This document shows positions 1-64,000 of a stretch of 64,000 nt of DNA, one piece after another. Positions within the stretch are counted from its first letter, which is position 1. Each line of letters starts with the position of its first letter. A program made the position numbers and the translations under genes. The notes under the pieces are model-generated. The model did not search any database. It worked only from the letters and a program-made list of their open reading frames with translations, and was not told the origin of the DNA. Origin of the DNA: Pelomyxa schiedti (lineage: Eukaryota; Protista; Evosea); contig JAHLWZ010000810.1 of NCBI GenBank assembly GCA_020536535.1, positions 63,056-127,055 of the forward strand, read 5' to 3'.

Positions 1-3000
1 CCATTTTTCATAAGCATAGATTGCCTAGACTTTTTTAGTAACTAAAAGGGCCCACAAATTACCCCAACCTTAAGATGACAGCGAGTAGTTGTAAAGTATA
101 CTGTATTGTGAGGTTGCAGGCCTCCCGCATATCACTTTCCAGTGGGATGGAGCCTAATCTCTCCTGAAGTTGCCAAACAATTTCAAGCACATGTTCCTTG
201 GGTCTTTTGCATTAACGCTTCAAGTGGAGGAAGTACCTGCCAATACCCTACAAGGAGAATTGCTTCAGAAAAATCCCCTTGATTGGAACGGGTGACTGCA
301 ATGAGGTGTTGAAGAATCTATATTGAAAAAGTTGCAGTAAAGAAAATACAACAGATTGAAAAAAAAATTACCTGGTTTATTGCAGATATGTTCATGGCAT
401 TATATTCCTGAATGGTACCCACCTTTTTCACTTCTTGGGAAAGAAGAGAAAATACAATTTGCACAACATCTGCATTTTGGACAGAAATACAGCCTTCCTC
501 AAGGTCTAACAGAATAGACCTGTGAATACAGTTACCCCAAAGGATAGAATGCAAGAAATCACCTTTTGGATAAATCTTCGGTAAAAGTATCGGTCATATG
601 CTCTACCAGAACATGGTAGATTGGCAGGGTGAAATTATAAGAACCTTGATAAATGTCAGTCTACAAGCATATAAACCATCGAGCACACTTAGTGCTTCAA
701 TGATGAAGTGGTGCCCAAAGTCACTAAGAAATTTCTGTTTTTGGCGAGGAGAAATCCCTTTAAAATACATCCCAATTACTCTCAAGGCACTAGACTTCTG
801 GTCAGTTGTGGTTTTTTAGAATTGCCTTACTGGAGTCTAAGAGATTCCTTTGGCTTCATGAGGAGTGAGTACAGCACATGAACTACCATAAGATCCTCCA
901 GGTGTTGCAAAAACATTTTTGGAGGGTTTGCCACTGTGTGCTGTAGCACAACAAGTACATCCTCAAGTTCATCACACTCCGTAGTTACAGTGAAATAATG
1001 TAGTAGAATAGCAACCTACCGTGTATATGTGTATATTAAATGTGGGTTGTTGAGTACGACCTCTTCTTTGGTTATGTCCTCTTGGGTTAAAAGGGATTTA
1101 AGGATTGTGCAGAGGAGTGAACGTAGGGATTGTATTTCTTCCCTGAGAGAAAGTTGTGTTTTGGTTGTTTGGCAAATGGCAGGGAATAACCTGGATAGAT
1201 CTGCAAAAAGCCAAAGTCGAACTTGAGTTCCCTGTGAGGCTTCCATTGCACTGGGGTTTACTGGCGAAATTGAATAGTAGTATCTCAGTACTTGTAATAC
1301 AGCACCGATACCAAAAATCTTGCGGAAGTACTTACAGTGATATGAGAATCAAATAGACAACAGTAACAAAAACCTGTGGTTGTGCGTAGACTTGCGCTTG
1401 AACTTGAGCCAGATGTAATTGCTGCAAAGAAAATTCAGCAGCTCTCCAGATACCAAAGTTCAGCAGCAAATAGGAATAGGAGTGTCGTTGAAGCTTTTCT
1501 GTGAGTAGATGAAGACAAGTCTTAACTTGCTGCTGCGTACCACCACAACGAGATACAGACTCTACAAGCTCCAGTAGCCCTTCCAGAAACTCTTGGCTAA
1601 AAAATGTTCTTGGGACATTTTCAAGCAAGGAAACACCAAGTATTCGTAGCATGTCAGTACTCTGTGCCTCTATGGATGCAGCCTCAGAAACTTTAAGTGC
1701 TATACCTAATCTACTACTTAGGTTGGTAGTGTGTGTTAGAGTAAGTACCCAAAAGTTTAAGGGCAAGTGATAGACAATGAGGACCATATGCTCCAACAGT
1801 ATCTGGATGAAAAAGTGGGAGTAAAACCTATCAGAAAATGAGTCTAAGAAAAAACATTGGAAATAACCTTCACTCCTGCAGCTGAATGTAAACTATAAAC
1901 CAAATGCTCACCAAACACACATTCAGAACCCTCCTGCAGTGTAGCTCTTGTTTTAAGGTGAGGTTTTTTTCTTTGAGCCTGCCAAAAAACTTTGGCTGTT
2001 TTCCCGTCAGGGGAGACTTCTTCAGTGACATTATAGCAATGCCTACCTATGCACGCCTAAGGAAGGGATGAGAGTCTGTACGTGGTAGTGGTGCCACACA
2101 TAGGGAGAGAAACAAAACAGGACAATCAAATTGCTGGTACCAGTAAGACCACTGGATGGAAGTCAATTTATGAACAAGTAAAGTTAGGTGTACCTTAGGG
2201 AAGAGTTACTTATACAGAAGTCAGGCCCTTTTTTGTAAAGAGAAGAAACAAGATGAGGAGCCACAACTCCCTGTAGCATCGCAACAGTAGAGAGCTTGCC
2301 AACCAAGGACATGTTGCCTTGGGGTTGGAAAACTCCATTGACAAATTCACCACCATGACCAAGGCCATGGAATCGAAACTTTAAGGAAATTAGGTATAAA
2401 ACTGTGACAGGCAACTCAAACCTGCTCACCGGCTGAGGGAAATTTATGTGCTGTGCTATAGACAAGATCACCATTGATAAAAAACTGAAGCTCAGCACTG
2501 AAGAAGTTGGACCAGTTTGGTTGTGAATGGCAAAGGGTGATATGGTACCACCTACAACATGTGGAAGTAGAGAAAAAAAGGGAGGTGGGCCTAACATTTT
2601 CTCTTGAAAGGGAAAAGGGCATGCCACAATGTTGTTTGTATTTGCCCTGAAGCAAAGATTATCTGGTGTCATAAAAAGCTCTACCCCTGAGTTATTTGGT
2701 GCCAAAAAACTACTTGATTTAGTACGGTTCAATGGACAAGAAAAAACCATACCAAATGAGGCGTGGAGACAATGATTGGAACTGGTCAACCCAGACCCAT
2801 ACTGAGAATGCGTAGGATTGAAGTATATCCACTGGCCCACACTCAATATCAATGCCCTTATTTTTGCTATGTCAGAAAACCAGAGGCACAACAGGGAACA
2901 ACTGAGTTGTCTCCAGTGAGTAAAAAGAACCTCTCTGGATCCCCTCGTTGAGCCATTTGTATCATAGTGTCAAGTAAATTTGCTCTCTGTTGCAGTGGTA

Positions 3001-3786
3001 GACTTGGGAGGGAGATTCAATTACGAGGTTGTATGGCATATAACAGACCTGGGGGGGTCTGTGCTGTGGTTGACCGGGGAACAAAGCATTTTTAGAAAGA
3101 TTTTCACTTCATAAGCAGCAAAGTGATGAGAGCCAACAATACATATTAATTCCAAAATTTGGTCTATGGGACTAAAATTAGAATACATCATCCCTATTGT
3201 GTGTGTACCAAAAATGTGATAATCACAAACTCGAGCTAAAGAAATGACCAACTTCCTAGTCCAACCAACCTCACAACAAAGTGGCACACAAAAGGGAGTA
3301 GCCCTCAAGAAAGTAAGCATTCCTTCCAAGATACATGCCTCAATCCCAAACATAAGTGAAGGGGAAGAAAGAAAAAAGAAAAACCTGGTCATCAGCACCC
3401 AGTGAAGCGAAAGTGGCACCAAACAAATGTGATATCATCCAAGCCACTCTCAGCACCCTGCCCACAACAGTCCCTCTTTCTATGCCAGGTTTCTCGACGT
3501 CACTCGCAGCAGAGTCCCGTGCCTCTTCGTTTTCGTTTTGGTTTCTGTATTCATCTTCGTCCTCATCCTCCTCCTCCTCCTCCTCACCGTGGTCTTTGCC
3601 GTCGCTACGGCCGCTTTCGGCCCCATAATGCAAATCCAAGCTAAAGTCCATGTCACTTAAGAACGAGGAGGGCAGAGGTTGGTGTGCATTGACATCCTCC
3701 CCACACGACGCAGTAGTGGCCGTCACACTGCCCACAACACGTCTAACCAGGTCCAAAAGTGGTGAGGGTCTGTCCGGCGTATCCAT
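1..3786 (-). CDS. Neurobeachin/LvsC-like (BEACH family) protein, 5' part; runs off the window start
   Basis: ATG at 3786 (MDTPDRPSPLL) with an acidic N-terminus. Exon peptides resemble neurobeachin N-terminal regions: LELICIVGSHHFAAYEVKIFL, a ConA/LamG-like segment at 2184-2891 and the DUF4704-like LLLNFGIWRAAEFSLQQLHL. The BEACH domain itself is not in the window. Confidence 0.7.
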
Positions 3787-4220
3787 CGTTTTTTTCCACA
3801 ATTTTTTTTTCTTTTTTCGTTGGTTGTTTGGTCCTTTTACGCGACAGACTGAGTCCCAGGTATGGTGATACAGTATTTGCACCTGTATCTAATGAAGGGA
3901 AAGAAGACTGTGTTGTTTCTGGTTTCGGCCTTCAGACCAGCCGGAGGACCAACTTGGTAGGCCGGAACTCTCAGGTCTTTTCCATTATGCCTTGGGGGTT
4001 GTTTCCTGGAAAGTAGAATCAAACCCCCACAACAACCCTTTGCTTTGCTGTCAAAAACACTCCAGGGGAAGAAAAAAAGTGTGGGGGTAAACGATGAACT
4101 TTTCCAGAAAAACCAATAAAAATATAAATCGTCACCGCCACAAGGAGAAAAAAAAATAAAATAACAAAAACCCCACCAGACACGTAGACGCGGAAGTACA
4201 TAAACAAAGAGCAAGACGAC

Positions 4221-5168
4221 ATGAACCCCGAATAGTGCGCAACAACCTTAGCCCCTTTTTTTTTTTTGTTTTTTTACACTTTACTTTTTTTTTTTTGTTT
4301 TTGCTTTTGTTTTTTGTTGCTTATACGATACAGCGATTACCTCTTTAAATTGTTGCTCATTGGAGACTCGGGTGTTGGCAAAAGTAACACACCATAGCTT
4401 ATTTCTTATTTTGTGACATCGCACCTCAGGTTGCCTTCTGTTGCGATTTGCCGACGACACCTACACGGAGAGTTACATCAGCACAATCGGAGTAGACTTC
4501 AAAATTAGGACAATTGAACTTGACTCGAAGACCATTAAGCTTCAAATTGTGCGCCCAATTTATCATTGCCATTCTATTTACTTACTTGGTTCCACAGTGG
4601 GATACTGCGGGACAAGAACGGTTTAGAACTATTACCAGTTCTTGTATGCCTCACCTTTACACTGGTTTTCCAAATTGACGAATTTATTCTTCACTAGATT
4701 ACCGAGGAGCGCACGGAATTATAATTGTGTACGATATTACCGACGCAGTGTCTTTCAACAACGTAAGACAGTGGCTGCAAGAAATCGAAAGATACGCGTG
4801 CGAGAACGTAAATAAACTCATGGTTGGCAACAAGGTATATCATATTTGTGTTTCACCACAACTTAACCTTATTAAAGAGTGACCTCACAACAAAACGAGC
4901 CGTGGAATACAACACAGCTAAAGAGTTTGCGGATGGCCTTGGCATCACATTCTTGTAAGTTAACATGAGCCCTCAGGGTCTTTTTACTTACTTTATTCTT
5001 AGAGAGACATCAGCCAAGAACTCTACGAATGTGGAACAGGCTTTCCTGAAGATGGCTGCTGAGATTAAGGGAAGGATTGGAAGTGTTGCACCACAAACAA
5101 ACAAACCTCTTGTTGTCAAGCGAGATGCCAGGCAGGTGGAGGCCAAGAAGGGCTGCTGTAGCTCATAA
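4221..5168 (+). CDS. RAB1: Rab1 small GTPase (multi-exon)
   Basis: Splicing (introns 4235-4333, 4384-4429, 4549-4597 and others) gives [52 protein letters not shown]...[24 protein letters not shown]...GNK...[14 protein letters not shown]...KKGCCSS*, the canonical Rab1 signature. Confidence 0.98.
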
Positions 5169-5351
5169 TTTTTTTTTTTAATATAAAAAAAAACCTGTTG
5201 TTTTTTTTAATCACCCTTGCCCTCTGGGTTTGTAAGTATATCTCCGTAGTGTGAATCTACAGAATTGACTGTGATCAGAAAAGAATTTCCGGGAAGCGTC
5301 GTTTAGCAAAACAACCTTCAGCCCCTCAGAAACACGAGGAGGCATTAGGGA

Positions 5352-8300
5352 ATGGGGGATTTGGAATACGACGTGCTGTCCCTTCTGCAGGACGAAGACG
5401 TCGTCCCACAATCCGCACCCGTGCCCGCGCCCCTTCAACCGTCACCGGCGACGCAACCACGAGAGGCCCAGATCCCGACACCAACCCCTGCGAATCAAAA
5501 CCAGCCGCCGTCGTCATCAATTTCCACCTCTTTCTCTGGTCTTTCTCCATCCCCTTGTTTTTCCCCCTCGGTCACCGCGTGCAATTCTGCCGCTGCCAAC
5601 GGGGCTTCCCCGTCCCAGACCCATAATTGCTCCCTGACTCCGCCCCTTGGTGATCACCAGGGCAGCGAATCTCCCGCGCCGACTGTTCCTGAAACATTGA
5701 ATTCCAATTCTCAGCAGAGGCTCGTTGATTACTTCTTGGTCATAAAACCAACCAAAGAGAGGTTTATTTCAGATGTGCAAGCTCCTCCTTGCACTGACAA
5801 AAAAACTCCCTCAGTCAAACCAGTTTCAACATCAGTCCCTATTAAGGGTGGTCCTGTGAGGGCCTATGTAGATACTGCCAATAATTCACTGTGGTCTTCT
5901 TCTTCACCTCAAATCAACCACTTACCTCGTGAAACACCCACTCGCTCTTCTGCGTTGATGACTGAATCCCAGAGTTCACTCTTGTCTTCAGCGACATCCT
6001 CTGCTCTGTCATGCTCTCCACCTCTGCAGCAGTATGATTGCAGATATCTTCTATGTATTGACTGCATTTAGTGAACGAGAGATTATGTCTACACGTGTAA
6101 GGTCATTCAGTGTGGCTTCTACTCCCGCTGAGTTACTGTCCGTTGCACCTACCGAAACTGAGTACGAAAGTGAACCAAATGTTGTTGATAGTGAAAGCAA
6201 CCTTGGTCCCTTCAAAGTTTGATTTTCCAATATTATCTGGTTGAACTCAATTAAAACTAGGCTGAAATAGTTGACAGAATTCCCTCCAAGGATTACTTGA
6301 AGTCTCCTGTTCCTCCTTTCATATGGATGGTAGGCAAGGGTGGGAATTCTCAATTCACAGCATGAATATGACTGAAATTTACATATAGTTATGTTTCCCC
6401 AATGGTGCAAGCCTTGCAATGGAGCCCCAGGCACCCAAGTTTTTCACTTTTGTTGTTACTGAAGTAGATGGGAGTCGCTATTTTGGATCTGCGCTTGTGG
6501 TATCATTGCAGCTGCCCTTTTAGTTGTCTCCCAAGTGCACAGGTGTACCAACCGAATGAGGCCGATATTGAGCTTGATGAATTACTTGGAGATTCGCCAG
6601 TTGAAATTGTATTCTCCCTTCTACAATCTTTCTGATATCGACCAGCTTTTTTCTCCCGTGTGCCTGTGTATATTGTCAAGATATGCGTTCTACAGCACCT
6701 TTAAGCAGTTCCTGGTGGCAACATATAAAGTACAAATGTATATTTTATTCTATGTTCTCATATTTTATCCTCAAGGTCTCACGAATGGTTTTCAACGTGA
6801 ATATCGTTTCGAACTTTATTCACCAACTTGTTGAGAGTGTTCCACTACCCCCAGGTTAATAAGTGCATATTTTCCTCCTGGAGTCATTGAGCTCTTGTAG
6901 AGGGTTACATGCTTCGGATTTCTTTGCTGGGGAATACTTGTGATATTAAAAGGCCCAAACTTGATGATTTTCCTCTTGTGGAAGTGAGAGTTCTTTTCTC
7001 CTTGGCAGTCTAACAACAAAAAAAAGGTACCATTTCGTTACCTCTTTGACTGCATAGGGATTGAAGCTGTTATTTCCCTTGTCGTGGCGGTCTTGGAAGA
7101 AAAACGAATTCTTTTTCTTTCAAGTCTTCACGGTCTCCTGACAATAGGTAAATTACATATTTCTTTGCTTTCAATTCACTCTTCATCTATTCACTATCAG
7201 CCTGTGAAACTCTTATTTCCCTGTTGTACCCTTTTAGACACCTTCATGTTTTCCTTGCAGTACTTAAAATCTCTCTCCAACCTACTGACAGGTGTACATA
7301 CCAACTCTGAATAGCAGCCTTCATGACTACCTGCAGGCTCCAACACCATATATAATTGGCATGACAACACAGGGGAATATTGACTCAGTATTGGAGGAAT
7401 TATCTGATGTAGATTCCCATTTAGGACTTCATTTGAAGAGTAAGCAACCCACAAGGTGATAATAGTCAATCTTGACACTGGCCATGTCACCCACAAGGAT
7501 TGCCCTGGTTCTCCAGTGACTAAATCCTCCTTATCACCTGAACCGGCTAGAATTCTTGCACACAAGATTCGTGCCGTGTTATACCCACACATTGCTAACC
7601 TTGATAACGCTTTTGATACTGTATCACATCATTTCTTGTTCTTTTCTAAGGTGGACCAGGACAGTGTGCCATCTTGGGTTCTTGGAACAAGATCAACTGG
7701 CAAAAAAGTAAGTGAAGACGTTCAAATACGCCTAGTGTGGCTCGATTTTTTTGTTTCTATGCTCTATCAGTTCAGATACAATTTAAGAATACTCAGGTTC
7801 AAACAGTCCTTCCATTTTTCCTTATTCAAAAGCTCCAAAAGGAAATACCCCAAGCCAGTATATAGTTTTGACAAATCTCAGTTTATTCGAGCACAGCCAT
7901 CACCTTTACAGGTATCTCCTAAGTCTGTAATGATATTCTATAACTTCTTTTCAGGATTTTGCCAAAACAATCGTTGATACACCAGCATTTACTGATATGA
8001 TGGACACTCACATCCTACATAATAGGAGCATGTTTGATTTGGCAATTTTTCACTATTCCCAGCATCACAGTTGCATATTAGTCTCCCAATAAATAACACA
8101 AATTTGCGTTAATACATTCCTCTCACCTACAAAAAAGGCCTTGAACAGTTAATGTATCAAGCTGAAACCCCACCAGTTATTACTCTTGACATCGAGCAGC
8201 TTTCAATAGAACCCTGTGGTATCACTTAACATAAATAACATTTCTGTCTTAATTGGCCTTGCAGACACAGGGCAGTATAACGCATTTCCGATTTTACAAC

Positions 8301-11300
8301 CATTGATTCCCTCTGACCAGCGTTCACCTCTGAAAACAGTGCCTGCTTTTTCACCTCTCATGGAAGTGACTCCTGCAAACTACTTCCAGGTTAGAAAGAA
8401 AAAGGAAGGCCACATTCAAAGAGATGAAGATATTTCACAGGATTTTGCGTTTATGGAGCGTGACGAAATGATGCCGAACTTCCAAAAAAACAAAGCACTT
8501 GTGGAGCCCTATATTAAAACTCTTTTTCTCCCTGATCAAACTAAAGTGTTCGTTTCATTTCTCCTTTTGGTTTAATATTAACAAATAAAAATGTAGACGT
8601 GAGCAGGCTCCTTTTTCTGTTCTCAATGGCAGCATCTCAGGCGTTCTTGCCTTCACCAGTGTTTTAGTTTCCTACACACAAATGCACCAGCAAAAGCATA
8701 ATGATTTACGCCTCTCCAACTCTGAGTTCGATGTACTCTCCACATTGTTGTTGATGTGCCTAAGTGTTTCGACCAACAGCTCTGATTTCAGGTTACTAAT
8801 GAATGGGCCTACTATGTTTGACTTGGAAATTCTTATTTACGCAGGGCCCCTGCGCACCTTGTTGGGATTGTTACAGCTTTCTATCACAAAGTTGATTCTG
8901 CACAAGAATGTTTGGCAGTGTGTTCCTAATCACAGTGGCAGCAGTCATTAACTTGTTTCTAGTACCGACTTGGGAATGCCCCAATTTGGAAATCTGAAGA
9001 ATTTTGGGATTTCTATTTTGCTTGTACTGGGTGAGTTCTGCTGTTGTTGGCTAACGAGCTTAACAGATAAAGTCCATGATAGCCGGAGTACACTTGATGT
9101 GACATATAACAATCACATAAACGATTGGAACACTTTTTCCTCAACAACACAGCTCTTAATATCCCAAAAAGAGGAAGATGTGATAATGCACACATTGGGG
9201 TCTCTAAGTATCATAAATGTCTTTTCTCCTAGCATTATTTGATTTGTTAATAGTATTTCTGATGCTGTCCCTGGGAGTAGACGCCACTACAACAAAGTCG
9301 TTTGTCAACAAAGTTGTTGATCAGTGCTCTCTTCAATCTGACAAGCACGATCAAATGCTTGTTCTCATCAAGAATTTGTATTTCCTCCAACATCAATTGA
9401 TCTTTAACATTACGTAAGAGCCAAAGCTCATGAAGAATCCATAACACAGCTGCAAGCCATTAAATCCAAGGTTCCATTATAATGCGTTTAAAAAAAAAAC
9501 TGTTAACATTATGAAGATGAAAAAATTTGATGCTCCCCCACCAGGGAAATCCAAAGATGATTCCTCAAAATTACCTATTAAACAACCTCCTTTAATGCCA
9601 CCACCCACTTCAATCCCTGATAAAGAAGGAATGGGGTTAGGTGTGATTGGTCCAGAGAAAAAAGACGGGTTTAATATTACAACCCTACAAGGTAGATATC
9701 CATCACCCATGGCATAGTCTCACCTTTTGTAGGCGGAATTGGCCCAATCTCCTGCACATCCATGCACGGACCTATACTTCTTAGTGGGAGCACACTTGGT
9801 CCTGTGAGTTTGTGGGATACAGAGTCCCTACAGTTTATAAGCAAATTAACTGGACATACTGCTGAGGTACTAACAATGAAGAGAGCACTAACTCATTGAT
9901 TTTAGGTTAGTTCTGTACACTTCGGGTCCAACATTGTAAGCTCTTCATATGATAGCACCCTTAGGGTATCTCTTATTATGTGAAACTCATTTTTTTATGT
10001 TGTTATTTTAGGTGTGGGATCCAAGCAACCATAAATGTATTACAGAACTTAAGGGTCACACAGGCCCAATTTACTCTTCCCTGTTGCATCGTAGTTCTGC
10101 GATTATAAGGTATGCCATTATCACCTGTCAACTGGAAACAACGACCGTGTTAGTGGTGGAGCAGATAGACTAGTTCGTCTGTGGGATACTCGAGTGGCAA
10201 ATTCAGTGAGCTCTCTTATTGGTCACAGAGGTCCGATTAGAACTCTCACTGATTCCACGCTCGATGCTCCTTCCTCAATAATTGTATCAGCTGGTGAAGA
10301 TAATATCATCAAGGTTGTGGTGAAGGGTCTTGCCTTTATAAACTCAAAACCAGGTCTGGGATCTCAAAAAAATGGACTGCCTGTATACACTTGAGGGACA
10401 CACAAATTTTATAACGCAAGTTCTTTTTGATTCTAAGACGATCATCAGTGCCAGTTACGATTGTACACTGAAGGTAGTTTCTCCAAAATCTTTTTATGGT
10501 ACTGACATCATTGGGGTTACTAGTGTTGGGACATGAAAGACTCTGGAAGATGTACTCGTAGTTTAGTGGGTCACCAAGGAAGTGTTAACTGCTTTGCTAT
10601 TGACAAATCATCATCTAAAATTGTTTCTGGATCTGGTGACAACATGATTCGAGTGTGGGATCATGACTCAGCAAATTGTTGTGCTGTACTACGAGGACAC
10701 TCTGCTGAAGTAACATGTCTGGCTTGTGTTGATGGATGGTATGCCTACCCATGAATACTTGTCAAGGGATGTCTCACAATGTTTAGGGTAGTATCCGGAA
10801 GTGAAGATAAGACTGTGAGAATGTGGACACTCAATGGTGATTGTGTAAAATTGCTTAGAGGTCATGATGATTCAGTATGTGACATAACAACTAACTATCT
10901 ATATTTTTTGTACTCTTTACATATTTGTTTCATGCCAACAGCTCACAAGTATATACGCACAAAGTAAACTACGCATCATTTCTACTTCCCGAGATTCCAC
11001 TGCCAGAATTTGGTCCATAACACCTCCCCAGCCTCCGACGACCACAGGCTCTACTTTTGTTCTTGGGCACAGGAAATATGCTGCATCAGTGGATAACAGT
11101 CATTTCTCCCAATTAAAGAGTTCCAGTCCTGTCAATACTAAGTACAAGATCAAACAAAGTGAATGGTAGTAACCCATTCTCAGGATGTCAATTCCATTGA
11201 AGCCTGCTGCTCCAGCACCAACTCCCACTAAATCGGGGTTGCCAATGATGCTTCATCATAGGACGCTCAGTGGTGACTCGACAAAGTCCTCTGGCCCGTC

Positions 11301-12075
11301 ACCCTTCCACACAACACCCATAATCATCACCCCATCACAATCTGTACAAGCACCCACGCCATCAGTCACAATATCCACTGCCGACTCCACTCCTTCACCT
11401 ACTCCATCTCCAACTTCCTCACCAACACTCCCTCCAATCCCTCCACCGTCACAATTGCCATCTGGGTCCCAATTCTTATCCCCATCAGCAGCTCACATTA
11501 TGCCCCCAGCAGCAGCTCCATCATTGGACTCTCCCCAGCAACAGCATCAGCAGCATCAACAGCAGTTACTACCCCCACTTCCCCTTTTACCCTCATCAAC
11601 CTCAGGTACTAACCTCACAACCACAAATGCAGTAACCCCTCCTCCTTCAACACAGACACTCACACCCCCCACATCCCTCTCAGGATCCTCATCATTTTTC
11701 TCCAAATTCACGAAAAAGAAGCAACCGGCCCCACCAAGCACCCCATCGCATACAACGACAGCACACACACCCACATATACACACACACCACCCGATTCCA
11801 CCCCAATTAAACAGCAACCACAGCACACACCCAGTGAATCACAACCATTACAACCAGAATCCACCATTACAGTTGTTCCCAATGTACAACAACAGATTCC
11901 GCATTCAGACTCACCAATCACAACAACAGCTACACCCCCAATACAACATTCGCACCGGAGACAGCAACCGCAGCACCCACTGCCACCAACTCCACAGAGA
12001 ACTGATTCAACTAGTCCCACCCCAGCAGATAAGGATAACAACAGAGTACCAAGCCCGTCACCCAACAAACCATAA
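5352..12075 (+). CDS. DENN-domain (putative Rab GEF) protein with coiled coil and C-terminal WD40 repeats (SCD1-like architecture); Pro/Ser-rich N-terminus and probable Pro/Thr/Gln-rich C-terminal tail
   Basis: DENN motifs RLVDYFLVI, FFTFVVTEVDGSRYFGSAL, CLCILSRYAFYSTFKQFL and AVLEEKRILFLSS; WD40 repeats such as LVGHQGSVNCFAID...SGSGDNMIRVWD and VSGSEDKTVRMW. The unspliced frame stops at 11169. A 42-nt GT-AG intron (11142-11183) joins it in frame to ORF 11185-12075, which could alternatively be a separate gene. Confidence 0.75.
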
Positions 12076-12315
12076 ACGAATTGCTAAAAAAAAAAAAAAA
12101 AAGAAAATCAAAAGCAATCACAAAGACCCAAGTGCTCACTGCTCCAAAATACCAGGAAGCTACAACGCTTCTTGCGGGAATGTCTCAACTCATTACACCT
12201 CCCACTGTCCGGAAAGCAGCTGGAGGACAGAAGTCCTGAATACTAACACCGAGAAGAGACTACTACCCCTCAGCTCGTGCGGTTCGCATAAGTCGTAGTT
12301 CGGCCGTTAGTTGGA

Positions 12316-14594
12316 ATGGCGGCACAGAAGGAGGGAAGGGTGTTACTGTACGGACCGTGCTGTGTGGGGAAAACGGCTCTAATGGAGTCGTATGTGCCGG
12401 TCTTGTTGCGACTCTGCTCGGCACTCCTTTTTTTTTTTTTCTTTTTACCAACGCACTTTGAAATGCAGGTATTGCAGTGGTCGATGGCGTCCGGAGTCTT
12501 ACGACGGTTCTTTGGAAGTTTCGGTGAGTAGCCCAAAAATTGTTTACATCCTTGCCAATCATGTAGTAGTACAAAAAAATGGTGGTTGTTGATTCTGTTC
12601 CTGTGATACTGGAGTTCTTGGACACGTGTGTACCAGGGACCAGTAGCATTTTTTCTTTAACGACAAAAACAAAACAAATTAAAATAAAACAAAACAAACA
12701 AACAAACAAAAAAAAGTGCTGGGCAGGAAGAATATCCTTCCATGCTATCACAGATGTATGTAACCACTTCTAGAAGATTTTTTTTTACATTGTGTGCCAC
12801 TACCAGTTTCCGGAGTGCAAATGTGGTCCTTTTATGCTTCTCTCTTGATAACCGAAGTACTTTTGATGACGCTTTGAACAGATTCTTCCCTGAAATTCGT
12901 CAAGAATCGCAGGTAGTTAAAAATAAATGGTTTCTTTACCGAACCTCTTTACCATTGGTTTGTGGGTTTTTAGGGGGTAGTCATTCTTGCTGGTCTCAGA
13001 CTAGACCTTATTAATACAGAGCACCCTTCAACCAGTGACGTATGTACTTTCTTGTGCATTGACAACCGTTTAAATATTGTTCTTACTTTGCGTGCAGCCG
13101 CCTTCAGGGACCACAGTTTCATTTCAGGAGGGTATTTCTGCAGCTATAAAAAATGCAATGTATGGTTACTTTCAATGCAGGTGCAGTGTACTATGCTATT
13201 GTTCCTTTTACCAAAACTTGTTTAGCGCCAAGCAAGCAGTTGGCCTGGACAACCTTTTTGTGGAAGTATGCCGAGCTGGGATGTTTGGCGACAAGAAGTC
13301 TATGTCCACAAAAAAACCAGGACTCTTCAGTTTTTTTTCAAAAAGATCGCATAACAAGCCAGTATCCACACAAAAGTGAACCTCTACTACTTCTATGTTC
13401 TTTTATCTCATTTTTGAAGTTCCCACCATACCGTGGATATCTCTCCAGGAACTGTTGTCCAAACTTCACTGAACGTCATCCCCAATAACATTTGGCTCTG
13501 TACGTAAGACACAAAAAGTTTTTTCCCCAACCCCACAAATCAGTTGTCATGGAATACCTTGACTTCCCGGCACTGATCCGGGTCTCTCGAACATGCAAGC
13601 TGTTTTATCACCTTGCCAAGACCGAACCAATGTGGACAAATGCATTTCGTGGGGTTTGGAATTACCCTGGCTTTGTTAAAGGATTGAGTTGGAAAAACCC
13701 CTCGTTCACATGGGACCCTGAAAGGTGTTTCCATGACTATGTTCCCCCTCCACCAAGACGCCGGCGTGTATGTATCACATATATGAGTTGGCATTCCTCA
13801 AATTGCGCAGTCCGGTTCAGATGACATTGTCTGCTTTGGTCCAAATACGAGCATCTTGCTGTCTAATAACAAGGTTTGCCCTATGAAAGACCTAGCAGTC
13901 GGGAATCAAGTTCTTGCTTTCTATCCCACTTACAATGACTGTGGTTATTTTTCTCTCGCTGTTGTGCACTGCATTTGGAAGTGTGTGTTTCGCGATTCAT
14001 ACAAAATCTCAGACCTATAGATGTCCAGTGCATCGGGCTATTCCAATGATTGTTATTCACAGCAACTCGACCGACTCAGCAACCGAGTCAGTACTTGAAA
14101 TCACGCCCGACCACCCAATTCTACAGCTGAATGACCACTGTCAACAGCACCCAGTGATTACGCAAATAACCAACAATGAACACAACAAGTGGTGCCTCCC
14201 TACCGCCCTCGGTGAACCACAAATGATTGATGTGGAGTATGTCTACAACATAGCACTGCAGTCACTCCCACCGCGGCAACACACACTCAGCATAATTCCG
14301 GCATCAGATTCCATCAACAGCGGCACCAGCACAAACGATACAGCTTCCAGTGGTTCCAGCCCCCACTGCCCTGATAATGATTGCGATGGTGTTGATTACG
14401 ACCCTAACACACAGAGACGTGGTGGAGGAGGTGTGGTGGTTGGTAGGTGGTGCTGTTGCACTCTTGGGATGAGTGTCCCTGGCTACCCTGATGACTGGTG
14501 GGGTACTGACCGTGTCATATCCTGGCTGGAATCCAGGCCTGACTTCCCAAATGTACAATCACACCCACCACTCCACCACTCCAAAAAGTGCTAG
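12316..14594 (+). CDS. Atypical Rho-like small GTPase - F-box - Hint (Vint-type) domain fusion protein
   Basis: GTPase motifs GPCCVGKT, LDTAGQEEY, VLLCFSLD, ILAGLRLDL and YFQCSAK. Introns 13376-13419, 13500-13543, 13768-13810 and 13981-14020 keep the frame through an F-box (LNVIPNNIWLFVMEYLDFPALIRVSRTCKLFYHLA) and a Hint domain (CFGPNTSILLSNNKVCPMKDLAVGNQVL; LEITPDHPIL; YVYNIAL; VVVGRWCCCTLG...WWGTDRVISWL). Confidence 0.85.
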
Positions 14595-14762
14595 TAATGA
14601 GGCTGCTCTGCTCAAGCCAACAAAAGTTTTTCCTCCTCTATTCACTCCGCATTCCTTGAAAATTTTCCGAAGATGAACAAAATTTTGTTCGTTCGTCTCA
14701 GAGCCACGGCTTTGAGAGAACAAAGGGGCTGTAAGGAAAAAAAACACAAACAAATGATACAT

Positions 14763-16206
14763 TTAACTGCCACGCAAGGGGCAGCTTGAGGTGGGTGATA
14801 AAGGGGAGATCTGTGGCTCAGGTCTCGTTGGGTTGGTGGTTGTGTCGGTGGAGGCGGAAACACGGCGCTCGCTTTTTTGTTTCTTCATTTGTGCGGGGTG
14901 CTCGCGAATGAATACTGTTGTGTTGGGTGGAATGTCCTCTTGAATCCACGAGTTTGCTCCAATACTCACATTGTCACCAATGATTATTGGGCCTAGTGTT
15001 AATGGTGAATTTTATGGAAAGTAAAATTAAGTACTTGTAGTTTGGGGGGACGTTATGCTATCATACCTAACAGTTTTGTTCCAGTTCCTATAACTACATG
15101 GTTTCCAACAGTAGGGTGCCTTTTATAGGGCCCTTTTTTGAGTGTCTTGGTGGATTCGTCAATCTCGAAGTGGAGGGCGCCGAGAGTCACGTTTTGGTAT
15201 AACCGGCACCAACTTCCAATTTCTTTAATTGACAACAAATTGAGAAACACTTATTGGCGAGGGCTTGATTACCTGCAGTTTCTCCTATCACAGTGCCCAC
15301 CCCGTGATCGATGAAGAAATACTACAGTTTTTAAGTGATTGATTTCCCATTAGCATGGACATCACACCTCACCAATTTTCGCTCCTGGATGCAGATCGAT
15401 CGCTGTTAGTCTGTGGACCATTTCACATAATTCTCTTGGATAGACAAGTGCCTTCACCAAGTAAAATTCATGTGCTATCCTTTGTATCATCACTGCAGCA
15501 AGGCCTGGAATGTCTAAGTTCCTCACAGGAAAATAGAGTGACACACTTGGATAACAGCGAATGATTTCCGCAATTGAAGCTGCTGCGGGATCACCCTGGT
15601 ATGCTGCTAAAACTACATGATCATTATAAATACAATGAACGAAGTACAGTTGAGACTCTTACCATCTTTCTTCAGTAGTTCCCGTATCTCCCCCAGCTTC
15701 AAAAATACAACGACTACCATTCCCACAACACTTAGCACATCCTGATGATACGGGAAAATCCCATCAAACATTACTCCTGCGAGGTGATTCAACTTCTCTC
15801 GCAATAGAGGCTTGTTTCCCAGTACAGCGAGTTCACAGCAGTTATAAAACCGCGGCCACATTATCTGTTAATATGAGGAACTTAGCTAGCACCCCAAGTG
15901 AATGACTACTACCTCCATAAGCAAATCCAGCTCCGTGAAGGTTATTCTCAATGGGAAGGTTACATACCTTCCCATGTTGGAGCTTGCCGTTACCCTAGAT
16001 GACTGCATCTCTCTTAGGACAGGATCCCTCCCGTCGCCTTGCTGTACTATTCGCGCTGGCGAAACAGACGCGGCAGAAGCCACCAAGGACGTGAACCGCT
16101 GGTCTGCAGAATCCAGCTCATAACTACGCTGCAGCGACGCAATCACATCGCTAGACACAATTGTGTCCAGGTGAGGAGCAAGTGGGACCGGCCAAACGTA
16201 TGACAT
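14763..16206 (-). CDS. cysE: Serine O-acetyltransferase (SAT/CysE)
   Basis: Exon peptides [62 protein letters not shown] and [17 protein letters not shown] form the SAT left-handed beta-helix signature. The first ATG is at 16206. Confidence 0.93.
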
Positions 16207-16343
16207 TCAAAGGCACTCTTTAGCAGCAACTCTGTCACCTCTGTAACTTTTGTTTTTCCAGTCTGATTGATGACTGTACGTGGCTGTGGGCCCCTTTCCA
16301 CTCAGCAAAGAATTACACACAAAACACGTTGCACCTGTGTGTA

Positions 16344-17571
16344 TCAATCTTTTGAAATGGAAAAAAATCCGGAGATGGAAGACGCCTCCCTGATCTTTAG
16401 GAACGACCTTCTCAGAGTAAAGTTATTCGTCTTCGCCACTTTTTCGCCTAAGATTGAAAGAAAATCTGGGCTTCCTAAATTTGAAAAGAAGCTTCGTTTT
16501 GATTTGATATGAACAGAAATCTTTTTGTGTGTTTTCTTGTTCGTTACAATCACAGGAACTGTAGCGACGAGTTGAATAGTGCTTCCAGATTGTGAAAGGG
16601 ATGTTATGATATTAGCAATGATGGTTTCCAATAGCGGAGCTTGGGGACATTGTGGTGGTTAATGCTGAACTGTAAAAGCCCTCGGCCACTACGAACGTTT
16701 AGCAGCTCTTTGATTGACTGGAAGGGAGGAATGATTGGTGCGGTGTCAAATTGAGGAAATGTGATGTTACCAGGAACGGGGGGCCAATAGCTGTAGAGTC
16801 TGGAAGTGCCTTGTAGCTGCCCTCATCATGTTTAAGTGCCATGCATACAGCTTCTCCAATCAGCATCAGTGCGCACGTATTCCCATCTCGAAGAGCTGAG
16901 AGAGTCATATTCAGAGCAAGTGTGACCTGCTCTGCCTTGTCACTTGGAGAGTACCTATTCAAACCGATGTTACACAAAAACTCAAAGATGGGCATTACCC
17001 TAAGAGAGTTACAAAGTCAAATAAGCAAGCCGCAGGATTTAACCACGCAGCGCCCCCACCTGCCAGTGATACAATTTTGTAGTTGTATTTGACCAATTCC
17101 TGAGCAACCATATGCCCTCTAATACCTACTTGGCAGTACTAACGAAGGTTTTTCATTTAGAATAGAGATCAACAAGTAGGGTGCAAAAGCATACCACAAC
17201 AATAAGTTTATCCTGAAAAGCCCTACGGAATGCTTCATCTCTTATAGCAGTAACAACCAATTCTCCCATCGGAATCACGGTACTATACCAATTACGAGGG
17301 GGAAACAAAGCCCCAAACAACAAATGCATGTGTAAAAAAACAAAAAAAAAAAAATAACAAAAAAAAAAAACCTATTGGGAATTGGTGGCTCCGCAGCATA
17401 AGGTTCGTCCCTCTCCACTATGCACAAAACGGCAGTCTTCGCACGGCCTTCCTCCGTAGACAGTAGCTTTTGCAGCGTCTGTCTGTGGATCTCCAGATTG
17501 TCCGCGCCCCCCGGCGACCCGCTCCCACCACTGCCGTTTAGCTTGGCACCACTCCCCGGATGGCTGCACAT
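16344..17571 (-). CDS. Rhodanese-domain + DsrE/DsrF-like domain fusion (putative sulfurtransferase); 3' end unresolved
   Basis: ATG at 17571. The spliced rhodanese fold PPIPNSTVIPMGEL...DKLIVVYCQVGIRGHMVAQELVKYNYKIVSLAGGGAAW has a CxxGxR active loop (Cys codon 17133-17135). It is followed in frame by the DsrE-like FVTLLGYSPSDKAEQVTLALNMTLSALRDGNTCALMLIGEAVCMALK...PPFLSIKELL. Confidence 0.72.
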
Positions 17572-17777
17572 CGTCGGTCGTTGTGTGTGACTTGTCACAA
17601 CCAAAACTGGAAACTGACCCGACGCCTTCCCAATCGTTTTTCCTGATTCGACCCAGCAACGAAATAGTTTCCCCTTTTCCCCTAAAGATGGTGGTGGTAC
17701 AGTGCTGTTGGGTTTCCGCAATGTGATAATTATTACTTATCCGTTGTTTGGTTTTTTTTTTGCCCCTTCGGTTTGCT

Positions 17778-20700
17778 TCAGGGGCGTGATTTTGGCTTGG
17801 GCTTGTTCTCGATAGTATCAATGTCAAATGGAGGATGCCCAAGTGGAAGGAGTGCCTGCCAGACCCTCACTGAGGCTGGATGGGGTGGTTGCTGATAGGG
17901 GTTGCATACAACTGTTTTTTTTTGGGGGGGGGTTTTGTGAGAAATTTGGGAATGTTGTTTAGAAGGTTGGGCTGGTAGGAGTACTCACAGGAATTATCTA
18001 GTTGAAGTTCTGTGTGGCACTCTGGTAGGGATGCGGCCATGGAAACTACAAAGTTGTCAAGGTCATCATGCCAGTCACCTTGGTGAAAATGTTTTTCAGT
18101 GAAAGCGTGATTGTGGAATGGAACTGACCTTCCTTTACCATGGACAGGTATCCACCAACGGTTGTATGTTGAACTTTAAGCTTGATTCGCTGGTCATTGT
18201 CCTCAAGTGGCACCAAGAATCCGGCAGTAAAAGTCTAGTTCAGTGTGTTAGTTTGGAATTTAAGAATGGGAATATGTACTTGTGCGAGATAATGGCGTGC
18301 AAGTCCATGCCAATCATTGGGAGCCAAGTTCAAAGAACTCCAGTAGTCAATCGGGGACTTTTGGTACTGGAAAAGATGGCGGGGAACAAAATCTTCCAAA
18401 AATTGCTGTTGGAAAGTATGTTTAGAGTAACGAAGACCGGTTTGTTGTCTACATACAGCTGCCATATTGATCGTCCTGAAAAGATCGGTCTTGGAGAGTT
18501 TAACATTGCCCATGTCACTGTCTTGAGGCAAACGTTTTCTTCTTTTCATGATCAACTTCTCCAACTCCTGGATTTGAGAATGCACATTCTCGTTGATGGC
18601 CCTACTTAGCTCGTGATTGGTATCCAGAATGGCGGCATATGGATGAAGACAGGTTACAAAAAGATTTTCAAGCGCCCTTTGGGGTTCCCTGTTTCGAAAT
18701 GTTACTCGTTGCGAGCAAAGAAACAACACGAAAGGAACCTCAGAAGATGCTCGGTGTAAGCCCGGTACATATCAAGTTCTCTATGTTCCATGTGAAGGTG
18801 AAGGGCTAAAAGAGCATTTTCAGGAGCAATCTGTGAGAATTCTATAAGTTGTCTATAGGGGTTATCATGATTACTTGGAAGAACAACGAAGAAGATAGAC
18901 CCTATAAAAATGTGAGGGTCAAGTATGAAATATGATGCACATACAGGACCAGCAATTCGTCTGGCCATAAATGTGTTTGCTGCTGGGACACGTGCAATAT
19001 GCTTCACAATGGTGTAGTACATTAGTGTGTCATAGGTCTCATTAATGAGCCAACGCAGAAGCCCATAGCCAGAATGAAGTGCAGCAGTGAGAGGATGGAT
19101 AGTCAAGGTAGCGAGAATAGCACTAGACGACTGCAAAACGCCAGTGACTACTATCCGCCAGAGATATCGGATAAGAGGGAACCAGTTTGTCCTTGTGCTG
19201 GGAGAGGTCATCAAAAAGTATTTAAATAGACTTAAGATTGTACATGGAATTGGAGTCATAGAGCCAGATCCTGTACAGGTGAGATACGACTACGGCGACA
19301 GGGACATATAACACTGCAGATGGAACGAGAAGTGTCGAAAGCAAGAGGTTTAAAAGGGTAAGCGGTGGTTGGCAGGTCACAATCAATGCTGTGGAAAGAG
19401 AACCCTATGCTCTTATTAGTGCAGGAGAAAGGACTCGGGGCAGAAATCGGACTAAAGCAACCTTTATCAAGTAGTTCCATATCGCGTTGAAAATACGTGA
19501 GACATTTTTGCCAAGGAAGCCTAGATCAGGGGCACTTTCAAAGTCCGAACGGGATTTGAAAGCCTAGCTACAAGCTCAACATAAACAAATAGCTGGGAAG
19601 TGCGTACGCTTGTCCAGGCTGCACTTACACGGGATGCCAGTGTACCAAGTTCTGTTTTTGATGGGGACAGTTTACCAGTGGACCAGTCAAAATCTTCACA
19701 AAAGATGTTGGAAAAAAGGAAAATACAGCTGCTTGTGTACCTAAACCAGCAGGGTACTTCTTGATTCTAAAAAGAGACTGCAAACTAAGTGGACCCATCC
19801 ACATATTAAGGACAATAATCCCATACCTAGAAAGGGACATGAACTTTTTTTGGAAGTGGAAAGTGTCGTACCAGGTATTCAACAACCAGTACCCGGTTCT
19901 GTGAAAGAGTGCTCTGACTCTCCAGAACAGTTTATCAGTGTATATTTTAACTTGTGTATGCTTGCGAATAGTGTATCTTTTCTTCAGGGAATCAGATGGC
20001 ACCTGCATCCTGGGTTACTATACTACTTAAAGTACAACCTGAGGCACAAAAACCTCTTTAATTTTCCAGTTGGCAGGGTTCCAAATTACACGGGTACACC
20101 TAATGAATTTGAAAGGTACAACTCTCCTAGCTAGCTCTTGGGCTATGGCTGACTGTTGTGTGTAAATGAATTCCGCTTCTTTATCGATTAAAAAGGCTTG
20201 CTGCTTGCACTCATTTGAATCTTTCAAGAGTTTTAGAGTAGACTCAAAATCTTCCTTTCTACAGGGGAATGAGAAATGAGACACCTTCAAGTTGATGGTT
20301 GGGTGCCCTTACTCGTGAATGCGGTCGTATTGTGCCATGGCAGCACTTAAGTTCCTTGCAAACCACTCTGGAATACGCGAAAAAAGGGGGTATTCAGCTT
20401 TTAAGCGGCGGGATACTTCTTGCTCATGGTTGTCCCGTTTCTCCTACAATATATTCTCAATTGGAAATGTCACAGCAAATTGAAAACCTTGTGCAGTGCA
20501 GAAAGATGAAATATAAGTCTTACGCAATCTAGATGCTGCAAGAGTTGTTGGGTGATATGTGGATACTGTAATAGGGAAAGTAAGAAAACGAATTGTGAGG
20601 TGTGTTTTACCAGTGCCTCCAATTTCTCAGAAACTTCCAGTATTTTTTCCCTAAGTAAGCGGTTGAATTCCTGAAGTGAATCAGGTGGTTTCCAGAAAGT

Positions 20701-22143
20701 ATGTAGTTTTATACCACAGCACACTTATCAGCCAACTGCCCTGGTGTGAGTTCCAGCAATTCTTCTTTAGTCATTGATTCCTGCACTTGCTTACAGAACA
20801 CATGTTTCACAACTTTCCATTGCTCCTCCGCTTCCACCACCGCATCATGAAGAGTGGTCCAAAACAATCTCATATGAGCATCTTTGGCATTGTCTTCACA
20901 TGCACTCCTACTTTTGATCATGAAAAGGCGCAGATCAAGCATGAAATCGTCAAGCCTTCAAGTGGCATAAGACTTAAGACCAACAACACTCATCCACCTT
21001 CTGTGGCATATCATGGGCTCCACTGTGGGAAGAGGCATAAAATCTCTAAGTTGGAACCGTTTTCTTTGAAGCTCAATCTCCCTTTCACGCTGATGGTTCT
21101 AGAAGTTCTTTATTATTTGATGTATTTTTTTTTGGTAGGACCAATCAGCACTTACATTCATGGCAGGGACCATGTCTTTCAATCCTACCAATAAGTCTGC
21201 AATCCCTCTTACACCCCGAAGAATACTGCAAATACATAAATTCTTTGAGTGGAGTTTGTGCAACTTACTTTTTTATTCCATTTTTCACGCTGAAGAAATT
21301 TCCAATAATCCTATTTGGCATCCAGACCACTACAACACGCAGTGCAGCTGCCATACTACCTACGAGGGCACCATTAACACGCTCATGGCCAGTTTGTACA
21401 AGGCGGGACAGCTTCCACAAATGAAATTGCCCTGGGAAATTAACACTAGGGACATCAAATTCTGCCTTGGCTCGAATTTGAGACAATTGAGTGGCATTCA
21501 ACTATGTGTGAGTTTTCAAAATAAAGCAGTGTCAGGCAGGATTACCTTTTTACGTCCATCAGAACCCATTGCTATTCTATTAAGGTCATCGTTCTGAGGC
21601 CTTTGGAAAAGAGGAGATTTGGTCTTGGCCTCCTCCCTACCACAAGTTTGTATTACATGGCAATGTATTACTTAGTTTGTGATGTACACCCCACCCAAAT
21701 TCTAGTAACAATAAAAGCCCAGCATCATTCAAGGGTGACCCAAAAACAGAAATCCCAAATTTGGACACACAGAGATTTACCCACCCCTTTGGCGGCTTGG
21801 GCACAGCCAATGCGCTCTCAGGCAGCCTGAAAGTGACTCGGTTCCACAGGAAGCACGCGGCGTGCACCGCGTCGCCCACGGCGCGCCTCGCCGTGTACGC
21901 GGCGGGTGGCGGGTCCCCCTTGGGCTGCTGCTGCTGCCGCTGCGGCGGCATCGGGGCCAGCGGCACGGGGCCGCGGCGCGCCTCCATCACCCCCGCGGCC
22001 CCCCCAGGAGCCGGGCCCCACTCCGCCTCCCACTCCACGGCCCCCAGCTCGGGCGGCGGGGCCGTGGGCGACGACGTGCTGCTGGTGGTCGCGGTCGTGG
22101 TGGACGTCGTGGGGGTCGTGGCCTCGGCCCCTTGGTCGTCCAT
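17778..22143 (-). CDS. Uncharacterised, probably multi-pass membrane protein (multi-exon)
   Basis: GC-rich first exon from ATG 22143 followed by a chain of minus-strand ORF fragments (FWRVRALFHRTGYWLLNTW, hydrophobic 18702-19259 with RVPAANTFMARRIAGP, NDWHGLARHYL, FLVPLEDNDQRIKL) separated by short introns. The 3' end is approximate. Confidence 0.65.
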
Positions 22144-22336
22144 GTTTATTGCTTGTTTGTTGCCTTTGTTGTTTGTTTTTTTTTTTTGTTGTTGCGGACA
22201 AGTGCCTTTTTAGGGGATTTCGGTTTCAAAAAAAGTGAAACAGCATTGACTTGTTTTCGTGTGGCGGGTTTTGGTTGGGCATGGAACATAGACACGCAGA
22301 AACTGGCAATAGGACATCTACTCGTAGACTTGGGGA

Positions 22337-25300
22337 TTAGAAGAATGACCTCACTTTTCGCTTCTTCCACATTTGTTTTTGCCTGCTCTCCTTGTTGGTC
22401 TCACATTGCTGCTGCTCAAGTTCATGCATGATTTTCCGCTTGCTCTCCTCACGCTCCTGCTTCTCGCGGATTGCATCCTTCCGCTTCAGTTCGGCGATGA
22501 ACAGGGAGTCGCGGTGGAGCTCCTTGTTTGTGAGCTTGAGCTCCTTTCGCTTCTTTTCCTTGAGCTTCTTTAGCTGTATGGTCTGGGCCTCGGGGTTCCC
22601 GGTGGTGTCTGTGTAGAGTGATATCTTGTCCCTCAGAGTAAGATCCTGTAGTTTTGGCGTGTGCATGGGGAGCGGTGCAGGGTTTCTTCTGGGAAGCGTG
22701 GAAAATCCGAGCTGAATGCGGGACTTTTCACGTTCTTCTTCCACTTCGTAGTGGGCAACGATGTGCAAGAAGTTGTTGATTTTGTCTCTCGTCGATGTTG
22801 GTAGAATGTACTTTTTAACTTGCTCTGATCCGGTTCCTTCTGCACAGTCATCTTGCGTAACAAGCTTTGCAAGTAACTGCCGGTGTGTGTGGAAAACCCC
22901 ACCACCACAATGGTAAAGAGGCGGGAGTAAGGCATTTGTAGGCAACACGGGATTTGAAGTATCTAGGGTGTACTGTTTCTCAAATAATAGCAGAAGATCA
23001 AGGCACATATCCAAGCATTGAAGAGTAAAAGTGTTGCTTGCTAAGGGCATTTCCGTTGATGTTACTGGTAGCTGGAACTTGGTGGGTGTTGGTGGGGGGG
23101 CTTTACAAATCCCAAATGTCAGGAGCCCTGGCGAAGTATCAATCAGGGAAGGCATATCAGAAATCTGTTTCACTGCTTGAGGTCTAATATGGTCCTTGTC
23201 ATATGTAATTCTTTTCCCCTTGTTCCTTCTAATTACTTCTGACGAACTGGGCTCGTCAGTTTCACTATCACTGAAGTTTGTGTTTAGAAGTGTCACTGAG
23301 GAATCAGGACTGTCAGGGATCTCAGCCTCCTCAACGTTTTTGCGTTTCTTTCCTGCAAGCACCTCTGGTTCTTCAGAGGTTTGGCCGGAAGGTAGACCTT
23401 CACACAACAAATGCAAAATACATGCCAAGAAGTTCAGTACCTCGGGGACAAACTTGTGAGACTGTTTTATGTAATGCAGCAGTGTTGTACAAGCGAGAAA
23501 TCCGGAAATAATTCCTCCTGTATTACGTATTGGACACATGCAAAGACTTTGGGATAATATCAGCATTGCGGGGGTACAAATACTGTGTCTCATGTCAGTG
23601 CACGAGAACATGTCTGAAAATAATTTCAGTAGTAGGAAGTCTCTCACTGTGGGCCAGTGTAATTTGCTTACTACGCCAAAAATTCGTTTTAAGTGGTCAT
23701 GTGCATAGGCAGGTGCCCCAGCAGGGCGAAGGGGTGGAAGAGGAGTTTGCGGCTGTTCTTCCCCCCTTTGTTGTCTGTTTCTCAGCTCTATCTTGTTTCT
23801 CCTGTCTGCTTCTTCAAAAGCTTCCTTGTTTTTCTGTGCAAGTTCGTGGGAAGTTGAGGTATAGGGCTCCAGCTCTTTGGAAAGAAATAGGAGAACGCGG
23901 GTAAGTGAGTTGAGTTCTTCCATGGTTCCAGAGACATAGAACCTCTCCAGTAAAACGGAGAAGAATACTGCAATTTCAGATGTGTTTTGCGGCTTTAACG
24001 TTGGGTGATGCCCGATAAATATTCTTCTGGCCACTAATTCGTGTTGATCAGTTGGAAGTGATTTGATTATGTCTGCGTATTCCTCAAGGTTCTTGGGAAC
24101 CGTGTCGAAATTGAAAGGAAGTTGCAAACTCCTAATATCCAAATCAGTCAGTACTCGCCTCCTTGTCTGAGTGTCATCTTCAGGTTTTTTTGATGTCTTG
24201 TTCTCATCGAACTTTTCAGAAACAAGAACATCCAAAGCAGTGCCCCATGCCCCTGCGTTAAATTTGTCCTTCTTTGACGGATTGGTATTGTCGTTCAGAA
24301 TGCGCTCCGCCTCAGCAAGTTCGGTCCATCTGGCTTCATCCATTCCCTCACTTTTCATTCGTTCTAATCTCTGCTGCTCTAACTTTCTAAGTTGTTCTTG
24401 TTGCATTTTGGCGATTTCCACTGGTGATTTTACTTTGTCAGCAGCTGGTGCTGTAGATTCAAACGTGAGCTCTCGAACAAGTTGGTCATACTCAGCGTCC
24501 TTATTAACACTTGGTGTCGTCTGTGTTGTTGCAGTGGTAGTTGCACCTGTGGATGTTGTTGATGGAGTTGGAGTTGCTGGGGTTGGGTCTGGCTCATTTG
24601 GAGTGTCACTTTTTTTTCTACGTGCAAGTAGGTCAGAAAACCCTTGGAGCTGGGAAAATTCGTCATCCAGTTGTGCAGTTAGTTGAGCTCTCTGTTCTCT
24701 ATCTTTAGCACGTTCTGCACGAGCTAACTTTGACTTGGCAATAATTTCATCATATACGTCCCTGGAGAGGCACTGTTGGATGAAATTGTTTGAATAGCTT
24801 ATTGAATGCACATTTATCAATAAATTTCTATGCTCTTACTTGGCAGATTTGCGCTTGTCATCTTCATCACCACCACCAAAATGCGCTTTACTAACCAAAT
24901 CAGCACTCAAGTCATTATCTTCCTCTTCAGCCTGTGATTTTTTCCTAAGACCCCGAAAAATAAACAAGAAGCAAACCTGCACTTCAGGCAGAGCATTATA
25001 ATCAAGAGGCTTGCCACCATGTGTGAATGAGATATCTCCAACATCCTCATCCCCATCAGTGAGGTTGTAACGGGCCGCTCGAACTTGGGCTTTGGAGGGT
25101 GCAAAACGCTCCTGATGCCATCGCAAAAGACGTTCGGTCTCGGTAGGTTCCATCTAACCAATCAAGGTGAGAAGGTGAAAGAGCTTCACTACTATAAAGT
25201 AAGTCATGAAAGCTCAATCAATCATTACCAAATACAGATAACACCCCACAAAAGAAAAAACAGAAAATATTGGCCGTACCACAGCAGGACCCAGTGAGGT

Positions 25301-25873
25301 ACCACCCAGAATTGGGTTTTTTGCCCTGATTTTCTTCCTCATGTCCACAAACACATTCGACTTGCCGGTAGCCGCGGACACATACTCAGGCAGCAGTTTA
25401 CTCCTCCTCTCCTCGAACCCCTTGGTCTGCCCCTTCACCCTCCCCTGCTTTGATTTCCCCCCCGCTCCCTTGGGCCCCTTCTCGCCCCTCGCGGCGCCCC
25501 CCGCCTCCTTGTTGGCCGCGGCGCCCCCCGCTGCGGGCGCGGAGCCCTTTTTCGCGGCCCCAGGGCGCTCCCGCGTGTAGCCGCTGCTGAGGCGCTCGCC
25601 CACGACGCGCTTGCTGCCCATGGCCTTGGCGACTCCCCCGCCCTTGGGGCCTCGCGCGCCGCTGCCCAGGCCCCCTCGCGCCGGCCCGTCGTGCTCCTGC
25701 GTGACCTGCTGGGAGAGCGCGGCGACCTCCTCGTCCAGGCGGTGCATACGGCCGCCGAGGTCCGACTTCGGCTTGGGCTTCGCCGCCCCTGCTCGCCGCG
25801 ACGCGTCGTGGACGGACTTGGCGGCGCCCTTTATCTTGTGCTTGCCCCCTTTGTGCGCCTTGTGCTGCGGCAT
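22337..25873 (-). CDS. NOP14: Nucleolar protein 14 (SSU processome / U3 snoRNP)
   Basis: Basic N-terminus, then KSNVFVD, ERLLRWHQERF, FTHGGKPL, HFGGG, YDEIIAKSK, YDQLVRELTFE, LEQQRLERM, FSCTDMRHSICTPAMLIL, FVPEVLNFL and a C-terminal KKELKLTNKELHRDSLFI; these are Nop14 family motifs. Confidence 0.93.
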
Positions 25874-26445
25874 TAGAGTGTAATTTCCAATGAGCAACTG
25901 CAAACAGCCCAATAAACTGATTTTCCGGTAAAATAAGCTTGCCTCAGACAGACATCGCGGCACGCAACTGTCAGGCAGTCCACTTCCTGCCCTTGTTCTC
26001 TGCCATGGGCCTTGTTTCCTTTTTAGTCTAAAAAAAACACATCGAAGAGCAGATGATGTCATGAAAAAGGCTGGAAGTAACATTCCTGAAGGTAAAAGTG
26101 CTATTGTGTGCTGTGCATTTGCACACAGTATTACTTGTGTTAAGAGTCTTGGAAGACTCCTAACACAAGCTATGCAAATACACAGCACCACACAATAACC
26201 ACCTTGACCTTAAGGATGTAACTTCAGCCTCTTGGATGACATTCAGTCCTCCTTGGTTTCTGACACACGCTGTCCCTACTTTGTTTTTTCTTTTATAATT
26301 TTTTTATATCTTTCTAACCACCCTGCACGGCTCCCACCACACATGCAAAAAAATCAGAAAACCCTTGGACAATTAGTCATCATTCTAACCTCGACTTGGA
26401 AATTTGTGATCGTCACCAACCTAAAAGTTTGGTGGCGGTTTGAAG

Positions 26446-27726
26446 ATGATGAGACAACCGCAGCACACTGTTTCGCTGAAGGCACGGGACCAGTTCGCAT
26501 CGTTGTTGGCGTCGACACACCCTCGTTGTGGTCGTGGTGATGGTCACCAACACGGTTTGGTTATCCGAGTTGTGTGGGAGTACTGCATTGGGGTGACCAG
26601 GCTTTTCTGTGTGCCCAGCATGGATTGCGTGGCTCAATTCAGAGTGTCTGACGTTCTGGGTTCCGTCGTCGGCGGTGTTGGCGAAGATGATGATGAGGTG
26701 GTTCAGTGGGTGGGCGGGCCCGTCACTGCCCTCCGTGTGATCAACGCGAACCACTGCAACGTTGTTGAGTCTGCGTTCCATGTTGACGGCTCCACATTGT
26801 CGTTCTACCTCAGGAACATTTGGAGCAATGAGCGATTGTTCCTGGCGAGGGACTGTGAGCTGGCCGATAAAACTGCACTGAATGCGAAGTGGTTTGTTCT
26901 CCTGAGAGCTACAACGCGGAACCTGCTGATTGCATCAACAACAGCCGCGGTGGAACGAGGTTCACAAGATATCTTCCCATGTGCCCCTATTGTTGAAGTG
27001 CCCGTACCCATCACTGATGATCATGGTGATCGCGCCCTTATCAAGTTCTTTCTCAACCACTGGCGCCACGACGAAGGTATATTGTGCATTGAGAAAAGTG
27101 GCCCCAAACCAGGGACAACAGGAGATGATGTCTGGACCGTGGAGCTGACAAGGGTTGACCTTGCCCAAACGTGGACATCAAAAGGATTGACAGTGCTGGA
27201 TTGCACAAGGTTCTCATTGGACGTTGTTCAGCACGTGGGTGATGCCTTGGTTATGCTCAAAAGAAATGGTTCACGTGCTTTCATTCTGTCTGCAAGCCAT
27301 CAATCCACGCGGAGGCAGAAACAAGTCATCCATGCTGGTTCTGCTGTTTTTGTTTTGCCTCGTCCAAGCAGTGCACAAGGAGATGATTGGGAAGTTTCCC
27401 TCTCACAGCTGAATGAATCCCTCTTCTGTGTTGCAACCATGTCGCACTATGGCTTGTGTCCCCAGTCTTTGGCAATCTGGGATGTCAACCACCTCACCAG
27501 CTACACAGCTGGGCCCCTGAGAACAATCGAGCTGAGCGCCTCGGTTCATGAAATCTTCGCAGAGGGAGGCCTGCTTCTCAGCAGAGGTGATAACTGGGGA
27601 AACTGTGACATTGTGGTTACTGAACCGTCGACTGGGGCGCTCATTCTGACCCTCTCTGGTAGAACTGGGCAGCAACCACTGGCTCTCGCCTTCTCTGTCT
27701 CGACAAACAACAAAAGCTATTACTAA
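26446..27726 (+). CDS. Intronless hypothetical protein (about 426 aa), beta-rich; likely member of a lineage-specific expanded family
   Basis: Uninterrupted 1.28-kb ORF. N-terminal ARDQFASLLASTHPRCG...W motif and C-terminal AEGGLL...VVTEPSTGALIL repeat-like unit. Confidence 0.8.
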   Translation: MMRQPQHTVSLKARDQFASLLASTHPRCGRGDGHQHGLVIRVVWEYCIGVTRLFCVPSMDCVAQFRVSDVLGSVVGGVGEDDDEVVQWVGGPVTALRVINANHCNVVESAFHVDGSTLSFYLRNIWSNERLFLARDCELADKTALNAKWFVLLRATTRNLLIASTTAAVERGSQDIFPCAPIVEVPVPITDDHGDRALIKFFLNHWRHDEGILCIEKSGPKPGTTGDDVWTVELTRVDLAQTWTSKGLTVLDCTRFSLDVVQHVGDALVMLKRNGSRAFILSASHQSTRRQKQVIHAGSAVFVLPRPSSAQGDDWEVSLSQLNESLFCVATMSHYGLCPQSLAIWDVNHLTSYTAGPLRTIELSASVHEIFAEGGLLLSRGDNWGNCDIVVTEPSTGALILTLSGRTGQQPLALAFSVSTNNKSYY

Positions 27727-28050
27727 GATTGGGGAATATTGAGTTGAGTGCGTGCCTTGGCCAGCCTTCTTTTTTTTGAAGTAGCACGTAATAACGTAAT
27801 AATTTGAGGCAATCACCAAGCTCCTCCACATCAACAAACGAAGAAAATTCCCTCAGAAATTCAACAAGAAGCAGCTCTCCACCCACGTCACCTGTTGCCA
27901 CACAAAGTCCCCAAAACTAAGAACCCAAGGATCTTCGACCAAGCCCTTCCTACGAGGAATCTTCAAAACTGGACTGCCCCTCCGAAAAGCATGGCCCGTT
28001 CCAAGACTCATTGACAGGTCAAACACTTCCTGTGCCATAAAACGGTTTCG

Positions 28051-29530
28051 TTAATTCAACCCCAAAGAATCCATCTCAAATTCTTTAGGATCAAAAAGGG
28101 ATGTGGGAATAGCAACTGGGTCGCGTGTGTGCCGGCACAGGAGGGACCACACATCCTCAGGCATGTTTAGAGCTATTGTGTTGGCCATTTCCACATACAC
28201 TCTATTAACATCAGGGAGCATCTGGAACAGTGGATAAATGCTTGGAAGATGTTAGTGGTGCACAGAGAAAAGGATAAAAACCTGGGTTGGGCCAGAATTT
28301 CTGTTCTGTTGAGTACGAGTTGAGCCACGCAAGTAGGCACAGACAGGTGGCATCCAAAGGCAAAGAAGAAGTCCCACAAATAGAGAACCTGCTCAAAGGG
28401 AGGTGTGGATGCGCACAGACAGAATAATGCTGCATATATATTTCATGGAAGTGAGTTCGTTGGGGGTAAGAGAGGAAGGGTAGGAAGTGAGGAGGTGCTG
28501 AAGAAGTTCAAACAACGTTGGAGCACTAAGACAGGTGAGAAACGCTTGGCCTTGAGGTTATTATACAACTGAAGATCGACTTGCTTGAGTATCACGGTAA
28601 AGAGCTATTACCATGTAAATAAGATATAATGCAGGGTTGTTGCAAAAGAAATTACTTTGGTAGCAGTGTGTGCACCTACTAGGGCCGGATTAAAATACAT
28701 TGGAATGTGATGGAAAATTAAAACACAAAATGTGTGAAAGGCATCCAGTTCTGTGGGAGGAGGGTGAGGCTTAATGGGAAACAGGATTTTGAAACCTGGC
28801 ATAACATGCAGGAGGCATCCAGCTATCAAGTTCATTCCTTGAATGTACCCTTGTACCTTGGTTTTACTTTCAGGTATTGAATGTACAAAGGCATTCAGAA
28901 GTCTCCGAAGTTTAGGAGTAGAGGCATTGGAATTGTAAACCTTTTTCAAGATAAGGTACAAAAAAACAAGACAAGATGTGGCAAGGTTGATGGGTTTCAA
29001 AAAAACAAAAAAAAAAAAAAAAGTACAGGATCATGGGCAAATGTCCTCTCCAGATCTCTCTCAATGATCTCAAAATCGCTTTGAGGTGCAGGCCCCCTTC
29101 TAATAAGAGCTACATATCTGGTTTTTTTTTTTTTTTTTTAAGGTAGTTGTTAAAAACCAAAAAAAAACCAAAAACGCAACTGGTCAGCACTGACAGTCCT
29201 GACACCCAGCAGTGCCTTCCATATCCTGCCCCTCAAGCTGCACCTCGTGTCTGTGCCCGTTATCTCCTCGGTCGACTGCCTGGGCACCCCCTCCATCAGC
29301 ACCATCGTCCTCAGCTCGTGCAGCTTCTCCACCGCCCTCTCCGGGTGGTCGTTGGCCGCCGCCAGCGTCGCCTCGTACTTGTGCCGCAGGTGGTGCTCCC
29401 CCCGCGACGTCGGCACCCGCGCTACCCCCCCGAACGCCCCAGACGCGCTCTGTTGCAGCGCCGTGGCCGCCATCGATGACGATGATGTGGTCGGCCCAAC
29501 GCCCGCTCCAGGCACCGTGGCTGCTGCCAT
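28051..29530 (-). CDS. BUB2: Bub2/Cdc16-like TBC-domain GAP (mitotic exit / septation network)
   Basis: LHELRTMVLMEGVP, LRGRIWKALLG, IERDLERTF (Arg finger), LRRLLNAFV, YIQGMNLIAG (Gln finger), ELDAF and LWDFFFAFGCHL. Confidence 0.85.
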
Positions 29531-29641
29531 TCGAAGAAAAATTGTTTTCTGAGGAACGATGCAACAAATTTTAGTAAAGTGGCCAGCTGTGTACCGGCAG
29601 ATACTGATGGATTGAGAGTTTCTTACAGCTACGAGCTGTAG

Positions 29642-29700
29642 ACAAGCACACTGCCCTCTTTGGTACGGTAAAAGAGTCCACCAACTCTTTCCCGAGATTT
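29642..29700. repeat. 59-nt direct repeat, copy 1
   Basis: ACAAGCACACTGCCCTCTTTGGTACGGTAAAAGAGTCCACCAACTCTTTCCCGAGATTT; matches 30069-30127 at 58 of 59 positions. Confidence 0.95.
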
Positions 29701-30068
29701 CTTATGCCTGCTTGCTTGCCTGTTCCCGCTGCTGCTACTACTAGCTAGAGTCAATCCCCATCATCTAGGAGGCACGCCAACACACCACCCTGGAACTTGA
29801 ACTGATTCCACACTTGTAGAAAACGATTCAAAGTAGCAGCCAATTTATCTTTCAATCGTCTCTGGTCACGTTGCAGTCCAGGTAACGTAGAGCTAGCGTG
29901 TCGCAGGTTATCACGTCGTGGCACCCATGCGGCGACTTGATAACCTGTAAAATGAAGGTTCAATAATTATTGTTGGGACAGTCAAGGGCTCGCTAACAAG
30001 TTGGAACCAGTTTATGGGAAGTCACAACAGCCCCCCGACACCCAGGCAGGGCGATCAGAGATAACTGC

Positions 30069-30127
30069 ACAAGCACACTGCCCTCTTTGGTACGGTAAAA
30101 GAGTCCACCAACTCTTTCCTGAGATTT
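30069..30127. repeat. 59-nt direct repeat, copy 2, bracketed by the 9-bp direct repeat TAACTGCAC
   Basis: Same sequence as 29642-29700 with one C>T. TAACTGCAC lies at 30062-30070 and 30127-30135. Confidence 0.95.
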
Positions 30128-30205
30128 AACTGCACGGCGGGACGAGAGAACAACCCTTGGACTGGGACAGCGCCCAATTTAGCATATCTCACTTTCTTTT
30201 TTTTT

Positions 30206-32771
30206 TTAAAAAAATGTTTTGTTTGTTAGTAATTCCACAAGCAGGATCCTTCTTATGTTGGGCATGTCACTTTGCGAGAAAGTGAAGGGGCATTCTCGGC
30301 TTATGCACTCCGCGAACTTGCAGGCTTTTTGGGAGGGATCAATTAATAACCAGGCAAATGATGGATGGAGGAAGACTCACCAAATACACCACAGTCAGAC
30401 CCGTTTGTTTGCAGAGGGATAGTGTCAGGCTGGTAGAAGGGCCAACCAGAAACATCAACGTCCACGTGCCTTGCCTTGGCTTCTGCTTCCAATAGATTCC
30501 TCAATAACTGTGGGAGTGTCGGTGCAGTAATTATGAGCATTAAAGTGCCCTCACTTGTAAGCAACGATCATTTGGTGAATGGAAAGAGTCGTAGTATTCA
30601 AATCGCTTGTCTCTGATGTTGATCACGGCTAGGCACCAGTGGTTGCCAGCTTATAGTTGTGTTGGTAAAACTGTTATAGTTGACACATTGTGGAGAATAC
30701 ATTGATGAATAGGAAATAGAAGCATGTCCATATTAAAGATGTCTACTTTGCTTGACCATTTCTTGACTCTGTCATAACTCCTTGACAGCAGGGGGTAAAA
30801 GAAGGTGTTGAAAAAGTGGCAGTGCGGGAGGTCTTTAGACTTCCGTGACCGCTCCTGTAAAATTTCCATATACAAGTTGATCACTTCATCATTCAGCCAA
30901 GCACCAGGTTTCAGTGTTAGTATGTCGGCCTGAGTAAGACGCTCAGAAAACGCCTTAATATCTGCAGTTTTATCCTCATCGCGTTTTGATCCCAGGGCAA
31001 TGGTAACAAGGCGTTGTTCTGATGTCGTAAGTGGGCGGGTTGATTGAGATCTTTTTGTGTTAGAAATGTGATTAATGAGTGAACTCTCACTTCAATTTTT
31101 TTATTCTCTCTTCCTCTTGTCTTTGCTGTTCCAAAACCCGCACCTTCAACTGTAATTTCCCCACCCGTGTTATTCATGATTTTAATTATGGCATTGGAAA
31201 CCATGTTCATGACTACTTGTTCCCTGCGTTGGACAGCTTCTTCTTGAGAAATTTCTAGCTGTTTCAAACGGCGGTTCAAGTCATTCATTCTGATAGAAGT
31301 GAAAATTTGCGTCGAGTGAAGTGCAGGGTACCTTTCATCCATGAATTCAGCCTTCCAGGAGTAGGAAGGGGGTAAAGTGGTGGATGCTCGTGGCAATGAA
31401 AAAGCTATCTTTACATCGGAAGTTTCTGGAATGGCAATAGACGTTTTGAGAGGAGTTGGTGGCTGGGTATCTGAGTCGCTGTCACTAATCACTATAACTT
31501 CACTTTCCTAGCACCATGTTAATGAACCTACGTGGACATTATATATACTGGTAAGGGTTTTTTCTTTTCAGGACTGAGGGTTCTTTCAATTTCTTCCTCG
31601 AGTATCATGCCTACGATTAGTGAGACAAGCCGACACAAAGGAAAGGAGAATTACTTCGTGCCGTGATAGTGGAGTGCCTCAGAGGGGTAAATCTATTTGA
31701 ATCAGACTACGTATGTTAACACTTGAAACAGTAAAGTGTCACTACCAGTGTGCCCAAAAAATGATTTGGCGAGGAGACCTCATCTCCTTCCACTGAGCTA
31801 GCTGTACTAGAAAGCAGTCTTGGAGGTTCGTGCCTGCGTTGTGCTGGTGTTGATGGCGGGGTGTTTCTTAAGTAATTGGGGGCACCGATTCTCTCAGAAT
31901 CAACTTCAGTGAATGACATTGTCGCATAGGTATCCCCTAAAGACGTGGAATGTGAAGAAACTGTTGATGCAACGTTTCCATTTGAAAGCGGTTGGTAGTG
32001 CAGTGATCGAGGGTCAACTGGAGCGTGGTTCTGAGGAGGAAAGGAATCATCATGGGGAAAGCAATAGTCTACGGAACGGCTAAAAAGAAGACATTACCCA
32101 GGAGAAAGAGAATGATACTTACAAGTTGTGGCTGTTTTCTATGCCATTCGGTACGATAATACTTGCAGCCTCTTGGCTGAGGGAAAGTGAGCGCTGGGTT
32201 CCTTCGTCAGTACTGTGATGGCGAGTTCGGAGGGGTGTTGAAGTTTGATAGTGGTTTCGGTTGGAAGGTGTAGTAGTAATTGAGGATTGGGTCACAGATG
32301 GTTTAGTTTTAGTGACCGTTTTTGTGGGAGTTGTGGTGACAAATGCTGTAGAAGTAGCAGACGACGTCGTGGTGTGTGACACTTGGTCCGAGAAAAGTAC
32401 TGTAACGGGTTTCGATGGTGAAGCCCAGCTCATCAAATTGCCTGAATAAAAGAATAGCTCCGTTAGTGCTATTATAATGTGTCATAGTAGTACGTACTGA
32501 AGAACTTGAGAGGTGATGTTATTGGTGCAAAGGCCTTCAAAACACTGCTACTTGCTTTTGCCCAAGACGGAGAACTGACACGAGGAGGCTCCGAAACAGC
32601 GCGTTTAGCACGTTTTGGTGCCGGCGAAGTCGGCAAAGTGAGTGCCGAAGAGACTGTGGGTATGACTTCTTCTGCAGAGTCAACGGGTTCTTCGAGATCA
32701 CCAAATGGATGCGATATAGCCGCTCGGTTGCGTTTCCTCCCCAATGCCGATGGTGCCCGGTTCACGAACAT
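30206..32771 (-). CDS. ULP1: SUMO-specific cysteine protease (Ulp1/SENP, peptidase C48)
   Basis: LKPGAWLNDEVINLYM, HFFNTFFY, HWCLAVINIRDKRFEYYDS (His/Asp) and QTNGSDCGVF (catalytic Cys), with a long Ser/Thr-rich N-terminus. The start codon is uncertain. Confidence 0.92.
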
Positions 32772-33062
32772 CAGCACTCTTTTTTTTTCTTTTTTGGATC
32801 TGGACAAGAAAGAAAAGCCGTGCAGATCTGGCGGGCAATTAACTGCGACAGACGCCAAGGTGTCAATGAAAAAATGAACGAAGGAATCGTCCAGTCAGGC
32901 ATAAATAAAAGAAAAAGCACAACAAAATCTTGTCTTGGCAAACGGTAGTGGCAAAAGGAGATGAATCAAGATTTCATGGGAACAAGAGCTACATCCTCAA
33001 CGTTTATTTGGTCTCCGCTGACTGAACTCAGGTGTGCTGTCAGTTGCCCTTTATTGCAATAG

Positions 33063-34203
33063 TCAGATGTATATCTTACTCTGAGGGAGTCTTTGTGTAC
33101 CTGTACTGAACTGGAAAAACCTATACAATGCGGGATTCGTTTTGTAGTGGTGGAGCCATTCGTCACAAGACAGGCTCCCATCATTGTTGTCATCTGCCGC
33201 GAAAATCTAATTCCAGTTAATGGCAAAAGAACCTAAGTTCGAGGGCTTACAGCTGTTACAAACTGATCGATCTCCGTCTTTGAAGTCAGCTGATTTGTGA
33301 GCGCTTTAACTAAAATTGCAGGTAACATGGAAAGACATTAAATAAAAGTTAACCCCATTTTATGTTCATAGGCAAATCAGCGTATATCACGAACGGGGAA
33401 GAGGAAAAATACTCTTTGCGGCTCTTTCAGAGGCTGATGCTGGAGTTTCTGCCTCACCAGTGCTAGAGTACTTAAACATCATGAGCAAAACAGTGCTTTT
33501 TACTGCCTTAGCTATGGACTCACGAAGTTCATCTCGTGTAATGCTTCCATCGTGGTTCAAATCGCAGGATTGAAACAGCATTTTGGCCTATAAAAGAGTG
33601 TGAATACTCCGGGTTAAAAAAAAGCCCGAGACCTTGGCATCAGCATCGCCTTGAGCAAGAATTGCCATCTGACAGTGGTCAGAAGTGAACAATCGTGGTG
33701 TATTAGACAGTTAGGTATTTATTTCATCGATGAAACTTGTTGGACTCAATACCCCAGATGCCAAGTTCTGGAAGGAAACTCTTCCTGTATGATCCTAACA
33801 TAACACAAAGTCAATTGTTAAGTTCAAACACTACAATCTTATATTAGACAGGTGCGTGATTAACGGTGATTGCTCTAATATTACCTGGTCCAGAAGTTCG
33901 AACAACGCAAAGGCAAATCCTCGTTCCTGCACAGCAGGGACATCAGGAAAAGCAGGAGCCATTCTGCCCATGAACTCCACAAAGTGGTCACGGTCCATCA
34001 CCGTGTATTTGTTACCAGAGCGCAACCACTCCTCAAACAACAGCTGCACCTGTTCCACCCCCAATCCCGTACTCTTGGCCACATCCAGGCACTGACCCAA
34101 CATATCAGTTGTTTCTCATACTTCATTTTCATTGAGCAATGGAGGGATGATTACATACAGAGACACCGCCAACAATTTTTTCTTTCCCGTGGCCTTGTCC
34201 CAT
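33063..34203 (-). CDS. EF-hand calcium sensor (NCS-1/calcineurin B-like), probably N-myristoylated
   Basis: MGQGHGK start; STGLGVEQVQLLFEEW; EF loops DLNHDGSITRDE and DDNNDGSLSCDE. Confidence 0.8.
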
Positions 34204-34278
34204 TGCAGTTTCTCCCCCTTTTTGTTTTCCTTTGAAGTTTTTCTTCAATCACAAAAAAAAAAGCTTCCGTGATGGTTC

Positions 34279-35942
34279 TCAGAGTGAAGCTTTTATTTTG
34301 CCCAAAATGGAGGCAGCGTTGGCCTTGGGAGTGTACTGAGTACGATTGGAGGTGTCTGAAGAAGACAAGGGGAGGGGAGGTGGTACACAGTCTATGGATG
34401 AATCCACCAGCCATTGGGCCCAGCAGTAGGGTCTCCCCACTTCGCAGTTGGTGAAGTCAAGGTCCCTGTTGGTTGGTGAGGGACATGGACAAGGGAGGAA
34501 AGGGGGTAATTGAGGGGGATAGGTAGATAGATAGATACCTTGGTGCGATGTATCTGGTAGAAATGCTGGGAGATGTTACTCCGTCGTCTCCTTCAAAGAG
34601 GGATAAAAGAAGTGGAATGTGGGATTGGTGTGTTGGCCTAACGGTGATAAGGTGCAGGTGCTGCAGGTAGTGAAATTCGATTGAGAATGGTTGCTCTAGA
34701 ACAGCAGGTCTAAGGAGGAAGTATGTTGGAGGAGACTTACTTGAATTGTTCTGAGTGTTATAAGACAGCAGCAGATACAGAGGGTGGGCTGTGTAAATGG
34801 ATTCCGGGGTGATGGGTTCAGCAGTAAAAACTCGAATTGGATTTTTAGTAACTTTTTTCGAAGTGCCCTCTATTGGTTTTTTAGAATAAAAATTTCACAT
34901 TTTTGGGATAATACCTCTACTTTGAAGGGTCAGGGGAGTGGAGACGTCACCGAGAATATCTATCTGAAACTGGTTTTCTACGAGGCTATATTAGTGCTAC
35001 TCAACATGAAAGCTACTTATTGCTTTAAAGGTGGGGGAAGTAGTATTACCGAAATGTGTTTTCGTTGCAACAAGGAAATTCTTTGCCAAAATGTACAAAG
35101 GAGTGGGAAGTAAATTGATCTTTGGGTCTTGGGGTGTGTTGAAATCACTTATGCCTTTTATAAATGGTCGTATTTGATCACATGTCTAGATTGAAGTATA
35201 AATAAACGAACAAGTTATGGAGTTTAGATCTACTTTCTGAATGGGGGTAAGGCGGGACTGTAAACTTTCCAAAGTTTTCATTTTTGAAGCACGCTGTTCC
35301 GAGAGTGCTTTCACTTTTGCCTTCAGCGATTGTATTTTTTCTTGCTGCCTATCAGAAGTGCAAGATAAGGCTTTCAGTTTTCAGATAGCGGAGGGGATAC
35401 GTTTTTCGTAGCTGAAGTTCAAAAGCGAGTCTGCATAAATTAAGCTGGTGGTCGTGGTCTGGCGAGAGAGGGTTCAAAGAGGCGCGCATAGTAGCAGAAG
35501 CATTTTGCAAAAAGAAGTCCATACTGACAAGAGAAACTTCAATGTTGTTTCTAGTAGCATGTTAGTGGTGGGGTCGTGCCAAAAAAAAAAAAATTACTGT
35601 GAGAGTTTGGCACACACATGGACGACATCCAAGGGATGGCACGTGCTTCTGATTTCAGGTGGTCACGCTTGTAGTGTGCCTTGGCGCATGTCAAGGCAGT
35701 ACTGTCAGACTGGGCTTTTGCTGCTTGTACATCCGCGTCAGCCTTCGTGACTTCGTGCTCCAACTGCACTGGATTAACCACACGGTGTTCACCAGAAAAC
35801 AACAACCCACTTTGTGCGCGAGTGCCTTGAGTCGTAAAACCAAAGCCGTGGCTTGAGCACAACAGCCACTGGGCGGAGGCGAAAACAGCAACCCTCGCAG
35901 CGACGATATCACATCCTGTGCCGCACTGTTACAGGGGTGCAT
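34279..35942 (-). CDS. THOC5: THO complex subunit 5 (FMIP)
   Basis: Spliced peptides LRLKALAH...HYKRDHLKSEARA, VSLVSMDFFLQNA, HQLNLCRLAFELQLRK, LPTPLYIL, LFEGDDGVTSP and GRPYCWAQWL follow the THOC5 motif order. The start may lie further upstream. Confidence 0.8.
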
Positions 35943-36295
35943 GGGAAAAAAACTAACAATGAAAAAGGGGGGAAAAAAAAGTTCACGGTGGCGGGTGTAC
36001 GGTAATTAAACACACTGCTAACACGGGAGAAACAATTGTGCATAAGAGTAATGTGCATCTATACAAGGAGGAAATACGATGAAGGGTGACTTTGGTGGAA
36101 CTGCCTCGTTTATTAATTAGTTCTATGGAATGATGCTTGGCGACATGCCGAATTCGTCATGACCGGGGGTTGGTGTCAAGATTAGTCTATTTGTTGGCAC
36201 TAGTTGCCTGCTACGTGGTGTTAATAATAATGTAATCCTGAGATCTCATTTTATTGTCAAAAACCAACCAACCAGCCCTTGATCTCGAGACACCC

Positions 36296-38635
36296 ATGAG
36301 CAGGCTCTGTTGTATCATTGTCGTCGTTACGGCAGCGATGGTTCTTGGAAGTGATGTTACAAGGCCTATGACCAGTACACTCTCTGTTTCTTTGAGAAAG
36401 ATATCTCCGTCTCTGTGTGCACCAGGTGCCAAGGAAGCTGACATGACGTTATCAAATTACATGAATGGTACGTTTTCCCCGGCCGATACTCTCTTTTTTT
36501 GACCGTATTCCACAGCACAGTACTTTGGAGAAATCGGGATTGGTACACCTTCTCAAGTCTTTCGTGTTGTACCTGATACTGGATCAAGGTATGACTGTAG
36601 TAATGTTCGTGGTTTAACTTAAGATAGCAATTTGTGGATTCCGAGCTCGCATTGCTTCTGGTAGTACTTTGGAAGTCTTAAAATAGGTCTAACTTATGTA
36701 GGCCTCCTTGTCTTATGCATCATCAATATCATCACGATCATTCCTCGACTTTCCTTGGTTGGTTATCTTTCATCTGACATATAAAATACCAACGATTTTT
36801 ATTGCAGCCAACGGTACTGAATTTCAGATTGCTTATGGGACAAGAGGTAATTTGTGTGCAACTTATTCATTCAACTTGTGATTTCGATGCAGGAAGACTG
36901 AAAGGTTACCTCAGTGAGGATACAGTCTCAGTGGGTGAGATTGCTGTGATCAATCAGGTAATAACAAGTCTTGCGTTCTCCCCCGACTTACCTTTAACAG
37001 ACATTTGCTGAAGTAATTCGCCTTTTTTTCTTTTTATGCCCATTCTGATTTCTTTCATATACAAACAGTTAACTACACTTATTGGAATAAAGTAATGGTA
37101 CTCTGCCGAAAAATGATATCTAACAAGACTCCTAGTTTTCTTCTTGCAAAGTTTGATGGGATACTTGGTAAGCCAGTTTTGGGTCTGGGTTATGTCCAAT
37201 ACCTAAAAAAGGAGTTGGATTTCCTGAAATTTCTGTTGATGGAGTGCCTACTTTGTGGCAAAGCATGATGAATCAGCATCTAATTGATCAACCTGTGATA
37301 TCGTTTTATTTCAGCAAGTTGACATCCCCTCCTCTTGTCCATTCTAACTTTTCAAAGTGATCTGACAAGCAAAGAAGCCGTATCGCTGTCTATACTTCCC
37401 TTTAATATGTTCATTTTTTCTATTCTGTATAGGGAGGTGAAATGTTGATCGGTGGTTTGTCAACATCACATTTCAAAGGAGAAATCGCTTACACGTGTGC
37501 CTGTTTTGAATGCTGTCTTTTCCATCTCATTTGTAACAGACCCGTCACAAGAAAGGCCTACTGGCAAGTCAAGGCAACTGATATGAAGATTGGGGAGGTT
37601 GTCAAGTCTGCCTTTTTTTTCGTTTAACGCTTTTCTGCTAGACATCTCTATGTGTCGACAAGGACTGCCAGGCAATCATCGGTATGTGTAGGCTCTTAGC
37701 ATTGTACCCTGACAAAGTGGATAGATACCGGTACCTCACTTATAGGCGGCCCGAAGGACGCCATTGATTTGATTCATAAGGTACCTCTAACTCAACAGTA
37801 TTTTTTCACATTAATATGTTGCAGTCGCTGAATGTGTCGGGAAAACCGTATGGTAAATACATCTCGCTTTGCCTCATGTGTTAATACTTGTGCAGTATCG
37901 CCATGTGCCGCTATTGTCAACAGGAAAGGACCACAGATTGCTAAAATGATAGCCCACACCCAATTCCTAGAAGTGACCCTTTAACCCATGCATTAATTGG
38001 AGCTCACCATCTAAGCAGGATATTTGCACTACAATTGGATTGTGTCCTAATACTAGATTTTGCCCCACTTGCGAATCGTGCGCATTCACTCCTGAGCAAT
38101 ACGAAGACTTATACTTTGCTAGGATAATCTCATGGTTAAATGCTGAAGGCTCTCCCGAGGAAAGATCAGTGAAGAACATTCTCGCCTCTATGCAACAGTT
38201 TTGCTCTGCAAACTCAATAGTGAGTACCTTCATACAAGACTCGTTCATCTTACCTTGTTTCGCTAGACCCCACCTGGAATCGTGACAGTGCCATGTGAAC
38301 AAATTCCTGTATTGCCTGATTTTACAGTGTCTTTTGCAGGCACACCATCTTTCAGCCTGGTCAGTTCCCACCAACGCAACACCACCACTAACGTGTACAC
38401 AGAAGGCAGAAGACTATATCCTTCAACTCCAAGAGGGAACCAAAACCGTATGTCTCAGTGGATTCATGGCTTTTGATTTTGGAGAGCATGACCCCCTATG
38501 GTTCCATTCTACTCGACATGTAACTTTCCTCACAATATCCACCCTAGGCTTCTTGGAGATGTGTTTTTACGTAAGTACTACACGGTGTTCGACTTTGGGC
38601 AGGCCAGAGTGGGTTTCGCTCCGAGTGCCCCGTAA
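36296..38635 (+). CDS. Pepsin-family (A1) aspartic protease, cathepsin D/phytepsin-like, with saposin-like insert
   Basis: Signal peptide; [23 protein letters not shown] (first catalytic Asp), FDGILG, YWQV, a second catalytic motif [10 protein letters not shown] with an intron just before it, and [24 protein letters not shown] Cys-rich insert lies at about 37898-38220. Confidence 0.93.
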
Positions 38636-38749
38636 GGGTAGGTTGGGTTACTCTCACATCAATGGAATTGATGGAGAAATAGCAAAAAGAAAATAGAATT
38701 TCTTTCTATTACAGTTGTGTTCGCCGCGATATTTGCGGAAAATAAGGCA

Positions 38750-40446
38750 ATGTCGGGACGCAGCGGTAGCGCCACGATGGAGCACTTGATCGAACTACAA
38801 AAATGTTGGTGTTTCACCCCCTTCACTAGATTAATCTGTTGTTTGTTGCCGATTCGTTGGATGTAACGTTACGGTCACCAACAACCAACAAACACAAATA
38901 AAGGGGTCGAAGATGTTCTCGACCAAAACAACGCACTCGAATACGCCTCTGGTGCAGAAGACCCCAACGAAACCGACGACGAGGACCCCTTCGCCTTCCT
39001 CTCGGACGACAACAGCACCACCACCGCCAACAGCAGCAGCAGCGACGACAAGAACGCCGTATCGCCACAACCCAAGAAGCGGCGCGTGGACGAGGCATCA
39101 GCAGACTCGGCCTCGGCCGCGGCTTCGTCCTCCCCCGGCACACTCATAAAGAAGGAGGAAGACGACGCCGGCGGTGACGCCGAAGCCGAAGCCGAGGCCG
39201 CCGCGCCGCTCTCGCCGCCGCCGACGCCCGTGAGATCCACGGCGGCGGCCGCCGCGGCCGTGGCGAGCCAGGGCGGCTCATACAACGTGCTGCTCAACAG
39301 GCTCAAGGACAAAATAGCGCGGGTCCACGAGGAGGAAATGAATTGTGGGGTGCGGGACCAGGAGCACAACAGGCAAGTGATCGAGAAGTGGAAGGAGTAC
39401 CACGTCCGCAAGGCCCAGGCCATCGCCGATGGGCTGCCGATTCCGCCCGAACCGGTGTTTCCGCAGTCCAGGAAGTCGCTCAAGAAAGAGTCCACTCTCG
39501 CTACCAAGGACAGGATCCTTCACCCCGGGGGCCCTACACCGTGGCAAATGAGAAGAGCAAACTTTGGAAGCGGAAGCGGAAGCTTTGGGAGTGGAAACTT
39601 TGGTGGCAGTGGAGGTGGAGGAGCTTACCAGCACATACAGAATTCCCGTAGTCCTCACCAAGCGCGATTTCCTGCTCGTGAAGCAGAGTACGAACGGCCA
39701 AAGGTTTGGCTTGTGCTAGTTTTCATTCTAAACAGTAACTGCTATGTTTTATTGAAACTCCTCTCTGGCTTTTTATAATTCTTATTTTTGTTCTTACTCT
39801 GTTTAATACTCAGAGCACTGTTATTTATAATGCGTTGGACTTTGGGGACAAACCTGACGATGCTGCTCCAAATACACCCAAACGAGCAAAACCAAAAAAA
39901 CTCTTACAAAAAGCTCTTGCAACTGAAAAGAAATTGCGGGCAATGCCAGAGGAAGAAAGAAGAGCGGTTTCACCTTTCTCAAGATGTGTTGCATAACTCA
40001 TGAATGATCAACAGGAGGAAAACAAAATGGAATGGAACAAAGCTATCAAGAAATCTAAAGGAGAGCGAGTATACGAGAGCACCGGCGCACTCATGAGAAA
40101 AGTAAACAAGGATTTGAAACAAAAAGTACATAGTGCAAAGAAATGGTGTGTTTCCTTCTTGAATGTAGAACGCAGTTTGTCTAATGATGCACTAGGGCCG
40201 AACGAGACCGCCACCTTCAAGAGTCCATGGCTGAGCGGCAACAAGCCAGAACACAACGGGTAACAGACAAAAAAACTAGTTCTACAACAAAATCACCCAA
40301 GGTATACATCCCAAACCTTATGCAGTTGAACCTACAACAAACACAAAAACCAACAAAAACAAAATTTTCTCATCAACACCCAGAAACCCAATAACTTGAG
40401 GAGGCCCGGCTTCGAGGGAAAAAGACGCCAGTTCCTCAACAGATAA
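38750..40446 (+). CDS. SURF6: SURF6/Rrp14 nucleolar ribosome-biogenesis protein
   Basis: N-terminal Rrp14-like helix, acidic/low-complexity middle, WNKAIKKSKGERV...KQKVHSAKKW and C-terminal RRPGFEGK. Confidence 0.8.
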
Positions 40447-40622
40447 CTTTTCACAAAAGGGAAATTTGAAATGCTATTTGGCCTATTCATTTTATTTTGA
40501 CGTTTGTTTCTGATAATTCAAGTTTATTCAAGTAGTGCATCGCATTCTTCTTTTCCACAAACATCAAACAAATAAAAAAACCTGCCTGCGGCAGATCTGT
40601 GGGGGTACCGAAGGCAAGCGGA

Positions 40623-42612
40623 ATGGGATCTTGTGGTTCGCACACGAGAGCGTGTGTGGCAGTGAGAGTCTATGTTGGCGCATTTAACACAACAACAGAA
40701 GAAAGAACTTGAAATTCGTTGTTTCACCTAGTGGTGGCGACTACCGCACTCTTGCTGATGGTTTGTTACACTTTCTTTTCGTATGATCGGGGACGTTTTA
40801 CTGAAAGGGGAAACAAAAAAAAAATGAAGCTGTGGCGAATAGCCCCGCTGGCGCCAGAATCACTGTAAAACCCGGCACATATGATGAAAAGCGGGATGTA
40901 CATATCGACAAACCGTTGAACATCACTGGCACAGATGGCGCCACCATAAATGGGAACATTGTAATTAACCTTAGCTCTGATGTGGGAAAAACAGAAAGGT
41001 GTGCCAGAATTTTCTCGTATTCATGGGAAAATACTAACTTAAAAACAGAGTAGTTATAGAAACTTTGGCTCTGACCTGTAGCCGTAGTATACCAGCCGTC
41101 CACATCACTTCTGGACAAGCTATGCTTGTTTCATGTACAATATCAGGTAAGGCGTTGTGTACACGCCAAGAACCTCACACTCCTAAGGTGGGAAAGATGG
41201 ACTCGCAGTCCAGGGCAGAAACGGATTTCCCGTACTGCATGCTTGCTCCATCGTTTCCGCAGAGCGTGCTAGTGTCGTTTTCAGTGATCATGCACAAGGT
41301 CAGTTGCATCATTGCATTCTATCCGGTTCCGCTACTGTAACTCTGCTCCTTTACTGGTATAATTATTGATACCCAACCTCAGGGCATCATCATTGAAAGT
41401 GAATCTGAGCCCCTTTTTTTCAACTGTAGTATCACACACTGCGGTACTGGAATGCATGCTCGTGAAAGTGCCAAGGGTTACTTCACCAACTGTACATTTG
41501 AACACAATAACAAGCCAGGGGTACTTGTGACCACAAGGGCAAATCCAGTTCTAGACCATTGTAGCATAGGGGCTGGTGAGAGCAATGGCATCTTCGTGCG
41601 CGACGAAGGCATGGGAATATTTACCGTATGTGAGATTTGGGGCAATGCTCTCCCAGGAGTGGCAACGTGCACAGGAGGTGACCCGATTGTCAGTGGATGC
41701 ATTGTACGGGATGGCAGAAACGCTGGAATTTTGGTATATGATAGTGGAAGGGGTGTTGTCAATGGCTGCATGGTCAGACAGAACATTATGCCTGGTGTTG
41801 AAGTGCGAGCAGGAGGCAATCCCGTAATTAATTCCTGCTCAATTTTTAAAGGAGACAGCAATGGCGTCTATGTTCACAATAGGGGATGCGGACTCTTCAA
41901 TTCCTGCAGCATATACGAGAATGTATTACCTGGGGTCGCAGTGCGCACAAGTGGCATGCCTATACTTGTGGGCAGCAAATTAACCACTGGCAAAGACAAC
42001 GCTGTGTTGATCTGCGATCGTGGCCGCGGGGCCTTTATTCAATGTGAATTGATTGGATATAGCACACGACCTATGGAAGTCAGGGACGGGTGCACACCAT
42101 TTTTACATGAATGTGTCACCCATGATGGCAAACATGCCACAGTTTTACAATGGCTGGAGCAAATTCCTCTCCATTCCATGACTGACCCGGACCCATTTCA
42201 GCCATACACCGGAAGCAGTTTTATCCCAACACCTTCCAATTTGGGGCTCAGTGGTGGTGATACCATACTCAGCAGCAAAGTGGAGATAGGAGTTGGCCCA
42301 GCACCGTGGGCAGCAAGTGACAGTGGTGGCGTGGGGCCTAATGGAGCTACAGTGAGCACTGGAGTTGGATTACCTCCTGGAAGCAACTGTAATATTGTGG
42401 AACTAAATGTAGATGCCTCTGCAACAACTAAACAAGCAACACCACATCAGCCCACACCAGAAAGTCACCCTACAGACACTCAAGATGAACCTTCTCCAGA
42501 GCACCCAACCACCACGGAGGCTCCACTCTGCCTCACAACCACCAAACAACCGGCTGAACGGCGTTCGTCCATTGCCTCCCTCTCCGAAGAATTTGAAAAC
42601 CAAGGTATATAA
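40623..42612 (+). CDS. Right-handed parallel beta-helix (PbH1/CASH) repeat protein, FBXO11-like repeats, MGSCGS lipidation motif
   Basis: YRTLADAVANSPAGARITVKPGTY, then about 23-aa repeats (GNALPGVATCTGGDPIVSGC, QNIMPGVEVRAGGNPVINSC, ENVLPGVAVRTSGMPILVGS) and a Pro/Thr-rich tail. Confidence 0.8.
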
Positions 42613-42717
42613 TTAAAAAATGTTTCATATGTAAAAACAAATGGTGCTGTTTGGCACTCTTTAATTACTTGAGTGTTTTTCTCTTTTGTTGATGGATTTG
42701 GTGTCAGGGAGAAACAT

Positions 42718-47369
<4,652 letters not shown>

Positions 47370-47566
47370 CTTGATTGTGTTTGTTTCCGGTATCAATCAA
47401 TCTCCAATCTCCTGCAACTCACTGTGGGACTCGAAAGAGGCATTCTGAGAGTGATGTAGTGCGGACAAGGTGAGGCACGGTGGGTGGGATGTGCTGAAGA
47501 ATGTCCAAATGGCCAATCAAACGTGGAAGCGGAAGACAGGGAAAAAAAAAAAAAAGAAAAAGAAAA

Positions 47567-48647
47567 ATGAGCAGTATCGGTACCGGGGTACGTGTCTGCG
47601 ACACTTGGATCTTAACACTCACTTGTTGTTTTTTTTATGTACAGTATGATCTGTCATGCACGACGTTTTCCCCAGACGGGCGTGTTTTCCAGGTGGAGTA
47701 TGCAACCAAGGCTGTGGACAACAGTGGCACAGCAATAGGACTGCGTGTTCGTGACGGCGTCGTGTTGGGCGTGGAGAAGTTGATTTTGTCAAAGATGCTG
47801 GTTGAGGGGTCCAACAGACGCGTGCTTACTGTTGACGAGAATATTGGAGTGGTAAGCCCTCCATCTTATTGCTTTTTCTTTTTATTTTCATGCCTCTCTT
47901 TTCTCTTTTGTTCTTGAAATTCCTTTTTGAAAAACATAACAAAAAATACATGACAGGCATTTGCGGGACTTTCTGCAGATGCTAGAATGTTGGTCAAGAG
48001 GTGCCGTACTGAGGCTTCTGGTTACAGAGACTTTTATGGTTCACCAATCCCTGTATCTTCCTCCGACATGCAACTTCATTCTAAGTGATGTAGACCCATG
48101 TATTGTCTGACAGAATTAGTGGCTATGTTCAAGCACATACACTATATGCACACCTTCGACCATTCGGTTGTGCACTTTTGATTGCTGGGTACGACGCCAA
48201 GGGCCCACAATTATTCGCTGTTGAGCCCTCTGGATTATCTTGGGTACTCTCCCACAATTTTCTTACTCACTTAATTGCGGTGCAGGGTTTCTATGGTTGT
48301 GCTATTGGGAAGGGGAAACAAGCCTGTAAGACTGAAATTGAAAAATTGCGACTGTCGGCCATGACATGTAGGGAGGCTATTGTGGAAGTTGCCCGCATGT
48401 ATGTTTCATCTTATACGGGAAATAAATCACGCGAACCACTTAAACACAAATTACACTTCCGAGTACAAGCTCATTCACACGCAGAATCCAATTGGCACAT
48501 GATGATAGCAAAGAAAAGACTTACGAACTGGACTTGAGTTGGGTGTGTGACGAATCCAATCACATGCATCAAGCAGTTCCAGCTGCCCTCAAAGCAGAAG
48601 CCATCGCCAAGGCAAAACAAGCTGTTGAAGAGGCTATGGGCGAGTAA
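47567..48647 (+). CDS. PSMA3: 20S proteasome subunit alpha type-3 (alpha7)
   Basis: [39 protein letters not shown]...YAHLRPFGC...[18 protein letters not shown]. Confidence 0.97.
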
Positions 48648-48726
48648 AAAAAACAGTGTTGCTTTTTTACCAGAACGTCACTTTTTTTTCGCTTGTGCGA
48701 ATTCTTCCTTAAAAGAAATTTCGCGA

Positions 48727-51422
48727 ATGAGCTACCGGCGACTGAAGGGCGACGAGGCCGATGACAACCACTCAGGGAAAGGACTGCCGGCTACGAAGAT
48801 GAGGGGTAGAAGGATGGCCGGGGGCACGCATGACAAAGCGGATGCGGACGGAAATGGGGAGCTACTGGACATCGACGAGGAAGACGACAGGGGCCGAGGG
48901 ACGGCTGTTGGTAAGACACCAAAGAGGAGCCGAGACGACGAGGGCTCGAGATCGGGGAGCCCAGCAGCGGCCAGGGCTGCCAAGCCAAAGAGGCGTGACG
49001 GCAGCGGCAGTGCCGCGGGTAGTGGCAAAACGGCAGGCACACGCAGCGGGGCGGGCAGGGAGGGCAAAGCAAAGGCAAAGGCAACGGGGTCGGCGAGGAG
49101 GAAAGGGAGTCCAACTGGGCACAGCAGCGACGACGGCGAACAAGGCGAAAAAGGAAGGAGGGGAACCCACAAGAAGGACGACAGCAATGAGGACGACAGC
49201 GAGAATGATGATGAGGATGAGGATGATGATGATGACGATGACGATGACGAAGACGATGACGACGACGACGACGACGAGGACGAGGAGACAAAATCTAGTG
49301 ATGAGAGTGAGGCACGAGATAGGGCCAACAGGAGAGGGAAGACATCAGAGGACGTTTCACCAAAAGCCACCACCACCAACACGAGTGACAGGGGGAATAA
49401 TGTATCTGCCTTTCACCTTTCGTTGTGTGCTACTCTTACCATTTGTAGACAAGGTGCAGGGAGTGCACAGCAAAGGATAAAAAAATACGCGTATCCACCT
49501 CCAACTCTTGTGTAGCTTAATTTTGTGAAGGTGCTGGAGAAGGATCTTGAAAAAGCCTACGATGAAATTGATCTCCTCAAAACTGATGGGCGAGGTTTCC
49601 TCCAACAACTATTTTCTTTCTCTCACATTTGTTAGGTTCAGATCCTTCAAATTTAAGAAGAGACTTGCGAGAAACACTCCGGGAAAATAAAACCAATCTT
49701 GTTGAAATGAAGAAGCTGAAGGCTGAGTTAGCAAGTGTTTCAAGTGAGAAGTCTCAGCTAGAAGATGTAGGATTAATGTGAAATAACTTGTTCCTCACCC
49801 TTCTTGAGGACTATGATTCTCTCAAAGATACAAACGAAGAACTAGAGCGAGAACTTGAGCAATACAAACAGCAGATAAAGGAGTACAAGAGTGCATTATC
49901 GAGTCACAAGTCTAAGATGGCCAGCTCCCTCAAAGCAGATCAAGATTCTCAAATCAAATTACAGGTAATTACTTGTTCAAGGTCATTTCTCACTGAAGAA
50001 AGGATGCAACTGAAGAATCAACAAAATATAAAGAAAGATTGGAATGCCTGAGTTCTAAAAATACTGAACTGGAAACGAAACTCTCTGCTGTTGTACAAGA
50101 TTGTTCTGCCATTATCGAGGAGTTGGACAAGTATCATTTGCTCTTCTAAGTGCACTTCTACATCTCCCTCACAGTATTAATACAGTGTAAAACTGGAACT
50201 TGTAACAGCGAACGAGAACCTTGAAACTCAAAAAACAATCAACACAGAATGTACACCGATTACCTTCATCTTTATCAAGTTGAATATTGACAGTGAAGCG
50301 AGAAAATGAGCAACTTTCTCTTCGTCTTGAGAGTGCTGAGCAGCAATTGCTCTTAGCAGACAGGGCAAATGAGGAATATTTTGAAGAAGTCAACCAAAAA
50401 CTAGAGGAATATAAAGTAAGTTGCTGAAGCAAGAGGAAATGATCAACCAAACTCAGGCATTTTCTGAAACCAAAGTAGCTCAATCAGAATCTACTACTCC
50501 CCTACCAAGCACCCGCAAGGTTGTTCCTTCAGAACCACTTCACACAGTTGACCAACTGGTTGCAGCTTTAGAGCGGAAAGGTACTTTTATTCAAGTTCAC
50601 ACACTCAGTAAACCCTTTACAGATGTGGAATATGAGGGAAAATGCAAGGAATACGCCCAGCTGAAGACAGATTTCGAGTGTATCAGTTTGGAGCTTATGA
50701 ATCTTGAGAAACAAGTTTCCAGCTTGAAACGTGCCAAAACCTCGACTGCAACAAAGCCTCACCCACCCATGCCACAAGTGAGTGAATCTAAGGCAATGCA
50801 TGATCTCAAAGAAAGGCATGCCCGAGAAATCGGTGATTTGGAACAGATGTATGAGCACACAAAATGACATTAATTATTATATGAGGGAACCACTGGAGCA
50901 CGACACCCAGGTCAACACTTAAAACAAACACATAGACATTAGACTCAAAGAAGAGATGAAACGGTCTGAAGGCTATCAGCGAAGTCTCGTGGAAGTAAAA
51001 ATGAAACTAAAGCAAATAGAAGAGGGTTCTATAGATATTACCCAAGCTCCATAACACCTTACACCATTCCAGAGGATGACGCCTTGAACCGTGCCAACCA
51101 AGAAGTACAGCACTTGAAGCTTCAAATAGGCTTCCGGGATGAAGACATTAAACGGTACCTTCTCTAAACTCCTTGTACCTACCCCATTGTTCTGAAAATT
51201 GATAGGCTGAACGACGACTTAAACGCGGAGCTCAGAGTAACAGATGACTTGCTTGCGGAAAATGAGAGATTAAAAGAGCTTCTTCAAACCAGCAAGGCCA
51301 AGACCAATCCAAAACCAAATGCACATTCAGCACAACCACTCAGGCATTCCACTGGAGCAACAACCCCAACAACACCAACTAAACACCACCCACAACACTT
51401 GCATAACACAATGGCCTGGTAA
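48727..51422 (+). CDS. Hypothetical coiled-coil protein with basic N-terminus and poly-Asp tract
   Basis: GC-rich first exon from ATG 48727 and heptad-rich exons (LEDYDSLKDTNEELERELEQYKQQIKEYK; LNAELRVTDDLLAENERLKELL) separated by short introns. Confidence 0.65.
49205..49285 (+). repeat. Imperfect (GAT/GAC)n trinucleotide tract encoding poly-Asp/Glu
   Basis: gatgatgaggatgaggatgatgatgatgacgatgacgatgacgaagacgatgacgacgacgacgacgacgag. Confidence 0.9.
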
Positions 51423-51509
51423 CCAAAACCTCAACATCACAAAGGGAGTCACCCTGCACTGTAAATATTTTGCTTGCATTGGCCCAACAAGGCAAAAATT
51501 CTTCCCTTT

Positions 51510-54392
51510 TTATTCTTTGATCTTTCGGTAATCACCAGAGTTTGTCCGTTTGGACCACCCAAACGTGATTACATCAGCATATTCCTGCGGTATTGACTGT
51601 GCAATCTCAACACTGGTGATGGCACCTTTGGGATGGTAGGACTGGGAGGTTACTATATCTGCTATGGTGGATGTTACATCTGCTATAACTATGTTCCGGT
51701 TGATGACCGCAACAAGTCCAAATACACTCAGCTGTGTGTGTGTAGTTAGGCTGGTTTAAATTGCAAGGAACTGGTGGATGGAAAACACACATCGTCAACT
51801 ATTTCCCACAGAATGGGAGCCAAATGACGAGTCGAGGTATACTTGAGTCCACGTCGCAGGCGAATTTTAAGTGTGGTAAAGCCTGGTCTGGCATCAAGAA
51901 GCGAAAAGGATGCAGATAGACTGTGGGGTGTTGTGGTATTTGTGTTAATCCTTGTTGGAGTGTGAGGAGTGGCGCCAGAGAGAAGTGCTAAAACGCGAGA
52001 AAGGTATTCCGCTGGTTTGCCCTAAAACTGAAGTTGGAATATGCCCACAGGGGGACAATTTACCGTGTTGATAAGGAGAGATGCTTGGTCGAGAAATAGG
52101 GTGGACATATGGTCAGTGGGTGACACTAATTTTTTCATTGCACGCTCTGTCTGGAGGTCAATGAGACGTTCCTCATTTGGTACAGATATTCTCGTAAACT
52201 TGATTCCTAATGCCTTTTAGCTCCTAGCATCATTTTACAAGTTAAAAACCAGCTTCTTTTTCTATATTCCTCATAGATGGGATATCTTCGTGATAAAAAA
52301 GAACAATAGAAGTTCCTTAAGCGATTTTTAGAATAATGAAAAAACCATGATTTGGAACCTTCGGCACCAGCACGACCCGTTCTTCCTGCCCTATGAATAT
52401 ACTGAACTGTGGATCTGTAGATAAAAGACAAAGTTAATGCTCACACAAAAAGAAAGAAGCAAACAAAGGAGGGGCAGCCATTATAATGAGATCAACTGTG
52501 GGGATGTCGAGCCCCCTGCCAGCAAGCTCAGTTGCAACCAAAACAGAAAATTCGCCCTAGATTCAAGTTAAATTTTTACTTCACAAACACGGAAGGCTAC
52601 ATACTTTTCTAAATCCTTGCAGTCTCTCATCACGCTTTGTTTGACTCAATTCCGCGTGGAGTACCCGTGAAACTATTAGTATGAGTAATGAGTCGAAGTT
52701 AGAGGTATGTGTACTTTTGCCAAGAGCAGAAGCATAACTTTTCGCGGATTCAACCGAGTTACAAAACAAGAGAGTTTGTGATTTCCCATAGAACTATACA
52801 TATTTTAGCTTGACAAGGAGGAGGGAAAAGAGAAACCTTCAATAAGCGTTGAATAACTTGAACTCGAAACTGCTCTTCACAAAACAGGGAGAGGTGTGTT
52901 ACAGTAACAGGAAGTTTGACTTCTTGTGTTTCAACAAGGTTCACTGTTAGAAGGGCTAAGAACAAAGTGGGATATAGGGAAAAAAAGACCAACAACAAAA
53001 TCAGGTGAAAGGAACTGTTGGGCCACATTCTGTGCCCACTGCCCGAATGTGGCAGAGAACAAGAGAGTTTGATGGGGTATATCTCTGTGACAAAGTATAA
53101 GGCAAAACTAGAAAAAAGGGAGGGAGAAAACTTGAGCTGAGAAAGAAGTAGCTCTATTTCATATGCATGGATGGGTTCCAGGATTTTATCTGCTTCATCA
53201 AGTTGTCTAGTTAAGATACATTTCACCTTTAAAAAGGAGAACGAGGCAACTGAATGACCAAAAGGATATGAATAACGAATTTGACGCGATCATATCTGAG
53301 CACTTCCAACTCTGCCAGTTCAATGATACGTCCGGGTGTGCCAACCACGATGTCAACCCCAAGACAGAGGAATTTATCTGAATGGATTAAAAACAAGGAG
53401 AGGAAGTGTTGTCGCACATTGGAGGTCGCTTGGAACTCCTCCAAAAACAGGGCATGTCAAAAGCTTGCCAAGTGAGCACTTCTCGAATTCTTCCGTTGTT
53501 TGTTCAGCAAGCTCCCGTGTTGGTTCAAGACATATCACTAGAGGGGTGCTGGATTTTTTTCGTTGCCAACCAGCACCTCCAGCTTTGGCGCTACTACTTC
53601 CACTTCCGCCACTGAGACCAGTGGTAGTCGTACTAGGAGATTCAGTAGGAACCAGTTTAGAGAAATCGATGCCGGATGCACTAAAGTCCAGCTCTTCTCC
53701 AACAAAGTCCTCTGGTGGAAGAGAGTGATCTTCCTGTTCCACTTCGTTACTGTCTTCGTTACATGTCTCACTGCCTGGGAGGCTCTCTTCCAAAACCTCT
53801 GGGGGATTTTCGAATATAGTATGCAGTACAGGTAAAATAAAAGCAAGAGTCTTTCCACTTCCAGTTTTGGATTGGCCAACCACGTCTTTCCCAGCAAGCA
53901 CATAAGAGAACAATGCTTCCTTGTGCCCGTTAGAATAAAGTAACAAGAACCAACCCACCATCATACTTGTATAGGAAAAGGGTCGTTAATTCCCCTGGCA
54001 GCTAACATATTCACCAAGTCAGGCAGCAGGCCCAACTTGCTGAATCCGTTGTCCACACATTGCACCGCGGCGCCATTTGCGATTTTTCGACCGCGCTTTT
54101 GTTTCCGTCTTTCTGGCTTGGCACTCGGGCGTTCAGAACGTGGGGGGGGCCGCTCCGCGGCGGCGTCTCTTTGGCCCCTTCGACCACTGCTGGCGCTCTC
54201 GTCTGCGGTTGTGCCCTCGACGTACTCCTCTGGATCGGCAACGAAATCTTCGTGCTTCGCCACTGTTGCGAGGCCCTCGTCGTTAAAAACGATGTGTTTC
54301 GATCTGCCACTACTGGCAGTGCTGCTCGTCGTATTGGGCAATACAGAGGTCTCCCCCCTCGGTCTCTTTCTCACCGGTTCCAAGCCTTCCAT
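51510..54392 (-). CDS. DEAD-box RNA helicase, DDX21/DDX50-like, possible C-terminal GUCT domain
   Basis: Q motif GINDPFPIQ, motif I SKTGSGKT, Ia EPTRELA, Ib GTPGRI, II LDEAD and [12 protein letters not shown]. Confidence 0.88.
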
Positions 54393-54640
54393 GTGGTGCT
54401 ACTACGTGTACCTTTGTTGAATATTGTGCCCTCGTTTTTGATGACACTTCTCCAGCAGTTCGGAGCCCTTCCTCCATACTGGTCGGTCATGACACCGTAG
54501 TGCCCCAGCTGGCGGCATCAGGTTCCGAGACCAGCTGGGAGAAGAAAGACCTGACCCTGTCGATGCTTTTGATTTGTCTTGTTTGCCCGTTGGAATGGAA
54601 GAGACATCAAGAAGTTACGGAGAATAAGGCGTAAGAAAGG

Positions 54641-56413
54641 ATGTGTAGCACTTTACAGACGTGCGAACTGCGTAGGCTGTTCTGTTACACCTGCGGCTCC
54701 GCACATGATATTGCGGCTGTCAGTGTGTACTACAAGTGCGAGGGCCACGGTGCCTCCCACGCACCAGTCACGCCGCCCGTGCACGAGAACCCCCCGAGCC
54801 TGGTTTCATTGTGCGAGCCTCTTCACCGTCCGTGCACGTGCGGGTGCCCCAGTGCCTCGTTGTTCTTTCGATGCCCCACAGGCCACAACCAGCGGCTCTC
54901 CGCCGGCGCCATGCGGTTCCATGTGGTCCTTGCCCCAAGTTCCGCGGACAGTGCGAGCGGAGCGCATCATCCTTCGCCGCCCATGCCACACGCTCCCACA
55001 GCGCCCGCAACAGCACCCGCAACCGCGCCCCCCACTGAGCTGTCTCCTTCTTCAAGTTCTACACCAACCCCAACAAACTCTGCGGCGAACAAGGCAGCAC
55101 CGCCGGGCGTCGCAGAGCTGCTGTCACCGCTTTTCTGCCAGGACACAGAGTGCGAAGGAGGACTTCCCACGGGGGCGTCATACTGCCCGAGGTTCCCAAT
55201 GAGGCTCGAGGTCGTGCCGTTCGACCGCGTCCCGCCTTGTGTGCCCAGTATCAGACTGCTCAATGGGCAGGCAATTATTGGGCACCCTGATTTCAATGCG
55301 ATGAAGTTCAGGCTCGTGAACATAACAGAAGTGCAGGATGGGAACATAGAAAAATACGAAGGGAACCTGAACCTTGCATTATACAGGAAGTGTCGTGACT
55401 CTTTCGTGCAAACCAACATCAGCTATTGTGCGTTTTGTCCCCTCTCCCTGTTTTTTTTTTACAGTGCCGGGACTCACCATTCCGCAGTGACATCTACCGA
55501 ATTCAGAAGACAACCTCCGTCGAATTTGCACGTTGAAAACAGGGGGCACCAACTTCGTGCGTGTGAAATAGACACCGTGGAAGCACTTCCCTCAATGCTT
55601 CTTGCTGAACAGTTGTGGCAACGTCTGACCGGGGGTGATACCACTTCTATGGTTGCGACACTCGCAGTATTGTCTTCCTGTTTTCGACGTGCCCCAGTGC
55701 GAGAATGGCTTTCCATTGATGCATGCTCCAGTAAAGTTCCCTTTAAGTGCCTGGCCATCTCTTACAACAAACCCAGTTTTCCACAATGGCACCGTCACAA
55801 AACAGGAGTTCCTCCAGTTGTGTTCATTTTGGTTGTCAGAAGAAAGTCCCCCAGTTTTTTCCTTTGATCCGGTGAGTATCTCCACCCAGCAATCTTTCAA
55901 TGTTCTCACTCTGGACAGGCATTGGTTGGTTATTGGAAGTCGCACAGGTGTCTCCCTTTCGCACACCGTCTTTCTTTTTAACTTGCTTCCAGTTGGATAT
56001 GTGGATTCTTTGAGGAGAACAATTACGAGACACTCTTCTCGGCGTTTCCAAACTGCGCCATACTTCATTTCAGTGGCAGCTTTGCCGGGAGATATGTCCT
56101 TAAGTGCTCACCAACACAAGAAGGAGTCTCCATATTTCGCAAAGAACGTGACAGCCCGTTCATGGTGGCAGTGCACAAAGGAACACCCACACACGTCAAG
56201 CTGCACAGCACCCCAATCACAAGTGCATCATCAGCTGAACTGTCACCAGTGACGCTGTCGGGGTGGTACGTGCCTGTGCCAGTTGGAACTCTGCCCACGT
56301 TCTTCCCAACACTCCAAGCAGTGATTGAGAGCATCATCCCTTCGTGTTATGGCTGGATCACTCGTGAAATGCTCCAGGCTTATATGTGCAATAAGCAACA
56401 CCTGGGAGAATAA
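54641..56413 (+). CDS. Hypothetical protein with an N-terminal parkin RING0-like zinc finger
   Basis: FCYTC...YYKCEGH...RPCTCGCPSASLFFRCPTGH, then a Pro/Ala/Thr linker and an unassigned C-terminal region. Internal splicing is uncertain. Confidence 0.6.
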
Positions 56414-56507
56414 AAACCCCCAGACCTTCAGTCCCAACGATGAAGGAAAACGATAGGTTCTTATGATTCCTTTTTTCGGTCTTTGTTGAAATCGGCGCCG
56501 GGGAGTA

Positions 56508-59500
56508 ATGCCATCAGCAGCAAAGGGGCCTGTAATAGACGGCACCAAGTGGTGCTGGTGCCTGAGGGGCAGAGTTGTTTCGTTCTTGATCTTTTCCCTT
56601 GCGTTGCACTGTGCCGCCATCTACTACTTCACGTCGGGGTTTCTGCTGTCGCGGGTCCAATTGACCGAAACCAGCAATTGCTCCGATTGGCGGAGTGCCA
56701 TTGGCGGTCACTCAAGTTCAGGGAACTCTTTTCGCGCCGCCGGGAACGATGCTGTGTGTGGGCAACAGCCTGTTGTCGACAAAGTCGTAATCCTTTTGGT
56801 GGACGCACTTAGGTTAGATTTAACCGATTCTCATTCCCACCCTCATTCTCAATTTCGACTTTTTCTGAGCACCTTTTAAGATATGACTTTGTTGCCCCTT
56901 GGCCTTCTAAGTCCTCTGGTTCTTGCAACAATTTTTTTAAGTGAGGCATGAGAATTTGTACTTTGTAACTCACTGAGCTCTTTTGCAGTTGCTCTCCACT
57001 TGGAGATATTCCCTACTCCAAGAACTTTCACAACCAAATGATGAATATCCAGCAGATCCTGCTGCAAAAACACAATAGTTTCTTGTTTCCCTTCATTGCT
57101 GATCCTCCAACTTCCACAATGCAACGATTGAAAGCCCTAACGACAGGTAGGAGCAAGAAGCTATTTGTCATGTTAATTTACCGAAGGTGGAATTCCAACT
57201 TTTTTTGATGTAAGCAAAAATTTTATGTCATCTGAAATTTCTGAAGACAACGTTGTTCATCAGCTCACCAGGGTACCATTTTGACACTCTTGAGTTAGTT
57301 TGAAACTTAATTTTTCTTCCCCAGAATAAGAAAAGAATTACATTCACTGGGGATGACACATGGTTGGGATTGTATCCCAACAGCTTCAATGCCAGCTTTC
57401 CGTTCCCATCATTTGATGTCAAGGTAAAAAAGTTAGTGGCAGAGAATAAAAAAGCTAAGCTGCATTTAGGATTTACATACCGTAGACAATGGTGTCATGA
57501 AACACTTTTCTGCACAAATGAAGCAAACCGACTCCTGGGATGTATTGATCGGGCACATGCTTGGAGTTGACCACATTGGCCACAGATATGGCCCAAACCA
57601 TCCCGAGATGACGAAAAAACTCGCTTCCATTGATAATGTATGAGTATTTTTCTTGTTGCACGAAGTTGCTCTAAGATATCATTGAAGTTTATCCGGGAGA
57701 CAATTGATAACCTGCCTCCTAATTGTGCCTTCATCGCTTTTGGAGACCATGGTATGACTCAAGATGGCAATCATGGTGGCGGCAGTGAGGAAGAGGTACG
57801 ATTCTTCCTGAGAGGCCAATAAATTCTCTTCTTAGTGGGCTTTGTGCCATCTGGCAGGTCTCTTCAGCTCTGTTTGTAGTAATGCCACAAGGCTTGAGAT
57901 TACAGTCCAACACTGATATTTTGCCCAGCCAAAGATATATCAAGCAAGTGGATTTGGTTCCCACCCTATCATTTTTACTTGGAGTCCCCATTCCGTATGC
58001 CCCTTTCTGAACATTTTTACTACATCAACTCTGTTTAAGGTATGGAAACATTGGCTCAGTAATCCCTGAGCTATTTCCAAGTGAAATGTTACCCAAGATA
58101 CTTACAATGAACTCATGGCAAGTAAACAGATACATTCACCAATATGTCAAACACACAAATATTGGAGAGGTTGGCTCACTCTCTGAGAGAGAAAAAACCA
58201 AAGACCCTGCTGTTTGAATTTCATTGACACACACCACCAGGAATCTTTGACCAATGCCAACGAAAAGTACAGTGAGATTTCAGACAAGACACTGGTTTCG
58301 ATGCACTCTTTTTTCTTCCATTATAACACGGTTTATCTTTTGGGGTGTATACTTTTAGGAAGTACACCTGGACACACACCTACATTACATGAACCAAGTC
58401 TTTGAACTGTGTTCACAACTGTGGTCCACATTCAATTACTCACAAGTTGCTTGGGGAATTGCTATAAGTATACTAACCTCACTTTGTGCTGGTTTGTTCT
58501 TGTTGTTACCACCGTATGCTTGGTCCACACCTTTCCTTTTTTAAAATATCACTAAATCTAAATTTTACCCTTCCCTCACAAGAGCACCGTTCCCATACCT
58601 ACATACTGGTCTCGGACTGGTGTTCAGTTTTATCCTTCTATTACTTATCAAACTACAAGGGTCAACTATGCCATCCCCCATACAGCTTCCAATTTGTGCA
58701 ACTGGTTGCCCCTCTAATTATTTGACGTTAAGTAATAAGTACAAACGAACAGTTGCTGTCTCTGCCCAATTTGGATTTCTTTACTCTACCCTTTTCCGCC
58801 TCCACCCATCTGTTTTCAGGACTCTCAGTTACTCCTCCATTGCCTCTATTACTCTTGTAGTGTTGCAAGTTATCACTTCTTTCTCGAACAGTTACATTGA
58901 AGCTGAACCCCAAATAGTCCGTTTCCTTATTACAACGGGAGTGGTATGTGCACTTTATCACATAAACTAGGCACTGAACAAAAACGAAGGCAGGAGCTTT
59001 TGTGTATAGCTTCATCAGGCTTGTGGAGAAACATCAAGGAGTTTTGCTAGTTTGGCTGCTTATGATGGTTTTTACGCGAGCTGTACCATGTCTGGGTCAG
59101 TTTTCCCTTGAATCTCATCAAGAGAACATGGTGATTCCTGCATCCATGCTCACACTTTTATGTTTTGCACCGTTGTGCGCCCTCTATTTTCTGGCATACA
59201 AAGTATGTACTCTCATTGTTTCAACACAAATTTCATTTCAATTTAGGCATTGAAAGCAGCCCGTGGTGTTGAATGGGGATTTATGGCCCGTGTTGTCCTA
59301 TGCCTTATTTATTTCGCGGCACTTTCTCTGCTTCTATACTGGTGCACTGTTGTATTCAGCAACGTAATTCCTGCAGTTGCGCTTCCGGCTTTCATGGGTG
59401 GTTCTCTAAGTGTAGCCCTTGCACGATTTGCAATGATAGCTTGTTGCGTGTCTCTTCTCTGCGTCTTCATGTTCCCGCCGTTACCCATTTTTGTGGAAAT

Positions 59501-60342
59501 AATTTTCGAGCAAGGTGCTGTCTCAAACCTGCAATTTGGTGCTACCAAAGCTGGTTGCCTGCTATTCTGCACCCCAGTGTTTCTATGCTGTGCAACTGCA
59601 CTTGGACCTTCATCGCCACTGTGTATACTTGCCATGGTGCTGCAAATTTGTGCATTTGTCTGGTTGCTGGACAAGTCAAACAGCTTGAAACTGGGAGGAA
59701 AATCCATTTGTGCATCTGGATTTGGAGGAGTCATGTTTGCCCTGTTTGCCCTGCAGCATTATGCAGCCACAGGGCATGGGTATGAGTTGAGTTCAATTCA
59801 CTTTGATGCTGCATTTGTGTTGTTCAATGATGCCAATATAATAGTGGGAGGTGCGATTGTTGTACTGAACACATTTGCTGCCCCCATTCTAACTGCAATT
59901 GCTCTTCCTGTTGCAGTTGCTTTCATCAGTGACCAACCATTCAATCCCGTGAGTTATTTTTGTTTGCTCCCCCTTTCCCCCTCCACCCCGCACTCACCTC
60001 CCGTAATTTATAATCAACTGACACCACTCCCCAAAAAACAAAACGCAGTTCTCGTTCGAACACAAGCTCGCGCCGACGGTCACGGCCTTCAGTGCCTTTT
60101 TCAGCCTGTGGCTGAGCACATCGATGCTGGCGGCGTGGGTGTGCCGCAGACACTTGATGGTGTGGAGGCTGTTTTGCCCGCGCTACTTGTTTGTGGCCGT
60201 AATGGTGCTGGTTGTGGACGTTGCTCTGCTGGCGGCTGTCATGTTTGTTGTCAGAGTTACTGGCCGGTGTGCTGCCAGATACCATTATGGGCCAAAGACT
60301 ATTGCTAGGATCCAAGCTGGTGGCAACTATTCAACTGAATAG
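56508..60342 (+). CDS. PIGO: GPI ethanolamine phosphate transferase 3 (PIG-O/Gpi13)
   Basis: YFTSGFLLSR, VILLVDALRLD, DPPTSTMQRLKALTTG, GDDTW, HMLGVDHIGH, GDHGMTQDGNHGG, QVDLVPTLS, many TM helices and RRHLMVWRLFCPRYLF. Confidence 0.95.
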
Positions 60343-61150
60343 AGTAATCTGTTTTTACTCGATAAAGTCCAAGGTAGCAAAATACATTCTAAAGTGACAA
60401 ACAACAGTCACATTCACTTGTTGTTTAATTCATCTACAATACAATTGCCGCCATCAGAGAATCCACTGTTGGTGGTGCCAATGTGTCCCAATCCAACAAA
60501 AGATGAAAAGGCCACTCAACAGTACGCCAAAAGAATCTAGTAGTAGGACGATGAAGCCGCAGCACCAGCAGCTCCCCCCAGCGACGACGAGTACTGCGGC
60601 CCGGAGGCAGATGTATACACGCCGCCGGTCCCTGTGGACGTGGGGTACTTGGTGCCGCCTCTCCTCCTCATGCTCGGCGACATTCGCCCGGTCACTGTGT
60701 GCCACTTCCTCCTGACCACGGCCCACGCCTGGGCGGCCCGCACTCTAGCTGATGTGACTAGCGGCATTACCTGGTGGTTGCGATTATGGGATGTGCCGGT
60801 TCTCGGGGACTAGTGTGTCCACTGTAGACTGATGTGGTTTTTTGTCGTAATGGTGTTCTGTGGGGGCATTGTAAATGTATCACGACACAATTGTTGTGAG
60901 CGGGAAAGTACATGAGACTGTTTCTTTGTCGACGGTATCAACGAGCCACAAGGTTTGTTGTTGTGACTTGTGGGATTTCATGTGTAGGGACCATCGTACG
61001 CCTAAGCGTGACTATCGCTGTGACCAACTTGCGGCGATTAGAACGCTTTCAGATCAAAAACAATCTGAGAACGGAAATTCACCTGAATCTAAAAAATACC
61101 ATAATACCGAAAACCAAAGCAGAAAAAAAACAACAAAAATAATTCTAGAG

Positions 61151-63476
61151 ATGGCAGCCAACGTAATGGTTCGCTCGCCCTTTCTTACTTGGTCTTTTTT
61201 TCCCACAAGTCTCACGTTGTCTTTTTTTTGTGGTTTTTTTCCTTCCTTTTCTAGCCCATGCAACAATTGTTATCAGGGCCACCTGAAATCCCACGCGAGG
61301 ACATAATTTTCAACCTCGATAATGACAGAATTGGTGGAGGTGCCTACGGTGATGTGTATAGGGCAATTGTAAAAGGAATCAAAGTGGCCATCAAAGTGCC
61401 AAAAAAACAACAATGGGAAACTGAGGCAGAACTCCAGGCTTTTAAAGACGAAGTCGCCATTCTCAAGTACTTTTTCCATTACATGCAAATACCTCAGAAG
61501 AATAACGTACTTAGGGGAATATTCCACACCAATGTTGTACTTTTCTTAGGTGACTAACGCCCAATTCAATGTTGCCTTTGACACTTCACAGGAGCTTGCA
61601 CTGCTCCAGGAAACGTCATTATCGTTTTAGAGCGCATGATGTGTGATGTGGACAGGCTGATTCACAAGCCCTTGGACACTGTTCCTCCTGAACTGCAAAA
61701 CTTCCTTAAGGGTGGATTTAGTTTGTATAGAAAGCTTAAAATTGCTTATGAAACTGTACTTTTCTCCTTGCCTTTTATATCTTCCATAACTATATAAAAC
61801 AAGGTTTTGGGAGTAAGCTGGCTTCACGATATCTGCAACATTGTCCACCGAGACTTGAAGCCCGCCAATTTACTAGTAAGCGCAAAACAATGGGGTGGGC
61901 AAGTTAACATTCATCTCAGTTGGATGACAACTTTCACGTGAAAGTCACTGATTTTGGTTTTTCTGAAATATATAGGGCTGATAAACGACAATGCGAGATG
62001 AAAGGAACAGGTTTGCACACTCACCAAAAACCTTTTTGTTTTTTCACCTGTTGCGTAGCTTTGTACATTGCCCCTGAAATTTGGAAGCTTGAAGTCTGCT
62101 CGAAAGCTTCTGATGTGTATTTCCTCACAGCCTTTTTATTTTATTTTTTTTTAGAAAAAAAAAATATCTCCTTATCACTTATTTAGGTATTCTTTTGGTC
62201 TCATTCTTTGGGAGCTTCTCACTGAGGAAGATCCATTTGCTGCGTATAATGACATAGAACCGTTTTATCAAGTAAAGTTTGAACATTTAAATGTTTTTTT
62301 CCTAATATGAACAGGATGTCATTGTACGTGGGCTGAGGCCTATCATTCCTGCGCAAATTCCATTTAGAAGAAGAACACCAGAGTCTACCTCTGTCACAAC
62401 TAGGATACCACTTCCTACCTCACTTGTATGCTTGATATCATTTTTCTAAGTCTTGTTCAACACGTTGCAGGCACTTCTAATGCAAGAATGCTGGAATACT
62501 GACCCAAAAGCTCGTCCTACAATGCCACAGTTACAAGTGAAAATTGAGAATATTATTCTTGAAATTCTTGTAGAGTCACCAGCTGCCAGAACTTTCTGGT
62601 CAACCTATCTGCGAGGAGTGCGTGTTCACTTTTTGCCATGTTTTACTGTAACTCAATAGCCACAAGGAAGGTGGCAGTTTTAAGGAAGTTGTTACATGGG
62701 ATGAGTTTATGAATGCTCTTTCATATGCCTCTGCTATACCTGCAGAGAATTTGAAACCTTTGCAATCTCTCTTTTGCCGTATGTTCTGAATGCATCTCGA
62801 TGGCGACGTGTAACTGTTCACAGCTGGTGACCCGGCTGAAAATAATCCTGGAAGCTTGGTCAGTTTGTCGCGGTTTGATCTTATGGAAAAATGGTTTGGG
62901 GACTTCTTCCTTCCAGAAGGGAAGCCCATTCTGTTTGAGGTATCCTTGTTGATTAATCGATTTTGGCTCAAATTCTTTTCCCATGATCAACAAAGATGCT
63001 CGAGCTACAGCAACAACCGTAAGTTCATCACTTGAGCCAGTTCTACTAAACTTATTTCCAAATCTGTTCAGGTGGTTTATGCAAGATGTAAGCAAGGAAT
63101 ACGCTGACTTGTGGCTTGGTGGACGTGACGACGGGTATTTCCTTGTGCGGCTCAGCAACAGCAATCCCCAAACATCACCTTTCACGATCTCGAAACGAAA
63201 AAGTCACCAGAATGTACATCGCCGGTAAGAATTCATTCTGCCTTGGCATAGCCACTAACCGTACATCCCAGAATCCAACGATTAACCAGTGATACAACGA
63301 AAATAGCCCGATATTCCATAGAGACTGGTGCCGGGCCTGGATACCTCCAAGCCAACACTGTAAGTAACCTGGTGGAGAGGCTCCGTGAAATCCGAAGCCT
63401 TACAACACCCTGCCCTCGCGAGATATTTGCCAGTGCCTATGTTGGTGTCCGTGTCACTCCTGGGCAAAGCTGGTAA
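61151..63476 (+). CDS. TKL protein kinase with C-terminal SH2 domain (Dictyostelium SHK-like)
   Basis: IGGGAYGDVY, VAIK, HRDLKPANLL, DFG, YIAPE and CWNTDPKARP, then a helical linker and an SH2 domain (WF...GYFLVRLSNSNP...FTIS). Confidence 0.9.
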
Positions 63477-63648
63477 TCATCATGCCTGATACAAACCCCT
63501 TTTCAACCCAAACACTCTGTGGTGTAAATCACAAAGAGAATAATAAGAAAAGACAAATTTGTTTTCATGGTTTTTCTCCCCTTGTTTCTTTACGACGTTC
63601 AAACGGCGGAGCACACGTTTGGAGATAAACAGCGTCTTGAGTGGCAAG

Positions 63649-64000
63649 ATGATTTCGGGAGACTGGTGAACATTTTTTTTGACATCTTTGAAACATTGGT
63701 CAAGTCACCAAGAAAACTTTGAGAAGTGTGACGCACTGCCAGTCCTGAAAGTTCTTTGTATGTAGCTTTTCTGTTGAGTGGTAGTTTCCAGTTTCATTCG
63801 TGCTATCCGTTCAGACACAGTGAATGGGAAGAACTCTATTATTTCTTTTCAAAGATTCTATTGTAAAAAAGTATGCAATGTCACCCCTCGTAACTACCGC
63901 ACACATTTAGCCTGGTATTTATGTCCCGATTCTTTTTCCATATTTAACACTTTAAGCTTTTCTCAGTATCCATTTGTTTTAGAACCTGTTCTGAAAAGCG
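63649..64000 (+). CDS. Possible 5' part of another intron-containing gene (hypothetical); runs off the window end
   Basis: Putative exons MISGDC/HQENFEKCDALPVLKVL/YTVNGKNSIISFQRFYCKKVCNVTPRNYRTHLAW bounded by GT...AG. No recognisable motif. Confidence 0.3.

Follow-up and report, generated by a model that had tools for sequence, protein, structure and literature searches.

The window, that is the whole 64,000-nucleotide stretch of Pelomyxa schiedti DNA that was analysed, holds at positions 12316-14594 (forward strand) a single gene that 11 GT-AG introns, each 40-91 nt long, divide into 12 exons. The one protein chain it encodes carries a small GTPase (Rho-like, a weakly resolved assignment), an F-box and a Hint domain of Vint type. 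The domains are known ones, and it is their combination that is new. We propose that the protein would serve as a substrate receptor of an SCF ligase and that its Vint domain could release or modify the GTPase-F-box part, a reading to which we give a probability of about 0.6. No second copy of the gene was found within the window.

The list of open reading frames held only fragments at this locus, among them a frame at 13077-13379 that stops at TGA 13377-13379. When the 11 GT..AG introns were removed, a single open frame ran from ATG 12316 to TAG 14592-14594 (1677 nt, 558 aa). The initial annotation had described one spliced gene, which is borne out by this frame and by the RNA evidence below; its estimate of about 570 aa was comparable but slightly too long, and its four introns (8-11 in our numbering) were all exact, the seven in the GTPase part being absent from its list. 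The features are the following.

12291-12315, + strand: 5' untranslated region; an RNA contig of run X1 fits from 12291, with 21 loose letters before it
12316-12389, 12469-12523, 12570-12625, 12717-12755, 12807-12912, 12974-13039, + strand: coding exons 1-6
13098-13180, 13226-13375, 13420-13499, 13544-13767, 13811-13980, 14021-14594, + strand: coding exons 7-12
12390-12468, 12524-12569, 12626-12716, 12756-12806, 12913-12973, 13040-13097, 13181-13225, + strand: introns 1-7, all inside the GTPase part
13376-13419, + strand: intron 8 (44 nt, phase 2), at the junction of the GTPase and F-box parts
13500-13543 (44 nt), 13768-13810 (43 nt), 13981-14020 (40 nt), + strand: introns 9-11
12316-13301, + strand: small GTPase, tentatively Rho-like, residues 1-185, broken by introns 1-7 (Pfam Ras, motifs)
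13302-13471, + strand: basic linker, residues 186-227 (family alignment A1)
13472-13647, + strand: F-box, residues 228-271, split by intron 9 (Pfam on the deposited protein, P0001)
13648-13831, + strand: conserved region after the F-box, residues 272-318, containing intron 10 (family alignment A1)
13832-14591, + strand: Vint-type Hint domain, residues 319-558, containing intron 11 (Pfam, fold, profile)
14595-14640, + strand: 3' untranslated region, at least to 14640; RNA contigs reach 14618 (run X2) and 14640 (X1)

The GenBank entry for the gene, Pelo_11166, has a model without our first 70 residues, and the deposited protein P0001 is identical to residues 71-558 of the spliced model. At full length the model aligned end to end with a paralogue, P0027, at 62% identity. 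Because of these two agreements the model is not a product of chance. The encoded protein has no evident signal peptide and is therefore probably cytosolic.

As RNA evidence we used assembled single-cell RNA-seq contigs from several runs, X1 and X2 among them. Nine of the 11 splices were confirmed, with exact joints for introns 1, 2, 5, 6, 7, 9, 10 and 11; the joint of intron 9 was present in two runs and that of intron 10, a splice (13768-13810) for which an RNA check had been suggested at the outset, in three. Splicing of intron 3 was deduced from the length of a single contig, whose 256 nt are accounted for by 21 adapter letters plus stretches of 99, 55, 56 and 25 nt. For intron 4 no joint was found in the RNA contigs, and one contig starts fitting at its acceptor, 12807. 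The 21 loose letters ahead of 12291 presumably match the Smart-seq template-switch oligo, and the 5' end of the mRNA is probably at about 12291. According to the genome paper, P. schiedti transcriptomes were made with Smart-Seq2.

The gene is not unique and is a member of a family expanded in P. schiedti. The search for paralogues proposed with the initial annotation returned at least 12 proteins of this species, on different contigs, with a Ras-F-box-Vint or Ras-Kelch-F-box-Vint layout, the latter having a Kelch propeller inserted; no protein of Ras-F-box-Vint layout was found in other species. The three domains together had at first been called unfamiliar from any characterised protein, and in the literature we likewise found no paper describing a GTPase-F-box-Vint layout, and nothing relevant on Vint with F-box, or on Hint with F-box in Amoebozoa. 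A paper on Dictyostelium vWFA/VIT-FbxwD leaves Vint unmentioned, and the P. schiedti genome paper mentions neither F-box nor GTPase, the one occurrence of 'hint' in it being in a reference title on gene prediction.

That the domains were brought together artificially, by whole-genome amplification or in the assembly, seems hardly credible to us, as the same domain order recurs across this family on different contigs, and RNA contigs from libraries later than and separate from the genome fit the exons with zero differing letters. The concern arises because multiple displacement amplification can create chimeras. Single cells amplified in this way were the source of the assembly (genome paper).

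The link between the GTPase and F-box parts depends on intron 8. Retention of this intron stops the frame immediately, at TGA 13377-13379; the initial annotation had placed this apparent end of the GTPase inside a 44-nt intron, and both our model and that of GenBank splice it in the same way. The junction in Pelo_11166 and P0001 (...STQ joined to NSH...) is the same as in the spliced model. Paralogue introns were mapped with an exact spliced-alignment script, and P0027, P0011 and P0008 were found to have a linker intron at the identical position and phase, with conserved sequence on either side. A paralogue with GTPase and F-box in one exon had been hoped for, and all three mapped paralogues have kept the linker intron. 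Among the RNA contigs of the gene, none bridged 13375/13420, and no candidate emerged when the short ORF fragments were searched for one spanning the junction of exons 8 and 9. The splice proposed at 13376-13419 is thus backed by the GenBank model and by the paralogue introns, but not by a bridging RNA contig.

These observations bear on a possible, though somewhat unlikely, alternative in which the product of the locus is, mostly or in part, a GTPase by itself, splicing of intron 8 being poor or regulated and the fusion a minor or conditional isoform. Retention would give a 210-residue Rho-like protein, an outcome compatible with our preferred reading. The intron 8 donor (GTGAAC) is the weakest of the gene's 11, scoring 1.1 vs 4.0-9.9 on a small, self-derived matrix, and the linker intron donor is likewise the weakest in the P0011 gene. 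RNA contig L006, from another paralogue, runs in one molecule from the GTPase C-terminus through the FFSFFS linker to the F-box-Vint part; it has kept exactly the linker intron, of 43 nt, while the introns downstream are spliced out. Given the weak donor and the retention of the equivalent intron in paralogue RNA, the locus may often yield the GTPase alone. The absence of a spliced intron 8 junction from the RNA contigs would agree with this; however, the intron sequence is uncovered too, though both flanking exons are covered, and the fit of an X1 contig begins precisely at 13420, after a single letter that does not match, as it would for a spliced molecule. Frame and sequence kept across the intron in the paralogues also argue against the alternative, as does the fact that unspliced nuclear RNA is common in single-cell libraries.

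Two back-to-back genes, a GTPase gene ending at 13379 and then an F-box-Vint gene, would account for the in-frame stop at the exon 8 boundary and for the lack of a junction-spanning RNA contig, and exon 10 by itself still matches the F-box at 27.6 bits. We nevertheless consider this arrangement very unlikely: the parts are just 44 nt apart, exon 9 has no ATG (the first downstream Met sits within the F-box), and the RNA contigs show no 5' end mark near 13420. The arrangement, intron phase and linker motif recur in paralogues on other contigs, and L006 has both parts on one RNA. P0005, seemingly a stand-alone F-box-Vint protein, was rejected as such, its start being a TTG inside the intron-retaining L006 RNA (bacterial-style gene caller).

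The N-terminal part is a Ras-superfamily G domain with motifs G1 to G5, comprising a P-loop (G1, GPCCVGKT, residues 13-20), DTAGQ (G3, 61-65), an atypical LRLD (G4, 118-121) and G5 in CSAK (159-162). Pfam Ras gave 41.2 bits on P0001, above the gathering cut-off, P0001 spanning just the C-terminal two thirds of the domain. When the GTPase of the closest full-length paralogue, P0006, was compared with the PDB, Entamoeba Rho1, yeast RHO1, RhoC and Rac1 were matched at 1.8e-20 to 1e-18, with R-Ras at 4.9e-19 close behind the best of them. The Rho-like character assigned initially agrees with the best matches, but R-Ras is nearly as good, and the assignment is weakly resolved. No helical Rho insert was recognised after strand 5; the loop that precedes helix 4 is of about the right length, Pro/Ser/Thr-rich and non-helical in the AlphaFold model (pLDDT near 50). 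A CAAX box is absent both from the fusion protein (ending ...HHSKKC) and from the intron-8-retained product (ending ...STQK). The P-loop is intact and has cysteines at Ras positions 12 and 13, because of which GTP hydrolysis would be expected to be slow. In family alignment A1 the DxxGQ motif is lost in several paralogues, and GTP cycling is therefore no family-wide requirement.

The linker (pLDDT below 50 over residues 186-227) includes a motif conserved in the family, KKxGFFSFFSK, present here as LFSFFSK at 13323-13343. On P0001 the F-box was matched by the Pfam profiles F-box-like (31.7 bits vs a cut-off of 24.3, profile positions 2-45 of 47) and F-box (26.7 vs 20.5), while a BTB domain gave no Pfam match. 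The conserved region that follows ends in PPPPRRRRSGSDDIV, directly ahead of the Vint cysteine.

Pfam Vint (PF14623) scored 27.6 bits on P0001 against a cut-off of 27, a margin of just 0.6 bit, and up to 54 bits on the paralogues. The GTPase, F-box and Hint domain named at first sight are thus all above their Pfam cut-offs on P0001, the Hint domain being specifically of Vint type; on single exons, Hint, Vint and Ras gave sub-threshold matches only. The landmarks of the domain are Cys319 (13832-13834; motif A), TPDHP (14103-14117), which contains motif B, T396-P-D-H399, and CCCTLGM (14451-14471). An AlphaFold model of the domain (mean pLDDT 79.9, pTM 0.76) had as its best Foldseek match the Tetrahymena Vint domain, PDB 8r2c (E 6.5e-7, TM 0.72 by target), followed by BIL2, inteins and Hedgehog. 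A family profile searched against the PDB found 8r2c with an E-value of 2e-13 and Hedgehog with one of 6e-6, placing Cys1 on the Hedgehog catalytic Cys (GCF) and TxxH on its Thr and His (TPAH); phmmer with the Vint part found no match among PDB sequences. Cys1, T-x-D-H-P and CC-x-LG did not vary among the 21 sequences aligned, some of which were distant Vint proteins of Rhodomonas and of environmental origin. No VWA domain was found by Pfam on P0001 or the paralogues, and the domain is of Vint type in a protein that is not a member of the VWA-Vint family.

As we picture it for the preferred reading, the F-box would dock the protein on Skp1 and hence on a Cul1 (SCF) ubiquitin ligase, and the N-terminal GTPase, plus the Kelch propeller in the longer paralogues, could bind partners or substrates or set the location. 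The bond between Val318 and Cys319 would undergo an N-to-S acyl shift, carried out by Cys319 with the aid of Thr396 and His399. Once water or another nucleophile resolves the thioester, the GTPase-F-box fragment, 318 residues long, would come free of the Vint domain. It counts against a receptor that an F-box C-terminal to the presumed binding modules, as here, is the reverse of the order in most F-box proteins.

Substrate-binding domains usually lie C-terminal to the F-box, which speaks for a further alternative: the Vint domain may not cleave at all and instead be a structural or binding module, for example the real substrate-binding domain, the protein acting uncut. We find this doubtful but worth serious attention. 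The cysteine is preceded by Val318, vs Gly in Hedgehog, and the domain has a long low-complexity insert at about residues 455-505 with pLDDT below 50, both of which would suit a non-cleaving module; our literature search found no published test of Vint autoprocessing. On the other hand, the invariance of Cys1 and T-x-D-H-P even in distant Vint proteins would be unexpected for a mere scaffold, and these residues align with the catalytic ones of Hedgehog. Autoprocessing of Vint is presumed by Burglin 2008 (PMC2362128).

A stronger form of the cleavage model, by analogy with other Hint domains, is that Vint would be more than a pro-domain and its thioester would transfer the GTPase-F-box module to a specific nucleophile, a membrane lipid or a partner lysine; this we regard as improbable. 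A lipid could replace the missing prenyl anchor of a Rho-like GTPase, in the way that cholesterol serves to anchor Hedgehog, whereas a lysine of a partner protein would recall the BIL2 domain of Tetrahymena. Either would make the family one of self-anchoring or self-conjugating SCF receptors. Splicing of the weak linker intron could in addition decide how much of the GTPase is free and how much is ligase-bound.

If the protein works as we propose, a single chain would unite a nucleotide switch with a motif for SCF docking and a Hint domain that cleaves itself, and the family would offer a natural system in which to ask what Vint processing is for. The presence of a dozen or more paralogues, some with Kelch propellers, in one anaerobic amoeba suggests that the architecture is genuinely used and not just a chance result of exon shuffling. 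P. schiedti is grown in mixed cultures only (genome paper) and for that reason is likely hard to work with.

Among known systems, the VWA-Vwaint-Vint proteins (PMC2362128; PF14623; 8r2c) share the C-terminal Hint type by Pfam, profile (E 2e-13) and fold (TM 0.72), and with it motif A (Cys1) and motif B (TxxH); both kinds are presumed to be intracellular. Four of the known ones bear a U-box, a precedent for a tie to ubiquitin ligases (PMC2362128). In contrast, the Pelomyxa Vint domains carry long low-complexity inserts and are preceded by a GTPase and an F-box, sometimes with Kelch, and not by VWA and Vwaint. If the proposed reading holds, Vint-type domains, first described with VWA, would also serve other cargo.

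The Hog domain of Hedgehog and BIL2, encoded at the BUBL locus of Tetrahymena, have the same Hint fold and the chemistry of Cys plus TxxH that is predicted here. In both, the N-terminal part ends in a thioester, which is handed to another nucleophile. For Hedgehog this nucleophile is cholesterol, and unlike Hog the Pelomyxa protein has no detected sterol-recognition region. For BIL2 it is a lysine of the target protein (PMC8616854). The Pelomyxa protein has neither a C-extein nor ubiquitin-like cargo.

With respect to cullin adaptors, RhoBTB is an atypical Rho GTPase with BTB domains, an adaptor of Cul3, and has no Hint domain. The Pelomyxa protein shares with it an atypical, tentatively Rho-like GTPase without CAAX fused to a cullin-ligase docking motif, but is predicted to dock by an F-box (Skp1-Cul1) and not by BTB (Cul3), and it adds a Hint domain. 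Rab40, a Rab GTPase with a SOCS box and an adaptor of Cul5, also carries a short cullin-adaptor box after its small GTPase; it differs in having a SOCS box rather than an F-box, a Rab rather than a Rho-like GTPase, and no Hint domain. The top feature neighbours in an ESM Atlas search were clusters marked by Pfam as Ras plus SOCS box, which we infer to be Rab40-type proteins. FBXO4 was also a nearest neighbour, at a score of just 0.67, a lead and not evidence of homology. In FBXO4 the GTPase fold is degenerate, whereas the Pelomyxa GTPase retains the P-loop, DTAGQ and SAK motifs. FBXO4 likewise unites an F-box and an atypical small-GTPase domain, in its case one that binds TRF1, in one SCF receptor (PMC7086354); its order is reversed, the F-box coming first, and it has no Hint domain. 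The initial description of an SCF-type analogue of RhoBTB thus fits as a functional analogy, but FBXO4 had already paired a GTPase domain with a cullin adaptor motif. If our reading is right, the pairing of GTPase and cullin adaptor known from RhoBTB-Cul3, Rab40-Cul5 and FBXO4-Cul1 would gain an independently arisen Cul1 form.

The + strand of 11500-15500 holds only fragments in a six-frame ORF list, one of which (13077-13379, +) closes at a TGA at 13377-13379, as the initial annotation had described. From the sequence itself we derived 11 GT..AG introns (40-91 nt), whose removal leaves a single open frame from ATG 12316 to TAG 14592-14594, encoding 558 aa. The four introns proposed initially had exact coordinates, seven more inside the GTPase part had not been listed, and the length had been put at about 570 aa. 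The features are as follows.

Gene and neighbouring features (window coordinates)
11185-12239, + strand: upstream gene, annotated 1747-aa DENN/WD40 protein
12316-14594, + strand: gene under study, 12 exons
13376-13419, + strand: intron 8, between the GTPase and F-box parts
13500-13543, 13768-13810 and 13981-14020, + strand: the other three introns proposed initially
14763-17571 (5022-7830 of locus L001), opposite strand: two annotated genes, a 377-aa hexapeptide-repeat transferase and a 241-aa protein without Pfam hit

The upstream protein has a long C-terminal tail enriched in Pro, Ser, Thr and Gln; although an A-run at about 12087-12103 comes after the stop of ORF 11185-12075, the annotation carries the gene on to 12239. 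The deposited product of the gene under study, Pelo_11166 (P0001), begins at ATG 12742, leaving out exons 1-3 together with part of exon 4. It thereby lacks window 12316-12741, i.e. 70 residues that include the P-loop and DTAGQ. The longer model is backed by RNA contigs and by paralogue P0027, with which it aligns along its entire length (62% identity).

We used four single-cell RNA-seq runs of one sample, examined as assembled contigs, to assess splicing. Joints of introns 1, 2, 5, 6, 7, 9, 10 and 11 were present at exactly the modelled coordinates, all of them GT..AG, with zero differing letters in the fitted pieces belonging to the gene; the splice at 13768-13810, for which an RNA check had been suggested, was among them. 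Intron 3 lies in a stretch skipped as repeat in contig fitting. The length of a 256-nt contig is explained only with intron 3 spliced (21 adapter letters + 99 + 55 + 56 + 25 = 256), and the depth figures are consistent with this. Loose letters open this contig ahead of the fitted sequence; they match the Smart-seq template-switch oligo and put the probable mRNA 5' end near 12291. For intron 4 no joint was found in the contigs of the four runs, and one contig starts fitting at its acceptor, 12807. Intron 8 was neither spanned nor covered by contigs of the four runs; by the depth figures, coverage in run X1 begins exactly at 13420, and in run X2 it ends at 13364 and picks up again at 13441.

Additional contig features were observed. 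A 1057-nt X2 contig lacks 18 nt at 13695-13715 (gaps of 11, 4 and 3), an in-frame loss of 6 residues after the F-box; it otherwise matches the window, the X1 contig is complete here, and the gap could be an allele or a between-cell variant. Some X2 and X3 contigs diverge from the window at 14119 or 14200 and then continue unlike it, and one X1 contig skips 112 nt (14217-14330 region) with non-canonical CA..AG ends. These are most likely paralogue transcripts or assembly joins in the variable low-complexity Vint insert. Short loose ends like the template-switch oligo end (GTACATGGG) precede contigs at 12821 and 14747; they may reflect internal template switching or, at 14747, a neighbouring transcript's end.

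The connection across intron 8 was supported in other ways. Searching 1.84 billion representative proteins without a profile, with the last exon as query, we retrieved P0001 (488 aa; Pelomyxa schiedti, assembly GCA_020536535.1), which is identical to model residues 71-558, intron 8 junction included. The Pelo annotation was made with Augustus and then improved from transcript data by means of PASA and EVM (PMC8887013). When three paralogues (P0027, P0011, P0008) were mapped to their loci by exact spliced alignment, each had a linker intron in the same place and phase, preceded by a conserved KKxGFFSFFSK and followed by the F-box. An RNA contig of another paralogue (Logan contig L006) carries the GTPase end, the FFSFFS linker and the F-box-Vint part on one molecule; the F-box-Vint part is fully spliced, a 43-nt GT..AG linker intron is retained, and taking out these 43 nt brings the sequence back into frame. 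There is no ATG in exon 9, the first downstream Met falling within the F-box; the gap between the two parts is only 44 nt, and the RNA contigs showed no 5' end mark around 13420. The single spliced gene proposed initially finds agreement in P0001, the paralogue introns, L006 and exon 9, and we put the probability that GTPase, F-box and Vint form one gene at about 0.9. Retention of intron 8 could also yield a GTPase-only isoform, a live possibility because its donor scores lowest among the gene's 11 (by a small matrix built from those same introns) and the equivalent intron is the sole one retained in L006 (about 127-169). Regulated retention of the linker intron is possible, on a small sample. 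The linker donor is also the weakest in P0011 (locus L003, 2478-2522).

The domains of the one-gene product were assigned with Pfam. P0001 exceeded the cut-offs for Ras (41.2 bits, cut-off 21.6), F-box-like (31.7, 24.3), F-box (26.7, 20.5) and Vint (27.6, 27), in keeping with the GTPase, F-box and Hint domains first described. The best matches to the GTPase of the nearest full-length paralogue were Entamoeba Rho1, yeast RHO1, RhoC and Rac1 (1.8e-20 to about 1e-18), with R-Ras close behind (4.9e-19). Because R-Ras scores near Rho/Rac, a Rho-like assignment from sequence is reasonable but not proven. Unlike typical Rho, the gene's GTPase has cysteine at both Ras positions 12 and 13, LRLD as G4 and no CAAX box, and is predicted to lack the helical Rho insert. 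Paralogue GTPases retain the P-loop, while DxxGQ is often gone.

Three protein searches and Pfam scans revealed the relatives that the initial annotation had suggested seeking. Nine P. schiedti proteins are Ras-F-box-Vint (P0001, P0027, P0028, P0002, P0003, P0010, P0011, P0008, P0009). Ras-Kelch-F-box-Vint was found in P0025 (our Pfam scan) and in P0030 and P0038 (precomputed Pfam lists); P0032 is probably a fourth member with a Kelch propeller, given its 800-aa length and clustering with P0015, for which Kelch-F-box-Vint alone is shown. P0006, P0031 and P0029 are partial or variant models, and P0004 joins ankyrin repeats to Vint. Among retrieved matches, GTPase and F-box occurred together in P. 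schiedti only, and those from other organisms had the Vint domain alone; since the searches depend on shared words and score limits, absence of the layout elsewhere is provisional. P0006 (Pelo 'Ras family', 844 aa, about 67% identity) is a close paralogue in which Ras, F-box and the first Vint part are followed by DUF4403 (122 bits) replacing the Vint C-terminus, either a gene-model fusion with a neighbouring gene or a true variant. The annotated P0027 model (locus L002, 2825-2949) removes a conserved segment after the F-box through a 70-nt intron whose donor is poor, plus a 10-nt exon and a 45-nt intron, and looks doubtful there.

The Vint fold was predicted for residues 310-558 from a 21-sequence alignment that includes Rhodomonas and environmental Vint proteins (mean pLDDT 79.9, pTM 0.76). 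Its top structural match was the crystal structure 8r2c of the Tetrahymena Vint domain (E 6.5e-7, TM 0.72 by target); BIL2, inteins and Hedgehog ranked below. The Vint family profile matched 8r2c at 2e-13 and Hedgehog at 6e-6, aligning vCFGP with Hedgehog GCF and TpDHP with TPAH. Cys1 (Cys319), T-x-D-H-P, a Trp, an Asn and CC-x-LG were invariant in 21/21 sequences. Fold, profile and invariance pattern fit a predicted catalytically competent Hint domain. Vint processing inside the cell is presumed only (Burglin 2008, PMC2362128), and we found no published test of it for any Vint domain in the literature.

In such a protein the F-box would dock on Skp1-Cul1, and the GTPase, plus Kelch where present, would give partner binding or localisation. 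Vint would cut Val318-Cys319 via a thioester, freeing a 318-residue GTPase-F-box fragment, with water, lipid or protein as possible acceptors. Hedgehog and Tetrahymena BIL2 are precedents for thioester transfer; BIL2 conjugates cargo to lysines (PMC8616854).

Among known proteins, those closest to the C-terminal domain are of the VWA-Vwaint-Vint type, and a U-box occurs in some of them (PMC2362128); unlike them, this protein has no VWA domain. Closest in function to the GTPase-F-box part are RhoBTB, FBXO4, which combines an F-box with an atypical small-GTPase domain (PMC7086354), and Rab40-type proteins (Ras + SOCS box); FBXO4 and the Rab40 type are feature neighbours with scores too low to count for homology. 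Beyond the P. schiedti family, we found no protein or paper with GTPase, F-box and Vint together in databases or literature. Ras-F-box-Vint brings known domains together in a new way, within a family expanded in one species; the unfamiliar layout noted initially is real, but less singular than then thought, since other proteins already pair a GTPase with a cullin adaptor motif.

Follow-up and report, generated by a model that had tools for sequence, protein, structure and literature searches.

The gene at positions 12316–14594 of the analysed stretch of Pelomyxa schiedti DNA (the window, 64,000 nucleotides) raises the question of what a HINT domain does at the end of a GTPase–F-box protein, and whether it cuts the polypeptide to which it is attached. 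HINT domains comprise inteins, the cholesterol-transferring half of Hedgehog, BIL domains and the little-studied Vint domains. To our knowledge, Vint domains have essentially no established natural cargo or nucleophile. The initial annotation of the locus proposed a Hint domain whose cleavage would expose a polybasic C-terminus that takes the place of prenylation. We assign a probability of roughly 0.6 to a different reading, namely that a cytosolic GTPase–F-box protein ends, from C319 onward, in an autoprocessing HINT domain of the Vint type.

Gene structure, expression and the N-terminal modules

The gene model consists of the following elements, all on the + strand.

12316–14594, +: complete gene of 12 exons encoding 558 aa; Rho/Ras-family GTPase, F-box, linker and Vint-type HINT domain, in this order
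12316–12389, 12469–12523, 12570–12625, 12717–12755, +: exons 1–4
12807–12912, 12974–13039, 13098–13180, 13226–13375, +: exons 5–8
13420–13499, 13544–13767, 13811–13980, 14021–14594, +: exons 9–12
13544–13767, +: exon encoding F-box and linker, the latter ending in PPPPRRRR
13768–13810, +: intron between RRRR and SGSDDIV, 43 nt, GT..AG
13811–13980, +: exon encoding SGSDDIV, the V318–C319 bond predicted to be cleaved and the first HINT β-strands to CIWK
13981–14020, +: intron within the HINT domain, after CIWK, 40 nt, GT..AG
14592–14594, +: stop codon (TAG), end of exon 14021–14594

The spliced translation is an uninterrupted frame from ATG to TAG and predicts a full-length protein of ~62 kDa. 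Eight of the 11 splice joints are seen in RNA contigs, among them 13767/13811 and 13980/14021, each of which recurs in contigs from the three RNA runs X1, X2 and X3. The joints 12625/12717, 12755/12807 and 13375/13420 are based on GT..AG ends, reading frame and homology to paralogs, and the latter two are also present in the public model KAH3757035.1, which begins at residue 71 and is 100% identical to the spliced product of the gene from that residue onward. Expression is documented by spliced RNA contigs, one of which, 1057 nt long, covers the F-box, linker and Vint exons. At the paralog locus L001, the tblastn match is interrupted at the point equivalent to the second of the listed introns, after CIWK. 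The motifs listed in the initial annotation (PPPPRRRR, SGSDDIV, CFGPNT, LEITPDHPIL, YVYN and WWGTDRVISWL) are all found where they had been placed, but the interval 13741–14594 is not a continuous frame, since it is broken by the introns at 13768–13810 and 13981–14020.

The N-terminus of the protein is formed by the first strand of the G domain and the P-loop, and there is therefore no signal peptide. Together with an F-box that scores above the Pfam cut-off, this predicts a cytosolic setting. The F-box-like match amounts to 27.6 bits on the exon 13544–13767 alone and to 31.7 bits on the public protein (cut-off 24.3), for which the Pfam F-box model gives 26.7 bits (cut-off 20.5). These scores assign the segment to the F-box motif, and from its sequence a role as SCF adaptor can be expected. 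For the G domain of a paralog, the best sequence matches in the PDB are an Entamoeba Rho-like GTPase, RHO1 and Rac1, closely followed by R-Ras. The basic-hydrophobic motif KKxGxFSFFSK (KKPGLFSFFSKR), immediately C-terminal to the G domain, occupies the place of a Rho hypervariable region.

At its other end the protein terminates in ...HHSKKC, and because of this it has neither a CAAX box nor a His-Asn-(Cys/Ser/Thr) splicing junction, as the initial annotation had noted. A polybasic-CAAX anchor was not found, the G domain being internal. RhoBTB proteins also carry a Rho-family G domain and a cullin-RING adaptor module in one polypeptide, without a CAAX box. In RhoBTB the adaptor is a BTB domain (Cul3-type), whereas the Pelomyxa protein has an F-box (Cul1-type) and a HINT domain after it.

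The F-box–Vint architecture was found in Pelomyxa only, with ~17 paralogs in two species, and a second word-index search, queried with the protein of Pelomyxa sp. JSP, gave no match outside Pelomyxa. Some of the paralogs include a Kelch domain and have the arrangement GTPase–Kelch–F-box–Vint.

The C-terminal domain and its relation to known HINT domains

The features of the linker end and of the C-terminal domain are listed below.

13744–13755, +: PPPP, read directly in the sequence
13756–13767, +: RRRR, read directly in the sequence
13832–13834, +: Cys1, C319 (TGC), start of C-F-G-P-N-T; invariant in 22/22 relatives
14103–14117, +: block B, T-P-D-H-P (T396, D398, H399, P400), in LEITPDHPIL; T, D, H and P invariant in 22/22
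14103–14105 and 14112–14114, +: codons of T396 and H399
14238–14249, +: block-F-like Y-V-Y-N in model strand 127–141; N444 (14247–14249) invariant in 22/22
14265–14432, +: Ser/Thr/Pro/Asn/Gly-rich low-complexity insertion that separates block F from the last strands; length differs among paralogs
14451–14468, +: C-C-C-T-L-G (C512–C514, T515, L516, G517), last strands of the HINT core; three Cys codons at 14451–14459
14469–14555, +: conserved C-terminal tail MSVPGYPDDWWGTDRVISWLESRPDFPNV, including WWGTDRVISWL, located where the Vint crystal structure has its C-terminal region

On single exons, the Pfam matches to Hint and Vint all remain below threshold. The spliced public protein just exceeds the cut-off of 27 bits for Pfam Vint (PF14623; 27.6 bits, E 3e-6), and the paralogs reach 31–53 bits against the same cut-off, with P0021 covering positions 1–141 of the 166 in the model. 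When the family profile A1 is compared with PDB sequences, the Vint domain of Tetrahymena thermophila (PDB code 8R2C) is matched with E 7e-14 and Hedgehog with E 3e-6, values by which the sequence match to Vint is not a chance one. A profile of the tail only (A2) detected nothing significant among PDB sequences, including the tail of 8R2C, to which the Pelomyxa tail has no detectable sequence similarity. Its weak matches to TCL1 (E 0.17) and DGK-delta (E 0.64) look like chance.

The AlphaFold model of the C-terminal domain has a pLDDT of 78.6 and a pTM of 0.74, with values above 90 in the core, including the part of exon 13811–13980 that holds a Pfam Hint match (exon residues 7–38). The tail is modelled with pLDDT 88–94, and model residues 150–190 in the low-complexity insertion, which corresponds to gapped columns in alignment A1, fall below 50. 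With this model, Foldseek places 8R2C at the top (E 1.2e-6), and the VIA-align superposition on 8R2C has a Z of 18.8 and an rmsd of 2.7 Å for 152 of 169 residues, spanning model residues 8–245 up to chain residue 154, tail included. Hedgehog, BIL domains and inteins stand well below (Z ~10–11), and the structural alignments to Hedgehog and inteins stop at CCTLG, at model residue ~207. Feature look-alikes in the ESM Atlas are Vint clusters, with low recognition, and serve as a lead only. Judged by profile matches and predicted structure, the last 240 residues of the protein adopt a genuine HINT fold and belong to the Vint subtype, in agreement with the earlier description of the domain end as Vint-like.

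The likeness to 8R2C extends over a common fold that includes the C-terminal region, and Cys1, a TPxH block, W-x-x-P and a C-x-C-L-G-like end are shared. In the profile alignment, block B is matched with TPKH of 8R2C and TPAH of Hedgehog, and CCCTLG with ECICLG of 8R2C, the position of S-C-Y-A in Hedgehog and C-I-C-L-G in Vint. Both proteins are intracellular. The 2024 paper on 8R2C reportedly describes regulated cleavage by the Vint domain. The Pelomyxa proteins nevertheless form a distinct subfamily, with long disordered insertions and a signature of their own (CFGP, CIW, TPDHP, WCLP, YN, CCTLG and WGT..W..FPNV); a single-sequence HMMER search returned only 26 representatives among 1.84 billion. 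The cargo is different as well, since it consists here of a small GTPase and an F-box, in some members together with Kelch, whereas the Vint proteins analysed previously carry VWA and Vwaint domains, are probably processed inside the cell, and in some cases have a U-box (Burglin 2008, PMC2362128). VWA and Vwaint are absent from all subfamily members examined, and Pfam shows Ras, F-box and Vint in the present gene.

As for Hedgehog Hh-C (PDB codes 1AT0 and 6TYY; HINT fold, Z 10.6–10.7), Cys1 and TxxH align, and in both precursors the domain is C-terminal, lacks a splicing junction and is followed by a conserved extension after the HINT core. The Pelomyxa protein differs in that it is non-secreted and in that its extension is short and adopts a Vint-like fold, without the fold of a sterol-recognition region. 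Identity as a Hedgehog/Hog domain was ruled out by the Pfam Hint score (PF01079; 17–22 bits, cut-off 29.7), the missing signal peptide and the Vint-like tail. BIL2 (PDB codes 6Y75 and 6TMM) and bacterial intein-like domains share the HINT fold with Z 10.4–11.2, and BIL2 provides an example of a eukaryotic cytosolic HINT domain that uses its thioester for chemistry other than splicing. However, BIL2 carries an Asn at its C-terminus, as seen from the solved construct (C1A-N143A), and is located between two ubiquitin-like domains, and neither such a junction nor ubiquitin-like cargo is present here.

Predicted autocleavage and competing roles

In 22 relatives with 30–56% identity, only ~13 alignment columns are invariant. 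They include C319, T396, D398, H399, N444 and C513, as well as P400, G517, P521, W528 and P544; C514, T515 and L516 are retained in 21 of the 22. The residues for an N-to-S acyl shift, which the initial annotation had considered intact, are thus invariant throughout the set. Relative to the two closest paralogs, dN/dS is 0.10–0.27 at a dS of ~0.9, and the domain is under purifying selection. Because of the invariant Cys1 and TxxH residues, the purifying selection and the Vint fold, autocleavage at the predicted V318–C319 bond is likely.

In the mechanism that we propose, the thiol of Cys319, aided by T396 and H399 of the TPDH motif, would attack the carbonyl group of V318, and the resulting N-to-S acyl shift would yield a thioester. 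Because the C-terminal junction is missing, splicing cannot follow. Instead, a nucleophile would resolve the thioester, giving a GTPase–F-box fragment of ~35 kDa that ends in ...RRRRSGSDDIV and a Vint fragment of ~27 kDa with an N-terminal Cys (CFGPNTSILLSNNK). The tail after CCTLG is predicted to pack against the core of the HINT fold in the manner of the Tetrahymena Vint domain, and is the likeliest element for selecting the nucleophile or gating the reaction. By default, the nucleophile would be water or a small thiol, which would amount to plain regulated autoproteolysis of an SCF-type adaptor.

Conservation of the Cys, Thr and His residues could also reflect a non-cleaving role. The domain might stay uncleaved in vivo and act as the substrate receptor at the C-terminal end of the SCF adaptor, binding a protein or ligand in the position that WD40, LRR or Kelch domains hold in other F-box proteins, a possibility that deserves consideration although we regard it as unlikely. 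Consistent with such a role, the domain follows the F-box in every Pelomyxa member, and conservation is highest in the tail, the best-scoring stretch in most family matches, rather than in the catalytic blocks. The residue preceding Cys1 is a further point in its favour, being β-branched Val here and Pro in some algal relatives. Val or Pro in this position slows or blocks N-terminal cleavage in inteins, which counts against cleavage here. On the other hand, the fact that Cys1 and the block B Thr and His belong to the few columns that never vary is hard to explain without chemistry at a scissile bond, and the Kelch-bearing paralogs already own a receptor domain.

A more elaborate version of autocleavage, which we consider rather unlikely, would make the Vint domain a ligand-gated switch or ligase of a cullin-RING adaptor. 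In response to a signal sensed by the conserved CCTLG...WGT...FPNV tail, the thioester would form at V318–C319, and the GTPase–F-box (or GTPase–Kelch–F-box) moiety would be released or transferred covalently to a lipid or protein nucleophile.

It is improbable, but conceivable, that the thioester is resolved specifically by an amine or hydroxyl group of another protein, so that the GTPase–F-box fragment becomes ligated covalently to a target without ATP. There is a precedent in BIL2 of the Tetrahymena BUBL locus, which links ubl4 through an isopeptide bond with ubl5 and also with a Ras GTPase (PMC8616854). BIL2 is also the second-best structural match (Z 11.2), and the conserved tail could hold a partner in position. 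However, BIL2 resembles the domain no more than Hedgehog or inteins do, there is no known partner, and the cargo is a two-domain protein of ~35 kDa that has no ubiquitin-like domain with a flexible Gly-Gly-like tail.

The polybasic segment, splicing and implications

In autocleavage, the preferred reading, the arginine patch is local to one paralog clade and lies outside the conserved mechanism. The opposite view, that V318 carries a sterol or other lipid after cleavage and that this adduct together with RRRR anchors the GTPase–F-box half in place of CAAX prenylation, appears quite improbable. It draws on the intact Cys1 and TxxH, the absence of a CAAX box, the retention of PPPPRRRR in the three closest paralogs, and the location of the conserved tail where Hedgehog has its sterol-recognition region. 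The basic patch is, however, not conserved in the family. The median number of Lys or Arg residues at positions −12 to −1 is 1, and only this gene, the two paralogs nearest to it and one further member have four basic residues among the 12 positions upstream of Cys1. Because the cleavage product would end in ...RRRRSGSDDIV, the patch would be 7 residues from the new C-terminus, separated from it by an acidic, Ser-rich segment with two Asp residues, and the terminal 12 residues, the new carboxylate counted, would carry a net charge of about +1. The R-R-x-S/S-S-D-D pattern in the paralogs may resemble kinase sites more than a membrane patch, and the better conserved basic motif is KKxGxFSFFSK adjoining the G domain.

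D46 (D303), the general base that activates cholesterol in Hedgehog, aligns to the Lys of CIWKC, a position where family members have K, R, G, C or S, with the HMM alignment to 6TYY being uncertain in this strand. The tail lacks sequence similarity to solved proteins and folds like the Vint tail, unlike the Hedgehog sterol-recognition region. Moreover, sterol synthesis requires oxygen and Pelomyxa is an anaerobe, which counts against a sterol anchor. The Pelomyxa and Mastigamoeba genome papers make no mention of sterols, Hint or F-box proteins. The polybasic C-terminus as a replacement for prenylation, which had seemed the exceptional part of the locus, fails on comparison with the paralogs.

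A splicing intein or BIL domain, or a pseudogene or annotation artefact, can be dismissed in spite of the HINT fold, the former by the missing C-terminal junction (relatives have Y, R, A or T for the Asn of FPNV, the residue after this Asn is Val, and only ~12 non-conserved residues come after the tail), and the latter by the intact frame, the spliced RNA and a dN/dS well below 1.

A GTPase and an F-box are an unusual partner for a Vint domain. The link between Vint domains and ubiquitin-ligase modules, known earlier from the U-box, is here extended to the F-box. If the domain were a ligand-gated switch or ligase, the family, expanded to ~17 paralogs in Pelomyxa, would control ubiquitin-ligase targeting through a cytosolic modification that is independent of ATP and resembles that of Hedgehog. 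With candidate roles that range from simple cutting to cutting on command and attaching something, this expressed family, which joins a Vint domain with invariant catalytic residues to two well-understood modules, offers a tractable system for the function of Vint domains in the cytosol.

Gene structure and transcript support

The window is eukaryotic DNA whose introns are short and of the GT..AG type. RNA evidence for the gene comes from one sample: Logan contigs of its four single-cell RNA-seq runs were mapped onto 12200–14800, where they show 8 of the 11 splice joints, including 13499/13544, 13767/13811 (43 nt) and 13980/14021 (40 nt, within the Hint domain). A single contig of 1057 nt runs from the F-box exon past the stop codon, and the stretch described in the initial annotation is interrupted by two introns. 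The joints 12625/12717, 12755/12807 and 13375/13420 are without RNA support and were placed using consensus splice sites, the reading frame and homology to paralogs; the latter two are also present in the public model.

Features of the gene (window positions)
12316–14594, + strand: 12-exon gene, assembled by hand and corrected by RNA contigs
12316–12389, 12469–12523, 12570–12625, + strand: RNA-supported 5' exons absent from KAH3757035.1
13308–13355, + strand: basic-hydrophobic motif TKKPGLFSFFSKRSHN, directly C-terminal to the G domain
13744–13767, + strand: PPPPRRRR, from sequence
13832–13834, + strand: codon of Cys1 in CFGPNT, preceded by SGSDDIV, from sequence
14103–14105 (Thr) and 14112–14114 (His), + strand: LEITPDHPIL, from sequence
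14247–14249 (Asn), + strand: YVYN, from sequence
14451–14459, + strand: three Cys codons of W-CCC-TLG, from sequence
Downstream of W-CCC-TLG, + strand: WWGTDRVISWL tail, from sequence

In an exhaustive HMMER search, the P. schiedti protein KAH3757035.1 ("hypothetical protein Pelo_11166", 488 residues) matched with 100% identity; it begins at the Met encoded at 12742 and is without the first 70 residues (P-loop and switch I exons). The three 5' exons supply the P-loop (GPCCVGKT), switch I and the strand preceding DTAGQEEY. The true length of the protein is 558 residues, not the annotated 488.

In one RNA contig of run X2, 18 nt of the linker that follows the F-box are deleted in frame (13695–13714), and contigs of X2 and X3 diverge from the window sequence at 14119–14200; an allele, a paralog or an assembly chimera could account for either difference. 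Upstream, an open frame of 296 residues (11185–12075, + strand) is of low complexity and extremely rich in Pro, Ser, Thr and Gln.

The C-terminal domain and its active site

The domain type is already known (Pfam-curated, structure solved), and public pre-computed Pfam matches label the protein Ras, F-box and Vint. Single exons give sub-threshold Pfam matches (Hint E 0.002, Vint E 0.004); the spliced protein scores 27.6 bits for Vint (PF14623) against a cut-off of 27, with relatives at 31–53 bits, and the Hedgehog-type Hint stays under its Pfam cut-off. An 18-member family profile matches the sequence of 8R2C, the solved Tetrahymena thermophila Vint domain, at E 7e-14, compared with about 3e-6 for Drosophila Hedgehog. 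The AlphaFold2 model built on the alignment of these 18 members has a mean pLDDT of 78.6 and a pTM of 0.74, with pLDDT >90 in the core and poor values only in low-complexity insertions. Its top Foldseek match is 8R2C (E 1.2e-6), and VIA-align superimposes the two with Z 18.8 and rmsd 2.7 Å over 152 of 169 residues, up to model residue 245 and including the conserved tail after CCTLG. In contrast, BIL2 (the HINT domain of the Tetrahymena BUBL locus), Hedgehog and inteins give Z about 10–11, and their alignments end near CCTLG. The tail in the model is thus structurally equivalent to the C-terminal region of Vint; alone, it has no sequence match among solved proteins. Matches in the AlphaFold DB comprise Hint and Vint domain proteins, U-box and VWFA-Vint proteins, and Hedgehogs. 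Since Pfam, profile, AlphaFold2, Foldseek and VIA-align results agree, the domain truly has the HINT fold and belongs to the Vint subtype, in keeping with the Vint-like end noted in the initial annotation; all motifs listed there are present at the positions it gave, and the gene product lacks an intein-type C-terminal junction, in line with that annotation's view that splicing is not expected.

Only 13 columns are invariant in an alignment of 22 sequences (30–56% identity): C319, W367, T396, D398, H399, P400, W425, N444, C513, G517, P521, W528 and P544. They include Cys1 and the block B Thr and His, which the N-to-S acyl shift needs in established intein and Hedgehog chemistry. N444 occupies the place of the block-F Asp of inteins, and C513 coincides with the SCYA motif of Hedgehog and the CxCLG motif of Vint. 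For the two Hint exons, dN/dS against the two nearest paralog loci is 0.10–0.27 at dS about 0.9, and one of these loci, L001, has the intra-domain intron at the identical place. From this invariance and selection we infer, in agreement with the earlier claim, that the domain is probably catalytically intact.

Family members and their gene models

Exhaustive HMMER found only 26 proteins at E <0.001 among 1.84 billion representatives; further paralogs came from a word-index search. Among the proteins retrieved, the F-box is combined with this Vint domain only in Pelomyxa (about 17 P. schiedti proteins and one from Pelomyxa sp. JSP), and a literature search found no paper on the GTPase–F-box–Vint architecture. 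The same Vint subtype follows other N-termini in cryptophytes (Rhodomonas), a haptophyte (Pavlovales) and metagenome contigs.

Architectures in Pelomyxa
GTPase–F-box–Vint: about ten Pelomyxa proteins
Rac–Kelch–F-box–Vint
Kelch–F-box–Vint
F-box–Vint
Ankyrin–Vint: P. schiedti, without F-box
Uncharacterised N-terminal region–Vint: P. schiedti, without F-box

The Rac–Kelch–F-box–Vint paralogs P0028, P0036 and P0025, located on different contigs of this genome, carry Rho/Rac motifs that are close to canonical (GDGAVGKTCL, WDTAGQEDYDRLRPLSYP), whereas the G domain is diverged in the Kelch-less paralogs, the gene studied here included, which suggests that the longer architecture is ancestral.

Two close paralogs have faulty public models. 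The closest, P0006 (KAH3756351.1, 844 aa, 'Ras family'), is annotated as fused to a downstream DUF4403 gene and seems to miss the last part of the Hint domain; by tblastn, its locus (JAHLWZ010000826.1, about 2715–3695) encodes a complete Vint domain including CCCTLG and tail, and the model is therefore incorrect. The model of P0034 (Pelo_4551) skips about 29 residues, including the segment encoding PPPPRRRR. At L001 (JAHLWZ010000370.1, 2840–2980), ...EYVPPPPRRRR, a 43-nt intron and SSSDDIVCFGPN follow each other in a layout that exactly matches the gene studied here. Many family members have Cys within the last four residues (SKKC, RLCL, STCM, KACI, ATCC), with no canonical CAAX among these C-termini.

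Probable self-cleavage, candidate membrane contact and a possible link to the ubiquitin pathway

Based on sequence and model, the Vint module probably cleaves itself away from the GTPase–F-box adaptor (probability roughly 0.6), and the conserved tail would set the timing of cleavage or the choice of nucleophile. The residue at position −1 is Val here and Pro in some algal relatives, less than ideal for cleavage by intein standards, which favours a non-cleaving Vint domain used for binding, placed where F-box proteins usually carry their receptor; we consider this unlikely. Ligation of the thioester product to a protein is less probable still, its precedent being Tetrahymena BIL2, in which the thioester serves to conjugate a ubiquitin-like domain to further proteins, a Ras GTPase among them (PMC8616854).

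Very improbable is the lipid anchor of the initial annotation, in which cleavage would expose a polybasic C-terminus as a substitute for prenylation. The protein indeed has no CAAX box (it ends in ...HHSKKC, window 14577–14591) and RRRR is present, but cleavage would leave ...RRRRSGSDDIV as the new end, in which the arginines are not terminal. The main difficulty lies with the basic patch: four K/R within the 12 residues before Cys1 occur in this gene, its two nearest paralogs (counted after correcting their gene models) and one more, against a family median of one, and the N-fragment's final 12 residues have a net charge of about +1 once two Asp and the carboxylate created by cleavage are counted. 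The polybasic substitute is therefore unsupported. Where arginines are present, Ser and Asp/Glu come after them (RRRRSGSDD, RRSSSDD, RHRSDSDE, RRWRRDEE, RRSSSP), so that this stretch appears closer to a phosphorylation-prone linker than to the patch of K-Ras or Rac1, which consists of K/R only. The cholesterol-activating Asp of Hedgehog aligns in the HMM with K, R, G, C or S, in a region where the alignment is not secure. These points take away a reason to think that the sequence was made for an adduct; they do not speak against an adduct as such. A better candidate for membrane contact is the motif behind the G domain, conserved as KKxG(F/L)FSFFSK in nearly all GTPase-bearing paralogs, which may be a membrane-binding or interaction element replacing the Rho hypervariable region.

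The Pelomyxa proteins form a distinct, lineage-expanded Vint subfamily with new cargo. U-box–VWA–Vint proteins have been seen before, and Vint proteins were considered intracellular (Burglin 2008, PMC2362128); because of these proteins and the conjugation by BIL2, it is plausible by analogy that HINT chemistry is linked to ubiquitin-type pathways.
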